DNA from: Eledone cirrhosa
Lineage: Eukaryota
Length of the DNA: 64,000 nt
Assembly: GCA_964016885.1 (NCBI GenBank)
Contig: OZ024743.1
Coordinates: forward strand, 196,106,001 to 196,170,000
Direction: 5' to 3'
Under the pieces are notes generated by a model, which had not been told where the DNA came from, did not search any database, and saw nothing but the letters and a program-made list of their open reading frames with translations. Shown here one piece after another: positions 1 through 64,000 of the stretch. The stretch's first letter is position 1; every line of letters starts with the position of its first letter. The position numbers were made by a program, and so were the translations under genes.

Positions 1-1276
1 TAGCCCCTCTCCTTGGGGTTACTTTTCAGGTAGCATTGCATAACAGTTCTATTCAATTCTTTCGTCCAGTTGGTTCTGGCCCCTTTCCTTCTTCTTCTTC
101 CTCCAACATCAGCAGTATTTCGTTGACAGTCAGGTTCCTGCTGCTGAGCCAGGGGGCACCTGTTGGGTGAGAGTCTGTCACATGACGTTCTAGTCTCCAT
201 TTCACCGTTATTCGAACTGTTTATGTTCGATATTTAAACACTCTTATCGAGGATTGGCGAATGTATGTTTACATAGCCATCTGTGGATCCGCCATCCCAC
301 TTGGCCCTTGTGTGGCATTATCACCACGCTGTATACGGACACACATAAACAAACAAACACACGGGCAGAAAGGGCCCCAAAAATGAATAAGCATAAGTTT
401 CATTGTAATGTAGTATTCGAATGTCTGACTTAGTTTTTGTTTTTTAAGTTTTACTTTTTCCCCCCTCTTCTCTGTCCGTCCGCCTGCCTCTCTCTTCATT
501 CTTATTTTCTTTACGTTTTGGGGGTTTCTTTTTTTGTTTTTGTTTTTCTCTGTTTTTCTCGTTTTTTACTGTTGTTGCTGTGCTGCTTTTGTTGTTTATT
601 TTTTCTTTTTTCTTTTGAGTCTATCTATATATTTTGATGCCTTCCTCTTTTTTAGCAGTAGGGATTCTATAATGTGGTGGCAGCAGCCAGCTAAAAGAAG
701 AAGTGGGAGACTGGCGGCGGTAGCGATACTGAGACAGTGGTGGTGGTGATGTCGATACCGAGGCAGTGGTGGCGGTGATGTGACCGTATTACTGTAGCGA
801 TGGTGCTGTAGCGGTGGCAGCAGTGAAGGAGTGAAGGGGTGGTGGCGGCGGTGATGGGATAATGGTTGTAATGATGGCCGTAGTGATCGGTGGTGGTTTA
901 GTGTACACAGGTGATAGGGTGGGTGGTGTATCTAGTTTCTGGTGTTGGTGAGTTTGGCTGTTCTATATAGTGTATACAGAGGAGGAGGGGGGGGGGGGGG
1001 GGGGGGGTTCTTCTTCCATTTATAGCCATTTTCTTTTTTGGATATACAGTGTACAATACAAAGTTGAATATTTGAATATTTGAGCCTTATAACAATATAT
1101 TTTGGGTCCGAATTTTTTGGGGCTCAAGCCGGGTGCTTTACGTAGCATTTGTACTAAGAGTTGTTATTTCACAAATGGTTTAAATATGTTAAAAATTCAA
1201 AACTTACGGGAGCGATTTCATGACCTCCGTCACCTCGTGCGTCTTCTTCCCTAATTCCTCGTGCGTCTTCTTCCCT
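1..1276 (-). mobile_element. 5' part of R4/Dong-like RLE non-LTR retrotransposon, family B (copy 1; continues off the window's left edge)
   Basis: 1-270 aligns with 18290-18560 (N-terminus of the family B ORF). 300-1276 aligns with indels to 18600-19975. Both end in TGCGTCTTCTTCCCT directly against a (TTA)n array. Confidence 0.8.
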
Positions 1277-1277
1277 A

Positions 1278-1370
<93 letters not shown>
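1278..1370. repeat. (TTA)n microsatellite, target of Dong-like elements
   Basis: Pure TTA array between the family B 5' end and the family A 3' end. Confidence 0.98.
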
Positions 1371-3928
1371 TGCATTTATCTTGCTTTATGTTTATACGAG
1401 TTATCACCAAGTCACAACCAGTGACCTCAAGAGACAACAAGGTCCGCCATGTTCAAGAAAGAACATACATATTCACACATGCATCCTTAGTGTTTAAACT
1501 TGTGATGTACTTATATTGACAGGATCTTCCTTAGTATATGGGCAGTTCCCATTAGTACTATCTTTTGTATTTCTCCTATACGCGGGTTTCCTGGGATTTG
1601 CGATAAGTAGTCGTTAGACCCCTTAGGTATCATTCCCAGAGCGCCTACAACCACTGGTATTGTTTTAGTTCTCAATTTCCACATTTTTCCAATTTCTATC
1701 TCCAGGTCCTTATACTTGCTCAATTTTTCAAATGTTTTTATAGATACATTCTTGTCTATTGGAACAGACATATCAATTAGCAGGCATACCCTCCTTTGAA
1801 AGTCCTTCAATATTATATCAGGTCTATTTGCATCTATTTTTCGGTCTGTTTGGATGCTAAAGTTCCACAAGATTGAGATGTGATCTTTTTCAAGTATGGG
1901 AGGTGGCTGATGCTCCCACCAATTCTTTTGATGGGGCAGGTCAAAATGCTTACACATTATCCAATGTATGTATTGTACAGCTCTGTCATGCCTGTTTAGG
2001 TATTCGGTTGGAGCTATAGGACTGCACATTGAAGTTATATGGTCAATGGTCTCTGGTTGTTTTTTGCATACACGGCATAATGGGCTGCACCCATTTTTTA
2101 TTATGTTGGCTTGGTAATTTTTTGTTGGCAGACACTGATCTTGTGCCGATATAATCAGTCCTTCAGTCTCCGATTTCAGTCCAGAGGATGCCAACCACTG
2201 ATGGGTTAAAGTTTTGTCAACATCAGGATTGTTAGCTCGCTCTGGGTTTTTCCATACAGAGGCTTTTCTTGGCATTTCTTAGCCAGTTTCTGTAGCAGTT
2301 CTTTCTTTGCAGTTACTTTTACCTGCTTTGCTTTTTCTGTGTTTTCCATTTCAGCAGTAAATGGGACTTCTGAAATTTGTAGTCCATTACTGTATCTTTG
2401 TGCATCTTTTGTAATGGAATATGATCTTTTGGTGCTTTGGTGTTTCAAAACGAGTTTGATCATCCAATCATGTGATTCCCTTAGATATGTGGATAATCCA
2501 ATTGTTGCAGTTTTCAACGCAATGTCTAACTGGATTAACCCACGTCCTCCTTCTTTCCTAGGGAGATATATTCTATCTATGTCTGCCTTAGGGTGATGCA
2601 TTCTGTGCATGGTTAAGAATTTTCGGATTTTTGTATCGAGCCTACGGATCTCTGTGCTTGACCAGTTGATGACATTGTAACTGTAGGTTACTACTGGTAT
2701 GGCAAGCGTGTTTATGGCATCGATCCTATTCCTTGCATTCAATTCCGTTCTTAAGATTGCTCTTACTCTGCGGTAACATTCCTTCCTTATCCTTTCCCTC
2801 ATTGTCGAGTGCTTGATTCCGTCTCCTTCACAAACACCTAGATATTTGTAAGTTTTTTCTTGATCAAGCTCTCTTATCACGTTCCACCGATCAAGATTAA
2901 TGTCTGAACTCTTCAGCAGCTTTCCTCTGGTGAACGTTGCTTTGGCGCATTTATCCAGTCCAAACTCCATTTTAATGTCATCACTGAACTGCTTCACAGT
3001 GGATAATAGCGCTTGCAATTGTTCATCATTTTTTGCAAATAGTTTCAGGTCATCCATGTAGAACAGGTGATTAATGGTTTTGTCATAGACTCTATATCCA
3101 TGTTTTGTTTCATTGAGCATTTTACTTAATGGTATAAGTGCGATGCAGAATAAAAGCGGTGATAAAGAGTCACCCTGAAAAATTCCACAATTAATGTTAA
3201 CTTCTCCAGCTTCCAGTGATTTTGTTTCACTAATCAAAAGGAGTGTCGTTCTCCATGTCCTCATACTGAATGACAAAAACCTCCTGACAACGGGGGATAT
3301 TTTGAAAATCTCTAAACATTTTTCAATCCAACTGTGTGGCAAACTATCGAATGCTTTTTTATAATCTATCCAAGCAATCGATAGATGTTTGTGTCTATTA
3401 TGACAATCTTCCAGTATCATTTTGTTAACCAGAAGCTGATCCTTACAGCCATATGAGCCTCGTTTACACCCTTTCTGCTCAATGGGAAATAGGTCATTTG
3501 TTATCAGGTGGTCATATGTGTATTCAGTTAGGACTGATGTTAAAATTTTATACATTGTGGTCAAGCAGGTTATCGGTCTGTAATTTTTGGGATTGTTTGT
3601 CTCATCATTCTTCGGTAGCAGGAATGTAATGCCGTTAACTAGCCATGATGGTATCTTTTCTGGCTCCTTAACTATTTCATTGTAAAGTTGGGCTAACAGC
3701 TCATGAGACTCTGTGAAGGCATTTATCCAAAAGTTTTGTATTTTGTCTTTTCCTGGGGATTTCCATTTGCTGGTTTTTCTTAGAGCCAAGCGCAGCTGTT
3801 CAACTGTTATATTTTCCCATGTTTGTTCTTCAAGGTGAGCTGTTTCTTTCATTTGTCTGTCTATCCATGGGGCATGTATGTTATGAACTTTTTCTTCGGC
3901 CCAGATCTTTTCCCAGAATTCTTGCACT
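1371..3928 (-). mobile_element. R4/Dong-like RLE retrotransposon family A, copy 1 (5'-truncated)
   Basis: Near-identical to 9944-12503 and 20001-22546; flanked by (TTA)n on both sides; about 140-bp 3' UTR. Confidence 0.93.
1511..3927 (-). pseudogene. RT + CCHC knuckle + restriction-like endonuclease ORF, frameshifted near 2250
   Basis: WKSPGKD, NYRPITCL, QKGC, WIDYKKAFDS, GIFQGDSLSP, LFYMDDLKL, YKYLG; CRVC..ETIDHITSMC; NRPDIIL..LIDMSVP..K..KY (PD-(D/E)xK). Confidence 0.92.
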
Positions 3929-3943
3929 TATTATTATTATTAC

Positions 3944-3998
<55 letters not shown>
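3929..3998. repeat. (TTA)n microsatellite
   Basis: Direct observation. Confidence 0.98.
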
Positions 3999-4184
3999 GG
4001 CGACCTACGTAGGAAATCGTATTATCGTGAGCTCCGCAAAGGTTTGTTATTTCCGTTTGTTTAAAAATTGCCATTTATGGAAAATTTTATTGTAAACTGT
4101 TTATAAGCACACATACATTGTTTTCCGAAAAGGACACCCAAAAAGATTGGGGCCTTGTGCCCAAAATTTTAACTTTTATTATTA
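3999..4184 (+). mobile_element. Divergent SINE-like segment abutting the Tx1 5' region
   Basis: Starts GGCGACC..GAAATCGT, loosely like the local SINE head. Ends GGCCTTGTGCCCAAAATTTT..TTATTATTAT, the tail seen in SINEs at 26735-26770 and 36725-36750. Confidence 0.45.
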
Positions 4185-4341
4185 TCCAAAAATTTCTTTG
4201 AAAAAAAATGGCTAATTCCCCTCTGCACGAAGCAGCTGAAAGCCTTCCTCACAAAATAACACCTCACACCGACACCACCATTGTAAATGTTACTACGTTT
4301 GCCAACACAAAAAAAATATAAGCAGTAGCAATATTTTTAAT

Positions 4342-6191
4342 TTGTCTCAGGCAGACATTCATTTCCCGCCATTACCAATGACTGCAGGTGTTAAACCCTC
4401 CACCACCACCACCACCGCGACAACCACCACCACCACCACCACCGCGACAACAGAAACAAAAGAAGAAAAAAATAAATTAACTCGTGACGTCGAAATGAAA
4501 TCAAGCAAAATGGACTCTTCCCCACCAAAGACGACTGACGTCACCACCACCACAACTGAAAATAAAATTAATATTAACGATAGCAACAACAACAACAATG
4601 ACATTATAAAACCGACCCTCAGTTTCGCCATCGTAGCAAAACAATTCGAAGCGTTCACAGTAACTCAAGAAGATTTAGAAAATGCCAAACAAATGGTAAA
4701 GAAAGATGGATACAGGGTCAGCCCCCCCCCCCACCTAATAAAAGGGAGCATCGGCGCCTGTTCACCGTGTCGTATAGAACAATAAATGTAAAATCGCGCC
4801 GAGTGGAACGGGCATCCGAGTCCCAAATCCAAAAAGCTTTGGGACATGTGTGGGCAAGAAAAACCCACATCAGACGTGGGCAAAAGTATGGAACCGTGGA
4901 TGTGTTCTTTGAAACACCAGAGGAGGCTAGAGAACACTCCATGGCCCCATTAAAAAGTAACGACCTCACACTCGTCCCAAGCTATTGTGGCCAGAGACTC
5001 GTAAAGATCAGGGTGACCCACGTTCCACCGGCCATCGAAATTCCCTGGCTAATAGCGGCTGTCCTCGCCGGCATCGAAGCCAACACGAAAATAATAGCAG
5101 TAGCAAAAGAAAAGCAGGAAAGCTGGTCCGGATCTGGGATGGAGCTCCTGATCCAAGCGGACCAAAAAAGCATTGAGGAGATCCCAGAGGTAATAGACCT
5201 CACTGACGGCAGCCACCTCACGGTAATTGTCGAGGGCAGAAGACCTAGGTGTGTCGTTTGTGGTGAAGGAACCCACCTAAGGGCTTTCTGCCCTCAGGCT
5301 AAAAGGTTGAGGCCACCTCTCCTACCCACCCCAGTGACACAACCATCAACACCACCAGTAGCAGAGATGGCAGCAACAACTGTAGCAGCAACAACAGAAG
5401 CAACTATAACAGCAACAACCCCAGCAACAGTAGCAAAACCAACACCACTACCACCACCAGCAAAACCAACACCACCACCACCCAACGCTTCAGAACTAGC
5501 ACCAGCGCCTACACCATCCACCACACCACAACCAAAACTAACGGCTGTGGAGGATTTTCCACTCCCCGGCCTATCACAACTGGAGACAGATTGTGACGAC
5601 GAGGAGTGGGAAACGATATCCGGGAAAAAAAAAAGAAACCAAAAAAGAAAAAATTATCTTCCTTCCCCCTCCAAAAACAAAATACAGAGGGAAACAAATA
5701 GACTAAGAAACAAAGAAGTTAGGACAGATATGCCAGCATCCACACTAGCATCACCAACCCCATCAACCCAAACACCAACACCATCACCATCATTATCCCC
5801 AGCACCACCATCACCTACACCACAAAAGTCACCAAAATGCGAAACAGAAACAAACCCACAACAAACGCAAACAAAACAAAACAACCAAAACGATACACAC
5901 TACACAGCATTAAATTTGAACAACAAGCAATTATTACACTACATCCAACACAACACCAGCATCACAGAAAAAGACTACACAACAACCCCAAAATTCACAC
6001 CACCTCCACACATACAAATCACTCGCATCACACAGAAAACGTACATGACACTAAAACAAAAATTCCCCAAAGACATCAGAGACTTCCGACAAGCACTCTC
6101 CAGGAGGATTTATAAGGACATCCTTCCTGAGGAGGCCACAAGCAGTGAAAAGGATGGAAAAGCCGTCCTTCCCCTACGAGAAGTAAGGTAA
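4342..6191 (+). pseudogene. Tx1-like ORF1 (gag-like nucleic-acid-binding protein), frameshift in C-run 4722-4732
   Basis: RRM-like GTVDVFF, zinc knuckle CVVCGEGTHLRAFC (CX2CX4HX4C), Pro/Thr-rich tail, WETISGKKKR motif. ORFs 4342-4785 and 4767-6191 join via PPPNKREHRRLFTVSYR. Confidence 0.82.
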
Positions 6192-6225
6192 GTGGTCTTT
6201 CCCATCTTTTCCACTCCTTTTCAAC

Positions 6226-9200
6226 ATGACCTCACTCAGAATAGGCAGCATAAATGCGCGTGGCTTGGGGTCGTCATGGAAGCAGGGCCACCTGCTCAAC
6301 GACCTCAGGTCACTAAACATAGATGTAGTGGCCATCAGCGAGACCAGAATCTCCGAAGCACAGGCTTTCGCACCGATCTTCGGCGGCTACGATGTGTACG
6401 CATCTCCCAGCCGTCCGGGATCGGGGGGAGGAGTTGCTGTGCTTTTTCGGAGAGGTTTGGATCTTGCCATACGGGCCATCTTCCTGGACCCAGAGGGTAA
6501 GTTGGTGGTGCTGGACGTGACCAGCGGAGACGGGCAAGCTTTCAGGCTAGTGGCCTTCTATGCCCCGACAGGAGCAGGGCGGCCTGATTTCTTCCGGCGT
6601 CTGGAGACCTTTCTTGGAACGTCCCGCTCTTTAGTGTTAGTGGGCGACTGGGACGGGATCTTAGATGCACGCTGGGATTGTGTGGGATTAGTGGATAGGG
6701 AAGGAGGGTGCAAGAGTCTCACCAACCTGCTCAGACGTTTTGAACTGTCTGACAGGTACCGAATGGATTTCCCGAATGTACCAATGTGGACTTGGACAAA
6801 TCGCATAGGGTCATCCAGATCATATCTAGATAGAGTATTTTGTAGTGAAATAGATAGGTCTAGCATAGGCTGTCCACAATTCAAGATAGTCAGCTACACG
6901 GACCACAAATTCGTGATCTGTGTGCTTGACTTAGATAGGCTTCATAGACGAGGACCCGGCTACTGGAAGTTAAACGCGTCCTTACCAGCGCGCAAGGCCT
7001 ACAGAGACCGGATTAGCGAACTAGTTAAGCGGGCGTTGACGGGGGCCATCGTCAACAACAAGTGGTGGTTTGCTCTGAAAAGAGCAATTAGAATAGAGTC
7101 TATTAGGTTTAGTAAGACTTTAGCAATAGAGAAAAATAGAGCAGAGGGAGAATTAGTTAGAAAATTAGATGAGGCGCTTAGCAAAGGCATCGCGACCGAC
7201 GTACTTGCGGCGAAATTGGCCCTTGACCAATTCTTCAATGCAAAGCACGAAGGCTGCGTTGTCAGAGCTAGGGTGCGTGCTCTCAGACACGAGGGGACGA
7301 AAGCCGTTCAATGGGCCCGAGTGGCGGAGGCGCGTCGTGGCAACAAAGCCACGATCCGGTCTTTGGTGGACCACGACGGGCGCATGCTACTCGATCCCGG
7401 GCAAATGCGTGAAGCTTTTCAGCGACACTTCGCTCAACTGTTCGGGGGCAGTGGCGGGCCGGATCGAGGGATGGACTTTAGTGTCTACCTCGACTGACTG
7501 CCGCGGCTTTCGACCACTGAGGCGGAGTGTTGCGAAAAGCCGATAACAACCGCTGAAGTACGGGATGCAATGACTAGTTGCACAAGGGGTAAATCGCCTG
7601 GTTTGGATGGTCTGCCCTATGAACTTTACGTACAAATGCCAAACTTGTTCGGAGGCCTCTTGGCGGACGTCTACTGCAACTGGCAACAGAACGGGAGAAT
7701 TCCCAGCTCTGTGAGCCGAGGAGCGGTGGCGCTGCTGAGAAAGGATCCGAACAAGGGGGATAACATAGATAATTTTAGGCCCATAACTCTGCTAAACACA
7801 GAGTTCAAGATTTTGGCCAAGGTGCTAGCAAAGAGGTTGGCGCTTGTCGTTGGTGGTCTGGTGGGAGAGGCACAGACATGCGCCATTCCCGACAGATCCA
7901 TCCACGACAACCTCCACCTCATGCGATACATCGTAGAGAGGGTAGCTAGGGAACCTGGCAAGGGTGGGTCTTTGATCAATTTAGATCAATCGAAAGCCTT
8001 CGATAGGGTCGACCATCGTTACCTAGCGGCAGTCCTGAGGGCGGCTGGCTTTGGGCCCGTCTTCAGAGGCTGGATCGCTGCCATGCACAGCAACATCTTC
8101 TCTGTAGTGAGAGTGAACGGTCACCTTTCGGAACCGTTCAACATCATGCGCTCGGTCCGCCAAGGATGTCCCCTCTCGTCCCTATTGTACGTATTGACTC
8201 TCGAGCCATTACTGCACAAACTGGAGACGTTGAGGGGGATCCCGCGCGAACTAGGATGCGGAAGATCCGTGTCAGCATATGCCGACGATGTCACCGTAGT
8301 GGTGTCGAACGCCAAACACATCGAGGCGATCGGCACTACACTAAGAGAATACGAAGCGGTGACAGGAGCAATGATCAACCAGGAAAAGTCAGTGGGCCTG
8401 CAGCTCGGCACCTGGAGAGGCAGGTCCATGCCGTCCAACAGCGTCGTCGGGCGCTGGACGGACGGACCGGTTAAATTGCTAGGGGTCTGGTTCGGTCCAG
8501 ACCTCCAGACGGACAAAAACTGGGACGAGGTGACGAGCAGGGTGGCTTCTCTCACCCAGAAATGGGCTGAGAGGAAGCTATCCCTGAAAGGTCGAGCAGA
8601 GGTGGCGAATGCGTACATCGCATCCGTCATCTACTACCGCCTGACCGTCGTACCTTGTCCTAAGCCCCGCCTGACTGCGCTGGAGCGTTTGCTCTTTCGC
8701 TTCTTGTGGAAGGGACGCGCTCCGATGGTCAGGCGGTCCATCTGCTGTCAACACCCGCTACGTGGAGGGCTGGGCATGCCGTGGCTGATGATGCGCAGAC
8801 ACGCGCTCAGGCTACGACATCTCCACCTCTTCCTCGGCGGTGATCAGGTGTGGTCGCCGTTTGCGAGACACGTTTTTCCCCAGCTCGTCTCCTTGACGGA
8901 GCTGCAGTCCTGGGTCAAGCGAAGACCGAGAGGGAGCGCTTGGAGACTGGAATGTCTTCAGGCGCTCACAGCCCTCGACCAATCGGGCAATGTGATCGGT
9001 GGAAACTGCACCTTGGCGTTCTATAGGTGATTAGTGGAGGGGAAGAGCGACGACGTACTTGGAGAAACTCTAGGCGTCGACGAAAATCAACTAGCCAAAC
9101 TCTTCGGAAGGACTTTCGGGCCGGGGCCTATGGACAACTTTCAGAAATCCCTGGCCTGGCAGTGCTACCGAGGAGCTTTGCCAGTTCGGGATAAACTCTA

Positions 9201-9645
9201 CAGGCATGGAGGTGCCGTCAGCCGGGCATGTCCGAGAGGCGCGCAGGGCGACGAAACCGTCCTGCACGCACTCGTCCAGTGTCCGAGCATTGCTGACTTG
9301 TGGGTTTATGTCGAACACCTGCTGTCACGTGTAGGACGGATCCAGCTATCAGCTGAGTCTATCGTGCGGATTGCCCCGCCCCCTTCCTTTAGCCTGGAAG
9401 GGCAGGCAGTTTTTATCTCTCTGGTGGCCATGGCGAAAGAGATAGTATGGTGGACACGTTTGAAAGGGCTGAAGACGAGCACTTACCTCTTCGGTGATGC
9501 CCTGATTAACTTTTTCAAATTTCATTTGAAAAGGAAAATCAGGGTAGAGAGGGAAGTGCTCTCTTCCCAGCATTTTGTTGAAAGATGGGTGAGAGAAGCA
9601 AGTATGGCCCGAATGAATGGGCCTTCTCTGAGTATGTGTCTGTAA
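6226..9645 (+). pseudogene. Tx1-like ORF2: APE endonuclease + reverse transcriptase + C-terminal Zn finger, two in-frame TGA stops
   Basis: SINARGL, ISETR, FYAP, VGDW, SYLDR, TDH (APE); KSPGLDGLP, FRPITLLN, DQSKAFDRVDH, VRQGCPLS, AYADD (RT); CPRG..ETVLHALVQC. ORFs starting 6226, 7570 and 9034 share one frame. Confidence 0.93.
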
Positions 9646-9887
9646 ATTAAAGGTGGAAAACTGGGAGAGGGCACTTGCCCTGGTGGTCAGGGCCACTGTG
9701 GTCTTTTAATGGGCTTTCTCCACAAATGTCCCTTGGAAGTCTCCCCCCTATTGGGGAATTTTTCTTTGTTATTTTATTTCAACCTCTGTTTTTTTACACG
9801 CAGAAATGCCCATTTGTACCGTCCTGTATTGTCCTGTACTGTCCTTAATGTCTACTTTATGTGAACCCTTGTGTTTAATAAAGAAAA

Positions 9888-9888
<1 letters not shown>

Positions 9889-9943
<55 letters not shown>
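9889..9943. repeat. (TTA)n microsatellite
   Basis: Lies between the Tx1 3' end and the family A 3' end (tail to tail). Confidence 0.98.
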
Positions 9944-9944
<1 letters not shown>

Positions 9945-10087
9945 AGTTGCATTTATCTTGCTTTATGTTCATACGAGTTATCACCAAGTCACAACCAGTG
10001 ACCTCAAGAGACAACAAGGTCCGCCATGTTCAAGAAAGAACATACATACTCACACATGCATCTTTAGTGTTTAGACTTGTGATGTAC

Positions 10088-13000
10088 TTATATTGACAGA
10101 ATCTTCCTTAGTATATGGGCAGTTCCCATTAGTACTATCTTTTGTATTTCTCCTATACGCGTGTTTCCTGGGATTTGCGATAAGTAATCATTAGACCCCT
10201 TAGGTATCATTCCCAGAGCGCCTACAACCACTGGTATTGTTTTAGTTCTCAATTTCCACATTTTTCCAATTTCTATCTCCAGGTCCTTATACTTGCTCAA
10301 TTTTTCAAATGTTTTTATAGATACATTCTTGTCTATTGGAACAGACATATTAATTAGCAGGCATACCCTCTTTTTAAAGTCCTTCAATATTATATCAGGT
10401 CTATTTGCATCTATTTTTCGGTCTGTTTGGATGCTAAAGTTCCACAGGATTGAGATGTGATCTTTTTCAAGTAAGGGAGGTGGTTGATGCTCCCACCAAT
10501 TATTTTGATGGGGCAGGTCAAAATGCTTACACATTATCCAATGTATGTATTGTGCAGCTCTGTCATGCCTGTTTAGGTATTCGGTTGGAGCTATAGGACT
10601 GCACATTAAAATTATATGGTCAATGGTCTCTGGTTGTTTTTTGCATACACGGCATAATGGGCTGCATCCATTTTTTATTATGTTGGCTTGGTAATTTTTT
10701 GTTGGCAGACACTGATCTTGTGCTGATATAATCAGTCCTTCAGTCTCCGATTTCAGTCCAGAGGATGCCAACCACTGATGGGTTAAAGTTTTGTCAACAT
10801 CAAGATTGTTAGCTCGCTCTGGGTATTTTCCATACAGAGGCTTTTCTTGCCATTTCTTAGCCAGTTTCTGTAGCAGTTCTTTCTTTGCAGTTACTTTTAC
10901 CTGCTTTGCTTTTTCTGTGTTTTCCATTTCAGCAGTAAATGGGACTTCTGAAATTTGTAGTCCATTACTGTATCTTTGTGAATCTTTTGTAATGGAATAT
11001 GATCTTTTGATGCTTTCGTGTTTCAAAACGAGTTTGATCATCCAATCATGTGATTCCCTTAGATATGTAGATAATCCAATTGTTGGAGTTTTCAACGCAA
11101 TGTCTAACTGGATTAACCCACGTCCTCCTTCTTTCCTAGGGAGATATATTCTATCTATATCTGCCTTAGGGTGATGCATTCTGTGCATGGTTAAGAATTT
11201 TCGAATTTTTGTATCGAGCCTACGGATCTCTGTGCTTGACCACTTAATGACATTGTAACTGTAGGTTACTACTGGTATGGCAAGCGTGTTTATGGCATCG
11301 ATCCTATTCCTTGCATTCAATTCCGTTCTTAAGATTGCTCTTACTCTGCGGTAACATTCCTTCCTTATCCTTTCCCTCATTGTCGAGTGCTTGATTCCGT
11401 CTCCTTCACAAACACCTAGATATTTGTAAGTTTTTTCTTGATCAAGCTCTCTTATCACGTTCCCCCGATCAAGATTAATGTCTGAACTCTTCAGCAGCTT
11501 TCTTCTGGTCAACGTTGCTTTGGCCCATTTATCTAGTCCAAACTCCATTTTAATGTCATCACTGAACTGCTCCACAGTGGATAATAGCCCTTGCAATTGT
11601 TCATCATTTTTTGCAAATAGTTTCAGGTCATCCATGTAGAACAGGTGATTAATGGTTTTGTCATAGACTCTATATCCATGTTTTGTTTCATTGAGCATTT
11701 TACTTAATGGTATGAGTGCGATGAAGAATAAAAGCGGTGATAAAGATTCACCCTGAAAAATTCCACAATTAATGTTAACTTCTTCAGCTTCCAGTGATTT
11801 TGTTTCACTATTCAAAAGGAGTGTCGTTTTCCATGTCTTCATACTGAATGACAAAAACCTCCTGACAACGGGAGATATTTTGAAAATCTCTAAACATTTT
11901 TCAATCCAACTCTGTGGCAAACTATCGAATGCTTTTTTATAATCTATCCAGGCAATCGATAGATTTTTGTGTCTATTATGACAATCTTCCAGTATCATTT
12001 TGTTAACCAGAAGCTGATCCTTACAGCCATGAGCCTCGTTTACACCCTTTCTGCTCAATGGGAAATAGGTCATTTGTTATCAGGTGGTCATATGTGTATT
12101 CAGTTAGGACTGATGTTAAAATGTTATACATTGTGGTCAAGCAAGCTATCGGTCTGTAATTTTTGGGATTGTTTGTCTCATCATTCTTCGGAAGCAGGAA
12201 TGTAATGCCGTTAACTACCCATGATGGTATCTTTTCTGGCTCCTTAACTATTTCATTGTAAAGTTGGGCTAACAGCTCATGAGACTCTGTGAAGGCATTT
12301 ATCCAAAAGTTTTGTATTTTGTCTTTTCCTGGGGATTTCCATTTGCTGGTTTTTCTTAGAGCCAAGCGCAACTTTTCAACTGTTATATTTTCCCATATTT
12401 GTTCCTCAAGGTGAGCTGTATCTTTCATTTGCCTGTCTATCCATGGGGCATGTATGTTATGAACTTTTTCTTCGGCCCAGATCTTTTACCAGAATTCTTG
12501 CACTTCCTCCTTGGGTGGTATTGATTTAGCAGTTATTGTTGACTTACCAATTTTTCTGTAGAAGTTTCTTTGGTTGTTTTTGAACATATTATTGTCCTTA
12601 TAGAATCTAGATCGTTTTTCAAAGCGCCTTATACGAGCAGCTTTGGCCGACACCTTTTGCTTGATTATTTCTATCAGCATGTCTATGTCACATGTTGATT
12701 TTATACTGTACTTTTTTTTCAATTTTCTAAGTTTAGTTTGTTTAACATGCTCACCTACTTTATAGTTTGTTAAAATTTCTATGTCAGATCGGAGAAGGTT
12801 TATTTGGCGATTGATGTTCTCTTGCCAAGTAGATTTCTTGTGGGAATTCCTTTGTTTTTTCATCTTCACTCCACATAAGTGAGTGGTGACTTTAGCCGAT
12901 GCATAATAGAGATGATTTAAATCAGTAATGTTTAGTTTGTTTGTGATAATAATGTTTTTGAGAATTATGTTAGTCTTGTGTATTATCTTTTGGTTCTGTT

Positions 13001-13736
13001 TGGAGTTCTGGATCTTAGGGAGGGTGTCTCGTTGCCCCATGTCAGATTCTTTCATTTTCATCCATTCGATCATAATTTCATCCTTCAAGTTGGGAAGTTC
13101 ATTCTCATTCATTTCTTTATCATTTACGATCTCATTATTTTCATTTGGAGTTTCATCCTGAGCATGCACTCCCTCCAATTTTTCGATCCTTTCTTTAATT
13201 TGTTCTGTTGCCAGTGATTCCGCCCCAACCCTGGGATTCGAAATGTTGCAGTTTACCTCGTTTTCATTGACACATGTTTCATTTTCCCTTCGCTGACTGT
13301 GTGCTAATAGCTTGATCTGATCAATTTCTATATCAGTTAGTAACTTTTTTCTTACAATATTTCTACGTATATTGGCTAGTTTGTTACTGTCAATATAGCC
13401 TCTGTTTTCGGGATGTTTCTTTTTCCAGTTGATATATGTCTGTTCTGTATTCGATGTATTTGATGGGTAGTACATGGCAGTGTAGAAAGCCTCAAGGACT
13501 TCTTTATTATCTTCCCTTGACCATTTTTCTCTCTTTTTCTTTGGATTTCTTGGTGGTGAGCATGGAGGGCCAACAGTAGGAGTATTCCGGTTATGGGAGG
13601 TCTCCAGCTCCGAAGTGATGGGAAGGTTTGAACCCTTAGCTGATTTTTCGACCCCAGTCTGGTTCCTCTCTGAGGGACGCGGCCCTTTTTTACCCGGGTG
13701 ACGGCCGATCCGGTATGAGATTTTATCATTAGACAT
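10088..13736 (-). pseudogene. Family A polyprotein (N-terminal Myb-like region, RT, CCHC, RLE), stop at 12486 and frameshift near 12030
   Basis: N-terminal REKWSREDN..VLEAFY..LANIRRNI; RT and RLE motifs as in copy 1. Confidence 0.9.
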
Positions 13737-13760
13737 TTACTTTATTTTGTCGCGTTTTAT

Positions 13761-13890
13761 CCTTATCCGCCAAGGGGTAATCATTTCGTGTTACCACTTT
13801 TAGAACGAGTGTCAACCAAGACTAGAGGGGTCGTTCTCCCCTAGAGACACGGCTATTCCCCGCCGGCCGCCATCCCGGTATTTCTTGGTC
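13761..13890 (-). ncRNA. Candidate structured 5' leader (double pseudoknot) of family A
   Basis: Sense-strand helices GACCAAGA/UCUUGGUU, GUGUC/GACAC, CUAGGGG/CCCC(UC)UAG, AGAACGA/UCGUUCU plus two downstream hairpins. Confidence 0.6.
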
Positions 13891-14033
13891 ACGGGGTTTT
13901 CTTTTTGTTGTTTTTTTAAATTGTTATTATCATGAGTGGTTCCTTAATGTGAGCATTGCGTGGCTTAAGAATGAAATTATTAATAATTGTCTCCACTCCA
14001 GGCACAAGGCCAGCAATCACCCAGTACAGTACA

Positions 14034-14075
<42 letters not shown>

Positions 14076-14076
<1 letters not shown>

Positions 14077-14690
14077 TCTTTTTTCGTTGTTTTTCTGGCA
14101 GTATTGGATTGCTAGGTAGCAAGCTGCAACCTTGTTAGACATTAGGTTTTTTTTTTTGTCGTCCAGAACTTTCGGATCTTATTGTTTCACTGTACTAAGA
14201 GTTATTACCTTTTTAGTAGCGTATGGTTACGTCCAGTTGGGGGTATGGCTATCCATGATTGCTCAAGTACTGTGTTCAAATTTTTTAACAGTTTCATCCA
14301 TTGGTATTGCTTTCCTATCCGTAAATCTCCAGTCCACAGAGTCCTTCTACTCTTCGTGTTAGTACCATATTGATTTCTAATATATTTTTATATAATTCTT
14401 GAAAGATCGTTTGGAGCTGAAGTTGAACTGTTTGTTTTGTTCAAAGAATTGCTGTCGCTTTTCATATCAATGGATTCTTTGCAACTTAGTGAGGATCTCT
14501 TGTTTGAAGTGTTCTTTGATTTTGGTTGCGTCTGCTTTTTGCTATATTATACTTTGTAGAACTTGTCTCGTTTTTATCATTTGTGTCATTTCGTTATCGA
14601 TTTTATTAAGGTGTGAGAGATCTTTTCTTCTTTTCTATGGTTGTTGCTTGTTGCTGCTTTTGAATATTGTTTGCTCGGGTTTATAACGGT
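14076..14690 (-). pseudogene. Degenerate fragment of a third R4/Dong-like family
   Basis: Minus-strand translation QRIH*YEKRQQFFEQNKQFNFSSKRSFKN matches family A ARIRRFEKRSRFYKDNNMFKNNQRNFYRK; flanked by TTA-like arrays. Confidence 0.7.
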
Positions 14691-14840
14691 TTATTATTAT
14701 TATCATTTTTTTTATTATTTTCTTTCATTATTGTTTCTGAGATATATGCCGGGTGTCTTCCTGACACCTAGGGAAAAATAAATTCACAGTGTGCATTGGT
14801 AAGCCAGTTAATACAGCACATTGATTATAATTTTAAAAAA

Positions 14841-14942
14841 AAATATTTGCGAATGATTCCTGGTTTACCCTCTCTGCACGAGGTGCAAAAGATTGTTTTG
14901 ACTGGTACTGCACACGTATTGAGAAGAGCACTATCTCTGTAA
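14841..14942 (+). pseudogene. C-terminal fragment of a Dong-like element in opposite orientation
   Basis: KYLRMIPGLPSLHEVQKIVLTGTAHVLRRALSL* versus family A LSQIPGNPRIGEIQKIVLMGTAHILRKILSI*. Confidence 0.8.
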
Positions 14943-15021
14943 GATATTTACATATGCATATGCACATGTGTATATATGTATACTTTTTTTTTTTATTATT
15001 ATCATTATTATTATTATTATT

Positions 15022-18000
15022 CTTTGAGTCTGAGTCATTGATGTTAGTTAACTGGAAAGTTTGTTGAAATGAATATCAAGGCACTACCTGCAGCCTCAGA
15101 TATTCAGGACGTATCGGAGGGTTCTTGCTGTTCCCAGCAAGCATGCATTTTGAAGCGTTCCAAAAAGCGTGAAGGGGCCAATTTTCTTTAACCATCCCTG
15201 GAAACTTTTGGAGATAGTCCCTAGTGCGCCTATGACAATCGGGATCAATTTGACTTCATGGCAGTTCCAAATCCCTTTTACCTCCTACTTTAAGTCCTGG
15301 TATCGGTTAATTTTCTCCCTCTCCTTCTCTTGCACTCTCGTGTAGAATGGGCAGGCCACATCCACAATCAGGCACGATCTTTTTTCTTTGTCCACAACCA
15401 CCAGGTCAGGTCTATTGTGTTTTAATTACTTGTCCGTCTGTATCCTAAAATCCCACAGCACCTTCACCTGATCGTTTTCTATCACCTACTCTGTCTTATG
15501 CTCATACCACTTCTCAGAATGTGGTAAATTATTTACTTTGCATAGGTGCCAGTGGATCACCCTGCCCATCACATCATGTCTCCAGCCCTTATAGTGAGTC
15601 TGGGCTAGTTGTTTACACTCGGATACAATGTGAGCCACAGTCTCCTCTCTCTCTCCACAGATCCTGCACAGTGCGCTAGCCTCCTCATTGTAAATATGGT
15701 GTTTGAACCACTTAGTTTTGAGGGCCTGCTCCTGCGCAGCCATTAACATTCCTTCTGTAGCCTTTTTAAGGTCTCCTCTTTTCAACCAGTTCCATGTCTG
15801 TGGATCTCTAAATTCAGTTTTCTCAAAGAAGGTACTATGAAGGGATTTTTCTTTAAGGCTGCTCTTTCTCCTTGATGTTATTTCCTCCTTGGACATCCCC
15901 TGGTCTATTGTCCCCTCCTTCAGTACAGTTCTGAGCATTGGCTCCTTACGTATTTGTGTAGGTTGTTTTTTCTCCATCTGAACACAGTCCTCTATGCTGA
16001 TAAGACCTCTTCCACCTTCAGATCTCCTTAAGTAGAGTCTATCGACATCACTCCTCTTGTGGAACATGTTGTAAATAGTCAATAGTTTCCTAGTCTTCCT
16101 ATCCATTTTTTTCTGTTCAGCAACATTCCATCTTAGAATTCCCGCACTGTACCTAATAATAGACACAGCTCGGGAATTTACTGCACTTATGGCATTCCTA
16201 CTGTTTAGATGTGACTTAATACGCTTCTTACTCTCCGAATGTATTCAGTTCTTATCAATTCCTTCATTTTTTTGTTCTTGATGTCATCAGCCTCCAGAAC
16301 ACCCAAATACTTGTATCCTTCTTCAGAGTCAATTTCCTTTATCATCTCACCTGTTGGTACCTGGATTCCGTTACTTCTGCTCAATTTACCCCTCCTCATC
16401 ACAATGACTCCACACTTACTAATACCAAATTGCATACATATATCTTTGCTGAAAATACGGACAGTGTCAACAAGCACATTCAACTCCTTCTCACTCTTCC
16501 CGAAGAGCTTAAGATCGTCCATGAAGAGGAGGTGATTGGTGGTAAGCCCCCCCCCCCCCACCTTTCCCAACCTGTATCCTGCTCTCACTTTTCGCAGTAC
16601 ACTGGTCAGGGGCATCAGGGCAAGGACAAACAACAGAGGGGACAGACTATCTACCTGGAAGATACCTCTCTTGATCTTCACGCTTCCCAAGGATTCTCCA
16701 GTTGATGTTAACTCTGTTTCCCAGGACTTCATACTTTTTCCCAACAACTGTCTGATGTTATCTGCCAACTTGAAGATCTCCAGGCTTTTGGTGATCCAAG
16801 AATGAGGCACCATGTCAAATCCTTTTTTGTAGTCTATCCATCCCATGGCAAGACCAGTGTGTCTCCTCTTGCAATTCCTCATTACCATCTTATCAATAAG
16901 TAACTGGTCCTTTGTACCACGGGACTTCTTTCGGCATCCTTTCTGTTCGTCCGGTAACAAGTTGTTTGTGTGGAGGTGATGGTAGATTTCCTCAGACATA
17001 ATGCTTGTCAACAGTTTCCACATTACGGACAGACATGTGATAGGTCTATAGTTGGTAACATCATTACCCTTGATTCGGTCTTTCATTATCAGAACTGTGG
17101 TACCTTTTGTCAACCACTCTGGTACCTCACCTGACATCAAGCAGTCATTGAACATGGTTGTCAGTTTCGGGTGGAGGGATGTTATATTTTTAATCCAATA
17201 CCCCTGCACACCATCTGGGCCTGGTGATTTACAGTCGGTTAGTTTTTTGGCCTGCCCCTTAAGAGTTTTAACTGTGATACTCAAATCAGTTTGTTGGTGT
17301 GCCTGTTCACTAATCTCCTTCTGTACTGTCTCAATTCACACCGCCTGGTCATTATGTTTAACATCCTGCTCCCATATTCCTCTCCAGAATGTTTTAGTTT
17401 GTTCCGCCTCAGGGATCAAGTCGTTGCCTCTTTCTTTCCCTTCAAGCTGTCCAAACAGCATCTTCTGGTTGTTCTCGAACATGCGGTTCTGTCTATACTG
17501 ACTGACTCTGTTCTCGTATCGCCTGATTTTTGCACTCTTTGCTACAATGCCTTGCTTCAGTTCCTCTATGATAATATTTAGCTTTTTCTTCCTAGTTTTG
17601 TACTTTATTTCCAGTCTATTTTTAGTGTCTATGTTTTTTAGTGTCCCATTCAGTAGGGACTCAAGCTTTCCAATGTAATTTCTCATTTCCCTGATTTGAC
17701 CACTCAGTCGTTTCTTCCACCAAGGCTCTGATCTTTCTTGTCCGTTGTTTACTCTCGCTTTTATACCAAGTAGTTTCCTCACCGTATTTGCTGTTGCTTT
17801 GAGGATATTGTTGCACTGGTGAAAGCTCCTCGCCTCAAGGTATGGGATGACTTTGTTTACCTTAGCTGTTGTTTCTTTTAACTTTTTCCTGTCTACAAAT
17901 CTTAGGTTCATAGGTTTCCCACTATCATTGTTCAATTCATCTACCACTAAGTTTAGGATATCAACCAAATCTTGTCCTAGACCGTTAGCATTCATCTCCT

Positions 18001-19975
18001 CAGTGGCCGTATCTCTGTTCCAGGTATTATTTATCTCAGCATTCAGATCATTGTCTGCTTCGGGTGGTTCCTCCGTTCTCTCGACCTCTTCACTTTCATT
18101 TCCCACTGGCTCGTTTGCCTGGCATACTCCACTCTCCATCTCCAATCTAATCTCTCTGCTCAGTTCCTCCAGTTCCAGCTCGCTTATCCACCCATTAGTT
18201 CTTATTACCCGAGCCTGCCCGGCCAATTTTCGTTCATCTAATTTAAATAGACCAATCTCGTTCCAGATGTTATGCATCCGTTTCCTATTGCCTTTCTCCT
18301 TGTGGTTACTCTTAAGGTAACATTGCATAACAGTTCTATTCAATTCTTTCGTCCAGTTGGTTCTGGTCCCTTTCCTTCTTCTTCTTCCTCCGACACCAGC
18401 AGTATTTGGTTGACAGCCAGGTCCCTGCTGCTGAGGCAGAGAGCACCTGTTGGGTGAGAGTCTGTCACATGACATTCTAGTCTCCATTTCACCGTTATTC
18501 GAACTGTTTAGGTTCGACATTTAAACACTCTTATCGAGGATTGGCGAATGTATGGTTACATAACCACCGGTGATTTCATCACCTCCGGTGATTTCGTCAC
18601 TCCTGATGATTTTTGTGTGGCATTATCACGCTGTAGACGAACATAAATAAACAAACAAACAAACAGGCAAAAAAAAAACCAAAAAATGAATAAGCATAAG
18701 TTTCATTGTAATGTAATGTTTGAATGTCTGACTTAGTTTTTGCCTTCCTTTCTCTGTCCGTCTGTTTGTTTTTCTCTTCATTTTTCTTTTCTTTACGTTT
18801 TTCGTTGTTGCTGTGCTGCTTTGATTTTGATTTTTGGTTTTTATATTTTGACCGTGTCATCAATTCACTCTATTTATATATTTTGATGCCTTCCTCTTTT
18901 AGCGGGGACACTACGATGTAGCAGGGGGTAGCGGGAGAGAATAGCGGCGCTAGTGATAATGAGGCAGTGGTGGTGGTGGCGGTGCTGTGCTAGCAGCACC
19001 TAGCAGGAGGTAGTGGGAGAGAATAACGGCGGTAGCGATAATGAGGCAGTGGTGGTGGTGATGTGATCGTAGTACTGTAGTGATGGTGTTGAAGTTGGAG
19101 TAGAAATAGCGGTTGAGGCGACTTGACCAGAGTTTTCATCGTGGTAGTGGTGGTGGTGTTGGTGGTGAAATTATCTTTAGCTATTTAGCTATTTAGTCAT
19201 TTTGCCATTTTCCTCCTTTTCGACTCTAACATTCCTGATCCAAAATTAAATATTAATCTTGTTTATTAATATTATCTAGTGATACCGCCACCTTCCTCTT
19301 TCGTAAGTTAACAGAAGGTAATGGGGGAATAGCGTTGGTAGCAATGAAGGAGTGGTGGTGGCGGTGATGGGATAGTGGTAGTAATGATGGATGGGTGGTG
19401 GCGGCGGTGACTGTAGTGATGGCGTTGTCGTTACTGAGTTTTGTTGAATAGACTGTATTTTTGTTTGATCGGTGAATCTCTGGGGTTAGTCGCGTATATG
19501 TGTTGACATATTTACTTAATATTGGAATTAAACATTTTGTGAAGACTTGAGACAATAATAACAGTAATAATAATTATTATTCTGGGATTGGTGGTGGTGG
19601 TGGTGGTGAAATTGCCGTTATCTGGCTGTTGTATTTAGTGTACACAGAGGAGTGATGGGGTAGGTCGTGTATCTAGTTTGTGGTATTGGTGAAATTGCTG
19701 TTATTTGGCTGTTCTATATAGTGTAGACAGAGGGGTTTTTCTTCCATTTATAACCATTTTCTTTTTTGAATGTAAAATGTATATTACAAAATTGAATATT
19801 TGAGCGATATAACAATATATTATGGATCCGAATCTTCCTGAGGCTTGAGTCTGGTGCTTTATGCATCTTTTGTACTAAGAATTGTTATTTCACAATTGAT
19901 TTAAATATGTTAAAAATCAAAAACTTACGGGAGCGATTTCATGACCTTCCTTCCACCATGTGCGTCTTCTTCCCT
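15022..19975 (-). mobile_element. R4/Dong-like family B, copy 2 (full length if the ~1.45-kb leader belongs to it)
   Basis: Bounded by (TTA)n at 14995-15021 and 19976-20000; ORF 18520-15096; leader shared with 300-1276. Confidence 0.82.
15096..18520 (-). pseudogene. Family B RT-CCHC-RLE polyprotein, disrupted
   Basis: NWTKELN, KSPGPDGV, NYRPITCL, WIDYKKGFD, LLFMDDLKL, YKYLG, CRICGEREETVAHIVSEC, RPD motif, C-terminal LLGTARTLRYVLNI*. Confidence 0.9.
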
Positions 19976-20000
19976 ATTATTATTATTATTATTATTATTA

Positions 20001-23000
20001 CAGTTGCATTTATCTTGCTTTATGTTCATACGAGTTATCACCAAGTCACAACCAGTGACCTCAAGAGACAACAAGGTCCGCCATGTTCAAGAAAGAACAT
20101 ACATACTCACACATGCATCTTTAGTGTTTAGACTTGTGATGTACTTATATTGACAGAATCTTCCTTAGTATATGGGCAGTTCCCATTAGTACTATCTTTT
20201 GTATTTCTCCTATACGCGGGTTTCCTGGGATTTGCGATAAGTAATCATTAGACCCCTTAGGTATCATTCCCAGAGCGCCTACAACCACTGGTATTGTTTT
20301 AGTTCTCAATTTCCACATTTTTCCAATTTCTATCTCCAGGTCCTTATACTTGCTCAATTTTTCAAATGTTTTTATAGATTCATTCTTGTCTATTGGAACG
20401 GACATATCAACTAGCAGGCATACCCTCTTTTTAAAGTCCTTCAATATTATATCAGGTCTATTTGCATCTATTTTTCGGTCTGTTTGGATGCTAAAGTTCC
20501 ACAAGATTGAGATGTGATCTTTTTCAAGTATGGGAGGTGGTTGATGCTCCCACCAATTCTTTTGATGGGGCAGGTCAAAATGCTTACACATTATCCAATG
20601 TATGTATTGTACAGCTCTGTCATGCCTGTTTAGGTATTCGGTTGGAGCTATAGGACTGCACATTAAAATTATATGGTCAATGGTCTCTGGTTGTTTTTTG
20701 CATACACGGCATAATGGGCTGCATCCATTTTTTATTATGTTGGCTTGGTAATTTTTTGTTGGCAGACACTGATCTTGTGCTGATATAATCAGTCCTTCAG
20801 TCTCCGATTTCAGTCCAGAGGATGCCAACCACTGATGGGTTAAAGTTTTGTCAACATCAGGATTGTTAGCTCGTTCTGGGTATTTTCCATACAGAGGCTT
20901 TTCTTGCCATTTCTTAGCCAGTTTCTGTAGCAGTTCTTTCTTTGCAGTTACTTTTACCTGCTTTGCTTTTTCTGTGTTTTCCATTTCAGCAGTAAATGGG
21001 ACTTCTGAAATTTGTAGTCCATTACTGTATCTTTGTGTATCTTTTGTAATGGAATATGATCTTTTGATGCTTTCGTGTTTCAAAACGAGTTTGATCATCC
21101 AATCATGTGATTCCCTTAGATATGTAGATAATCCAATTGTTGGAGTTTTCAACGCAATGTCTAACTGGATTAACCCACGTCCTCCTTCTTTCCTAGGGAG
21201 ATATATTCTATCTATATCTGCCTTAGGGTGATGCATTCTGTGCATGGTTAAGAATTTTCGAATTTTTGTATCGAGCCTACGGATCTCTGTGCTTGACCAG
21301 TTGATGACATTGTAACTGTAGGTTACTACTGGTATGGCAAGCGTGTTTATGGCATCGATCCTATTCCTTGCATTCAATTCCGTTCTTAAGATTGCTCTTA
21401 CTCTGCGGTAACATTCCTTCCTTATCCTTTCCCTCATTGTCGAGTGCTTGATTCCGTCTCCTTCACAAACACCTAGATATTTGTAAGTTTTTTCTTGATC
21501 AAGTTCTCTTATCACGTTCCCCCGATCAAGATTAATGTCTGAACTCTTCAGCAGCTTTCTTCTGGTGAACGTTGCTTTGGCCCATTTATCTAGTCCAAAC
21601 TCCATTTTAATGTCATCGCTGAACTGCTCCACAGTGGATAATAGCCCTTGCAATTGTTCATCATTTTTTGCAAATAGTTTCAGGTCATCCATGTAGAACA
21701 AGTGATTAATGGTTTTGTCATAGACTTTATATCCATGTTTTGTTTCATTGAGCATTTTACTTAATGGTATAAGTGCGATGCAGAATAAAAGCGGTGATAA
21801 AGAGTCACCCTGAAAAATTCCACAATTAATATTAACTTCTCCATCTTCCAGCGATTTTGTTTCACTATTCAAAAGGAGTGTCGTTTTCCATGTCTTCATA
21901 CTGAATGACAAAAACCTCCTGACAACGGGGGATATTTTGAAAATCTCTAAACATTTTTCAATCCAACTGTGTGGCAAACTATAGAATGCTTTTTTATAAT
22001 CGATTTTTGTGTCTATTATGACAATCTTCCAGTATCATTTTGTTAACCAAAAGCTGATCCTTACAGCCATATGAGCCTCGTTTACACCCTTTCTGCTCAA
22101 TGGGAAATAGGTCATTTGTTATCTGGTGGTCATATGTGTATTCAGTTAGGACTGATGTTAAAATTTTATACATTGTGGTCAAGCAAGTTATCGGTCTGTA
22201 ATTTTTGGAATTGTTTGTCTCATCATTCTTCGGAAGCAGGAATGTAATGCCGTTAACTAGCCATGATGGTATCTTTTCTGGCTCCTTAACTATTTCATTG
22301 TAAAGTTGGGCTAACAGCTCATGAGACTCTGTGAAGGCATTTATCCAAAAGTTTTGTATTTTGTCTTTTCCTGGGGATTTCCATTTGCTGGTTTTTCTTA
22401 GAGCCAAGCGCAACTGTTCAACTGTTATATTTTCCCATATTTGTTCCTCAAGGTGAGCTGTATCTTTCATTTGTCTGTCTATCCATGGGGCATGTATGTT
22501 ATGAACTTTTTCTTCCGCCCAGATCTTTTCCCAGAATTCTTGCACTTCCTCCTTGGGTGGTATTGATTTAGCAGTTATTGTTGACTTACCAATTTTTCTG
22601 TAGAAGTTTCTTTGGTTGTTTTTGAACATATTATTGTCCCTATAGAATCTAGATCGTTTTTCAAAGCGCCTTATACGAGCAGCTTTGGCCGACACTTTTT
22701 GCTTGATTATTTCTATCAGCATGTCTATGTCACATGTTGATTTTATACTGTACTTTTTTTTCAATTTTCTAAGTTTAGTTTGTTTAACATGTTCACCTAC
22801 TTTATAGTTTGTTAAAATTTCTATGTCAGATCGGAGAAGGTTTATTTGGCGATTGATGTTCTCTTGCCAAGTAGATTTCTTGTGGGAATTCCTTTGTTTT
22901 TTCATCTTCACTCCACATAAGTGAGTGGTGACTTTAGCCGATGCATAATAGAGATGATTTAAATCAGTAATGTTTAGTTTGTTTGTGATGATAATGTTTT

Positions 23001-23111
23001 TGAGAATTATGTTAGTCTTGTGTATTATCTTTTGGTTCTGTTTGGAGTTCTGGATCTTAGGGAGGGTGTCTCGTTGCCCCATGTCAGATTCTTTCATTTT
23101 CATCCATTCGA

Positions 23112-23115
<4 letters not shown>
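20001..23115 (-). mobile_element. R4/Dong-like family A, copy 3 (5'-truncated; small deletion/frameshift near 22000)
   Basis: Near-identical to copy 2; ORFs 20145-21977 and 21994-23115; (TTA)n on both sides. Confidence 0.93.

Positions 23116-23178
<63 letters not shown>
23114..23178. repeat. (TTA)n microsatellite
   Basis: Direct observation; marks the right edge of the retrotransposon nest. Confidence 0.98.
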
Positions 23179-26100
23179 CTTCATCATCATCCCGTTGATT
23201 TGATTGTGACACATGCAGGAGAATAGCAATTGTTACTTCCTCCATATCTTAATTAAACTGCACTTTGACATTAAACATGAAATCTTTATTATTTTCTAAA
23301 GTAATATGAAGATGCCGTTACGACACCCCGGTCATAATGATCTCTTCATGCGTAACTGCTACAGCCAACCGTAGTGAAATTACAAAATTACAACAGGACA
23401 ACGATTGAGCCTTTACATGTTCGCTCAACCTCATTGAAATAGCATTAAAATCTTCTTCATATCAAAAGGAACAGATGTATTTGATAATGTAGTCCTGGAT
23501 GTATGTAAACAGACATGTTGGCTAGAATACTGCTTGTCAATAGATCTGCTCGATTAAGATTGAGTTACAACCACAATAAACTACAATAGCACCAAATAGA
23601 CAGAGTAAAATGTTTGAAATATTCTCTATTAGCAATTATCTACCCTTACATCTAGTATCATTACCTTTCTCTTCTATAGAACACAAAAGTGGAGCTTTCG
23701 CTGTAATCTTTAATCATTAGCGCCTGTGCTGCTTCTTAACCTGAATTATGATGTCCACCATAAACAAAATTTCCTGTTTCTTAAACAGCATTATTATCTT
23801 AATTTATTGATTGCATGTCTTTGTATCAGAGAAAATAGTTTTAAATTGTTGCCATATACGCGTGACTTTAACAAACAGAAAAAATATTGATATTCTTCAG
23901 TGAAAGAAACAATAATATTTATGAGAACTTAAAAAATTTCAACAACTTGTATTCTTTTTTTTCCTTTTTCTTCTAAACATGTTTACGAGTTGCTCTTCGT
24001 TTGATCTTAAACGTGGTTTCACACCTCTCATGCTATTTGTAGGAGAAATTTTCGCAAGCCAGCGGTCAATTTCCCAGCATGTCCCCGTCAAAAGAAATTG
24101 TTTAAATAAATACTAACATGAAGAGATAACTCGAAAGAAAATATCCCAAAGAAACTAGAATAAAGTAAGAGAATTATATTTATCTTTTGTTAGCATTAGT
24201 CAAGAGATGCTTATGAAAGACATATATAGAAGGAGAAACCTCCATTTATATATTTGGAAGATAAAATGCTTGTTCCTTTTATTAATATTACTAATATTTC
24301 TTGACGTTAAACTCTTTATACGATATGAAATCAAGTTATGTGATTGTTCGATCGATTTTTCTGAAAAACAACCGATTTTATTCGAAGGATGATTCTTATG
24401 AAACCCTTTATCTGTAAAACAAGAAAGTATTTTTACTTTCAACACAACAAAATAAGATAAATTCCTAACCACTAAATCATTAAGAAATGACAACACAACG
24501 CCTGTTCCTCTGGAGGTATTTGCATTAACACATTAGAATGAAACATCGTGTGACATAAATATGTTACAATTACAGAATCGTTGGTACTACTAGCTTAGAC
24601 CAGTTACAGTATGACAGTGGATTTAAACTTAGACTGTAAAGTTGGGATGAAATTTGGATTGTTGGAGCTTTTCATTAAATTATATATGAGAACTTGCTTT
24701 TAAATGATGCACATGTAAGATTATAATTACACTATAGGATAACTGACTGATTAATTCTAACATGGAATGTTTAAATTGTGTTAATAATTGGGGATAATGA
24801 ACAAAATCTTGAAACAAGTTGTATCTTTCTATAGTGTGTGCTGAATCTGATTATTAAGTAAACTCGGAAAATTGAAAGCATTTCAGACATGCAGAAATTA
24901 AATCTGAAATTTGTTCATACCAAGTAATCAATCACAAATATCAAATCTTACATGTAACATTCTAGCAGCTTATTCACTGACAATGTTTCTCTATAATAAC
25001 AACGGGGAAACTCAAAATGTTATGAATTTATCAGATATCTTAATAATACAAAATGACGTGAGTAATCAGCTCCGAATATCTCGGATTTTCTCAGAAGCTC
25101 TAATTTAACAGAGAATTCATTTTAGAATACTGAAATCCTTCATGTTTATACTTTTCAGTATAATATATCAATTATCTGAAGAAGAACTACATAAATTGAG
25201 CATCTTGTATTCTTTTCTATTCATGGTGTTTATAAATATTAAATGGTAAGGCAAAAGCTTCCTAAACTTAGTGATAAAAACATTTCTTTACCTATTGATA
25301 AAACTTATGAAATGATGTGCCATCTTCAATAACAACCCGGCTTACGTGATTAGCAAAATAATCTCTATCTTTACCGATATACCACCTGTTCTCTATCTTT
25401 ACATCAATATGTTGAAGCTTCTCTTCTTAAAAGGCTAAATATATTGACTCCCTTTTGTTGATACAAATTATAAGCTACTTTCCTCACACCCACGCATTCA
25501 TTGACACATCCATATATATATACACACAGGGCAATTTGTCTGCTTTTACTGTTTTTCTCCTCTATTATCTCTCTTTCGTTCTTTGTATCTTAAGTCAATA
25601 AAACCTGATGTAGCTTTTATTGAAAATTACATTTCACATTTAGTTGCAACTGACAACTGAATACTATAGAAGTTGACTTAGTATTAAAGTTTCTTCATCA
25701 CTCATTTTATTCCTGTGTGTATGAAAACATCTCTTTGTAAATCTCTATTAAATTAAGAACTCATATTTTTAATTACCACCATATAATCACTTCATAAAAT
25801 CTTCACCTATTTGCTGATATAGCTTTCTTCTATACCTTATCTTTCCAGTTTCTAATAATATATTCTGAAATACTATATACCTATCTTCCCGTCAGCACCA
25901 TACAGTCATATTCTACAATAAAGAACAGGTAATATAATGTCCAAAGACATCATACGAAACTCATTTGTAAATGAATTGTAAACATATTTTAGTTAACTAT
26001 TACTAATTATATTTTCATAGAAGATTAGTTTTAGAAGTATTTCATTCGAACTTTAAATGTGAAGGCCAAGGTGTGGAGTGTTTCAGTGCTTTTTCATTTT

Positions 26101-26254
26101 CGGTTTTTTGGCATTCAAAATCGGTCTATATTTTACGTGTAGGATTGATAGAGAGTCTGACACCATGCTTTACAGCATAGTTACGTCCCTTTACGTTCTG
26201 AGTTCAAATCCCGCCGAGTTTCAATAAAGGAAATAACATATTAGATAATTGTTT

Positions 26255-26425
26255 CTACTTTTGGCACAAGGCCAGCAATTACCCAGTGTATTACTGGTAC
26301 TTTATTTTATCGACCCCATAAGGATGAAAGGCAAAGTTAACCTCGACGGTATTTGAACTCAGAATGGCAAGGGCCGTACTCTATGCGTCAAAGCATGGCG
26401 TCCGACCCTCTACCGATACTGCCAA
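26255..26425 (-). mobile_element. tRNA-derived SINE (cephalopod OR/OK-like family)
   Basis: GGCACAAGGCCAGCAA..GTACTTTATTTTATCGACCCC..GGATGAAAGGCAAAG..TTTGAACTCAG; B-box GAGTTCAAA on the minus strand. Confidence 0.85.
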
Positions 26426-26574
26426 TTAGTAAGGTAGTCTTATCATATCTAAAAGAATCGGGGTGGGTGGTGTTGTGAGTAAACAACAACACTATATAAG
26501 CAATTGCTTATTTACATATTTTATATAGAAAGATCTTTCGGGCCTACTAAAGTACTTGGAGTTATGTAAATTAG

Positions 26575-26770
26575 AGCGTCTGACAATAAGCTTTGCGGCA
26601 CAGAGTTACGGACCTTTACGGTTCAATTTCCACTGAGGTTAGCTTTGCCCTTCATCCTTACAGAGTCGATAAAATAAAGCACCAGTAATGTTCTGGCGTC
26701 GATTTAATCGACTTTCCCCTCCCCTTCAAATTGCTGGCCTTGTGCCTAAATCAGAAGCCATTATTATTAG
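26575..26770 (+). mobile_element. tRNA-derived SINE, same family
   Basis: GGTTCAATT..CTTTGCCCTTCATCC..GTCGATAAAATAAAG..GCTGGCCTTGTGCC then TTA tail. Confidence 0.8.
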
Positions 26771-27271
26771 TAGTAGTAATAGAAGTAGTATCATTATCCT
26801 CCTCCTCCTCATCATCATCATCATCAAATCATATCATCGTCATCATCCTCATTCATTGCAGATGAACCTTGAGCCATAATCAACGACCGGGGTCGTCTTT
26901 GGGATCTTTTGTCAGCTAAACTTTCTCGCATTTTCTTGGGGATTTTTGCGGTTTTGTTAAACATTTCTATTAGAAATTCGATCGATACCAAACTTCTTCA
27001 TTCAGCTATTGTACAATGCCATTCCCTTCTGTAGACGAGTTGATAATAATGGATTTTCATTACACTGTTGCTGTTCATACCCCCTATTTATTCTGTCCAC
27101 ATTTTCTAGTTATAACTACGAGCAATATTGTCGCGCTTCCTTTTGTCGAGGTATACAGCATTCGTCCACTATTTGGCTAGTGATTTCACATTTTTCAGCA
27201 CAGATAGTGAGTGAAAATGTTCATCAATTAGAAGTTACAACTGACGTACAAATTAATACTTCAGTTCTAAT

Positions 27272-27492
27272 CCAGGTAGAGCCACTACTTCTCCGAATTG
27301 AAAGATCACAGCTCCGATACTATTGGCATGTGGTTAGAATTTCTCAGGAAAGAATCACTGGACAGATTTTACGAGCAAAACCAACTGGCTTGATACCCAG
27401 GGAAAACCCCAAGCAAGAGGGTTAGATAACATTTATGAGCTTGGCTGTTCTCGCTTGGGTATCCAGTCAGATCAGTTGGTTCTGACCCGCTG
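27272..27492 (+). mobile_element. RTE-clade LINE 3' fragment
   Basis: VEPLLLRIERSQLRYYWHVVRISQERITGQILRAKPTG, an RTE-type C-terminus, followed by (GAA)n. Confidence 0.7.
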
Positions 27493-27660
27493 GAAGAAGA
27501 AGAAGAAGAAGAAGAAGAAGAAGAAGAAGAAGAAGAAGAAGAAGAAGAAGAAGAAGAAGAAGAAGAAGAAGAAGAAGAAGAAGAAGAAGAAGAAGAAGAA
27601 GAAGAAGAAGAAGAAGAAGAAGAAGAAGAAGAAGAAGAAGAAGAAGAAGAAGAAGAAGAA
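27493..27660. repeat. (GAA)n microsatellite
   Basis: Pure array. Confidence 0.98.
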
Positions 27661-28120
27661 TTTCATGACAGAAAATGAAGTTATTTTCAACAAAAACAGC
27701 AACATGCATTACATTAAGCGAACAAATGCAGGAAAAGATCGAATTAAAGGATAGAGAAGACTGTCTCAGTCTTTCTTCATTGACCAGTAATCACTTCAAT
27801 AGTCGGAATCCATATGTGAATTACCTGGCAGAAAAAACGTCTCTCTTCTAATGCTACGTGACAAAAGACAGAAAATAAAATGACATAAAAGACCCTGGAT
27901 CCTTTCTTTTGTCCGTGAAAGTGTAATGCTTGAAAGTGTAATGCTTGAGCTCCATGTCATGGGCATGGAGGTTCATATGGTCAGAATTGTTGGGATGTAA
28001 ACCCGATAACGGTTTTTCTGAATGGCAATTTCTCTTTCGTATCGTATTTGTTTCTTTTTTTTTGGGGGGGGGGGGGGATCATATATATTGTGGAATTATT
28101 TATATATATATATATATATA

Positions 28121-28300
28121 TATGAAAAGATTCAGGACCCTGACGGCTGAGCTCCAGCCATTTCGACAGCTACATCTAGCTGTCGAAACAGCCAGAGCTC
28201 AGCCGTCCACGTCCTGAATCTGTTCATATTACCTAGTCTACTACTCCAAGTATCGAGTACTCTGGTGGGTTATGCTCCACCTGGTATTTTACCACACCCT
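28121..28300 (+). mobile_element. Fold-back mini-element with the 3' half of a hammerhead (family H1)
   Basis: Imperfect palindrome 28121-28228 beside (TA)n; GAAAC..GCCGTC motif; tail homologous to 37979-38050. Confidence 0.65.
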
Positions 28301-28415
28301 ATCTGAGAGAGAGAGAGAGAAGAAAAAAAATGTGGACGTTAGAAAGCGTTCTATACAGATCATATTATATAAGGCTAAAAGAAAATTGTTTGAAAAGGGC
28401 ACCTGGTATATGTAT

Positions 28416-28492
<77 letters not shown>

Positions 28493-29199
28493 TATAAAGT
28501 ATCCTTATAATGTGTAAAAAAATTGATGTTAGATATTGATGTTTAGCAAAGCCTACGTTAGCCGTATTGGAATATCAAAATATTTGTTATTAGGCTTTTA
28601 TTTCTCGTTAAAATCCTGCATGCATTACAGAGGAAACAAGCTTTGCTAAAAATCAATTTTTTAACAAATATTTTATAAAAATCCTTTATATATACTAGCT
28701 ATTCTTTTCAAACCCTTTTCTTTCATCATTTTCCTTTTATGTATATATATATTTTTTTTTATATGTATAATGGTTGTTTATATAACCAATTATTTGTTGT
28801 GTGTGTTCTTATGTGTGTGTACGTCAGTTGAGATAACTTCACAAAAAAAATGGATTTGACCGCCATTCAATTGATAAAAGATTTTTTTGTTTTATTTCTT
28901 AAACAGGGGACATCTTGATGTTTACCCCATTACCTGAGGTAGAAAGAAATCTCTGCCTTCAAGACATTTTATTTAATTTTCAAAAACAGTTATTGTTTAC
29001 AAGTTGTTCAAGATGGCTTCTTCTTTATCTTCGGCTGAACATATGCCCCCAAGAATTTCGATAAAACATTTCAAAACAAGAACGCTGAATATAAAAAAAG
29101 AAGACAAGCTGTACACAAAAAAAGATGAGACGAAGCTACAAAATACTGATGTTGTACACAACAATAAGTGACAATTCTAAACACTGGCTCTTGCAGCAG

Positions 29200-29410
29200 T
29201 TGGTAAAATTATTAGATCGTAGGATTTAGTGCTTAACATTATTTCTTTACGACCTTTTACGCCGTGAGTTCAAATCCCACTGATGTTGGCTTTGCTATTA
29301 ATTCTTCCGAGTCGAATAAAATAAATTACCATTTAAGTACTGGGGTCGATTTAATCGACTTACCCATCACCCAATGTTGCTGACTTCCTACCAAAATTAG
29401 TAACCATGGT
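29200..29410 (+). mobile_element. tRNA-derived SINE (diverged)
   Basis: GAGTTCAAATCCC..AGTACTGGGGTCGATTTAATCGAC. Confidence 0.75.
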
Positions 29411-29810
29411 TATTGTTATTACCATCAAGACAAAAACACTGGACGTAGATCAATCACTGAATAAAAAAATAAACGCGAGAGATCTATGTTACGAGGATGA
29501 GTAGGAATACATCTAAGGAAGGACGAAGAAGAAAATAACATAACTCTGTTTGCAAAAAGTTGAGAAAACTAACAGATCACCCCCCCCCCCCATAAACAAT
29601 TGTCATAGTTGTTATAGTTTATCTTTAAGGTGCAGAAAAAGACGTTCGAGCATGAGGAGCTAGTGCATCACACCCCCACTATATATGAGGTGACGGATTA
29701 TAGGAATTTCAGCTGTTATATGTCGTGACCTTGACCTTGGCTCAAATAACTTTTGCAGAGTGTTGAACGCTGGGGAGACAGGAAATATAACATGGCCTGA
29801 CAGTCTAGGT

Positions 29811-32269
29811 CACAGGTTCTGAACCCATTTAGGCCAAACGTCCCCTTTTGTCCCTTGAAATCACGAAACGCCCCCTACCCTATTTTCTCATTTTTCAATA
29901 TACTACTGATTTTGATATCAGGAGATTACTAAAAATTGATTTACAATATTCCAAAGATACCATTGCAGGCAGCTGAGAGTATAAATACATTCCTTGAAAG
30001 GAAATATATAAATTTCAAAAAAAGGAACATAAATGTTCTTTTTTGTGAATAAGGACCAGTTGAATTTGTTATATTCCCACAGGCGATACCAGCTACTTTG
30101 AACATTTATACAAGAGCAACTCTATGTATCCAAAGAGTGCTCTTATCTGGAAGAAAGTGGCAATTGTATCATTTCAAAGCTTTCCAATTTTCCCTTTAAT
30201 GAAACGGACAGAATGAATGTTGATATCTAACTTGATGCCCCCTCCGCTTTGTGAGCTTAGAGACCATGGAAGAGGGTTTTCATGACCATATAAGAGGGTA
30301 TAATTATTAGTAAATGGTAAAATATATACAACAAATGAGTAAGTGAATTGTTATAGATGGTTTCCAGTTCAGTCAGACTGCAACTAAAAATAAAAAAATT
30401 GTTAGTTTGCTTTGTAACAATAGTATATCCAAGTTTTCGGATGAATCAACTTACGGATGAATCAACTTACTTTGACCTCATTTCAATGGAACCCTTGAGC
30501 TTCATGGTGTCTAGCTAACTCTTTGACGTGAGGCTGAATTTTCCTAAGATGTAGCTAGGGATCTCCACGTGTAATTACATTGTAGCGGTTGCGAGCCTTA
30601 CTGTGCAGTCTGGAAACGGCACCAAACCTCTTCTCGACTAAGTATGAGCTTGGAAAAGGCAGAGCAAATCTCTTAGCCTCTGCATGTAGGAGTGGAAATC
30701 GACGCTGAATTTCCTCTTGCATCCAAAAAAGTGGTTTATCTATTTTGGGAAATATAATTTTGATCATGTCATCTGCTTGAAGTTCAATGAATTCTTCCTG
30801 AAATTTAACGTCCAAATTGTCAATGTTAGCTATGAGGGATCTGCTAACCACATTAGGATGTCCATCGGCAAAAGGTCGACAAACCGTTCTCTCATGTTGT
30901 CTTGTAGCGCACGAAGGTGAGCTGTATAAATTTGGAGTTGGTAATCGCTTACAATGTTTTGAGCATATGCGACACTAGTAAAATTATAGAATTCCCGTCA
31001 ATTAAGAATCCTTTCGATGACATTCAATTTGTCCAGGAATGTTTTCACAATATTCCTTGCTTTAAGCAAAGTGATCTTCTTCCCCTGCAAAGCCATAATG
31101 ACGCTATTGCATTTGTCGAAGATGTCCACGAGGTAGGCGCAATCTTGCCTCGCATCGAGGGTTTTCTTGTACAGTTATTGTTGTGTCTTCGAAGAAACTC
31201 AATGATAGAGTCGAACAGTTCAAAGAAGTGAGTAAGGCATTTGCTCTTTGAAAACCACCTCACTTCATTATGAAGGAGCAACTTGACGAATTATTCGTCA
31301 TTATCTTAGCACAGTTGCCGGAAAATTCGTTCATTGAGGGCATGGCATTTGATAACATTGATGAGATCAATGGCTACCTGCAAGGACTTGCTCAGCGACT
31401 CGCTGAGTTTCTTCGCAGCCAAGTGTTGTCGATGAATGACACAATGAACAGAAAATACAGATAGACTTTCTCTCTTCAGAAGAGTGATGAAACCCTTATG
31501 TGGCCGACCATTGCTCTTGCGTCGTCCGTAGCACATGATGCAATTTGTTTTGTATGTAGTTCTAGATATATGTATTACCTGCTTATGTATTGCATGTGGT
31601 CCCAGCTGTATGTATTACCTGCTTGTGTGTTGTATGTGGTCCTAGATGTGTGTATTACCTCCTTATATGCTGTATGCGGTCCTAGGTGTGTGTACTGATT
31701 TTGTATTGTATGTGGTCCTAGATGTGTGTGCTACCTAATTATGTGTTGTATGTGGTCCTAGATGTGTGTATTACCTGCTTATGTGTTGTATGTGGTCCTA
31801 GATGTGTGTGCTACCCGCTTCTGTGTATTTTCTTTTCTTTTTTATTTGTAATATTATTTATACAATAGCGAATAAAATAGATCTACATAGTGTTAACGCG
31901 TTACGTTGAATCAATAATTTCAGACATGAAATACATTGTTATCGGTGAAGGAAAGACAAGATTCTAACTGGCTGCGCTTAAAGTGTCCTTGGCCCAGTTG
32001 ACTGTGGGCTTTTCCATTTTTAGGATCTCAATTGCCGGTTAATGCATAGACACGCCTGCACACCTGCTCACAGCTGCGGTCAGACCATAGTTATGTTGTC
32101 TATATGCTCATTCAATTGCATTCACACTGGCTGTCTGAGATACATAGAAATATGGCTTACAAAACTTACCAAAGTAAAGAGCCTTCCACCCCCCAACCCA
32201 ACCCCACCCCCACCACCCCATTCCAAAACGTCCCCCAGGGGTGCATATGCCACTCGTTGAGAAACTTTG
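29811..32269 (-). mobile_element. hAT Buster/Charlie DNA transposon remnant
   Basis: TIRs CACAGGTTCTGAAC / CAAAGTTTCTCAAC; 8-bp TSD GTCTAGGT (29803-29810) / GTCTAGAT (32270-32277); transposase relics HCVIHRQHLAAK, LLHNEVRWFSK, LPFPSSYLVEK (30555-31536). Confidence 0.85.
31550..31828. repeat. 40-bp minisatellite, about 7 copies
   Basis: TGTGGTCCTA recurs at 31711, 31751 and 31791. Confidence 0.9.
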
Positions 32270-32653
32270 GTCTAGATGATCCATAAATGCTACAAATCTA
32301 TTTCGGTGATGTAAATTGTCATACGATAAGATGAAAAAGCCTGCAAGGTTAAGGCCAAGCTTTTATACAATTGGCAACATGAGAGGTTTCATCCTGGATC
32401 ATCTGGGAGAACAGAGAAAGAGACTGAAAGCATCAGACAACAAATTGCAACAGTAACAACAGCAAGGTCCAGAAAAACTTATTTTTCTAGATCACCTGAA
32501 AAAATTAACTGAAAAAATTACCGCATACCACATTAGCAACTAAGAATCCGAGAGGGCCACATCTAAGAGACCCACCCCGTCTTCATAAGAAGATAGCAAG
32601 GAAAATAAAAGACGAAGGGTAGTATAGAGACGCAGAGAAAAAAAACATGCTAG

Positions 32654-32840
32654 AAAATAATGTAAGCTAAGTCTGTGGTCAAGCAAAATCCAAAATGAGA
32701 AGCTCACCTCCCTCTGGTAAATCATGGGGTTTACAATTCGATTCATGAAATAATGTAAGCTAAGTATGTGGTCAAGCAAAATCCAAAATGAGAAGCTCAC
32801 CTCCCTCTGGTAAGTCATGGGGTTTGCAATTCGATTCATG
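32654..32840. repeat. 93-bp tandem duplication (2 copies)
   Basis: TGTAAGCTAAG at 32661 and 32754; near-identical units. Confidence 0.92.
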
Positions 32841-33224
32841 ACCAATGTATTACTGATTAATCATTTGAATGACTTAGAGGATGGATAGAGGTAGCGACAT
32901 GCTAATTGAGGATTATGGAGTTTGATTTTGTGGAATAGGTAAAGGAGAATGCTTGTGAAAAACTAACCAGCTGTCGTTCAAAAACTACATGCGCACTACC
33001 CAGATGACATAGCAAAATTTGAGCTTAGAACAACACTGCGAATACTCACCGATAGCAGAAGGGATTCCACTTTCCAGTTGAAGCACAAAGGAATAAGGAT
33101 GGTGGAATGTCTTGATCCAACTTCTGACCCACGTGTGATTGGATTGCTATTATGTGTTTATTTCTATTTCATTTGTAATCATTTCACCTCACTTTATATA
33201 TTAATCCATTATTTATTAGGGCGG

Positions 33225-33410
33225 TGGATTGGAAAAATCGGTAGAGCGCCGGACACCCTGCTTTGCAGCATAGAGTTAGAGCCGAAGTTAGCTTTGCCTT
33301 TCATCCTCACGAGAGCAATAAAATAAGCACCAGTAATGCACTGGGTTCGATTTAATCGACTTTCCTCTCCCTGAAATTGCTGGCTTTGTGTTTATAGTAG
33401 AAACCATTAT
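33225..33410 (+). mobile_element. tRNA-derived SINE
   Basis: Same core CTTTGCCTTTCATCC..CACTGGGTTCGATTTAATCGAC. Confidence 0.75.
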
Positions 33411-33696
33411 TTGTGAATTATATCTAATTATTGTTTATGTCAAACTAATTTTTCTTATATCTGGAGTCAGTGTACAGGATCTCCTCGACATCAAACCGGA
33501 TGACATCAACAAGATCCCAAACCTCAGGAAGAGTGGGCTTCCGTGATTTAGTTAAGAGCAGAAGACCCCGTTCTCATCTGTGTGGGCAAAATGGTCACTT
33601 TTTATACCCTCAATGAGAAGACCCCCTTACTGTCAACACCAGGGTCCCCAAAACCGCAACTTCAACAGCGGCACCACCAAACTTGGCAGCAACAAC

Positions 33697-33757
<61 letters not shown>

Positions 33758-33989
33758 TGTAGTAACATTTCCTGTAGTCTGTTGCTACTGATTTCAATGT
33801 TGTGGCTGCTGATGCTGCTGTTGAAACTCTTGTAATTGTTGCGGTTATTGTTGTGGTGGTGGTGATGGTTGCTGTTATTAATGTGACTAAAATGTTTGCT
33901 TTAAACACTGATCTGAGTTTATTTATTGATTAATCTGTGATAACGATCTAAAGAAGTTATTAAAATACCCATGCTTTCAGGTGTTATGG

Positions 33990-34148
33990 TTGCAATGCAT
34001 GTGTGTATATATCTGTTTATGTGTGTGTATGCAATGCATGTGTGTATAAATCTGTTTATGTGTGTGTATGCAATGCATGTGTGTATAAATCTGTTTATGT
34101 GTGTATGCAATGCATGTGTGTATATATCTGTTTATGTGTGTGTATGTA
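33990..34148. repeat. ~40-bp minisatellite, 4 copies
   Basis: TGCAATGCATGTGTGTATA.ATCTGTTTATGTGTG repeated. Confidence 0.88.
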
Positions 34149-34247
34149 TCGGTGAATGTTGTTCTTTATATGTGTACATAACTGCACTTGCTTTAGCATA
34201 TGTATTTTTTATGTCACCCTTCTCTCACTTTCTCCCGGGCTCTTTAA

Positions 34248-34289
<42 letters not shown>

Positions 34290-34322
34290 ATGTATGTAAG
34301 TATGTATGTATAAATACAAAAT

Positions 34323-34392
<70 letters not shown>

Positions 34393-35072
34393 GTCTATAT
34401 GTGTGTGTGTGTTTGTTTGTGCATGTATGAGTATACAAAAATTTGTACGCACATAAAGATATCCTAGTATCTGCTATATTGTACTGAACAACCTGCCAAA
34501 AAACGAGATGATAAAAATGATTAACACACCATAATTCTTTAAAAAGAACTTAAATGAACTACGCAGTATATGTTATATAACTTCTCTCACTTCTTGCCTA
34601 CAGGAGACGATATATACCCCAACAGTGCCTGGCTTTAATTTTATCTCTCTAGACGTTTAAAAACATGTCTAGCATATCAAGAACTTTATCAAATCTTAAA
34701 AGATGTATTTCGTTCTAAGCAGTAAATAAATATAAATGTTTAAATGGTGTTGGTGTTGTTACTGTTGCTCTTGCTGTTGTTGCTGTTGTTGCTGCTATTG
34801 CTGGTGGTTGCTGTTGTCAGTGATTGCTGCTGTTGCTGCTGTGTAACCAGAATCCGACTCTGGTTGAACAGACATATGATTAAAGACATTCCAACCGTGA
34901 CCTTTATGAATAATGGAATAATGATATTCAGCACAATGGATCAGAGTGAGGAGAGGAACATTTTTAATAGCATTGCAAGCATATTATAGAAAACTGCAAA
35001 AATCTCTCCACTTCCACCAAAAGTAATATAACTGTAAAATGGCCTCCTGTGTTTTGTTTGTTTCATTTATCA

Positions 35073-35223
<151 letters not shown>

Positions 35224-36577
35224 AACATGGCATAGATTGATTACCGAAAAGTATTTCATTCAACATCAATCTCTCGGATGCTGGATATACATTATATGAT
35301 TAAAAGTATGCCCAATAGTAACAAATCAACCATGCCATGGCAAGGGCAAGGGGAGATAATTAAAACAAGCTCTATACTTGTTTTACGTAGATACGTTACC
35401 TACTTTAGGATTTTTTTCCTAGCTCTGATTCCATTAAATCTTAATGACCTCAACCATATGAAACCGCATTAGCAAGACATTCTTAAAAAGCACAAAATTG
35501 TTTTACGACTGCATCATATTTACAGCTAAAGTCTTTACTTTAATGTTATACATTTTCACAACGATCTATCTACTAGTAAAGATATTATAAACATTTTCAT
35601 TAACGAACCTACTTTAGATATTGTTACTGAAACTGTCGTTACAATGAACATCCTTCGTTTACACACAAACACACATACGCATACATATATACATAAAATA
35701 ATGATTTCTACTATAGGACAGGGGGGGAACGTCGATTAAATTGACCCCAGTGCATTATTGTTGCTTTATATTATCGACGCCGCTATGAAAAAAAGACAAC
35801 GCGTGATGAGAAAGACTTACTTAATTGTACATTTTAATACGTGTTTCCTAACATATTGAAATACACGTACTCCGTGAATTATTGGAACTTGTAAAATACC
35901 TGTGGATTAACACCTGGTATCTTATATCACAGGACTCAATTATGCACGTCGAGAAATCTATTCGGTAAGCTTCTTTTTCATTACAGTTGCATAATCATTC
36001 CACAAGTTTGATATTACCAACGAAAAGTGAAAAGTGACTTATCTTCTTCTATATGTATATATATATATATGAAGAAGTATATATATTTCTACACGAGTAT
36101 AGATACAAGTATAGATGCATGCAGAGCGTCCAACTGATACTAATTTTGTTTCTATGAGTTAATAAAATCAATAGATTCAGAGCCTAATAAAATCATATAT
36201 GGGAAAAGCAAACAAGATAAGAAAAAAATGTTTTGCTTACTCACGTTGTGAAAACGATCTAAAGAAGTTATTAAAATACCCATGCTTTCAGGTGTTATGA
36301 TTGCATATGCATGTGTGTATACTGCAGTTTCATTGAGAAAATAACGATACTCCGGGAAATCTCAAATCATCAGGAGACTTTCTCGATCCAGAAATAAAAT
36401 TCAAGACAAGAATTCCCAGCCGTTTGCTGTTAGTGAAAATTTCGAATGAAAGAACTATCACGTGACAAATGACCAACAGGAGGGTAGTAAATGTGGATTA
36501 TGGCAGGCTACGTGCTACTAGAAAGTAGTTCGATTCGGTCAAATTTTAACTATACCTTAAGAGAGTGTATTATTGAA

Positions 36578-36755
36578 TTGGCAGTATTGGTAGAGGGTCA
36601 GACATGCTTTACAGCGTAGTTACGTCCCTTTACGATCTGAGTTCAAATCCCGCCGAGGTTAACTTTGCCTTTCATCCTTACGGGGTCGATAAAATAAAGT
36701 ACCAGTAATACACTGGGTCATTGCTGGCCTTGTGCCAAAAGTAGAAACAATTATA
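36578..36755 (+). mobile_element. tRNA-derived SINE, well preserved
   Basis: TGGCAGTATTGG (A-box-like), GAGTTCAAATCCC (B-box), core, and GGCCTTGTGCCAAAA tail. Confidence 0.88.
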
Positions 36756-37398
36756 TATTAAATGAAGAAGTTTATATATTTCTACACGAGTATAGATACA
36801 TACAGAGCGTCAAACTGCATACATTTCACTGCATTGCCGAAATAATGCAGATGAGTATGTGTAATATGTTGCAATATGTTGCTATGAAAAATTAGAATAT
36901 TGGAAAATCATAAATCACCTGAGTTAATTACTTAGTATGAAATAAATAGTCTAGTTTGTGTTAACATATTTATTGTAATAGGTATCAAAAAGGTAATTAA
37001 AAAAGATATATGCGATGTGGAAGCCTAGTCGCTTTGATTTGAAAAAGATTTTCATGTATATAAATATAATTTAAAGCTTATATAAAAAAAAGTATAAATG
37101 ATCCTATATAATATTTCTATGGTTTACAATACTTTGTAATAGACAGGCTGTATATAATAGGCAGTTGGTATTAACTATCAGATAAATAATAGTTAATAGG
37201 TTTATATAAGATATGACACGTTGGCACGTTGTATAGCTGAATATATTGAACGCTCTGAGTTCAAATCCTACAGAGTTCTCAGCTAAGCTGTTTGTCCTTT
37301 CAAAGTCGATAAGAAAGTACCAACCTAGTACTGGGTCAAATTCTTCTTCTATATCACTTTCTCATTTCCTCTCTATCCTTCTACCTCTCTTCTCTCTA

Positions 37399-37477
<79 letters not shown>

Positions 37478-37651
37478 GTACCTCTCTCTCTCTCTCTCTC
37501 GTTTTCCTTTGGAAGTAATCGGCTGTGTTCTGACCTGGATAGGAGATTGTCTCCACTAGGTTTAAAGTGCCACCGTATGTCACAATGACGCCCCTACATA
37601 CACACCCATAGACCAACAGCCACCCACCAACACACACACACACACAGACAC

Positions 37652-37684
<33 letters not shown>

Positions 37685-37826
37685 TATTTTCTATTTCTAT
37701 TTCTATTCTGTGTGCCCCCCCCCCCCTCGACGCGCAGAGGCCATGGTGGTGCACCGCCACCGAAGCTACACTTTCTATGATTGGCCATGATACAAAAGGG
37801 AGTTATATATATATATATATATATAA

Positions 37827-38057
37827 AGGAAAATGTATGACCCCGACGGCAGAGCTCAAGCCGTTTCGACGGCTATTTCTGGACTAAATTAGAATTTACC
37901 ACGCTAAAAATTCTAATTTAGTCCAGAAATAGCCGTCGAGACGGCTTGAGCTCTGCCGTCGGGGTCATACATTTTCCTATTACCCACTCTACTACCCTAA
38001 GTATTGAGTACTCTGGTGCGTTATGGTCCATCTGGTTCCTCCCCACAACTCCTTCGT
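37827..38057 (+). mobile_element. Fold-back mini-element in (TA)n, family H1
   Basis: Near-perfect 152-bp palindrome 37827-37978; GAAA-CGGC-TTGAGCTCT-GCCG-TC hammerhead stem III and cleavage triplet. Confidence 0.75.
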
Positions 38058-39123
38058 TATATATATATATATATAAATGAAAGATGAAATGATCACTGCT
38101 GTAACACCTTTGTTCCTATATCTTTTCGATCAGGACTTACCTTGGGCTGTACAACAACAGCAACTTATATTCTTTTGATAATTTAGCGTAAATGTATTTT
38201 CTTTGTTTTGTACTTGACAATGTTTCTCTCTAGTTACTTGTAGATTTGACATGTATCGTAATAACATCCACCATACATCTCTAGAATTCATAATTACATT
38301 GTTGCAGTAATTACCAGGTTATCACTAATAATTAACTGTAATGTATTAATCAGTAGATTCCTAATGCTTTTTTATTTCTTATTTTCTTTAATTATCTTTG
38401 TTTGAACTGTAAATTACAAAATCTTGAATATGTTGTATTGTATCTCGAGAAAGATCACCAATAAGCAAGTAACCTTTTAAAAAAACGTCGAGGTAAAAAT
38501 GAAGAAATCAAAGAACAGAAAATAAATTCGGTTATAATGTACATCTATTGCCATTACTGCAATTGCTGTTGTTTCTTTTGATAGTGTTACTAGAAATACT
38601 ACTTTACCAAAGATTAATACTCTCGTACTATTTAAATAGAGCATCGTCATAGGGCAAAATGACTTAGGTCTTTTTTTTTTTTAATTAGATGCTTCGCTTC
38701 TCTGAGTTCTAATTTCATTGTCGTTGAATTTGTTTTTCATCAGTGTGTTGTTAATAAAATAGATAGTAGCTATATATCTGTATCAATCAAATCCCACTCT
38801 CCACCAAAAGGTTGGCTTTGTGCCAAAGTAAGAAATCATTATTATCTCGCATCTCATCAAACACAAATTGTATGACTTACTGAAATACTCCAAAACCATA
38901 GGATTTAAAACAATTTATATTAATGAACAGCGAATTTAAGCTCCTTTCTTGACAAACTGCCAAGTTTCCATCAAGCCATTCCTTTACATGACATTCCTCA
39001 TTAAGAAAGAATCTGTCAAATCTTATTAACTTTTCTCATAAACACCTATATAATAAAACTTATTTTTAAACAAAGCTTAAAACTTTTAATGTGGTTGGTA
39101 ATATAATAGAATAAAACATCTGA

Positions 39124-40990
<1,867 letters not shown>

Positions 40991-42749
40991 ATCAAGATGA
41001 TGATGATGAGGTTGATGTTAGTGACGGTGATGTTACTGATGATTCTGATGATGTCGATGATGATATTTACGATGATAATGATGATGAATATAGTAGAGAT
41101 GCCGCTTCTATTTCGGTTGTTTCTGCAATTGTTGCACCCAAGAGATAAACACAAAAACCACTCTTTCCTTTGGCTGTCGAATTTATATTTCTTTCTTGTT
41201 ACTATTGCCAGAATAATAATGCAAGTCACTCGACAGAGATTAAAATGATGGAACGGAGTCAAGATGGCGGCATGAAGGCAAAAACAACTTTAACTTTTTT
41301 TATATTATCAAGATTTCCTGTAATCTATTGGCACAATAGAGTTATTGTCATCATCTTCATTACCGTCATCGTATCACAACTACCAATACCATCATCATCA
41401 CCGTCGTCATTTTATCAGAACCTACCAATCATCATCATTATCATCATCATCATCATCATCAAAAACAACATTATCATCATAGTTACTGTTTCTTATTCTT
41501 TGCCTCTCCCTCACACACACACTGTGTGAGTGTGTTAGGGTGTATGTTTGTTTGTGCGTGTGTGTGTGTGTAGATATATATTTTATTCATAAGAAATATA
41601 CCATAGAATAACTAATACAAATTTCTAAGAGAGATGTGTACATTTTAATAGGCGTGGAATGGATAATAAGACGATCTCATTTCTAACCCAGCTTGAATCG
41701 ATTTATTTTCACTATTAAAAAAAAATTGAAGAAATTCCATTTCAAATCTAATTTTATATATATCTAAACAATTTATATCTAATAGTCGGGCAGTGCAAAT
41801 AACTAAAACATACTTCTGTCTGCTATTTTTCTTGCATTTTTTAATTGTATACTTACAGAGGCTCAGAGTAGAAGAAACAAGATCTAGATGCCGTGACACG
41901 CATACCTTTCCAAACACCAGTAAGATATAACTGCTAAAATCATGATTCCTTTAGTGAACAAACACGACAATGAATGTAGTAATAAGTTGATAAGGTACAC
42001 AATACGATTTCTTCGAGTTTGTGAGTGTATGTTTGTGTGTGTATGTGCACTTGTGTGTGTACACGCGCTTTTGGTTATACGTCTACTTATGTGTGTGTAC
42101 ATGTGAGTGTGTGTGTTTGTGTGTGTGCCTGTGTGTGTGCGGGCGTGGGTATGTGTGTTTGAGTTTGTATTTTACTTGTATGTTTGAGTGTGTATAAATG
42201 TGTGTGGAACTGATTGAAAACATATCTAAGCTACTGTTTCACGTATCCAATATCTATATCTGTTTTTGTAGCTGATATTACCCACCATGTGTTTCGCAGA
42301 AATAGATAACAACTTTAGTTTTAATTATCTCACCATTTCGAATAAGACTGCCGAGGATTTTCACAACTTGGAAAGTAAACTTTACTGGAAGTGTACAGCG
42401 TGTGAGAAAAGGAAATGAGATTTTAACAACTTGGGATAAGGCGGCGTGTGAAGTGATGTACTGATGTGCAGTGGAGAAGTTAGTACTAGTTATACAACTA
42501 ATGTCCTTCACATGGGTATCGGAAGAGGTTAATCCTCTTATTTCTCCTCTTCTAAAAATTTAGATCATGTTCCCTATCAAAGAATATCTATACTGATGGG
42601 GTATTAATGATGTATGGAAATGGATATCACAGCAGGTATATAGAATATGTATCCACCTTCATTCCAAAGCACAAGTAAGAATACGTTATTCAGAAGATAA
42701 TACTGAGCCATTCCGGGCATTTCAGTTTTAAATTATGCACTAGAACTCC

Positions 42750-43005
42750 ACTTGTTCTGACGACGAGCGTTCCAGCTATTTGATCAACGAAACATCATGC
42801 CCGTGAAATTAATGTTTAAATGGCTGAGCATTTCACAGACACGTGTACGTGTACCGCAGTTCTCGGTGAGATGTAACAGGACTGGCTGTTTGAATTACGG
42901 TTACAACTCTTTATTACCAGCTGAGTGAAATGCAGCAACGTGAAAAAAGTGTCTTACCCAAGAACACAACGTGCCACTGAACCGCTTAACCACTTAGCAC
43001 GTGCT
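42750..43005 (-). mobile_element. Second cephalopod-type SINE family
   Basis: GATCAACG(G)AA..CGTGAAATT..GCTGAG..ACAGACACGTGTAC..; related copy at 55235-55390. Confidence 0.7.
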
Positions 43006-43259
43006 TTCACACATACATACTTACGTACATGCATACCAACCTACATACATACATACCAACATAATACATACACACATGCATACATACGTACATACATGCT
43101 GGCTGCAAACTCTGCTAAGAGTATTGCAATCGTTTATCAGATTACAGAAAATGGTGCACTTTTAGGCGACGGCCAGTCACACGAACCTGTACCAGATCCT
43201 GCACAAACAATGCTTGTGTGTAAGTGTTTTCATGCTGCAAGTGAAAATTAACACACAAC

Positions 43260-43353
<94 letters not shown>

Positions 43354-43426
43354 CATACGTATGCATATATACATATATATGTGTGTGTACGCGCACAAGC
43401 ACGTGTGTGTGTGTGTGTGTGCGTGC

Positions 43427-43461
<35 letters not shown>

Positions 43462-43961
43462 TGTGTGTGATGGCAACTATTTTGCGCAACGATGTATTGT
43501 TATGCAAGATTATTTCTGGATGAGTAGTGGAAGGGCACCAGCAGAATCAAACATGCTGCCTTGTAGGTAACGCATTAGTGAACACACATAGAAGAAGACC
43601 TGTGGTTGAAATAGGTGCCGACCCTTGCTTGATACTAGTTATTTAACTATAGATACTTAGAGAATGATATACGTGTCATACAAGCGTATGTAACAATAAT
43701 CTAATGATATACAGATATGACATCAGCTCATCTTGTTCATTTTTTGCCCCGAAGTTCTGCAGCAGTGGAGAAGTGGTGATGCGTGCAAACTTAACCAGCT
43801 GGAAGCACATAGTTAGCGAGAGACGTTTGAACAATGAATGATGAGAACGCCATCGTTTGACAAGATAAAGCAATCATGAAATCTATATGGCCAATGAACG
43901 GAACTAATCAAAATGCAAATATATACATATATATATACATATATATATACATATATATATG

Positions 43962-44021
<60 letters not shown>

Positions 44022-44095
44022 GCGTGTGTGTGTGTGTGTATGATACATATATGTATATATAAATACATATAAATATATAAAAATATATGTATTCA

Positions 44096-44129
<34 letters not shown>

Positions 44130-44227
44130 GGGTGTGTGTGTGTTTATGTGAGTCTGTGTGTGTGTGCATGTGACTAATATTTATGCATATCTATATATAT
44201 CTATATATATATCTACATATCTATATA

Positions 44228-44335
<108 letters not shown>

Positions 44336-44379
44336 GAGAGGAAGCACACGAGTTAGGATATATATATATATATATATAT

Positions 44380-45953
44380 GAAAACAGGGAGAAAGAGACG
44401 ATTATTAGGAAGAAAAATATGTTTTTCCTTTTTTGTTTCTCTCTCTTTTTTCTGGTTTAGAAAATGATTAAAACGAACTGTTTTACTTTGTGTGAAGTGT
44501 TAAGGTATTAGTTGATTTATTTTTTATTTAACAATGCCATTTATTTATCTATTTATATATTTAATAATTGTCTATTACCGGTTTCAGCATTTTTATGCAT
44601 TATCAAATGATAGTAAAATGTATTAGTGTGGTGTCACACACGTTAAACAGAAGGTGCAGAAAGAATAATGTTATTTACAAACAAGGTTTATGAAGTGAAA
44701 AGAAAAAAGAAAAAAGAAAAATAGAACGGGCATAATGTAGAGCATAAAAAGTCAATGTGGAAGAAAAAATAATGTTATTTACAGGCATAGTTCTTGAAGT
44801 TAAGCAGATCAAAATGTGTTAATATAGCAAGAGTGCTTAGTTGATCCATGATTCCATGATGGAGGCAAATGGTGGACTGAGGTTTGATATGATTTCCCTT
44901 TTTAGAGAGTTAATATGCAGGGGGAAGCAATTCTTGCTGGATGATATTTAATTTATTTAAGAAAAAGGATTAGGTAGGGTGTGGGGGAGGTAACTCTTGT
45001 AAATGTTTGATTGTTCGTTGCAATTTTAGATTGGTCCGATTTTTAGAGCATTAAGTAGAGGTTGGAATTTGTTAATGAAATATGTTTCCTTATTAGTACG
45101 TTGGATGAAAGTAGCGTTGTCTATGAATTTGTAAATGGGGAAAATTTTAAAGTTTGGATGTTGGTTGTGAGCACAATTGGCGATATGTTCACTAAATGCA
45201 ATCTTTCTGTATTCCTGTATTTTAATTTGTGATTTATGGACAGTCATACTTTGACGGAGGTTGTTTTTTGTCTGTCCTATGTAGTGCTCTTGACAACCTG
45301 AGCAGTTCAAAACATAGATTAGGTTTTCAGATGCACATGTAAAGTTGTGTTTAACTGTGAAACGCTGTCCTTGTTTAAAATGGAATGTTGAACCTTCTAT
45401 TAGATTTATGCATATGCCACAGTTGGGCCTTCCGCATTTTGTTACTGTAGGGTTCATCGTGAGGGTTTGTTGGATTTTGGCTTGTGTGAGGATGTTTTTT
45501 TATGGATTTAGGTTGTCTTTTACTCTTTATGTTGTGTGTTTGGAGGATTTTGTTCATTCTTGGGTCTCTTTTTAGTAGAATGTTGAGTCTATTCAGAAGG
45601 GTTTTAAACTTAAACAGTTTATCTATACTTTCATGCGTGAGGATGAAGCAGTCGTCCAGATATCTCTTCCAGTTCTTTTCTATGTGTTGGTAGAAGTGGT
45701 TGCCGTATTTATTCTTGCCTTTTGGTGGGGTGTAGTTGCTATTTCTGGCTATTGAGTCATCCTCATTGTATAAATAGATAAATAGATAAATAAATTCCAT
45801 TGTTAAATAATAAATAAATCAACTAATGCCTTCACACTTCACACAAAGTAAAACATTTCGTTTTAATCATGTTCTAACCCAGAAAAAAGAGAGAGAGAAA
45901 CAAAAAAGGACAAAAAATATTTTTCTTCCTAATAATCGTCTCTTTCTCCCTGT

Positions 45954-45957
<4 letters not shown>
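44380..45957 (-). mobile_element. Internally deleted Neptune-type Penelope-like element with ~180-bp inverted arms, in (TA)n
   Basis: WKRYLDDCF (RT), CGRPNCGIC, NLIYVLNCSGC..YIGQT (GIY-YIG); arms 44380-44558 and 45770-45957. Confidence 0.9.
44572..44613 (-). ncRNA. Minimal hammerhead (U3-A8 variant) in PLE 3' UTR
   Basis: TTGATAA-T-GCA-TAAAAA-TGC-T-GAAA-CCGG-TA; stem I weak. Confidence 0.6.
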
Positions 45958-46027
<70 letters not shown>

Positions 46028-46785
46028 GAGAGAGAAGACAGACTAACAGACAAAATCCAAACAGTCATTGACTTAGAGGACATGAATACATACGAATCTT
46101 CTAATCTATGCAATATTTTTCACCAACAATGCTGACAGAGGTGAAAACGTTCGTTATTTTCAATTCTCTAAACCAGTAATTCCCCTCTCCAACCAATATT
46201 TGTGTCCTACGTACTTATTCAAACTCTTTTGAACTTTTTCTTATACCCATACGTTGTTTTTAATTTAGGTACATGGTCAGTAATTTTGGGTGAGAGGAAC
46301 GTCGATTAAATCGACTCCAGTATTCGACTGGTACTTCATTTTATTGTTTACGGTTGGATAAAATGCAATGTTGACTTTGTCAGGATTTGAACTCGTAACG
46401 TAAAAACACGTAGCATATTCTACAATGCATTTTCTCCGACATTCCAACGATTTTACCCATCCACCATAATGGTTTATAATTTCGGTAGAAGGCCAGGAAT
46501 TTTGAAGGGAGGTGAAAATCCATTAAATCAATCCCAGCTCTTGACTCGCACTTTATTATATCGATTCCAGAAGTATGAAAAGTGAAAAGCAACCCCAGCT
46601 CTTGACTGGTACTTTATTATATCGATTCCGGAAGTATAAAAACCAAATTTGATAACATTGGGATTTCAACTCACAACGTAAAAAGCCAGAGTAAATTCAG
46701 CAAATCGTTTTGTTCGATGATCTGCCCATTCTGCCAACCCACTTCTTTCATGACCTGCATACCTGTGTGTGTGTGTGCGTGTGTG

Positions 46786-46876
<91 letters not shown>

Positions 46877-46984
46877 AGATGAGAGCGCACCATAATCTGC
46901 TTTGGTGGCCCTTGAAATATGTATAATGAAATAAATATGGTTTTATAAATATAGTTTCCATTTGTTAATATATTGTATATATAT

Positions 46985-47917
<933 letters not shown>

Positions 47918-49315
47918 TGAGTGTATGTGTATGTGTTTATTTAGTTGCGTGTGTTACAATATATGTCTTTCGCGAATCTTTCGAATCTAGCACACATATA
48001 AACTAGAAACTTATTTTAAAAAAACATTTATGACTTAATAAATGTAATACAAATAGAATAATGTTTTTAAGAGATCATCCTTATGTTTTGATGAAGGTTA
48101 ACATTCAGAAAGTCTTAACATCAAACAGTTGTTATTTGGTAATCAAAATATACTGATTTAAAGCTATTAAGATTCTCAAATTTTTTTATTTTCTGCTAAA
48201 GATTATAATCAGAACCGGATTTAATAGGATGGGAGCAAACGAGGCAACTGCACCGAGCTTCCTGCAGGAGGGCAACCAGTAACGGCTGTAGCAATTTATT
48301 TGTGTGTGTGTGTGTGTGTCCCAGCTGGGATTTTTGGTTTTAGGATGGTTAGAATTTTTGAATTTAATACCTGTATGTATAACTTTTCAATTCCAATTAA
48401 TTGCGCCAAGGTAACTTTGATATGTAAAATTGGAGGGATTGCTGTATATTCTAATTTTTTTTTTTTTTTTTTTGTGCATGAAGGGCTCCCCAAACCTGAA
48501 ATGCCTCGGACCCACCAAGGTCTACATCCAGAGCTGATTATAATAAAAGATTATCTTTAGAACATGAAAATAATAATTTTCTAAATCATAAACCAGTTTC
48601 TTTTACTTTTACTCCGGATATGAGTACTACTAGTATGTTTGCTGAAATATACAAACTGAATTTCTCTTTCTTGTTTGGGGGGTGTTTTTTTTCCTACCGA
48701 GTCAACACGAAATGTCAGAAAGGACAATATTAACTTTCCCACGGGGTTTATGAAAATAACAAAAAAAAATTGACGCCTTATATACCAGTAAGAAACAAGC
48801 ATAAAGAAAACCAGGTTAAGGTATGAATGGCTGCAATGTTTGGAAATTCCTGAAATATTGACATGTTCTTTTAGACGCTAGGAAGCTGAAATACCAAGCA
48901 TATACAATAGCACTGTAGCCATATGCCGTATGTATTATAATGTTGTTTTTATTTTTACAATATAGAGTGGTGAGTTAATTGTGTATTTATTAACATAGGA
49001 ATAAATATCTGTGACATATCTTAATGTAACTCCGTTCACAACATGCTAATGTGTCGGGGTTACAAAAGTGTAAACTAATAATTCTCTATGACATTTCATG
49101 TTCATAGTACCATAAGTTCCCGATGCTTATATACTTACCTCTGCAAGTATATCTATCTATTTATCTATCCGTGAATCTGAATCTCTGTATCAAATTTTGT
49201 GAAGATTATTTGAAAAATGACGAAGTTGTTTCAAGACAAACAGAGAACATCCTTACTTCTTTTATCGATGTATACACATCGACATATATAATTTATATAA
49301 GTTAAACACACACAC

Positions 49316-49430
<115 letters not shown>

Positions 49431-50568
49431 TTGGTAAACGGAATAGGAAATGCTGACAAATTGTTCACAGTTGAAAAATGGTTTAATTAGGAATAAAAGA
49501 GTATTAGTGATTGTATGGGTTAGTATTCAGTTGTGGTTTTAAGTTTTTAAGTTTTTACCGGTTGCGCATTTCTAAATGGTATAAGGAACGAGTATAAGGA
49601 ACGAGGAATCAGTAATGCATCAAACCACAATTTATTAATGTTTCTCCGTCGATCAGCTCGTGGCAGGATCTGTTACGGATCGAACCCGACTCCGTATTCG
49701 AAGGTTCTTCAGATATGTCTTGTGTGTTCAAACATCCCGGCTGTTTTATATATATATATATGTGTGTGTGTGTGTTTATATATACATATATATATATATA
49801 CACACACACAAAAATATCCAGACTACTCATGTATATTGTATATAATCGTATAGAATATGTTTATATATGTTTCCATATACACCCTATTATGCTTAAACGA
49901 TATATTTTATTTTTCACTGCATTAATACTATTTTATTTCAAATTTTATATGCGTTTCTAACTAACAAAATATTTTTCACATCTTTCTACATTAAAATGAC
50001 TAGAAGAAAAACCACACATCGGGTGGTTTTCTGCTAGCATGTGTAGTGTGTATATTGATATTATACGCAAGTATATATACATGTAGATATGATACATCAA
50101 ATAAAATTGTAATTGACAATACACAAGTTATTATATATTGGTAAACGGAATAGAAAATGCTGACAAATTGTTCACAGTTGAAAAATGGTTTAATTAGGAA
50201 TAAAAGAGTATTAGTGATTGTATGGGTTAGTATTCAGTTGTGGTTTTAAGTTTTTATGTTTTTACCGGTTGCGCATTTCTAAATACTTTTCAAAAATAAT
50301 TTTGAGATAGAGTGTCCGTGCTGTTTGCTCTGATCTGATTAGTTTTGGGAATTCTACCTGTTTTTATGTTAAAAAAGTGGCTCCAATTTGCAAAAATTCT
50401 TGTGGTCAAAACAATTTTGATTGGTCGGTAGAGGTCATGTGAATGTAAAAAATTTATTTTGCGCCAAGACTGTTTTTATGTTAAAAAAGTGGCTCCAGCA
50501 AAAATTCTTGTGGTCAAAACAATTTTGATTGGTCGGTAGAGGTCATGTGAATAAAAAATTGGTTTTGC

Positions 50569-52856
50569 AAACAAAATAACACAAGACAGGGAGGAGAAAC
50601 CGATAGTAATAAAAATTATCAATCTTACTAGTGCAGAACCAACACCCAACCTTATCAACTTACTCTCCAAAGGTCTTAAATTCACACCGACCCCACTACG
50701 TCCTAACTACTATGAAATGAAGGAAGACATCACAGACTTCTGTAGAAAGTTACGACTTAGTGAACAACTATTCGACCAGTACAATGATCATGAATCATTA
50801 GCCAGAAATAGAAGCAATTACACCCCTTCAAAAGGTAGAAATAAAATCCTGGACGAATTCTGTGAACACATCACAAACTTCCCTTACCAACACTTGCACA
50901 GACAAAAACACAAGCCAAACAAGAAAGAATGGGAAGAATTAAATAGATTAAAAACCGACAGAACCATTACAATTAAAGAGGCTGATAAAGGGAGTACAGT
51001 AGTCCTAATGGAGACAGAATTCTATATCAACTTAGCGCTCTCCACTTTGGAAAACGAAACATACTACGAAAAGGCTGAACACTACAATCAACAGAAAATT
51101 ATGAGAAACCTAAACACTCTGATCAACCAATACAAAGAAGGACTCACTAACAAAGAATTCAGCTTCATCACAGACTTCACAAGTAAATCCAGCCTTTTCT
51201 ACGGTATCCCTAAAGTACATAAAAGCGAATTAATAAGTAAGACATGCAAGGAAGCCACAGACATAGTCATCAATGTCCCCTCACCCAATGATCTCAAATT
51301 AAGACCTATAATAGCAGGCCCCGCTTGCGAAACGCACCGTCTTAGCAACTTCATTGATACCCTTCTCAAACCCTTCCTCAAGCACATCAAAAGCTATATA
51401 AGGGACGACCTAGATATGCTCAATCACCTCCCTAATATGCCACTTTCTGAAGAAACCCTACTAGTGACGTTCGATGTAGTCAACCTATACTCCAACATCC
51501 CCCACAACCTAGGAATAGAAGCTATCCAATTCTGGCTGGATAATTTCCACAATGAACTCCCACAACGCATCAAAAAAGAATTCGTGATAGAGGGACTCAA
51601 ATTTATCTTGGAGAACAATTACTTCGTTTTCAATAACAAACCCTACAGGCAGAAATCTGGGACCGCTATGGGAACGAAAACAGCCCCCATTATGCCAACC
51701 TAGTCATGGGATACCTGGAAATCACCCTCTACACTAAAGTCATAAACAAATTTGGAAACACCCTCCACTTACACATTGAAAGGAACTGGAAGCGATATCT
51801 AGATGACTGCTTCATCCTTTGGCACGAAAACATCGAAAAACTTAAAGAATTTCACACCCTTATAAATGGGCTCAACACAAATATTAACTTCACGATGGAA
51901 TACAGCCATCAACAACTCCCCTTCTCGACATCCTCATTAAGATCCATAACAAAAAAATAGAAACAGACATATACTACAAGCCCACAGACTCCAAGCAATA
52001 TCTCCCCTTCAACTCTTGCCACCCTAGACACGTTAAAATTAATATTCCCTACAACTTAGCCAAGAGAATCTGTACTATAGTCTCCAATAAAAACATCTGC
52101 TACTTACGGCTACAAGAACTAAAGTACACACTCATAGGCAGGGACTACCCTGCATCACTAATTGACAATGGAATCCAACGTGCCCTAAAACTCAGTACCC
52201 AGGACCTTAGACACCCTAAAGTAAATCAACCAAAACTAAAAGCTCTTCCATACATCTCCACACACAACCCCCTCAACAATGAGGCCTTTGACACCATCCT
52301 CCAGAACATCCCTGTATTGAAAAAGGACCATAGAATGAACCAAATTCTACGAACACACGATATCATAAAGAGCAAAAGACAATCCAAGTCAATGAAAAAC
52401 ATCTTAACACATGCCAAAGTACTGCCAACCACAACAAGGAAACCCACAGTAAAAAAAGGCGATAGACCCAACTGTGGCATTTGCATCAACCTAATAGAGG
52501 GTTCGGAATTCTATTTCAAAGATGGACAACGTTTTATAGTAAAACACAATTTCACATGTGCATCGGAAAATCTAATATATGTATTAACTTGTTCAGGTTG
52601 TCGAGAACAATACATAGGCCAGACTAAAAACAGCCTCCGCCAACGCATGACTGTCCATAGATCCCAAATCAAAATACGGGAATACAGGAAAATACCACTG
52701 AGTGAACACATTGATACCTGTGCCGCCCAAAATCATCCCAACTTCAGAATCTTTCCCCTCTACAAATTTAAAGATAATGCCACCCACACCCAGCGCATCA
52801 GCAAGGAATCTTACTTCATTAACAAATACGGACCCCATCTAAACACTTCTCCCTAA
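50569..52856 (+). pseudogene. PLE RT + GIY-YIG endonuclease ORF (5'-truncated; frameshifts near 51690 and 51925)
   Basis: IINL..LLSKGLKFTPTP, KEADKG, FYGIPKVHK, LRPII, TFDVVNLYSNI, YRQKSGTAMG, KRYLDDCF, NCGIC, NLIYVLTC..YIGQT. Confidence 0.93.
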
Positions 52857-52996
52857 GACGAACCCACAACATACACACGTCAACATACATACCTACATCA
52901 GCACACATCTCTACCCACATATAAACACAATGACATACGTAAACACACATGCTCTATGGTGCAACACAAAAAAATATATGTGCATATATATATGTA

Positions 52997-53068
<72 letters not shown>

Positions 53069-53211
53069 ATATATGTGTGTGTATATATATATAGTGAATA
53101 ATCATTTCACACCTTTTTTTGTTAAGATTTTTGATGTTCTATTAAGAGAACCGATTTTACTGAAAAAATCGAATAATGTACACCATTTTACCAGGGGGAA
53201 AAAATACTGGT

Positions 53212-53254
<43 letters not shown>

Positions 53255-53435
53255 CACACACACATACACACGCGTACATCAACATACAAAGAGACTTATA
53301 TACACACACACACACACGCGCGCACTTCTCCGTATAAGACAAAAGCTGAAGAATATCTTTTGACATGCTAAAATACCCCCCATTGCTTTCAGACACATTC
53401 TTACTGACCATCCCTGCCACCACGAATTACTCTGC

Positions 53436-53510
<75 letters not shown>

Positions 53511-53810
53511 TTGTTGTGAAAGAGTCATTTCTCAATCTTGGCGCAAAACCAATTTTTTATTCACATGACCACTACCGACCAATCAAAATTGTTTTGACCA
53601 CAAGATTTTTTGCTGGAGCCACTTTTTTAACATAAAAACAGTCTTGGCGCAAAATCAATTTTTTACATTCACATGACCTCTACCGAGCAATCAAAATTGT
53701 TTTGACCACAAGAATTTTTGCAAATTGGAGCCACTTTTTTAACATAAAAACAGGTAGAATTCCCAAAACTAATCAGATCAGAGCAAACAGCACGGACACT
53801 CTATCTCAAA

Positions 53811-53856
53811 ATTATTTTTGAAAAGCATTTAGAAATGCGCAACCGGTAAAAACATA
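53811..53856 (+). ncRNA. Hammerhead-like motif in PLE 3' UTR (TTGAAAA core; GCAA for GAAA)
   Basis: TTT-TTGAAAA-GCATT-TAGA-AATGC-GCAA-CCGG-TA-AAA; positional counterpart of 44572-44613. Confidence 0.5.
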
Positions 53857-54601
53857 AAAACTTAAAACCACAACTGAATACTAACCCATACAATCACTAA
53901 TACTCTTTTATTCCTAATTAAACCATTTTTCAACTGTGAACAATTTGTCAGCATTTTCTATTCCGTTTACCAATATATAATAACTTGTGTATTGTCAATT
54001 ACAATTTTATTTGATGTATCATATCTACATGTATATATACTTGCGTATAATATCAATATACACACTACACATGCTAGCAGAAAACCACCCGATGTGTGGT
54101 TTTTCTTCTAGTCATTTTAATGTAGAAAGATGTGAAAAATATTTTGTTAGTTAGAAACGCATATAAAATTTGAAATAAAATAGTATTAATGCAGTGAAAA
54201 ATAAAATATATCGTTTAAGCATAATAGGGTGTATATGGAAACATATATAAACATATTCTATACGATTATATACAATATACATGAGTAGTCTGGATATTTT
54301 TGTGTGTGTGTATATATATATATATGTATATATAAACACACACACACACATATATATATATATAAAACAGCCGGGATGTTTGAACACACAAGACATATCT
54401 GAAGAACCTTCGAATACGGAGTCGGGTTCGATCCGTAACAGATCCTGCCACGAGCTGATCGACGGAGAAACATTAATAAATTGTGGTTTGATGCATTACT
54501 GATTCCTCGTTCCTTATACTTGTATACTCTGCTCTGCGCGAGCATCGAGTGCTCAACCGGCATACCGCCTACGGACGCATTTACCTGCAACCCTACAGCA
54601 A

Positions 54602-54680
<79 letters not shown>

Positions 54681-55537
54681 CGTTTCTTTGTTTGTATGAA
54701 AATGTGTGTTTGTATATGCATGAGTATATTTCTGTGAATTCGTGGATTTATAGTATTTTGATAGTCTTAGCATGGTTAAAATCTATGAAATTTATAAATG
54801 GATATTTTACTCTCTTTATATCGAACAAGTTGAGGCCCTTATCAGGTCCAACACCTTGACGTTATTTATGAAGCTATACCACTGAAACCTGTATTATTCG
54901 TAGCTATTACTTCTTTCTAATCTACAGGTCACTATTATCAGGATCTTTCGCAAAAGGTTATTATTATATCTCAATATCAGGAAAGCGCATATGACATTTA
55001 ACGAAAACCTCGATTGCTTTCACTACACACTATCGTATCTGCCATCATTAATCACTTTCCTCGACGTGTTAGATAACGGGAATTTCTCGGTTTCTCGACA
55101 AAAATCATTGGTAGACCGCTTTCGTTACTGTCACTGAATATGTCTTCTTTCAGTCATTCGATAGCAAAACAAGAAAGAATACAGCGACTTTATAGAATAG
55201 AAGGAATGAACATCCATCGTTTGCAACGGTTAGTGTTCCCTTTGTTTGATCAACGGAATAGTTTCTTCATGAAATCAACAACGTTTAGATAGCTGAGTGT
55301 TACGCACACGCACACTCATATCGTAATTCTGAGAGAGATTCAGCGTCACATAGTGTGTAACAGAGGATGACTCTTTGAATTATATATATGCAGTCCAAGA
55401 AGATTCCACCACCAAAAATGTTCACCCTGGAGGATTGTTCGTGATAATATGCAAAGGGGTCGATTGCAGGACATAATGATTGCGAAGCGAACTCCTTAAT
55501 CATTCGTCCAAGTTGACATATATAATTTAGGCACAGA

Positions 55538-55710
55538 TTTAGGCACAAGACCAGCAATTTTGGGGGAGAGGAATGTCGATTAAATCAACCCAGTGCATCA
55601 CTGTTGCTTTATTTGTCGACCCCGTAAGGATGAATGACAAAGCTAACCTCGGCGGGATATGGGCCGTAACTCTATGCCGCAAAACTAACGATACTACCAA
55701 TCCACCTACC
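55538..55710 (-). mobile_element. tRNA-derived SINE
   Basis: GGCACAAGACCAGCAATTTTGGGG..GTCGACCCCGTAAGGATGAA. Further copies at about 35705, 37215, 38690, 46255 and 46475. Confidence 0.8.
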
Positions 55711-56513
55711 ATAAGTTGACATATATAATAAACTCAAAGCAAACAAATTAAGTACATAGATCTATATAAACATAATCAATACGTAGAGCAGTTAATAACT
55801 TACTATAAATATATATAGGGGGAAAAACAACAAGGCTGTATTAGTGAATTATTTTTATTTTCTCCGTAATTACTAAAGACAATTCCGGACAAATATTTTT
55901 ACCTACTGAACTCAGTGTTGCTTTTATACTACTTGCTGAGAAGAAGAATGTGCAGCAGGTCGAGATTTGAACTCGACACGTACCTTTTAGTTCATGAATG
56001 GACTTGTTTCACTTCCATATTTAGCAGAACCGCGCCTTATATAGCTCCCCTGACCTGTTGCACAAACCAAAAGTATTTTATGCCTCCTCTTCCTTATTGT
56101 TACTGGCACGAAGATTATATTCATGAATCTTCTAGAAAATTCTAGATTACGTGAACCCTATTCATTAGAAATTCTACATTACGTGATCCCTATTCATTAG
56201 AAATGTGTTATTCTGTTCTTCAGCTCCAGAATAAAACTTGTTGCAGTCCTAAGCTGTATAAAGCTTGGATATCCCTTGATAGAAAAGCTTGGATTTCGCG
56301 CATTGGAAAATTTACACCAGAAGGTCTTACAAAAAATGTGAACATATGTGTTTTGATTGAAGTCCTAACCACGTTTTTATTTTACTAAATGGGATAATCC
56401 AGGGCTGCTTAACGTTTACGTGACACGGTCCGATATACCAACTCTGACACAACCCTCTTTCTGCCCCCTCATTCCACTACCCTATACTTCTTTCCCTCTC
56501 TCTTTTTCGCTCC

Positions 56514-56578
<65 letters not shown>

Positions 56579-58580
56579 CCCTTCTCTTTCTCACTCACTC
56601 TGAGAGGAGATCCACGCTTAGGCGGACATCTCCTTCATATATGTTTCTCTCTTTCTATAATTTTCTCAAAGACTTTTTCAAAGTTATTCATTCGCCGACA
56701 TTTTGAAAGTTATTATTGACTCGTAACTTATTTAGATTCTGAATTGTTAAATATGTATTCATTTATAGTGCGTTAGATCTACAAGAAGAAAGTAAATGGA
56801 ATTATGTATGTCTTAATAACTGGACGTACTGTTTCATAAATTTTAAATGCTGTATTTTAATCTCATTGTTCTTATTGTTAAATGTCGTGCATTTGTGTCA
56901 GAATTTAGTTTTGACTTCTATATGACTTAACATGAAATTAAATTTTGATTATAGAATAAAATGTATGTCTTTTTTGTTTCTTTCTTCATTCAACAGTCCA
57001 TTCTATTCAATCACCGTTAAAAAGGAATCACTAAGTAAATGTATTTATTCACGTAGGAAAATAGAAATCTTTAGAGATAGAATAATTCAGAGATTCCTTC
57101 CGCCAACAAATATATTTATTTACTATTTTATTCATCATTAATATTTTGGAAAGTACAGTAAGATGGAAGTTACGATTTTCAGAATACAACCGATATATGC
57201 CTAGATTTATCTCCTGGACTTGTGGAAAGAATCGAAATAATATTAGACATTGAAAAATATTGTTATTTCTAACGGCAATATTTATTTCAGTTAGCTTTTT
57301 AATACTACATGCATTAAATATGTTAACGCAAAGTTAGCCATTCTTTTAGTGAGAAACGTAATTATGAATAATGTATTCTCTGAAGTTAACGGGTTTGTAA
57401 TGCAGATGTAGAATTCTTTCTCTTTTTCTCCGCCCCTCGCTCTTTCAACCTCCTTCCTCTCTCAACGTCTCACCCCTCACTTTCAAATGCAACTCTCGTC
57501 TAGATAAGCAACAATTTTAGCAAAGTACAACAAATTGAAATACTACCAACATAAATTTCGTTAAACGCTTAGTTTTCAAAATAACTATTTGATTTGTTCA
57601 AACACAGTCGTTGTTTTGTTTTGCTTTACAGACCAATGATAAATAGAAAGAAAAAATGGTGTCATTTCAAAGAACTATTTTCTAAGATATTCGCTGATGA
57701 CTAGTATAACAAGGCTATTGATAAACTATTTTATTGCGTGATAACTTCTCATTGAAAATTTAATTTATACTTTTCCTTGCTCAATTCTCCTTGATTGACT
57801 TGAACCTGTGTCTTTTTCTTTGAAGTTTAATACTAAATTAATGATTTTGTTAGTCTGGCAAGGGAAAGACAGGACATTTTAATTTTAACGATTCTTCTCA
57901 GTAAAAGGAAATGATAGGTAGAATGGTTCAATAAATCGGAAAAGAAATGGCTGCAGATTAAACTGGTTGGGTAATCAAAATAATACAACAAAGACCATAA
58001 CTTTCTGTTTCTGAAAGTTGAAGTGAAATATTAAGTGTGGCCATTTGTGTCCCAAAGAGAATTACTACCTTGTGTGATTTAATAATAACAGTCTATTATT
58101 CTCAACGGAGAAACTCTGCGGCCGAAATTTAAATAAATCTGTAAATTTCAAATAAACTGCCGTCAGTTATCGCGACTAGAGGCTGGCTGTTCGCCGAACA
58201 GATTCTCTTCGTAGTGATTAACACTTTAATCAGATTGCTTTATCCAAATAACACTCAAAACGAAAATTCGAGGAAAGTAACAATACAATAAACAGCACGT
58301 GATGAAACTAATTTATTTACTAAACCATCGAGCTTCCGCTTAACTTATTTAGGTAAATTTTCTTACATAATTATGAGACAAGCCAGAATATAAATTTTAC
58401 ACTATAATAGTATTGACCACAGACGTAAGGAAGTGCCTGTGATAGGATAAGAAACAATGGCTCTACCATAAATAACCTTAGGTACTTTTGATTAAACAAG
58501 CAATGACCCACATTTTACTTCGTACTACAGTATCTCTTTCTCAATCTCTCCCTTTCTCTCTTTCTCTCTCTCTCTATCTA

Positions 58581-58618
<38 letters not shown>

Positions 58619-58625
58619 TATATTT

Positions 58626-58878
58626 ATAACAAAATAAGATGCTGAGGTTACATAAATCGTTTAATTATTATAATTATTTCCACGGTTCTCCATGCAACCT
58701 GCTGAAACAATAGGACCTGTATTTTTTTCCTGACGGCGGTATATCAGACAAATTGGATATCATCTGAGGATACCGTTCAACAACAAATGCATGAAGGACA
58801 TTTCGAGTGGATGGAGAACCGTGGAAATAATTATAATAATTAAACGATTTATGTAACCTCAGCATCTTATTTTGTTAT
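58626..58878. repeat. Fold-back element with 68-bp perfect arms and a ~117-bp spacer
   Basis: 58626-58693 is the reverse complement of 58811-58878. Confidence 0.9.
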
Positions 58879-58984
58879 TTTTATAAAAATCTCCATCGTA
58901 ACTAAACACTGCGATTGTTGAGAGCTTTCTCCTGCTTGTTCCTGTTTTTACCAAAACAATCTCTGCGGAATATATATATATATA

Positions 58985-59123
58985 CCGTATTTCCCGGCGT
59001 CGAAGACGCTTCGTCCTCGAGGACGCACCTAAATTTTGACAACCAAAGATTTCAAAAAAATATTAAACAACTTTCGGCCTCCAGGACGCATGGTAGATTT
59101 TTGAGACTTATTTTAAGAAATAC

Positions 59124-59125
<2 letters not shown>
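58985..59125. mobile_element. Tc1/mariner-pogo-like MITE
   Basis: TIR CCGTATTTC..GAAATACGG within TA; inverted partial copies at 59188-59223 and 59489-59556. Confidence 0.7.
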
Positions 59126-59189
<64 letters not shown>

Positions 59190-59219
59190 GTATTTCTTAA
59201 GATAAGTCTCAAAAATCTA

Positions 59220-59277
<58 letters not shown>

Positions 59278-59278
59278 A

Positions 59279-59475
59279 CCTTTCGTCACACACTCTGTGA
59301 CCTCTTCAGTGACTGGGGATTCCTTTCATTGTTTCTGTGCCTTTCCTTTCTTCTGTCCTCGCCATTAGAGAAATAAAATGGTGTAGGACAGAAGAAAGGA
59401 AAGGCACAGAAACAAAGAAAGGAATCCCCAGTCACTGAAGAGGTCACAGATGTGTGTGACGAAAGGACTATGACT
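59279..59475 (+). ncRNA. Fold-back mini-element with hammerhead (family H3)
   Basis: Palindrome 59279-59466; AGTCA-CTGAAGA-G-GTCAC..GTGAC-GAAA-GGAC-TA-TGACT at 59430-59475; related copy at 62050-62136. Confidence 0.78.
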
Positions 59476-59577
59476 ATATATATATATACCGTATTTCTTA
59501 AAATAAGTCTCAAAAATCTACCATGCGTCCTGGAGGCCGAAAGTTGTTTAATATTTTTATATATTTATATATATATG

Positions 59578-59797
<220 letters not shown>

Positions 59798-60219
59798 GGG
59801 GTAACAAATAATAGTTAAATGCAGTCCACTTAGGTAAAGTCCAGTTATGGTATTCCAGGTAGTGGATGATATTAACGCTTGGCTTGGTTTGACTCAACAA
59901 GGCGTTTTCATAGTGATGCTGCTGGTATGCCGTAATTCCTATGTTGTAAACACAGAAATATATTCATTAAGTATACTATATCCTTCACAAGTCTATACCA
60001 CACAATTGTCTGTAAGTACCTCATCTACCCACAAACTTATTCCTTCTCAGCTGCTGCCATCATTTGATCCTAAATCCTAGTTTTTCTCAAATCACTACTA
60101 CAATGTAACTTTACCTTCCTTTTGCCATAATTACAATTAGCACGCTTATCTCTTTGCATGTATGTATATTTTTGTACGAGTGTATATTGATGTGTATGTA
60201 TGTGTCTATGTACACATGC

Positions 60220-60271
<52 letters not shown>

Positions 60272-60510
60272 AGTAGAATAATCGAGTATCGAAAAATCGG
60301 CGCACGAGTTCACGATAAACAAAATTCGAAATGAGCGGCAGAGGGCTCAATAATTCAGATAAATCAGAGCTATAACTATCGTTAAAATACCGACACACAT
60401 AGAACATGTCTAAAATCAACCATACGACCGAAAAATTACGATCTGGAAGATTCGGGACACTCAGATAAAATATCAATAAATCAATAAATCAAATGAATAT
60501 ATATATATAC

Positions 60511-60586
<76 letters not shown>

Positions 60587-61121
60587 GCGTATATTACTTC
60601 GTTAACCTCTGTATTAACTCAACAACTATTTAGCTTTGACAGTGTTGTCCCACTCATGTATACTATTGAAGATGAAGAGAAAGACTGTAAACACTAGATT
60701 ATCTTTATAATTTAAAATTGATATACACTTCGATACTCTGTACATGCCAAACGCTTACTTTTGCCTCATGACAGCTAGTTTTACACGCCGTAACGTTAGA
60801 TACATTATACCCCCCACCTAAGTAATGTCAGGGTCTCCTTAAATAATTTATTAATAGCATTGTTGTAATTGTTGTTATTGTTCTAATTGAATGCCATTAC
60901 TACTTCATATAGTAGCCTGTATATTCTTTTCATGCCTGTGTATTTTCTTCATTCTCGCATCCTCCGAAGATCTGATTGGTTATAATTTTCTATTGGCGAT
61001 CGAGTAACGCGAAAATAAGCGAATAGCGATCTCTAGACCTACCAGTTCAGAGAAACAATTGTCAGCTATGAGATTAAAAACCTTTTTTGTATAGCAAACC
61101 ATGTCAACCTTCTTTCCTGAT

Positions 61122-61165
<44 letters not shown>

Positions 61166-61172
61166 ATGTGTG

Positions 61173-61209
<37 letters not shown>

Positions 61210-61211
<2 letters not shown>

Positions 61212-61382
61212 CTAGGGTGGGTAAAATTCCCGAGATCCATGGACGAGTTCTCTCAAGCGGTCTCTGTCTCTCAATACCGCTGCCATGTCCTGCGTCTCCA
61301 ACAGACCAGTGTCTGTCCTTAGGGCATCAACATATGTTAACCTCGGTCTACCTCTTCCAGTGTGTCCATGCAGGGGCTCCCA
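61210..61382 (-). mobile_element. RTE-clade LINE 3' fragment
   Basis: Minus-strand GRGRPRLTYVDALRTDTGL..DRDR. Confidence 0.7.
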
Positions 61383-61404
61383 CATATATATATATGTATA
61401 TATA

Positions 61405-61430
<26 letters not shown>

Positions 61431-61436
<6 letters not shown>

Positions 61437-61750
61437 AGATCAAAAGATGGTTAAATGAGTTCCATGTATTTTATTATGCGCATTTCAAAAACAAATATCA
61501 TCATGCAATAACATTTGTGTTTTCATCAGATAAAATAGGAGGACATGATATGAAGGTTAAAAAACACTTGTGGATAGTGCAGTTTTAAATCAACATATCT
61601 GCACTATCCACAAGTGTTTTTTAACCTTCATATCATATCCTCCTATTTTATCTGATGAAAACACAAATGTTATTGCATGATGATATTTGTTTTTGAAATG
61701 CGCATAATAAAATACATGGAACTCATTTAACCATCTTTTGATCTTATATA
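61431..61750. ncRNA. 320-bp fold-back with two canonical hammerheads: 61644-61714 (+) and 61467-61537 (-)
   Basis: TATTTTAT-CTGATGA-long stem II-GAAA-TGCGCA-TA-ATAAAATA; 8-bp stem I and palindromic stem III. Confidence 0.85.
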
Positions 61751-61837
61751 TTATGTATACTCCAGTCCTACAAACTGTAGAGTGCTTCTTATCCGATATC
61801 TGCATTGCTTTATTGTACTACAATAAAACTCACCTCC

Positions 61838-61973
<136 letters not shown>

Positions 61974-62331
61974 CTTCGTCTTTTAATTTGTTTTGCTAGA
62001 TTTCTTATCTGAAAACGCACGCACCCATGATTTTCAATTCAGAAACAAGATGGTGTAGGACAGAACAAAGGAGAGACACAAAATAAAGACCCAGTCACTA
62101 AGGAGGTCACAGAATGTGTGACGAAACAGCTTTGACAATATATTAACAACCATCCGGTTATTGAACCAACCAACCGGAAATTTGTAATAAATTGAAATGA
62201 AAATCGACAGGTTCGTGTGTTTTTATTGGCAGCTTGACCATCCCAAAGTATAACAATGTATATACATACACATATATATATACAGTGTTTAGGCAACCAC
62301 GTCACCTTTTTTGTTCAACACTGACAGAGGA

Positions 62332-62374
62332 ACGATGGACTAGTTTCAAGCTTATTAGCTATCGTCAGCATCGT
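62332..62374 (-). ncRNA. Minimal hammerhead ribozyme
   Basis: ACGATG-CTGACGA-T-AGCT-AATA-AGCT-T-GAAA-CTAG-TC-CATCGT. Confidence 0.88.
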
Positions 62375-62881
62375 ATACCTTCCTGCCAGATGGTTGAACG
62401 TCTGAAAGTATATACTTTCCTTATGCATATTAACGGCTGAGCAGCCTAATTTGCATATCGAGTGAGTTCAGTCCGCCGGGCGCACCGAAAACGATAAATG
62501 GAATAGAATGAAACGAAATTTCATTTCTCACTCTTAGTACGGCACTTACTTAAATGTAAGTATGTATGTATGTATACGTACATACATATATGTATACAGA
62601 CGTACAGTAGTATGTATATATATACATACATGCACACATATATATATGCACGTATCGGTTTACCGAACATTTATTATAATGCTCGGTTTGTTTGTTTGTA
62701 AACAAACAAACAGCCCGAATTACGCCGTACAGTTCATTCTATTCCATTTATATATATATATATATATATATATATGAATGTATATATAGTGTATTTGGCA
62801 ATACACTGTATGATTAATTAAAAGCATTTCGAAGACCTTACGCTATTGTTTTAGAGTAGTGACAGTCTCACTTACTTTAAA

Positions 62882-62973
62882 TTTTCAGCAAACAGGGGAG
62901 TTAAAGCTGACAGAGCTCTGTTTCGTACTGATTCGTACTTATCAAAGCCAAGTACCCACCTGTTTGCTGAAAA
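62882..62973 (-). ncRNA. Hammerhead ribozyme (U3-A8 variant) with extended stem I
   Basis: GGCT-TTGATAA-GTAC-GAATCA-GTAC-GAAA-CAGAGCTCTG-TC-AGCT (62905-62949), closed by a 15-bp helix 62882-62896/62959-62973. Confidence 0.82.
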
Positions 62974-63297
62974 TCATGAATGTTTGATTCTTATATAATT
63001 CTAGTAATAATCAGGAACTGATTATACAGAGTGGTTGCCGGTCAAGCAGAAATTGAAAATTAGAATTGGTGCTCTGAAATAGCACCAATTTGTAAATGGT
63101 TACAAATCCACACAAAAGAAATAAGTGCCACTTACCCTTTGTAATTGAGGTTAATCCGGGATCTATGGGGTTCTTGATTGCTACTATTAGAACGTTTCTC
63201 AATATTTGTAGTTTAACTGTTATTTTTCATATCTATTTTCTTCATATCATTCTGTCCCGCCCCCTCCTCAACGGTGTTTCTAAATTATAATTGTTTA

Positions 63298-63465
63298 TAC
63301 TTTTGGCACAAGGCCAGCAATTTTATCAGTGCATTACTGGTACTTTATTTTATCGACCTCGTAAGGATGAAAGGCAAAGTTAACCTCGGCGGGATTTGAA
63401 CTCAGAATGGCAAGGGCGTCAAAGCATAGCATCCGATCCTCTACCGATACTGCCAATCCACCGAT
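63298..63465 (-). mobile_element. tRNA-derived SINE
   Basis: Close match to 26255-26425. Confidence 0.85.
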
Positions 63466-63839
63466 GAGTCGGTCTATCTAGTAAGTTCTTTGTTAACTTC
63501 GGTGGGAAGAGTTTTAAAGATTCCTGGTTAACTTTCTTGAAGGACTTTCTCGCATTCATCGGTGGCGATTGTCAAACTGAAATCCGAGTGAAATCATTCT
63601 TTTCCTTTTTTTCAAATATACCTAATATATATATATATATATATATATATTATGTATAACATATGTATATAAAAAGAGAGAGAGATAATTCTATCTTAAT
63701 ACCAGTTTTGTTCAGGGAACTACATCAATGCTCATGCATTGCCTTCAAATGTTTTAAGAATATTAAAATTGACAGAAGTACTTCGCGTTTACAAAGCACA
63801 TGTATTCAAAGAATCAGATGTCGTGTGCAAGAGAGAAAA

Positions 63840-64000
63840 TAGCGTTTGAACGGACACGTGACGGGTATCGATGCCAATCATTAGGTTAAGAAGCACTAGC
63901 AGATCCCAGTTAAAGGAAAAGTACAGTAGAGGAGAGACTGAAGAAAGCTGGACAGAAATGATGAGAGCTGATATAAAAAGAGATGACAAAGAAATGCAAC
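63840..64000 (+). mobile_element. Degenerate RTE-like LINE 3' fragment
   Basis: GHVT..VKK..VKG..RG..KKSWTEMMRADIK relic. Confidence 0.5.

Follow-up and report, generated by a model that had tools for sequence, protein, structure and literature searches.

A covarying chain of pseudoknots around the start codon of a probable Dong/R4 retrotransposon in Eledone cirrhosa, and its possible part in translation start

How LINEs with a restriction-like endonuclease start translation is a still-open question, and R2-type proteins and RNAs are under engineering for gene insertion. A compact, covariation-supported RNA that bears on this question lies on the minus strand of a 64,000-nt stretch of the Eledone cirrhosa genome (the window; assembly GCA_964016885.1, contig OZ024743.1, positions 196,106,001 to 196,170,000). 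A sequence-only reading had noticed there a double pseudoknot in the leader of a Dong-like element and proposed that it was a new self-cleaving ribozyme or an IRES-like fold. What, then, is this RNA? The analysis presented here leads us to suggest, tentatively and with real reserve, that the flagged fold is one covarying module in a chain of pseudoknots flanking the start codon of a Dong/R4 element, and that this chain acts as a platform for translation start. The structure is real and its function putative; the RNA appears to be of the kind known from R2-like elements as their structured 5' RNA. A literature search, which covered few subscription papers, found no description of this RNA; the available text of two papers on octopus repeats (PMC9115989, PMC13282606) mentions Dong and not a ribozyme.

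The fold belongs to a copy of a non-LTR retrotransposon that we call family A (Table 1). Its single ORF combines Myb-like, RT, CCHC and restriction-like endonuclease regions, and its target is TAA, as in Dong/R4 elements; the copy thus probably belongs to this clade, an assignment made by ORF anatomy and target. The RT domain was detected by a domain search and the CCHC motif was recognised by eye; the Myb-like and endonuclease motifs are presumed from inspection by eye. The element had been taken for full length; in the window it is truncated at 14035, and its ORF is broken twice, by an early stop codon (12486) and by a shift of frame around 12020-12076. Other copies have open frames of 1181-1216 aa. 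The surroundings are crowded with such elements: between 1278 and 23229 at least five elements with a C-terminal endonuclease stand in a train on the minus strand, accompanied on the opposite (plus) strand by a single APE-type element (4000-9888), all joined at (TAA)n arrays. Elsewhere in the window, a 328-aa ORF (50717-51703, plus strand) has no Pfam match.

Table 1. Features of the retrotransposon copy and of its structured RNA (window positions; paired strands are written 5' strand/3' strand)
Feature	Position	Strand	Description
Copy of family A non-LTR retrotransposon, probably Dong/R4-type	9889..14035	-	5'-truncated, broken; presumed Myb-like N-terminus, RT, CCHC, presumed endonuclease region
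(TAA)n tail of the copy	9889-9943	-	
(TAA)n array adjoining the truncated 5' junction	14036..14076	-	
Single ORF of the element	10088..13736	-	interrupted in the window copy
Final 140 nt of the long leader preceding the knots	13897..14035	-	includes parts similar to a SINE fragment and to another LINE's 3' end, both antisense; identity presumed from similarity
5' module	13851..13896	-	helix e 13896-13892/13862-13858, hairpin f 13878-13875/13866-13863, loop helix k 13871-13869/13853-13851
Helix a	13890-13883/13821-13814	-	8 bp, first pair G-U; 88.3% paired, conserved, nearly no two-sided change
Helix b	13850-13846/13813-13809	-	4 bp UGUC/GAYA plus terminal pair; 80.9% paired, weakest of the four
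Helix c	13842-13838/13830-13826	-	5 bp closing a 7-nt loop; two-sided switch at two pairs from family A to family C
Helix d	13837-13831/13808-13802	-	7 bp; loop of c paired with downstream strand; A-U/G-C switch between A subfamilies
CUAR linker	13822..13825	-	conserved, unpaired
Helix g and small H-type pseudoknot h/m	13752..13795	-	g 13795-13791/13780-13776; CCUU/AAGG; loop GCG with CGC 13754-13752 past an A-rich linker
A-rich, weakly folded window with AUG (13736-13734)	13714..13751	-	-2.1 kcal/mol for 13752-13710
ORF pseudoknot 1	13680..13713	-	O1 13713-13710/13697-13694, O2 13707-13703/13684-13680; begins 23 nt past the A of AUG
ORF pseudoknot 2	13630..13675	-	O3 13675-13670/13657-13652, O4 13665-13661/13634-13630

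The four helices of the flagged module exist. All of their strands lie on the minus strand where they had been placed, and the coordinates bear out the order a-b-c-d-c'-a'-b'-d', with b' ahead of d', as well as the G-U wobble that opens helix a at 13890. The pair that ends helix b differs between families, with G-C in A and G-A in C. Helix c had been drawn as CUAGGGG/CCCC(UC)UAG (13844-13838/13830-13822); its inner five pairs stand, and the outer CUA/UAG pairs were rejected because they are paired in only 43.7% of cells. With c reduced to 5 bp and CUAR left as an unpaired linker, the last four strands are not fully contiguous, contrary to what had been claimed. The two hairpins said to follow, GGUAA/UUACC (13795-13776) and CCUU/AAGG (13775-13761), are present and end 24 nt before the AUG at 13736, close to the 25 nt first estimated. 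A descriptor of the module, composed after the fold was seen, matches none of 2000 dinucleotide shuffles at two stringencies; within the window it matches the flagged site and 100-nt bins that lie mostly within or beside simple repeats. The nested folding energy is ordinary (z 0.31 and 0.53). Rfam gave zero matches over the whole window at the gathering threshold, a single chance lncRNA match at E 4.4, and none in eight related loci at E 0.5. A hammerhead core was considered and rejected, as the motif sequence lacks CUGA. Four sets of DNA contigs show few differences in the module, all of low depth, two retaining pairing as G-U and one disrupting the terminal pair of b. Among the sequencing runs listed as containing the motif, none was of RNA.

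An initial motif look-up returned 1556 candidates, of which 40 were scored; protein searches of the 3.0-Gb genome added families B, C and D, and a metagenome scan added 20 loci. The four helices were aligned over 24 sequences (10 of family A, 13 of the 30 family C loci, and the metagenome locus L159), in which they are 87.4% paired, against 28-48% when the strands are slid. Nine of the 25 pairs changed on both sides, a count reached by 19 of 500 shuffles, with the 24 rows representing three or four lineages. Between families, helix c went from AGGGG/CCCCU to UGGGC/GCUCA; between A subfamilies, an A-U pair of helix d became G-C. The firm compensatory events lie in c, with two pairs, and in d, with one. 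The covariation among related Dong families that the sequence-only reading had named as its check is found in c and d; helix a is conserved but shows no true compensatory change, and b is the weakest of the four. At the homologous place in L169, c is kept, d is wholly different (UAGAGAG/CUCUCUA) and b, by eye, is not kept; in L174 the arrangement of c is missing, again by eye.

Further helices, beyond those listed earlier, were found both upstream and inside the ORF. With six more helices that precede the AUG, the ten are together 84.4% paired. In the 5' module, which has homologues in L159, L163, L164, L169 and L174, the paired cells amount to 67% for e, 69% for f and 95.5% for k, with e and f weak in family C; equivalents of the h/m pseudoknot are GCA/UGC in L156 and L159 and UCUU/AAGA in L156. 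A search with a covariance model built from the alignment picks out the ORF starts of L174, L156, L163, L169 and L164 (E 0.004-1.1, a rough measure) and gives no match to families B, D or H. The whole forms a conserved island of about 265 nt (13896-13630) that spans the AUG, with at least five knots straddling the start codon. Families A and C are identical at 21-27 of 30 nt per window from 13885 to 13646, at 12-21 upstream and at mostly 12-17 downstream. The island surrounds the AUG and not the element's 5' end, and it sits at the 3' end of a leader of about 1.15 kb.

The strongest covariation is seen in the coding sequence. The first 110 nt of the ORF fold into two tandem H-type pseudoknots, 91.9% paired, with two-sided change at 10 of the 20 pairs among 18 sequences (0 of 500 shuffles); this double pseudoknot covaries more strongly than the a-d module and is near-universal among the loci compared, including the metagenome relatives (L156-L173). 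The pairing is visible even in the protein. Among 152 proteins examined, drawn from clusters at 50% identity, 25 carry the motif, and in 20 of these the residues whose codons pair in O2 agree with the base-pair prediction (shuffle mean 8.3, 0 of 100000), the pairs G/P, A/A and V/T following the O2 base pair. This is a clear case of RNA pairing that dictates amino-acid pairs at a protein's N-terminus.

The start codon keeps its distance from these knots. The AUG lies 23 nt from the first ORF knot in six and 29 nt in two of the eight families measured; by eye, the spacing is 26 or 29 nt in family D. Likewise, in 24 of the 25 motif-bearing proteins a Met stands 8-10 codons ahead of the stretch that the knot encodes. 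Family B keeps O2-O4 (its O1 was judged by eye only). The sole in-frame AUG that this family conserves, in 31 of 32 copies per column, falls within knot 1 and thereby 22-23 nt ahead of knot 2. Family B thus amounts to a single natural test, and its sequences favour an AUG spacing set by the RNA.

The position of the island bears directly on the proposed ribozyme. G13890 had been placed about 30 nt from the element's 5' end; the truncated end at 14035 is 145 nt away from it, and the family's 5' end 992 nt. Of the 29 other copies from the initial look-up, 27 extend at least 400 nt beyond it. An unbiased sample, collected by means of the ORF-start protein, comprised 70 loci, from which 36 rows (35 distinct loci) passed the family A filter. 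None of these 35 ends within 10 nt of G13890, and 17 reach -970 to -992 relative to it, so that the copies mark an element 5' end at about -990; the nearest breaks are a deletion within the element at -20, junctions at around -31 to -45 and another near +43. A self-cleaving RNA at G13890 that would free stacked elements from each other is unlikely from these sequences, since copies do not end at this G and the HDV test fails. As the sequence-only reading itself had remarked, the topology departs from HDV and the L3/J4-2 consensus is absent. A strict HDV-like descriptor, run without a positive control, matched no leader tested, and the module lacks the order P1-P2-P3-P3'-P1'-P1.1-P4-J4/2-P2' with a 3-bp P3. 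The L3 position of the conserved G, which forms a reverse wobble with U in HDV and whose importance in HDV-like ribozymes is documented (PMC3774820), is U in families A and C, L159 and L169.

There are nevertheless resemblances. Active HDV-like ribozymes occur at the 5' end of Bombyx Dong (PMC3774820), and like those of R2, R4 and Bombyx Dong the module is a double pseudoknot of this retrotransposon group with a G-U first pair and an a/d crossing like that of P1 and P2. On one reading, a-b-c-d could be an active or switchable ribozyme derived from a P4-less HDV-like ancestor (a as P1, d as P2) and cutting before G13890. A short P1 is tolerated, that of R2 being possibly 6 bp (PMC3774820); a vestige drawn by eye comprises the G-U first pair, a pyrimidine loop and G-R-C-A-M before d' in A, L159, L169 and L174, and a relaxed HDV descriptor matches L169 at the homologous place. 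We consider such activity highly improbable. Besides the failed strict descriptor, the U at L3 and copies that do not begin at G13890, the nucleotide where J4/2 begins, candidate for the catalytic C, is indeed C in most copies of family A and in L159, L169 and L174 but U in the majority of family C, and a C-to-U change inactivates such ribozymes (PMC10879173). The P3 alternative (slide -1) is 73% paired with no two-sided change, whereas helix c, which would sequester L3, covaries. In contrast to the known HDV-like ribozymes, moreover, the module lies about 990 nt from the 5' end, lacks P4 and has the additional helices b and c.

What separates the island from the element 5' end is a long and heterogeneous leader, 1113-1147 nt with 12-13 upstream AUGs in all five copies counted. 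It is a mosaic, and its antisense SINE-like piece recurs elsewhere in the window (13921-14035, 26239-26294 and 36705-36754); this composition suggests repeated capture of upstream sequence. The element with its ORF at 18520, a distant Dong family with 29% identity over 145 aa, has a distal leader (19975-19270, minus strand) in common with family A, yet its pre-AUG region differs and the island is absent. The island thus travels with the ORF.

These observations favour the translation-start platform. Plain scanning is unlikely with 12-13 AUGs upstream, island and ORF move together, and the AUG stands in an open, A-rich window at a fixed distance from a downstream knot. This spacing is fixed across families and tracked by the AUG shift of family B. 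Of the earlier proposal, the IRES-like half gains indirect support. The task of the knots before the AUG would be to recruit or hold the small ribosomal subunit, and that of the knot 23-29 nt into the ORF to fix this subunit on the start codon. On this model the island would fold in vivo, bind ribosomes and act independently of a cap. Two known systems are comparable: HDV ribozymes of R2 and L1Tc have been proposed to act as IRESs (PMC6765202), and the alphavirus DLP, also a stable structure at a short fixed distance after the AUG, acts at 27-31 nt with a lower limit of 25 (PMC4872096). However, a DLP is expected 25-40 nt after the AUG and the 23-nt spacing falls below this, and a DLP needs scanning, to which the AUGs and knots before the start codon would be an obstacle. 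The DLP moreover consists of one long GC hairpin, and its leader is short and capped, as against tandem pseudoknots plus upstream knots in Dong. Other points count against the platform: the fixed spacing could partly stem from protein constraints, the upstream modules vary by family, and the 18520 element lacks the whole island. A codon mimic of the dicistrovirus IGR-IRES kind was considered separately and rejected: the distance from the last upstream knot (m') to the AUG is 15, 27, 14 and 13 nt in A, C, L156 and L159, and thus not frame-locked, the in-frame AUG is conserved, and Rfam gives no match.

A different role is suggested by R2 itself. The 5' RNA of Bombyx R2 is located in the start of the ORF. 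Like the island, it is pseudoknotted and lies near the 5' end of a restriction-like-endonuclease retrotransposon, and its pseudoknot holds on to the RT and switches on cleavage of the second strand (bioRxiv 10.1101/2023.04.07.536001). The Dong island could be its equivalent, bound by the element's own protein so as to time second-strand cleavage and 5' integration; we regard this as a close rival of the platform, rather doubtful in itself and compatible with it. The ORF start of family A does hold a conserved pseudoknotted RNA constrained at the RNA level, the ORF knots are near-universal and the island moves together with the ORF, all as expected of such an RNA. Yet an R2-like role leaves the fixed AUG spacing and the family B shift unexplained, and three other window copies cut off inside the ORF integrated without the island, a kind of truncation that is common in R2 too. 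Compared with the Bombyx RNA, the Dong island has at least five knots straddling the AUG, two of them at fixed spacing from it, has no match in Rfam, and binds protein only putatively.

The strand order of the flagged module has a further parallel in the flaviviral xrRNAs, which run PK1-P1-P3-PK2-P3'-PK1'-P1'-PK2'. The place of PK1 in this order is given in PMC12081666, and cellular xrRNAs are treated as still undiscovered in the available text of a 2021 review (PMC8374639). As in classes 1 and 2, two pseudoknots are interwoven in the order PK1-P1-P3-PK2, with a long PK1-like and a short P1-like helix; class 2 has a PK1 of 7-15 bp and a short P1 closing in A-G, comparable to the 8 bp of a and the G-A end of b in family C. 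The module would then be a cellular xrRNA that blocks Xrn1/Xrn2 and keeps the ORF-bearing RNA of read-through or decapped transcripts intact. The order turns up again, made of unrelated sequence, in family D and in L163 (its 5' module), which fits such a role, and one metagenome copy (L159) starts right at helix e. On the other hand, there is neither a P2 nor a three-way junction, only 3 nt (UCU/UCA/AAU) lying between b and c; 32 nt separate a from b; Rfam yields no xrRNA match; and the 5' ends do not pile up at the module (0/35). The module also differs from its viral counterparts in its residence in the 5' leader of a cellular mobile element, and its nuclease resistance is putative; we judge this role very unlikely. 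A bolder combination, which we also think unlikely on balance, is that Dong/R4 elements carry an undescribed class of cellular translation-start RNA, in which a ring-knot of xrRNA order upstream of the AUG would block 5'-to-3' decay and load ribosomes on uncapped RNA, and a DLP-like double pseudoknot would set the start codon and dictate the first 35 residues; the knot before the AUG could then derive from an HDV ribozyme by remodelling.

Not all relatives share the a-b-c-d module; in families B, E (L156), G (L163, L164, L166) and H (L160-L162) it is missing or other folds are found. Family D, with the same strand order, shows one compensated pair, GAYC/GRUC being U-A in 10 and C-G in 7 of 19 copies. 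Small H-type pseudoknots, one or two per locus and with RAUAAAA as their A-rich linker, stand just upstream of the AUG in L156, L159, L169 and L174. No protein relatives were found in prokaryote and viral collections. A pattern search retrieved ORF knot 1 alone, followed by unrelated sequence, at L206:490-519 (minus strand), on a contig filed under a bacterial MAG, which is probably an animal contaminant bearing another retroelement. Families B (L031-L060), D (L131-L155) and H each place a compact structured RNA of their own type before the AUG. Family H has a defined 5' end directly after (TAA)n, with a helix opening at its first Gs, and its start is a better ribozyme candidate than the flagged site.
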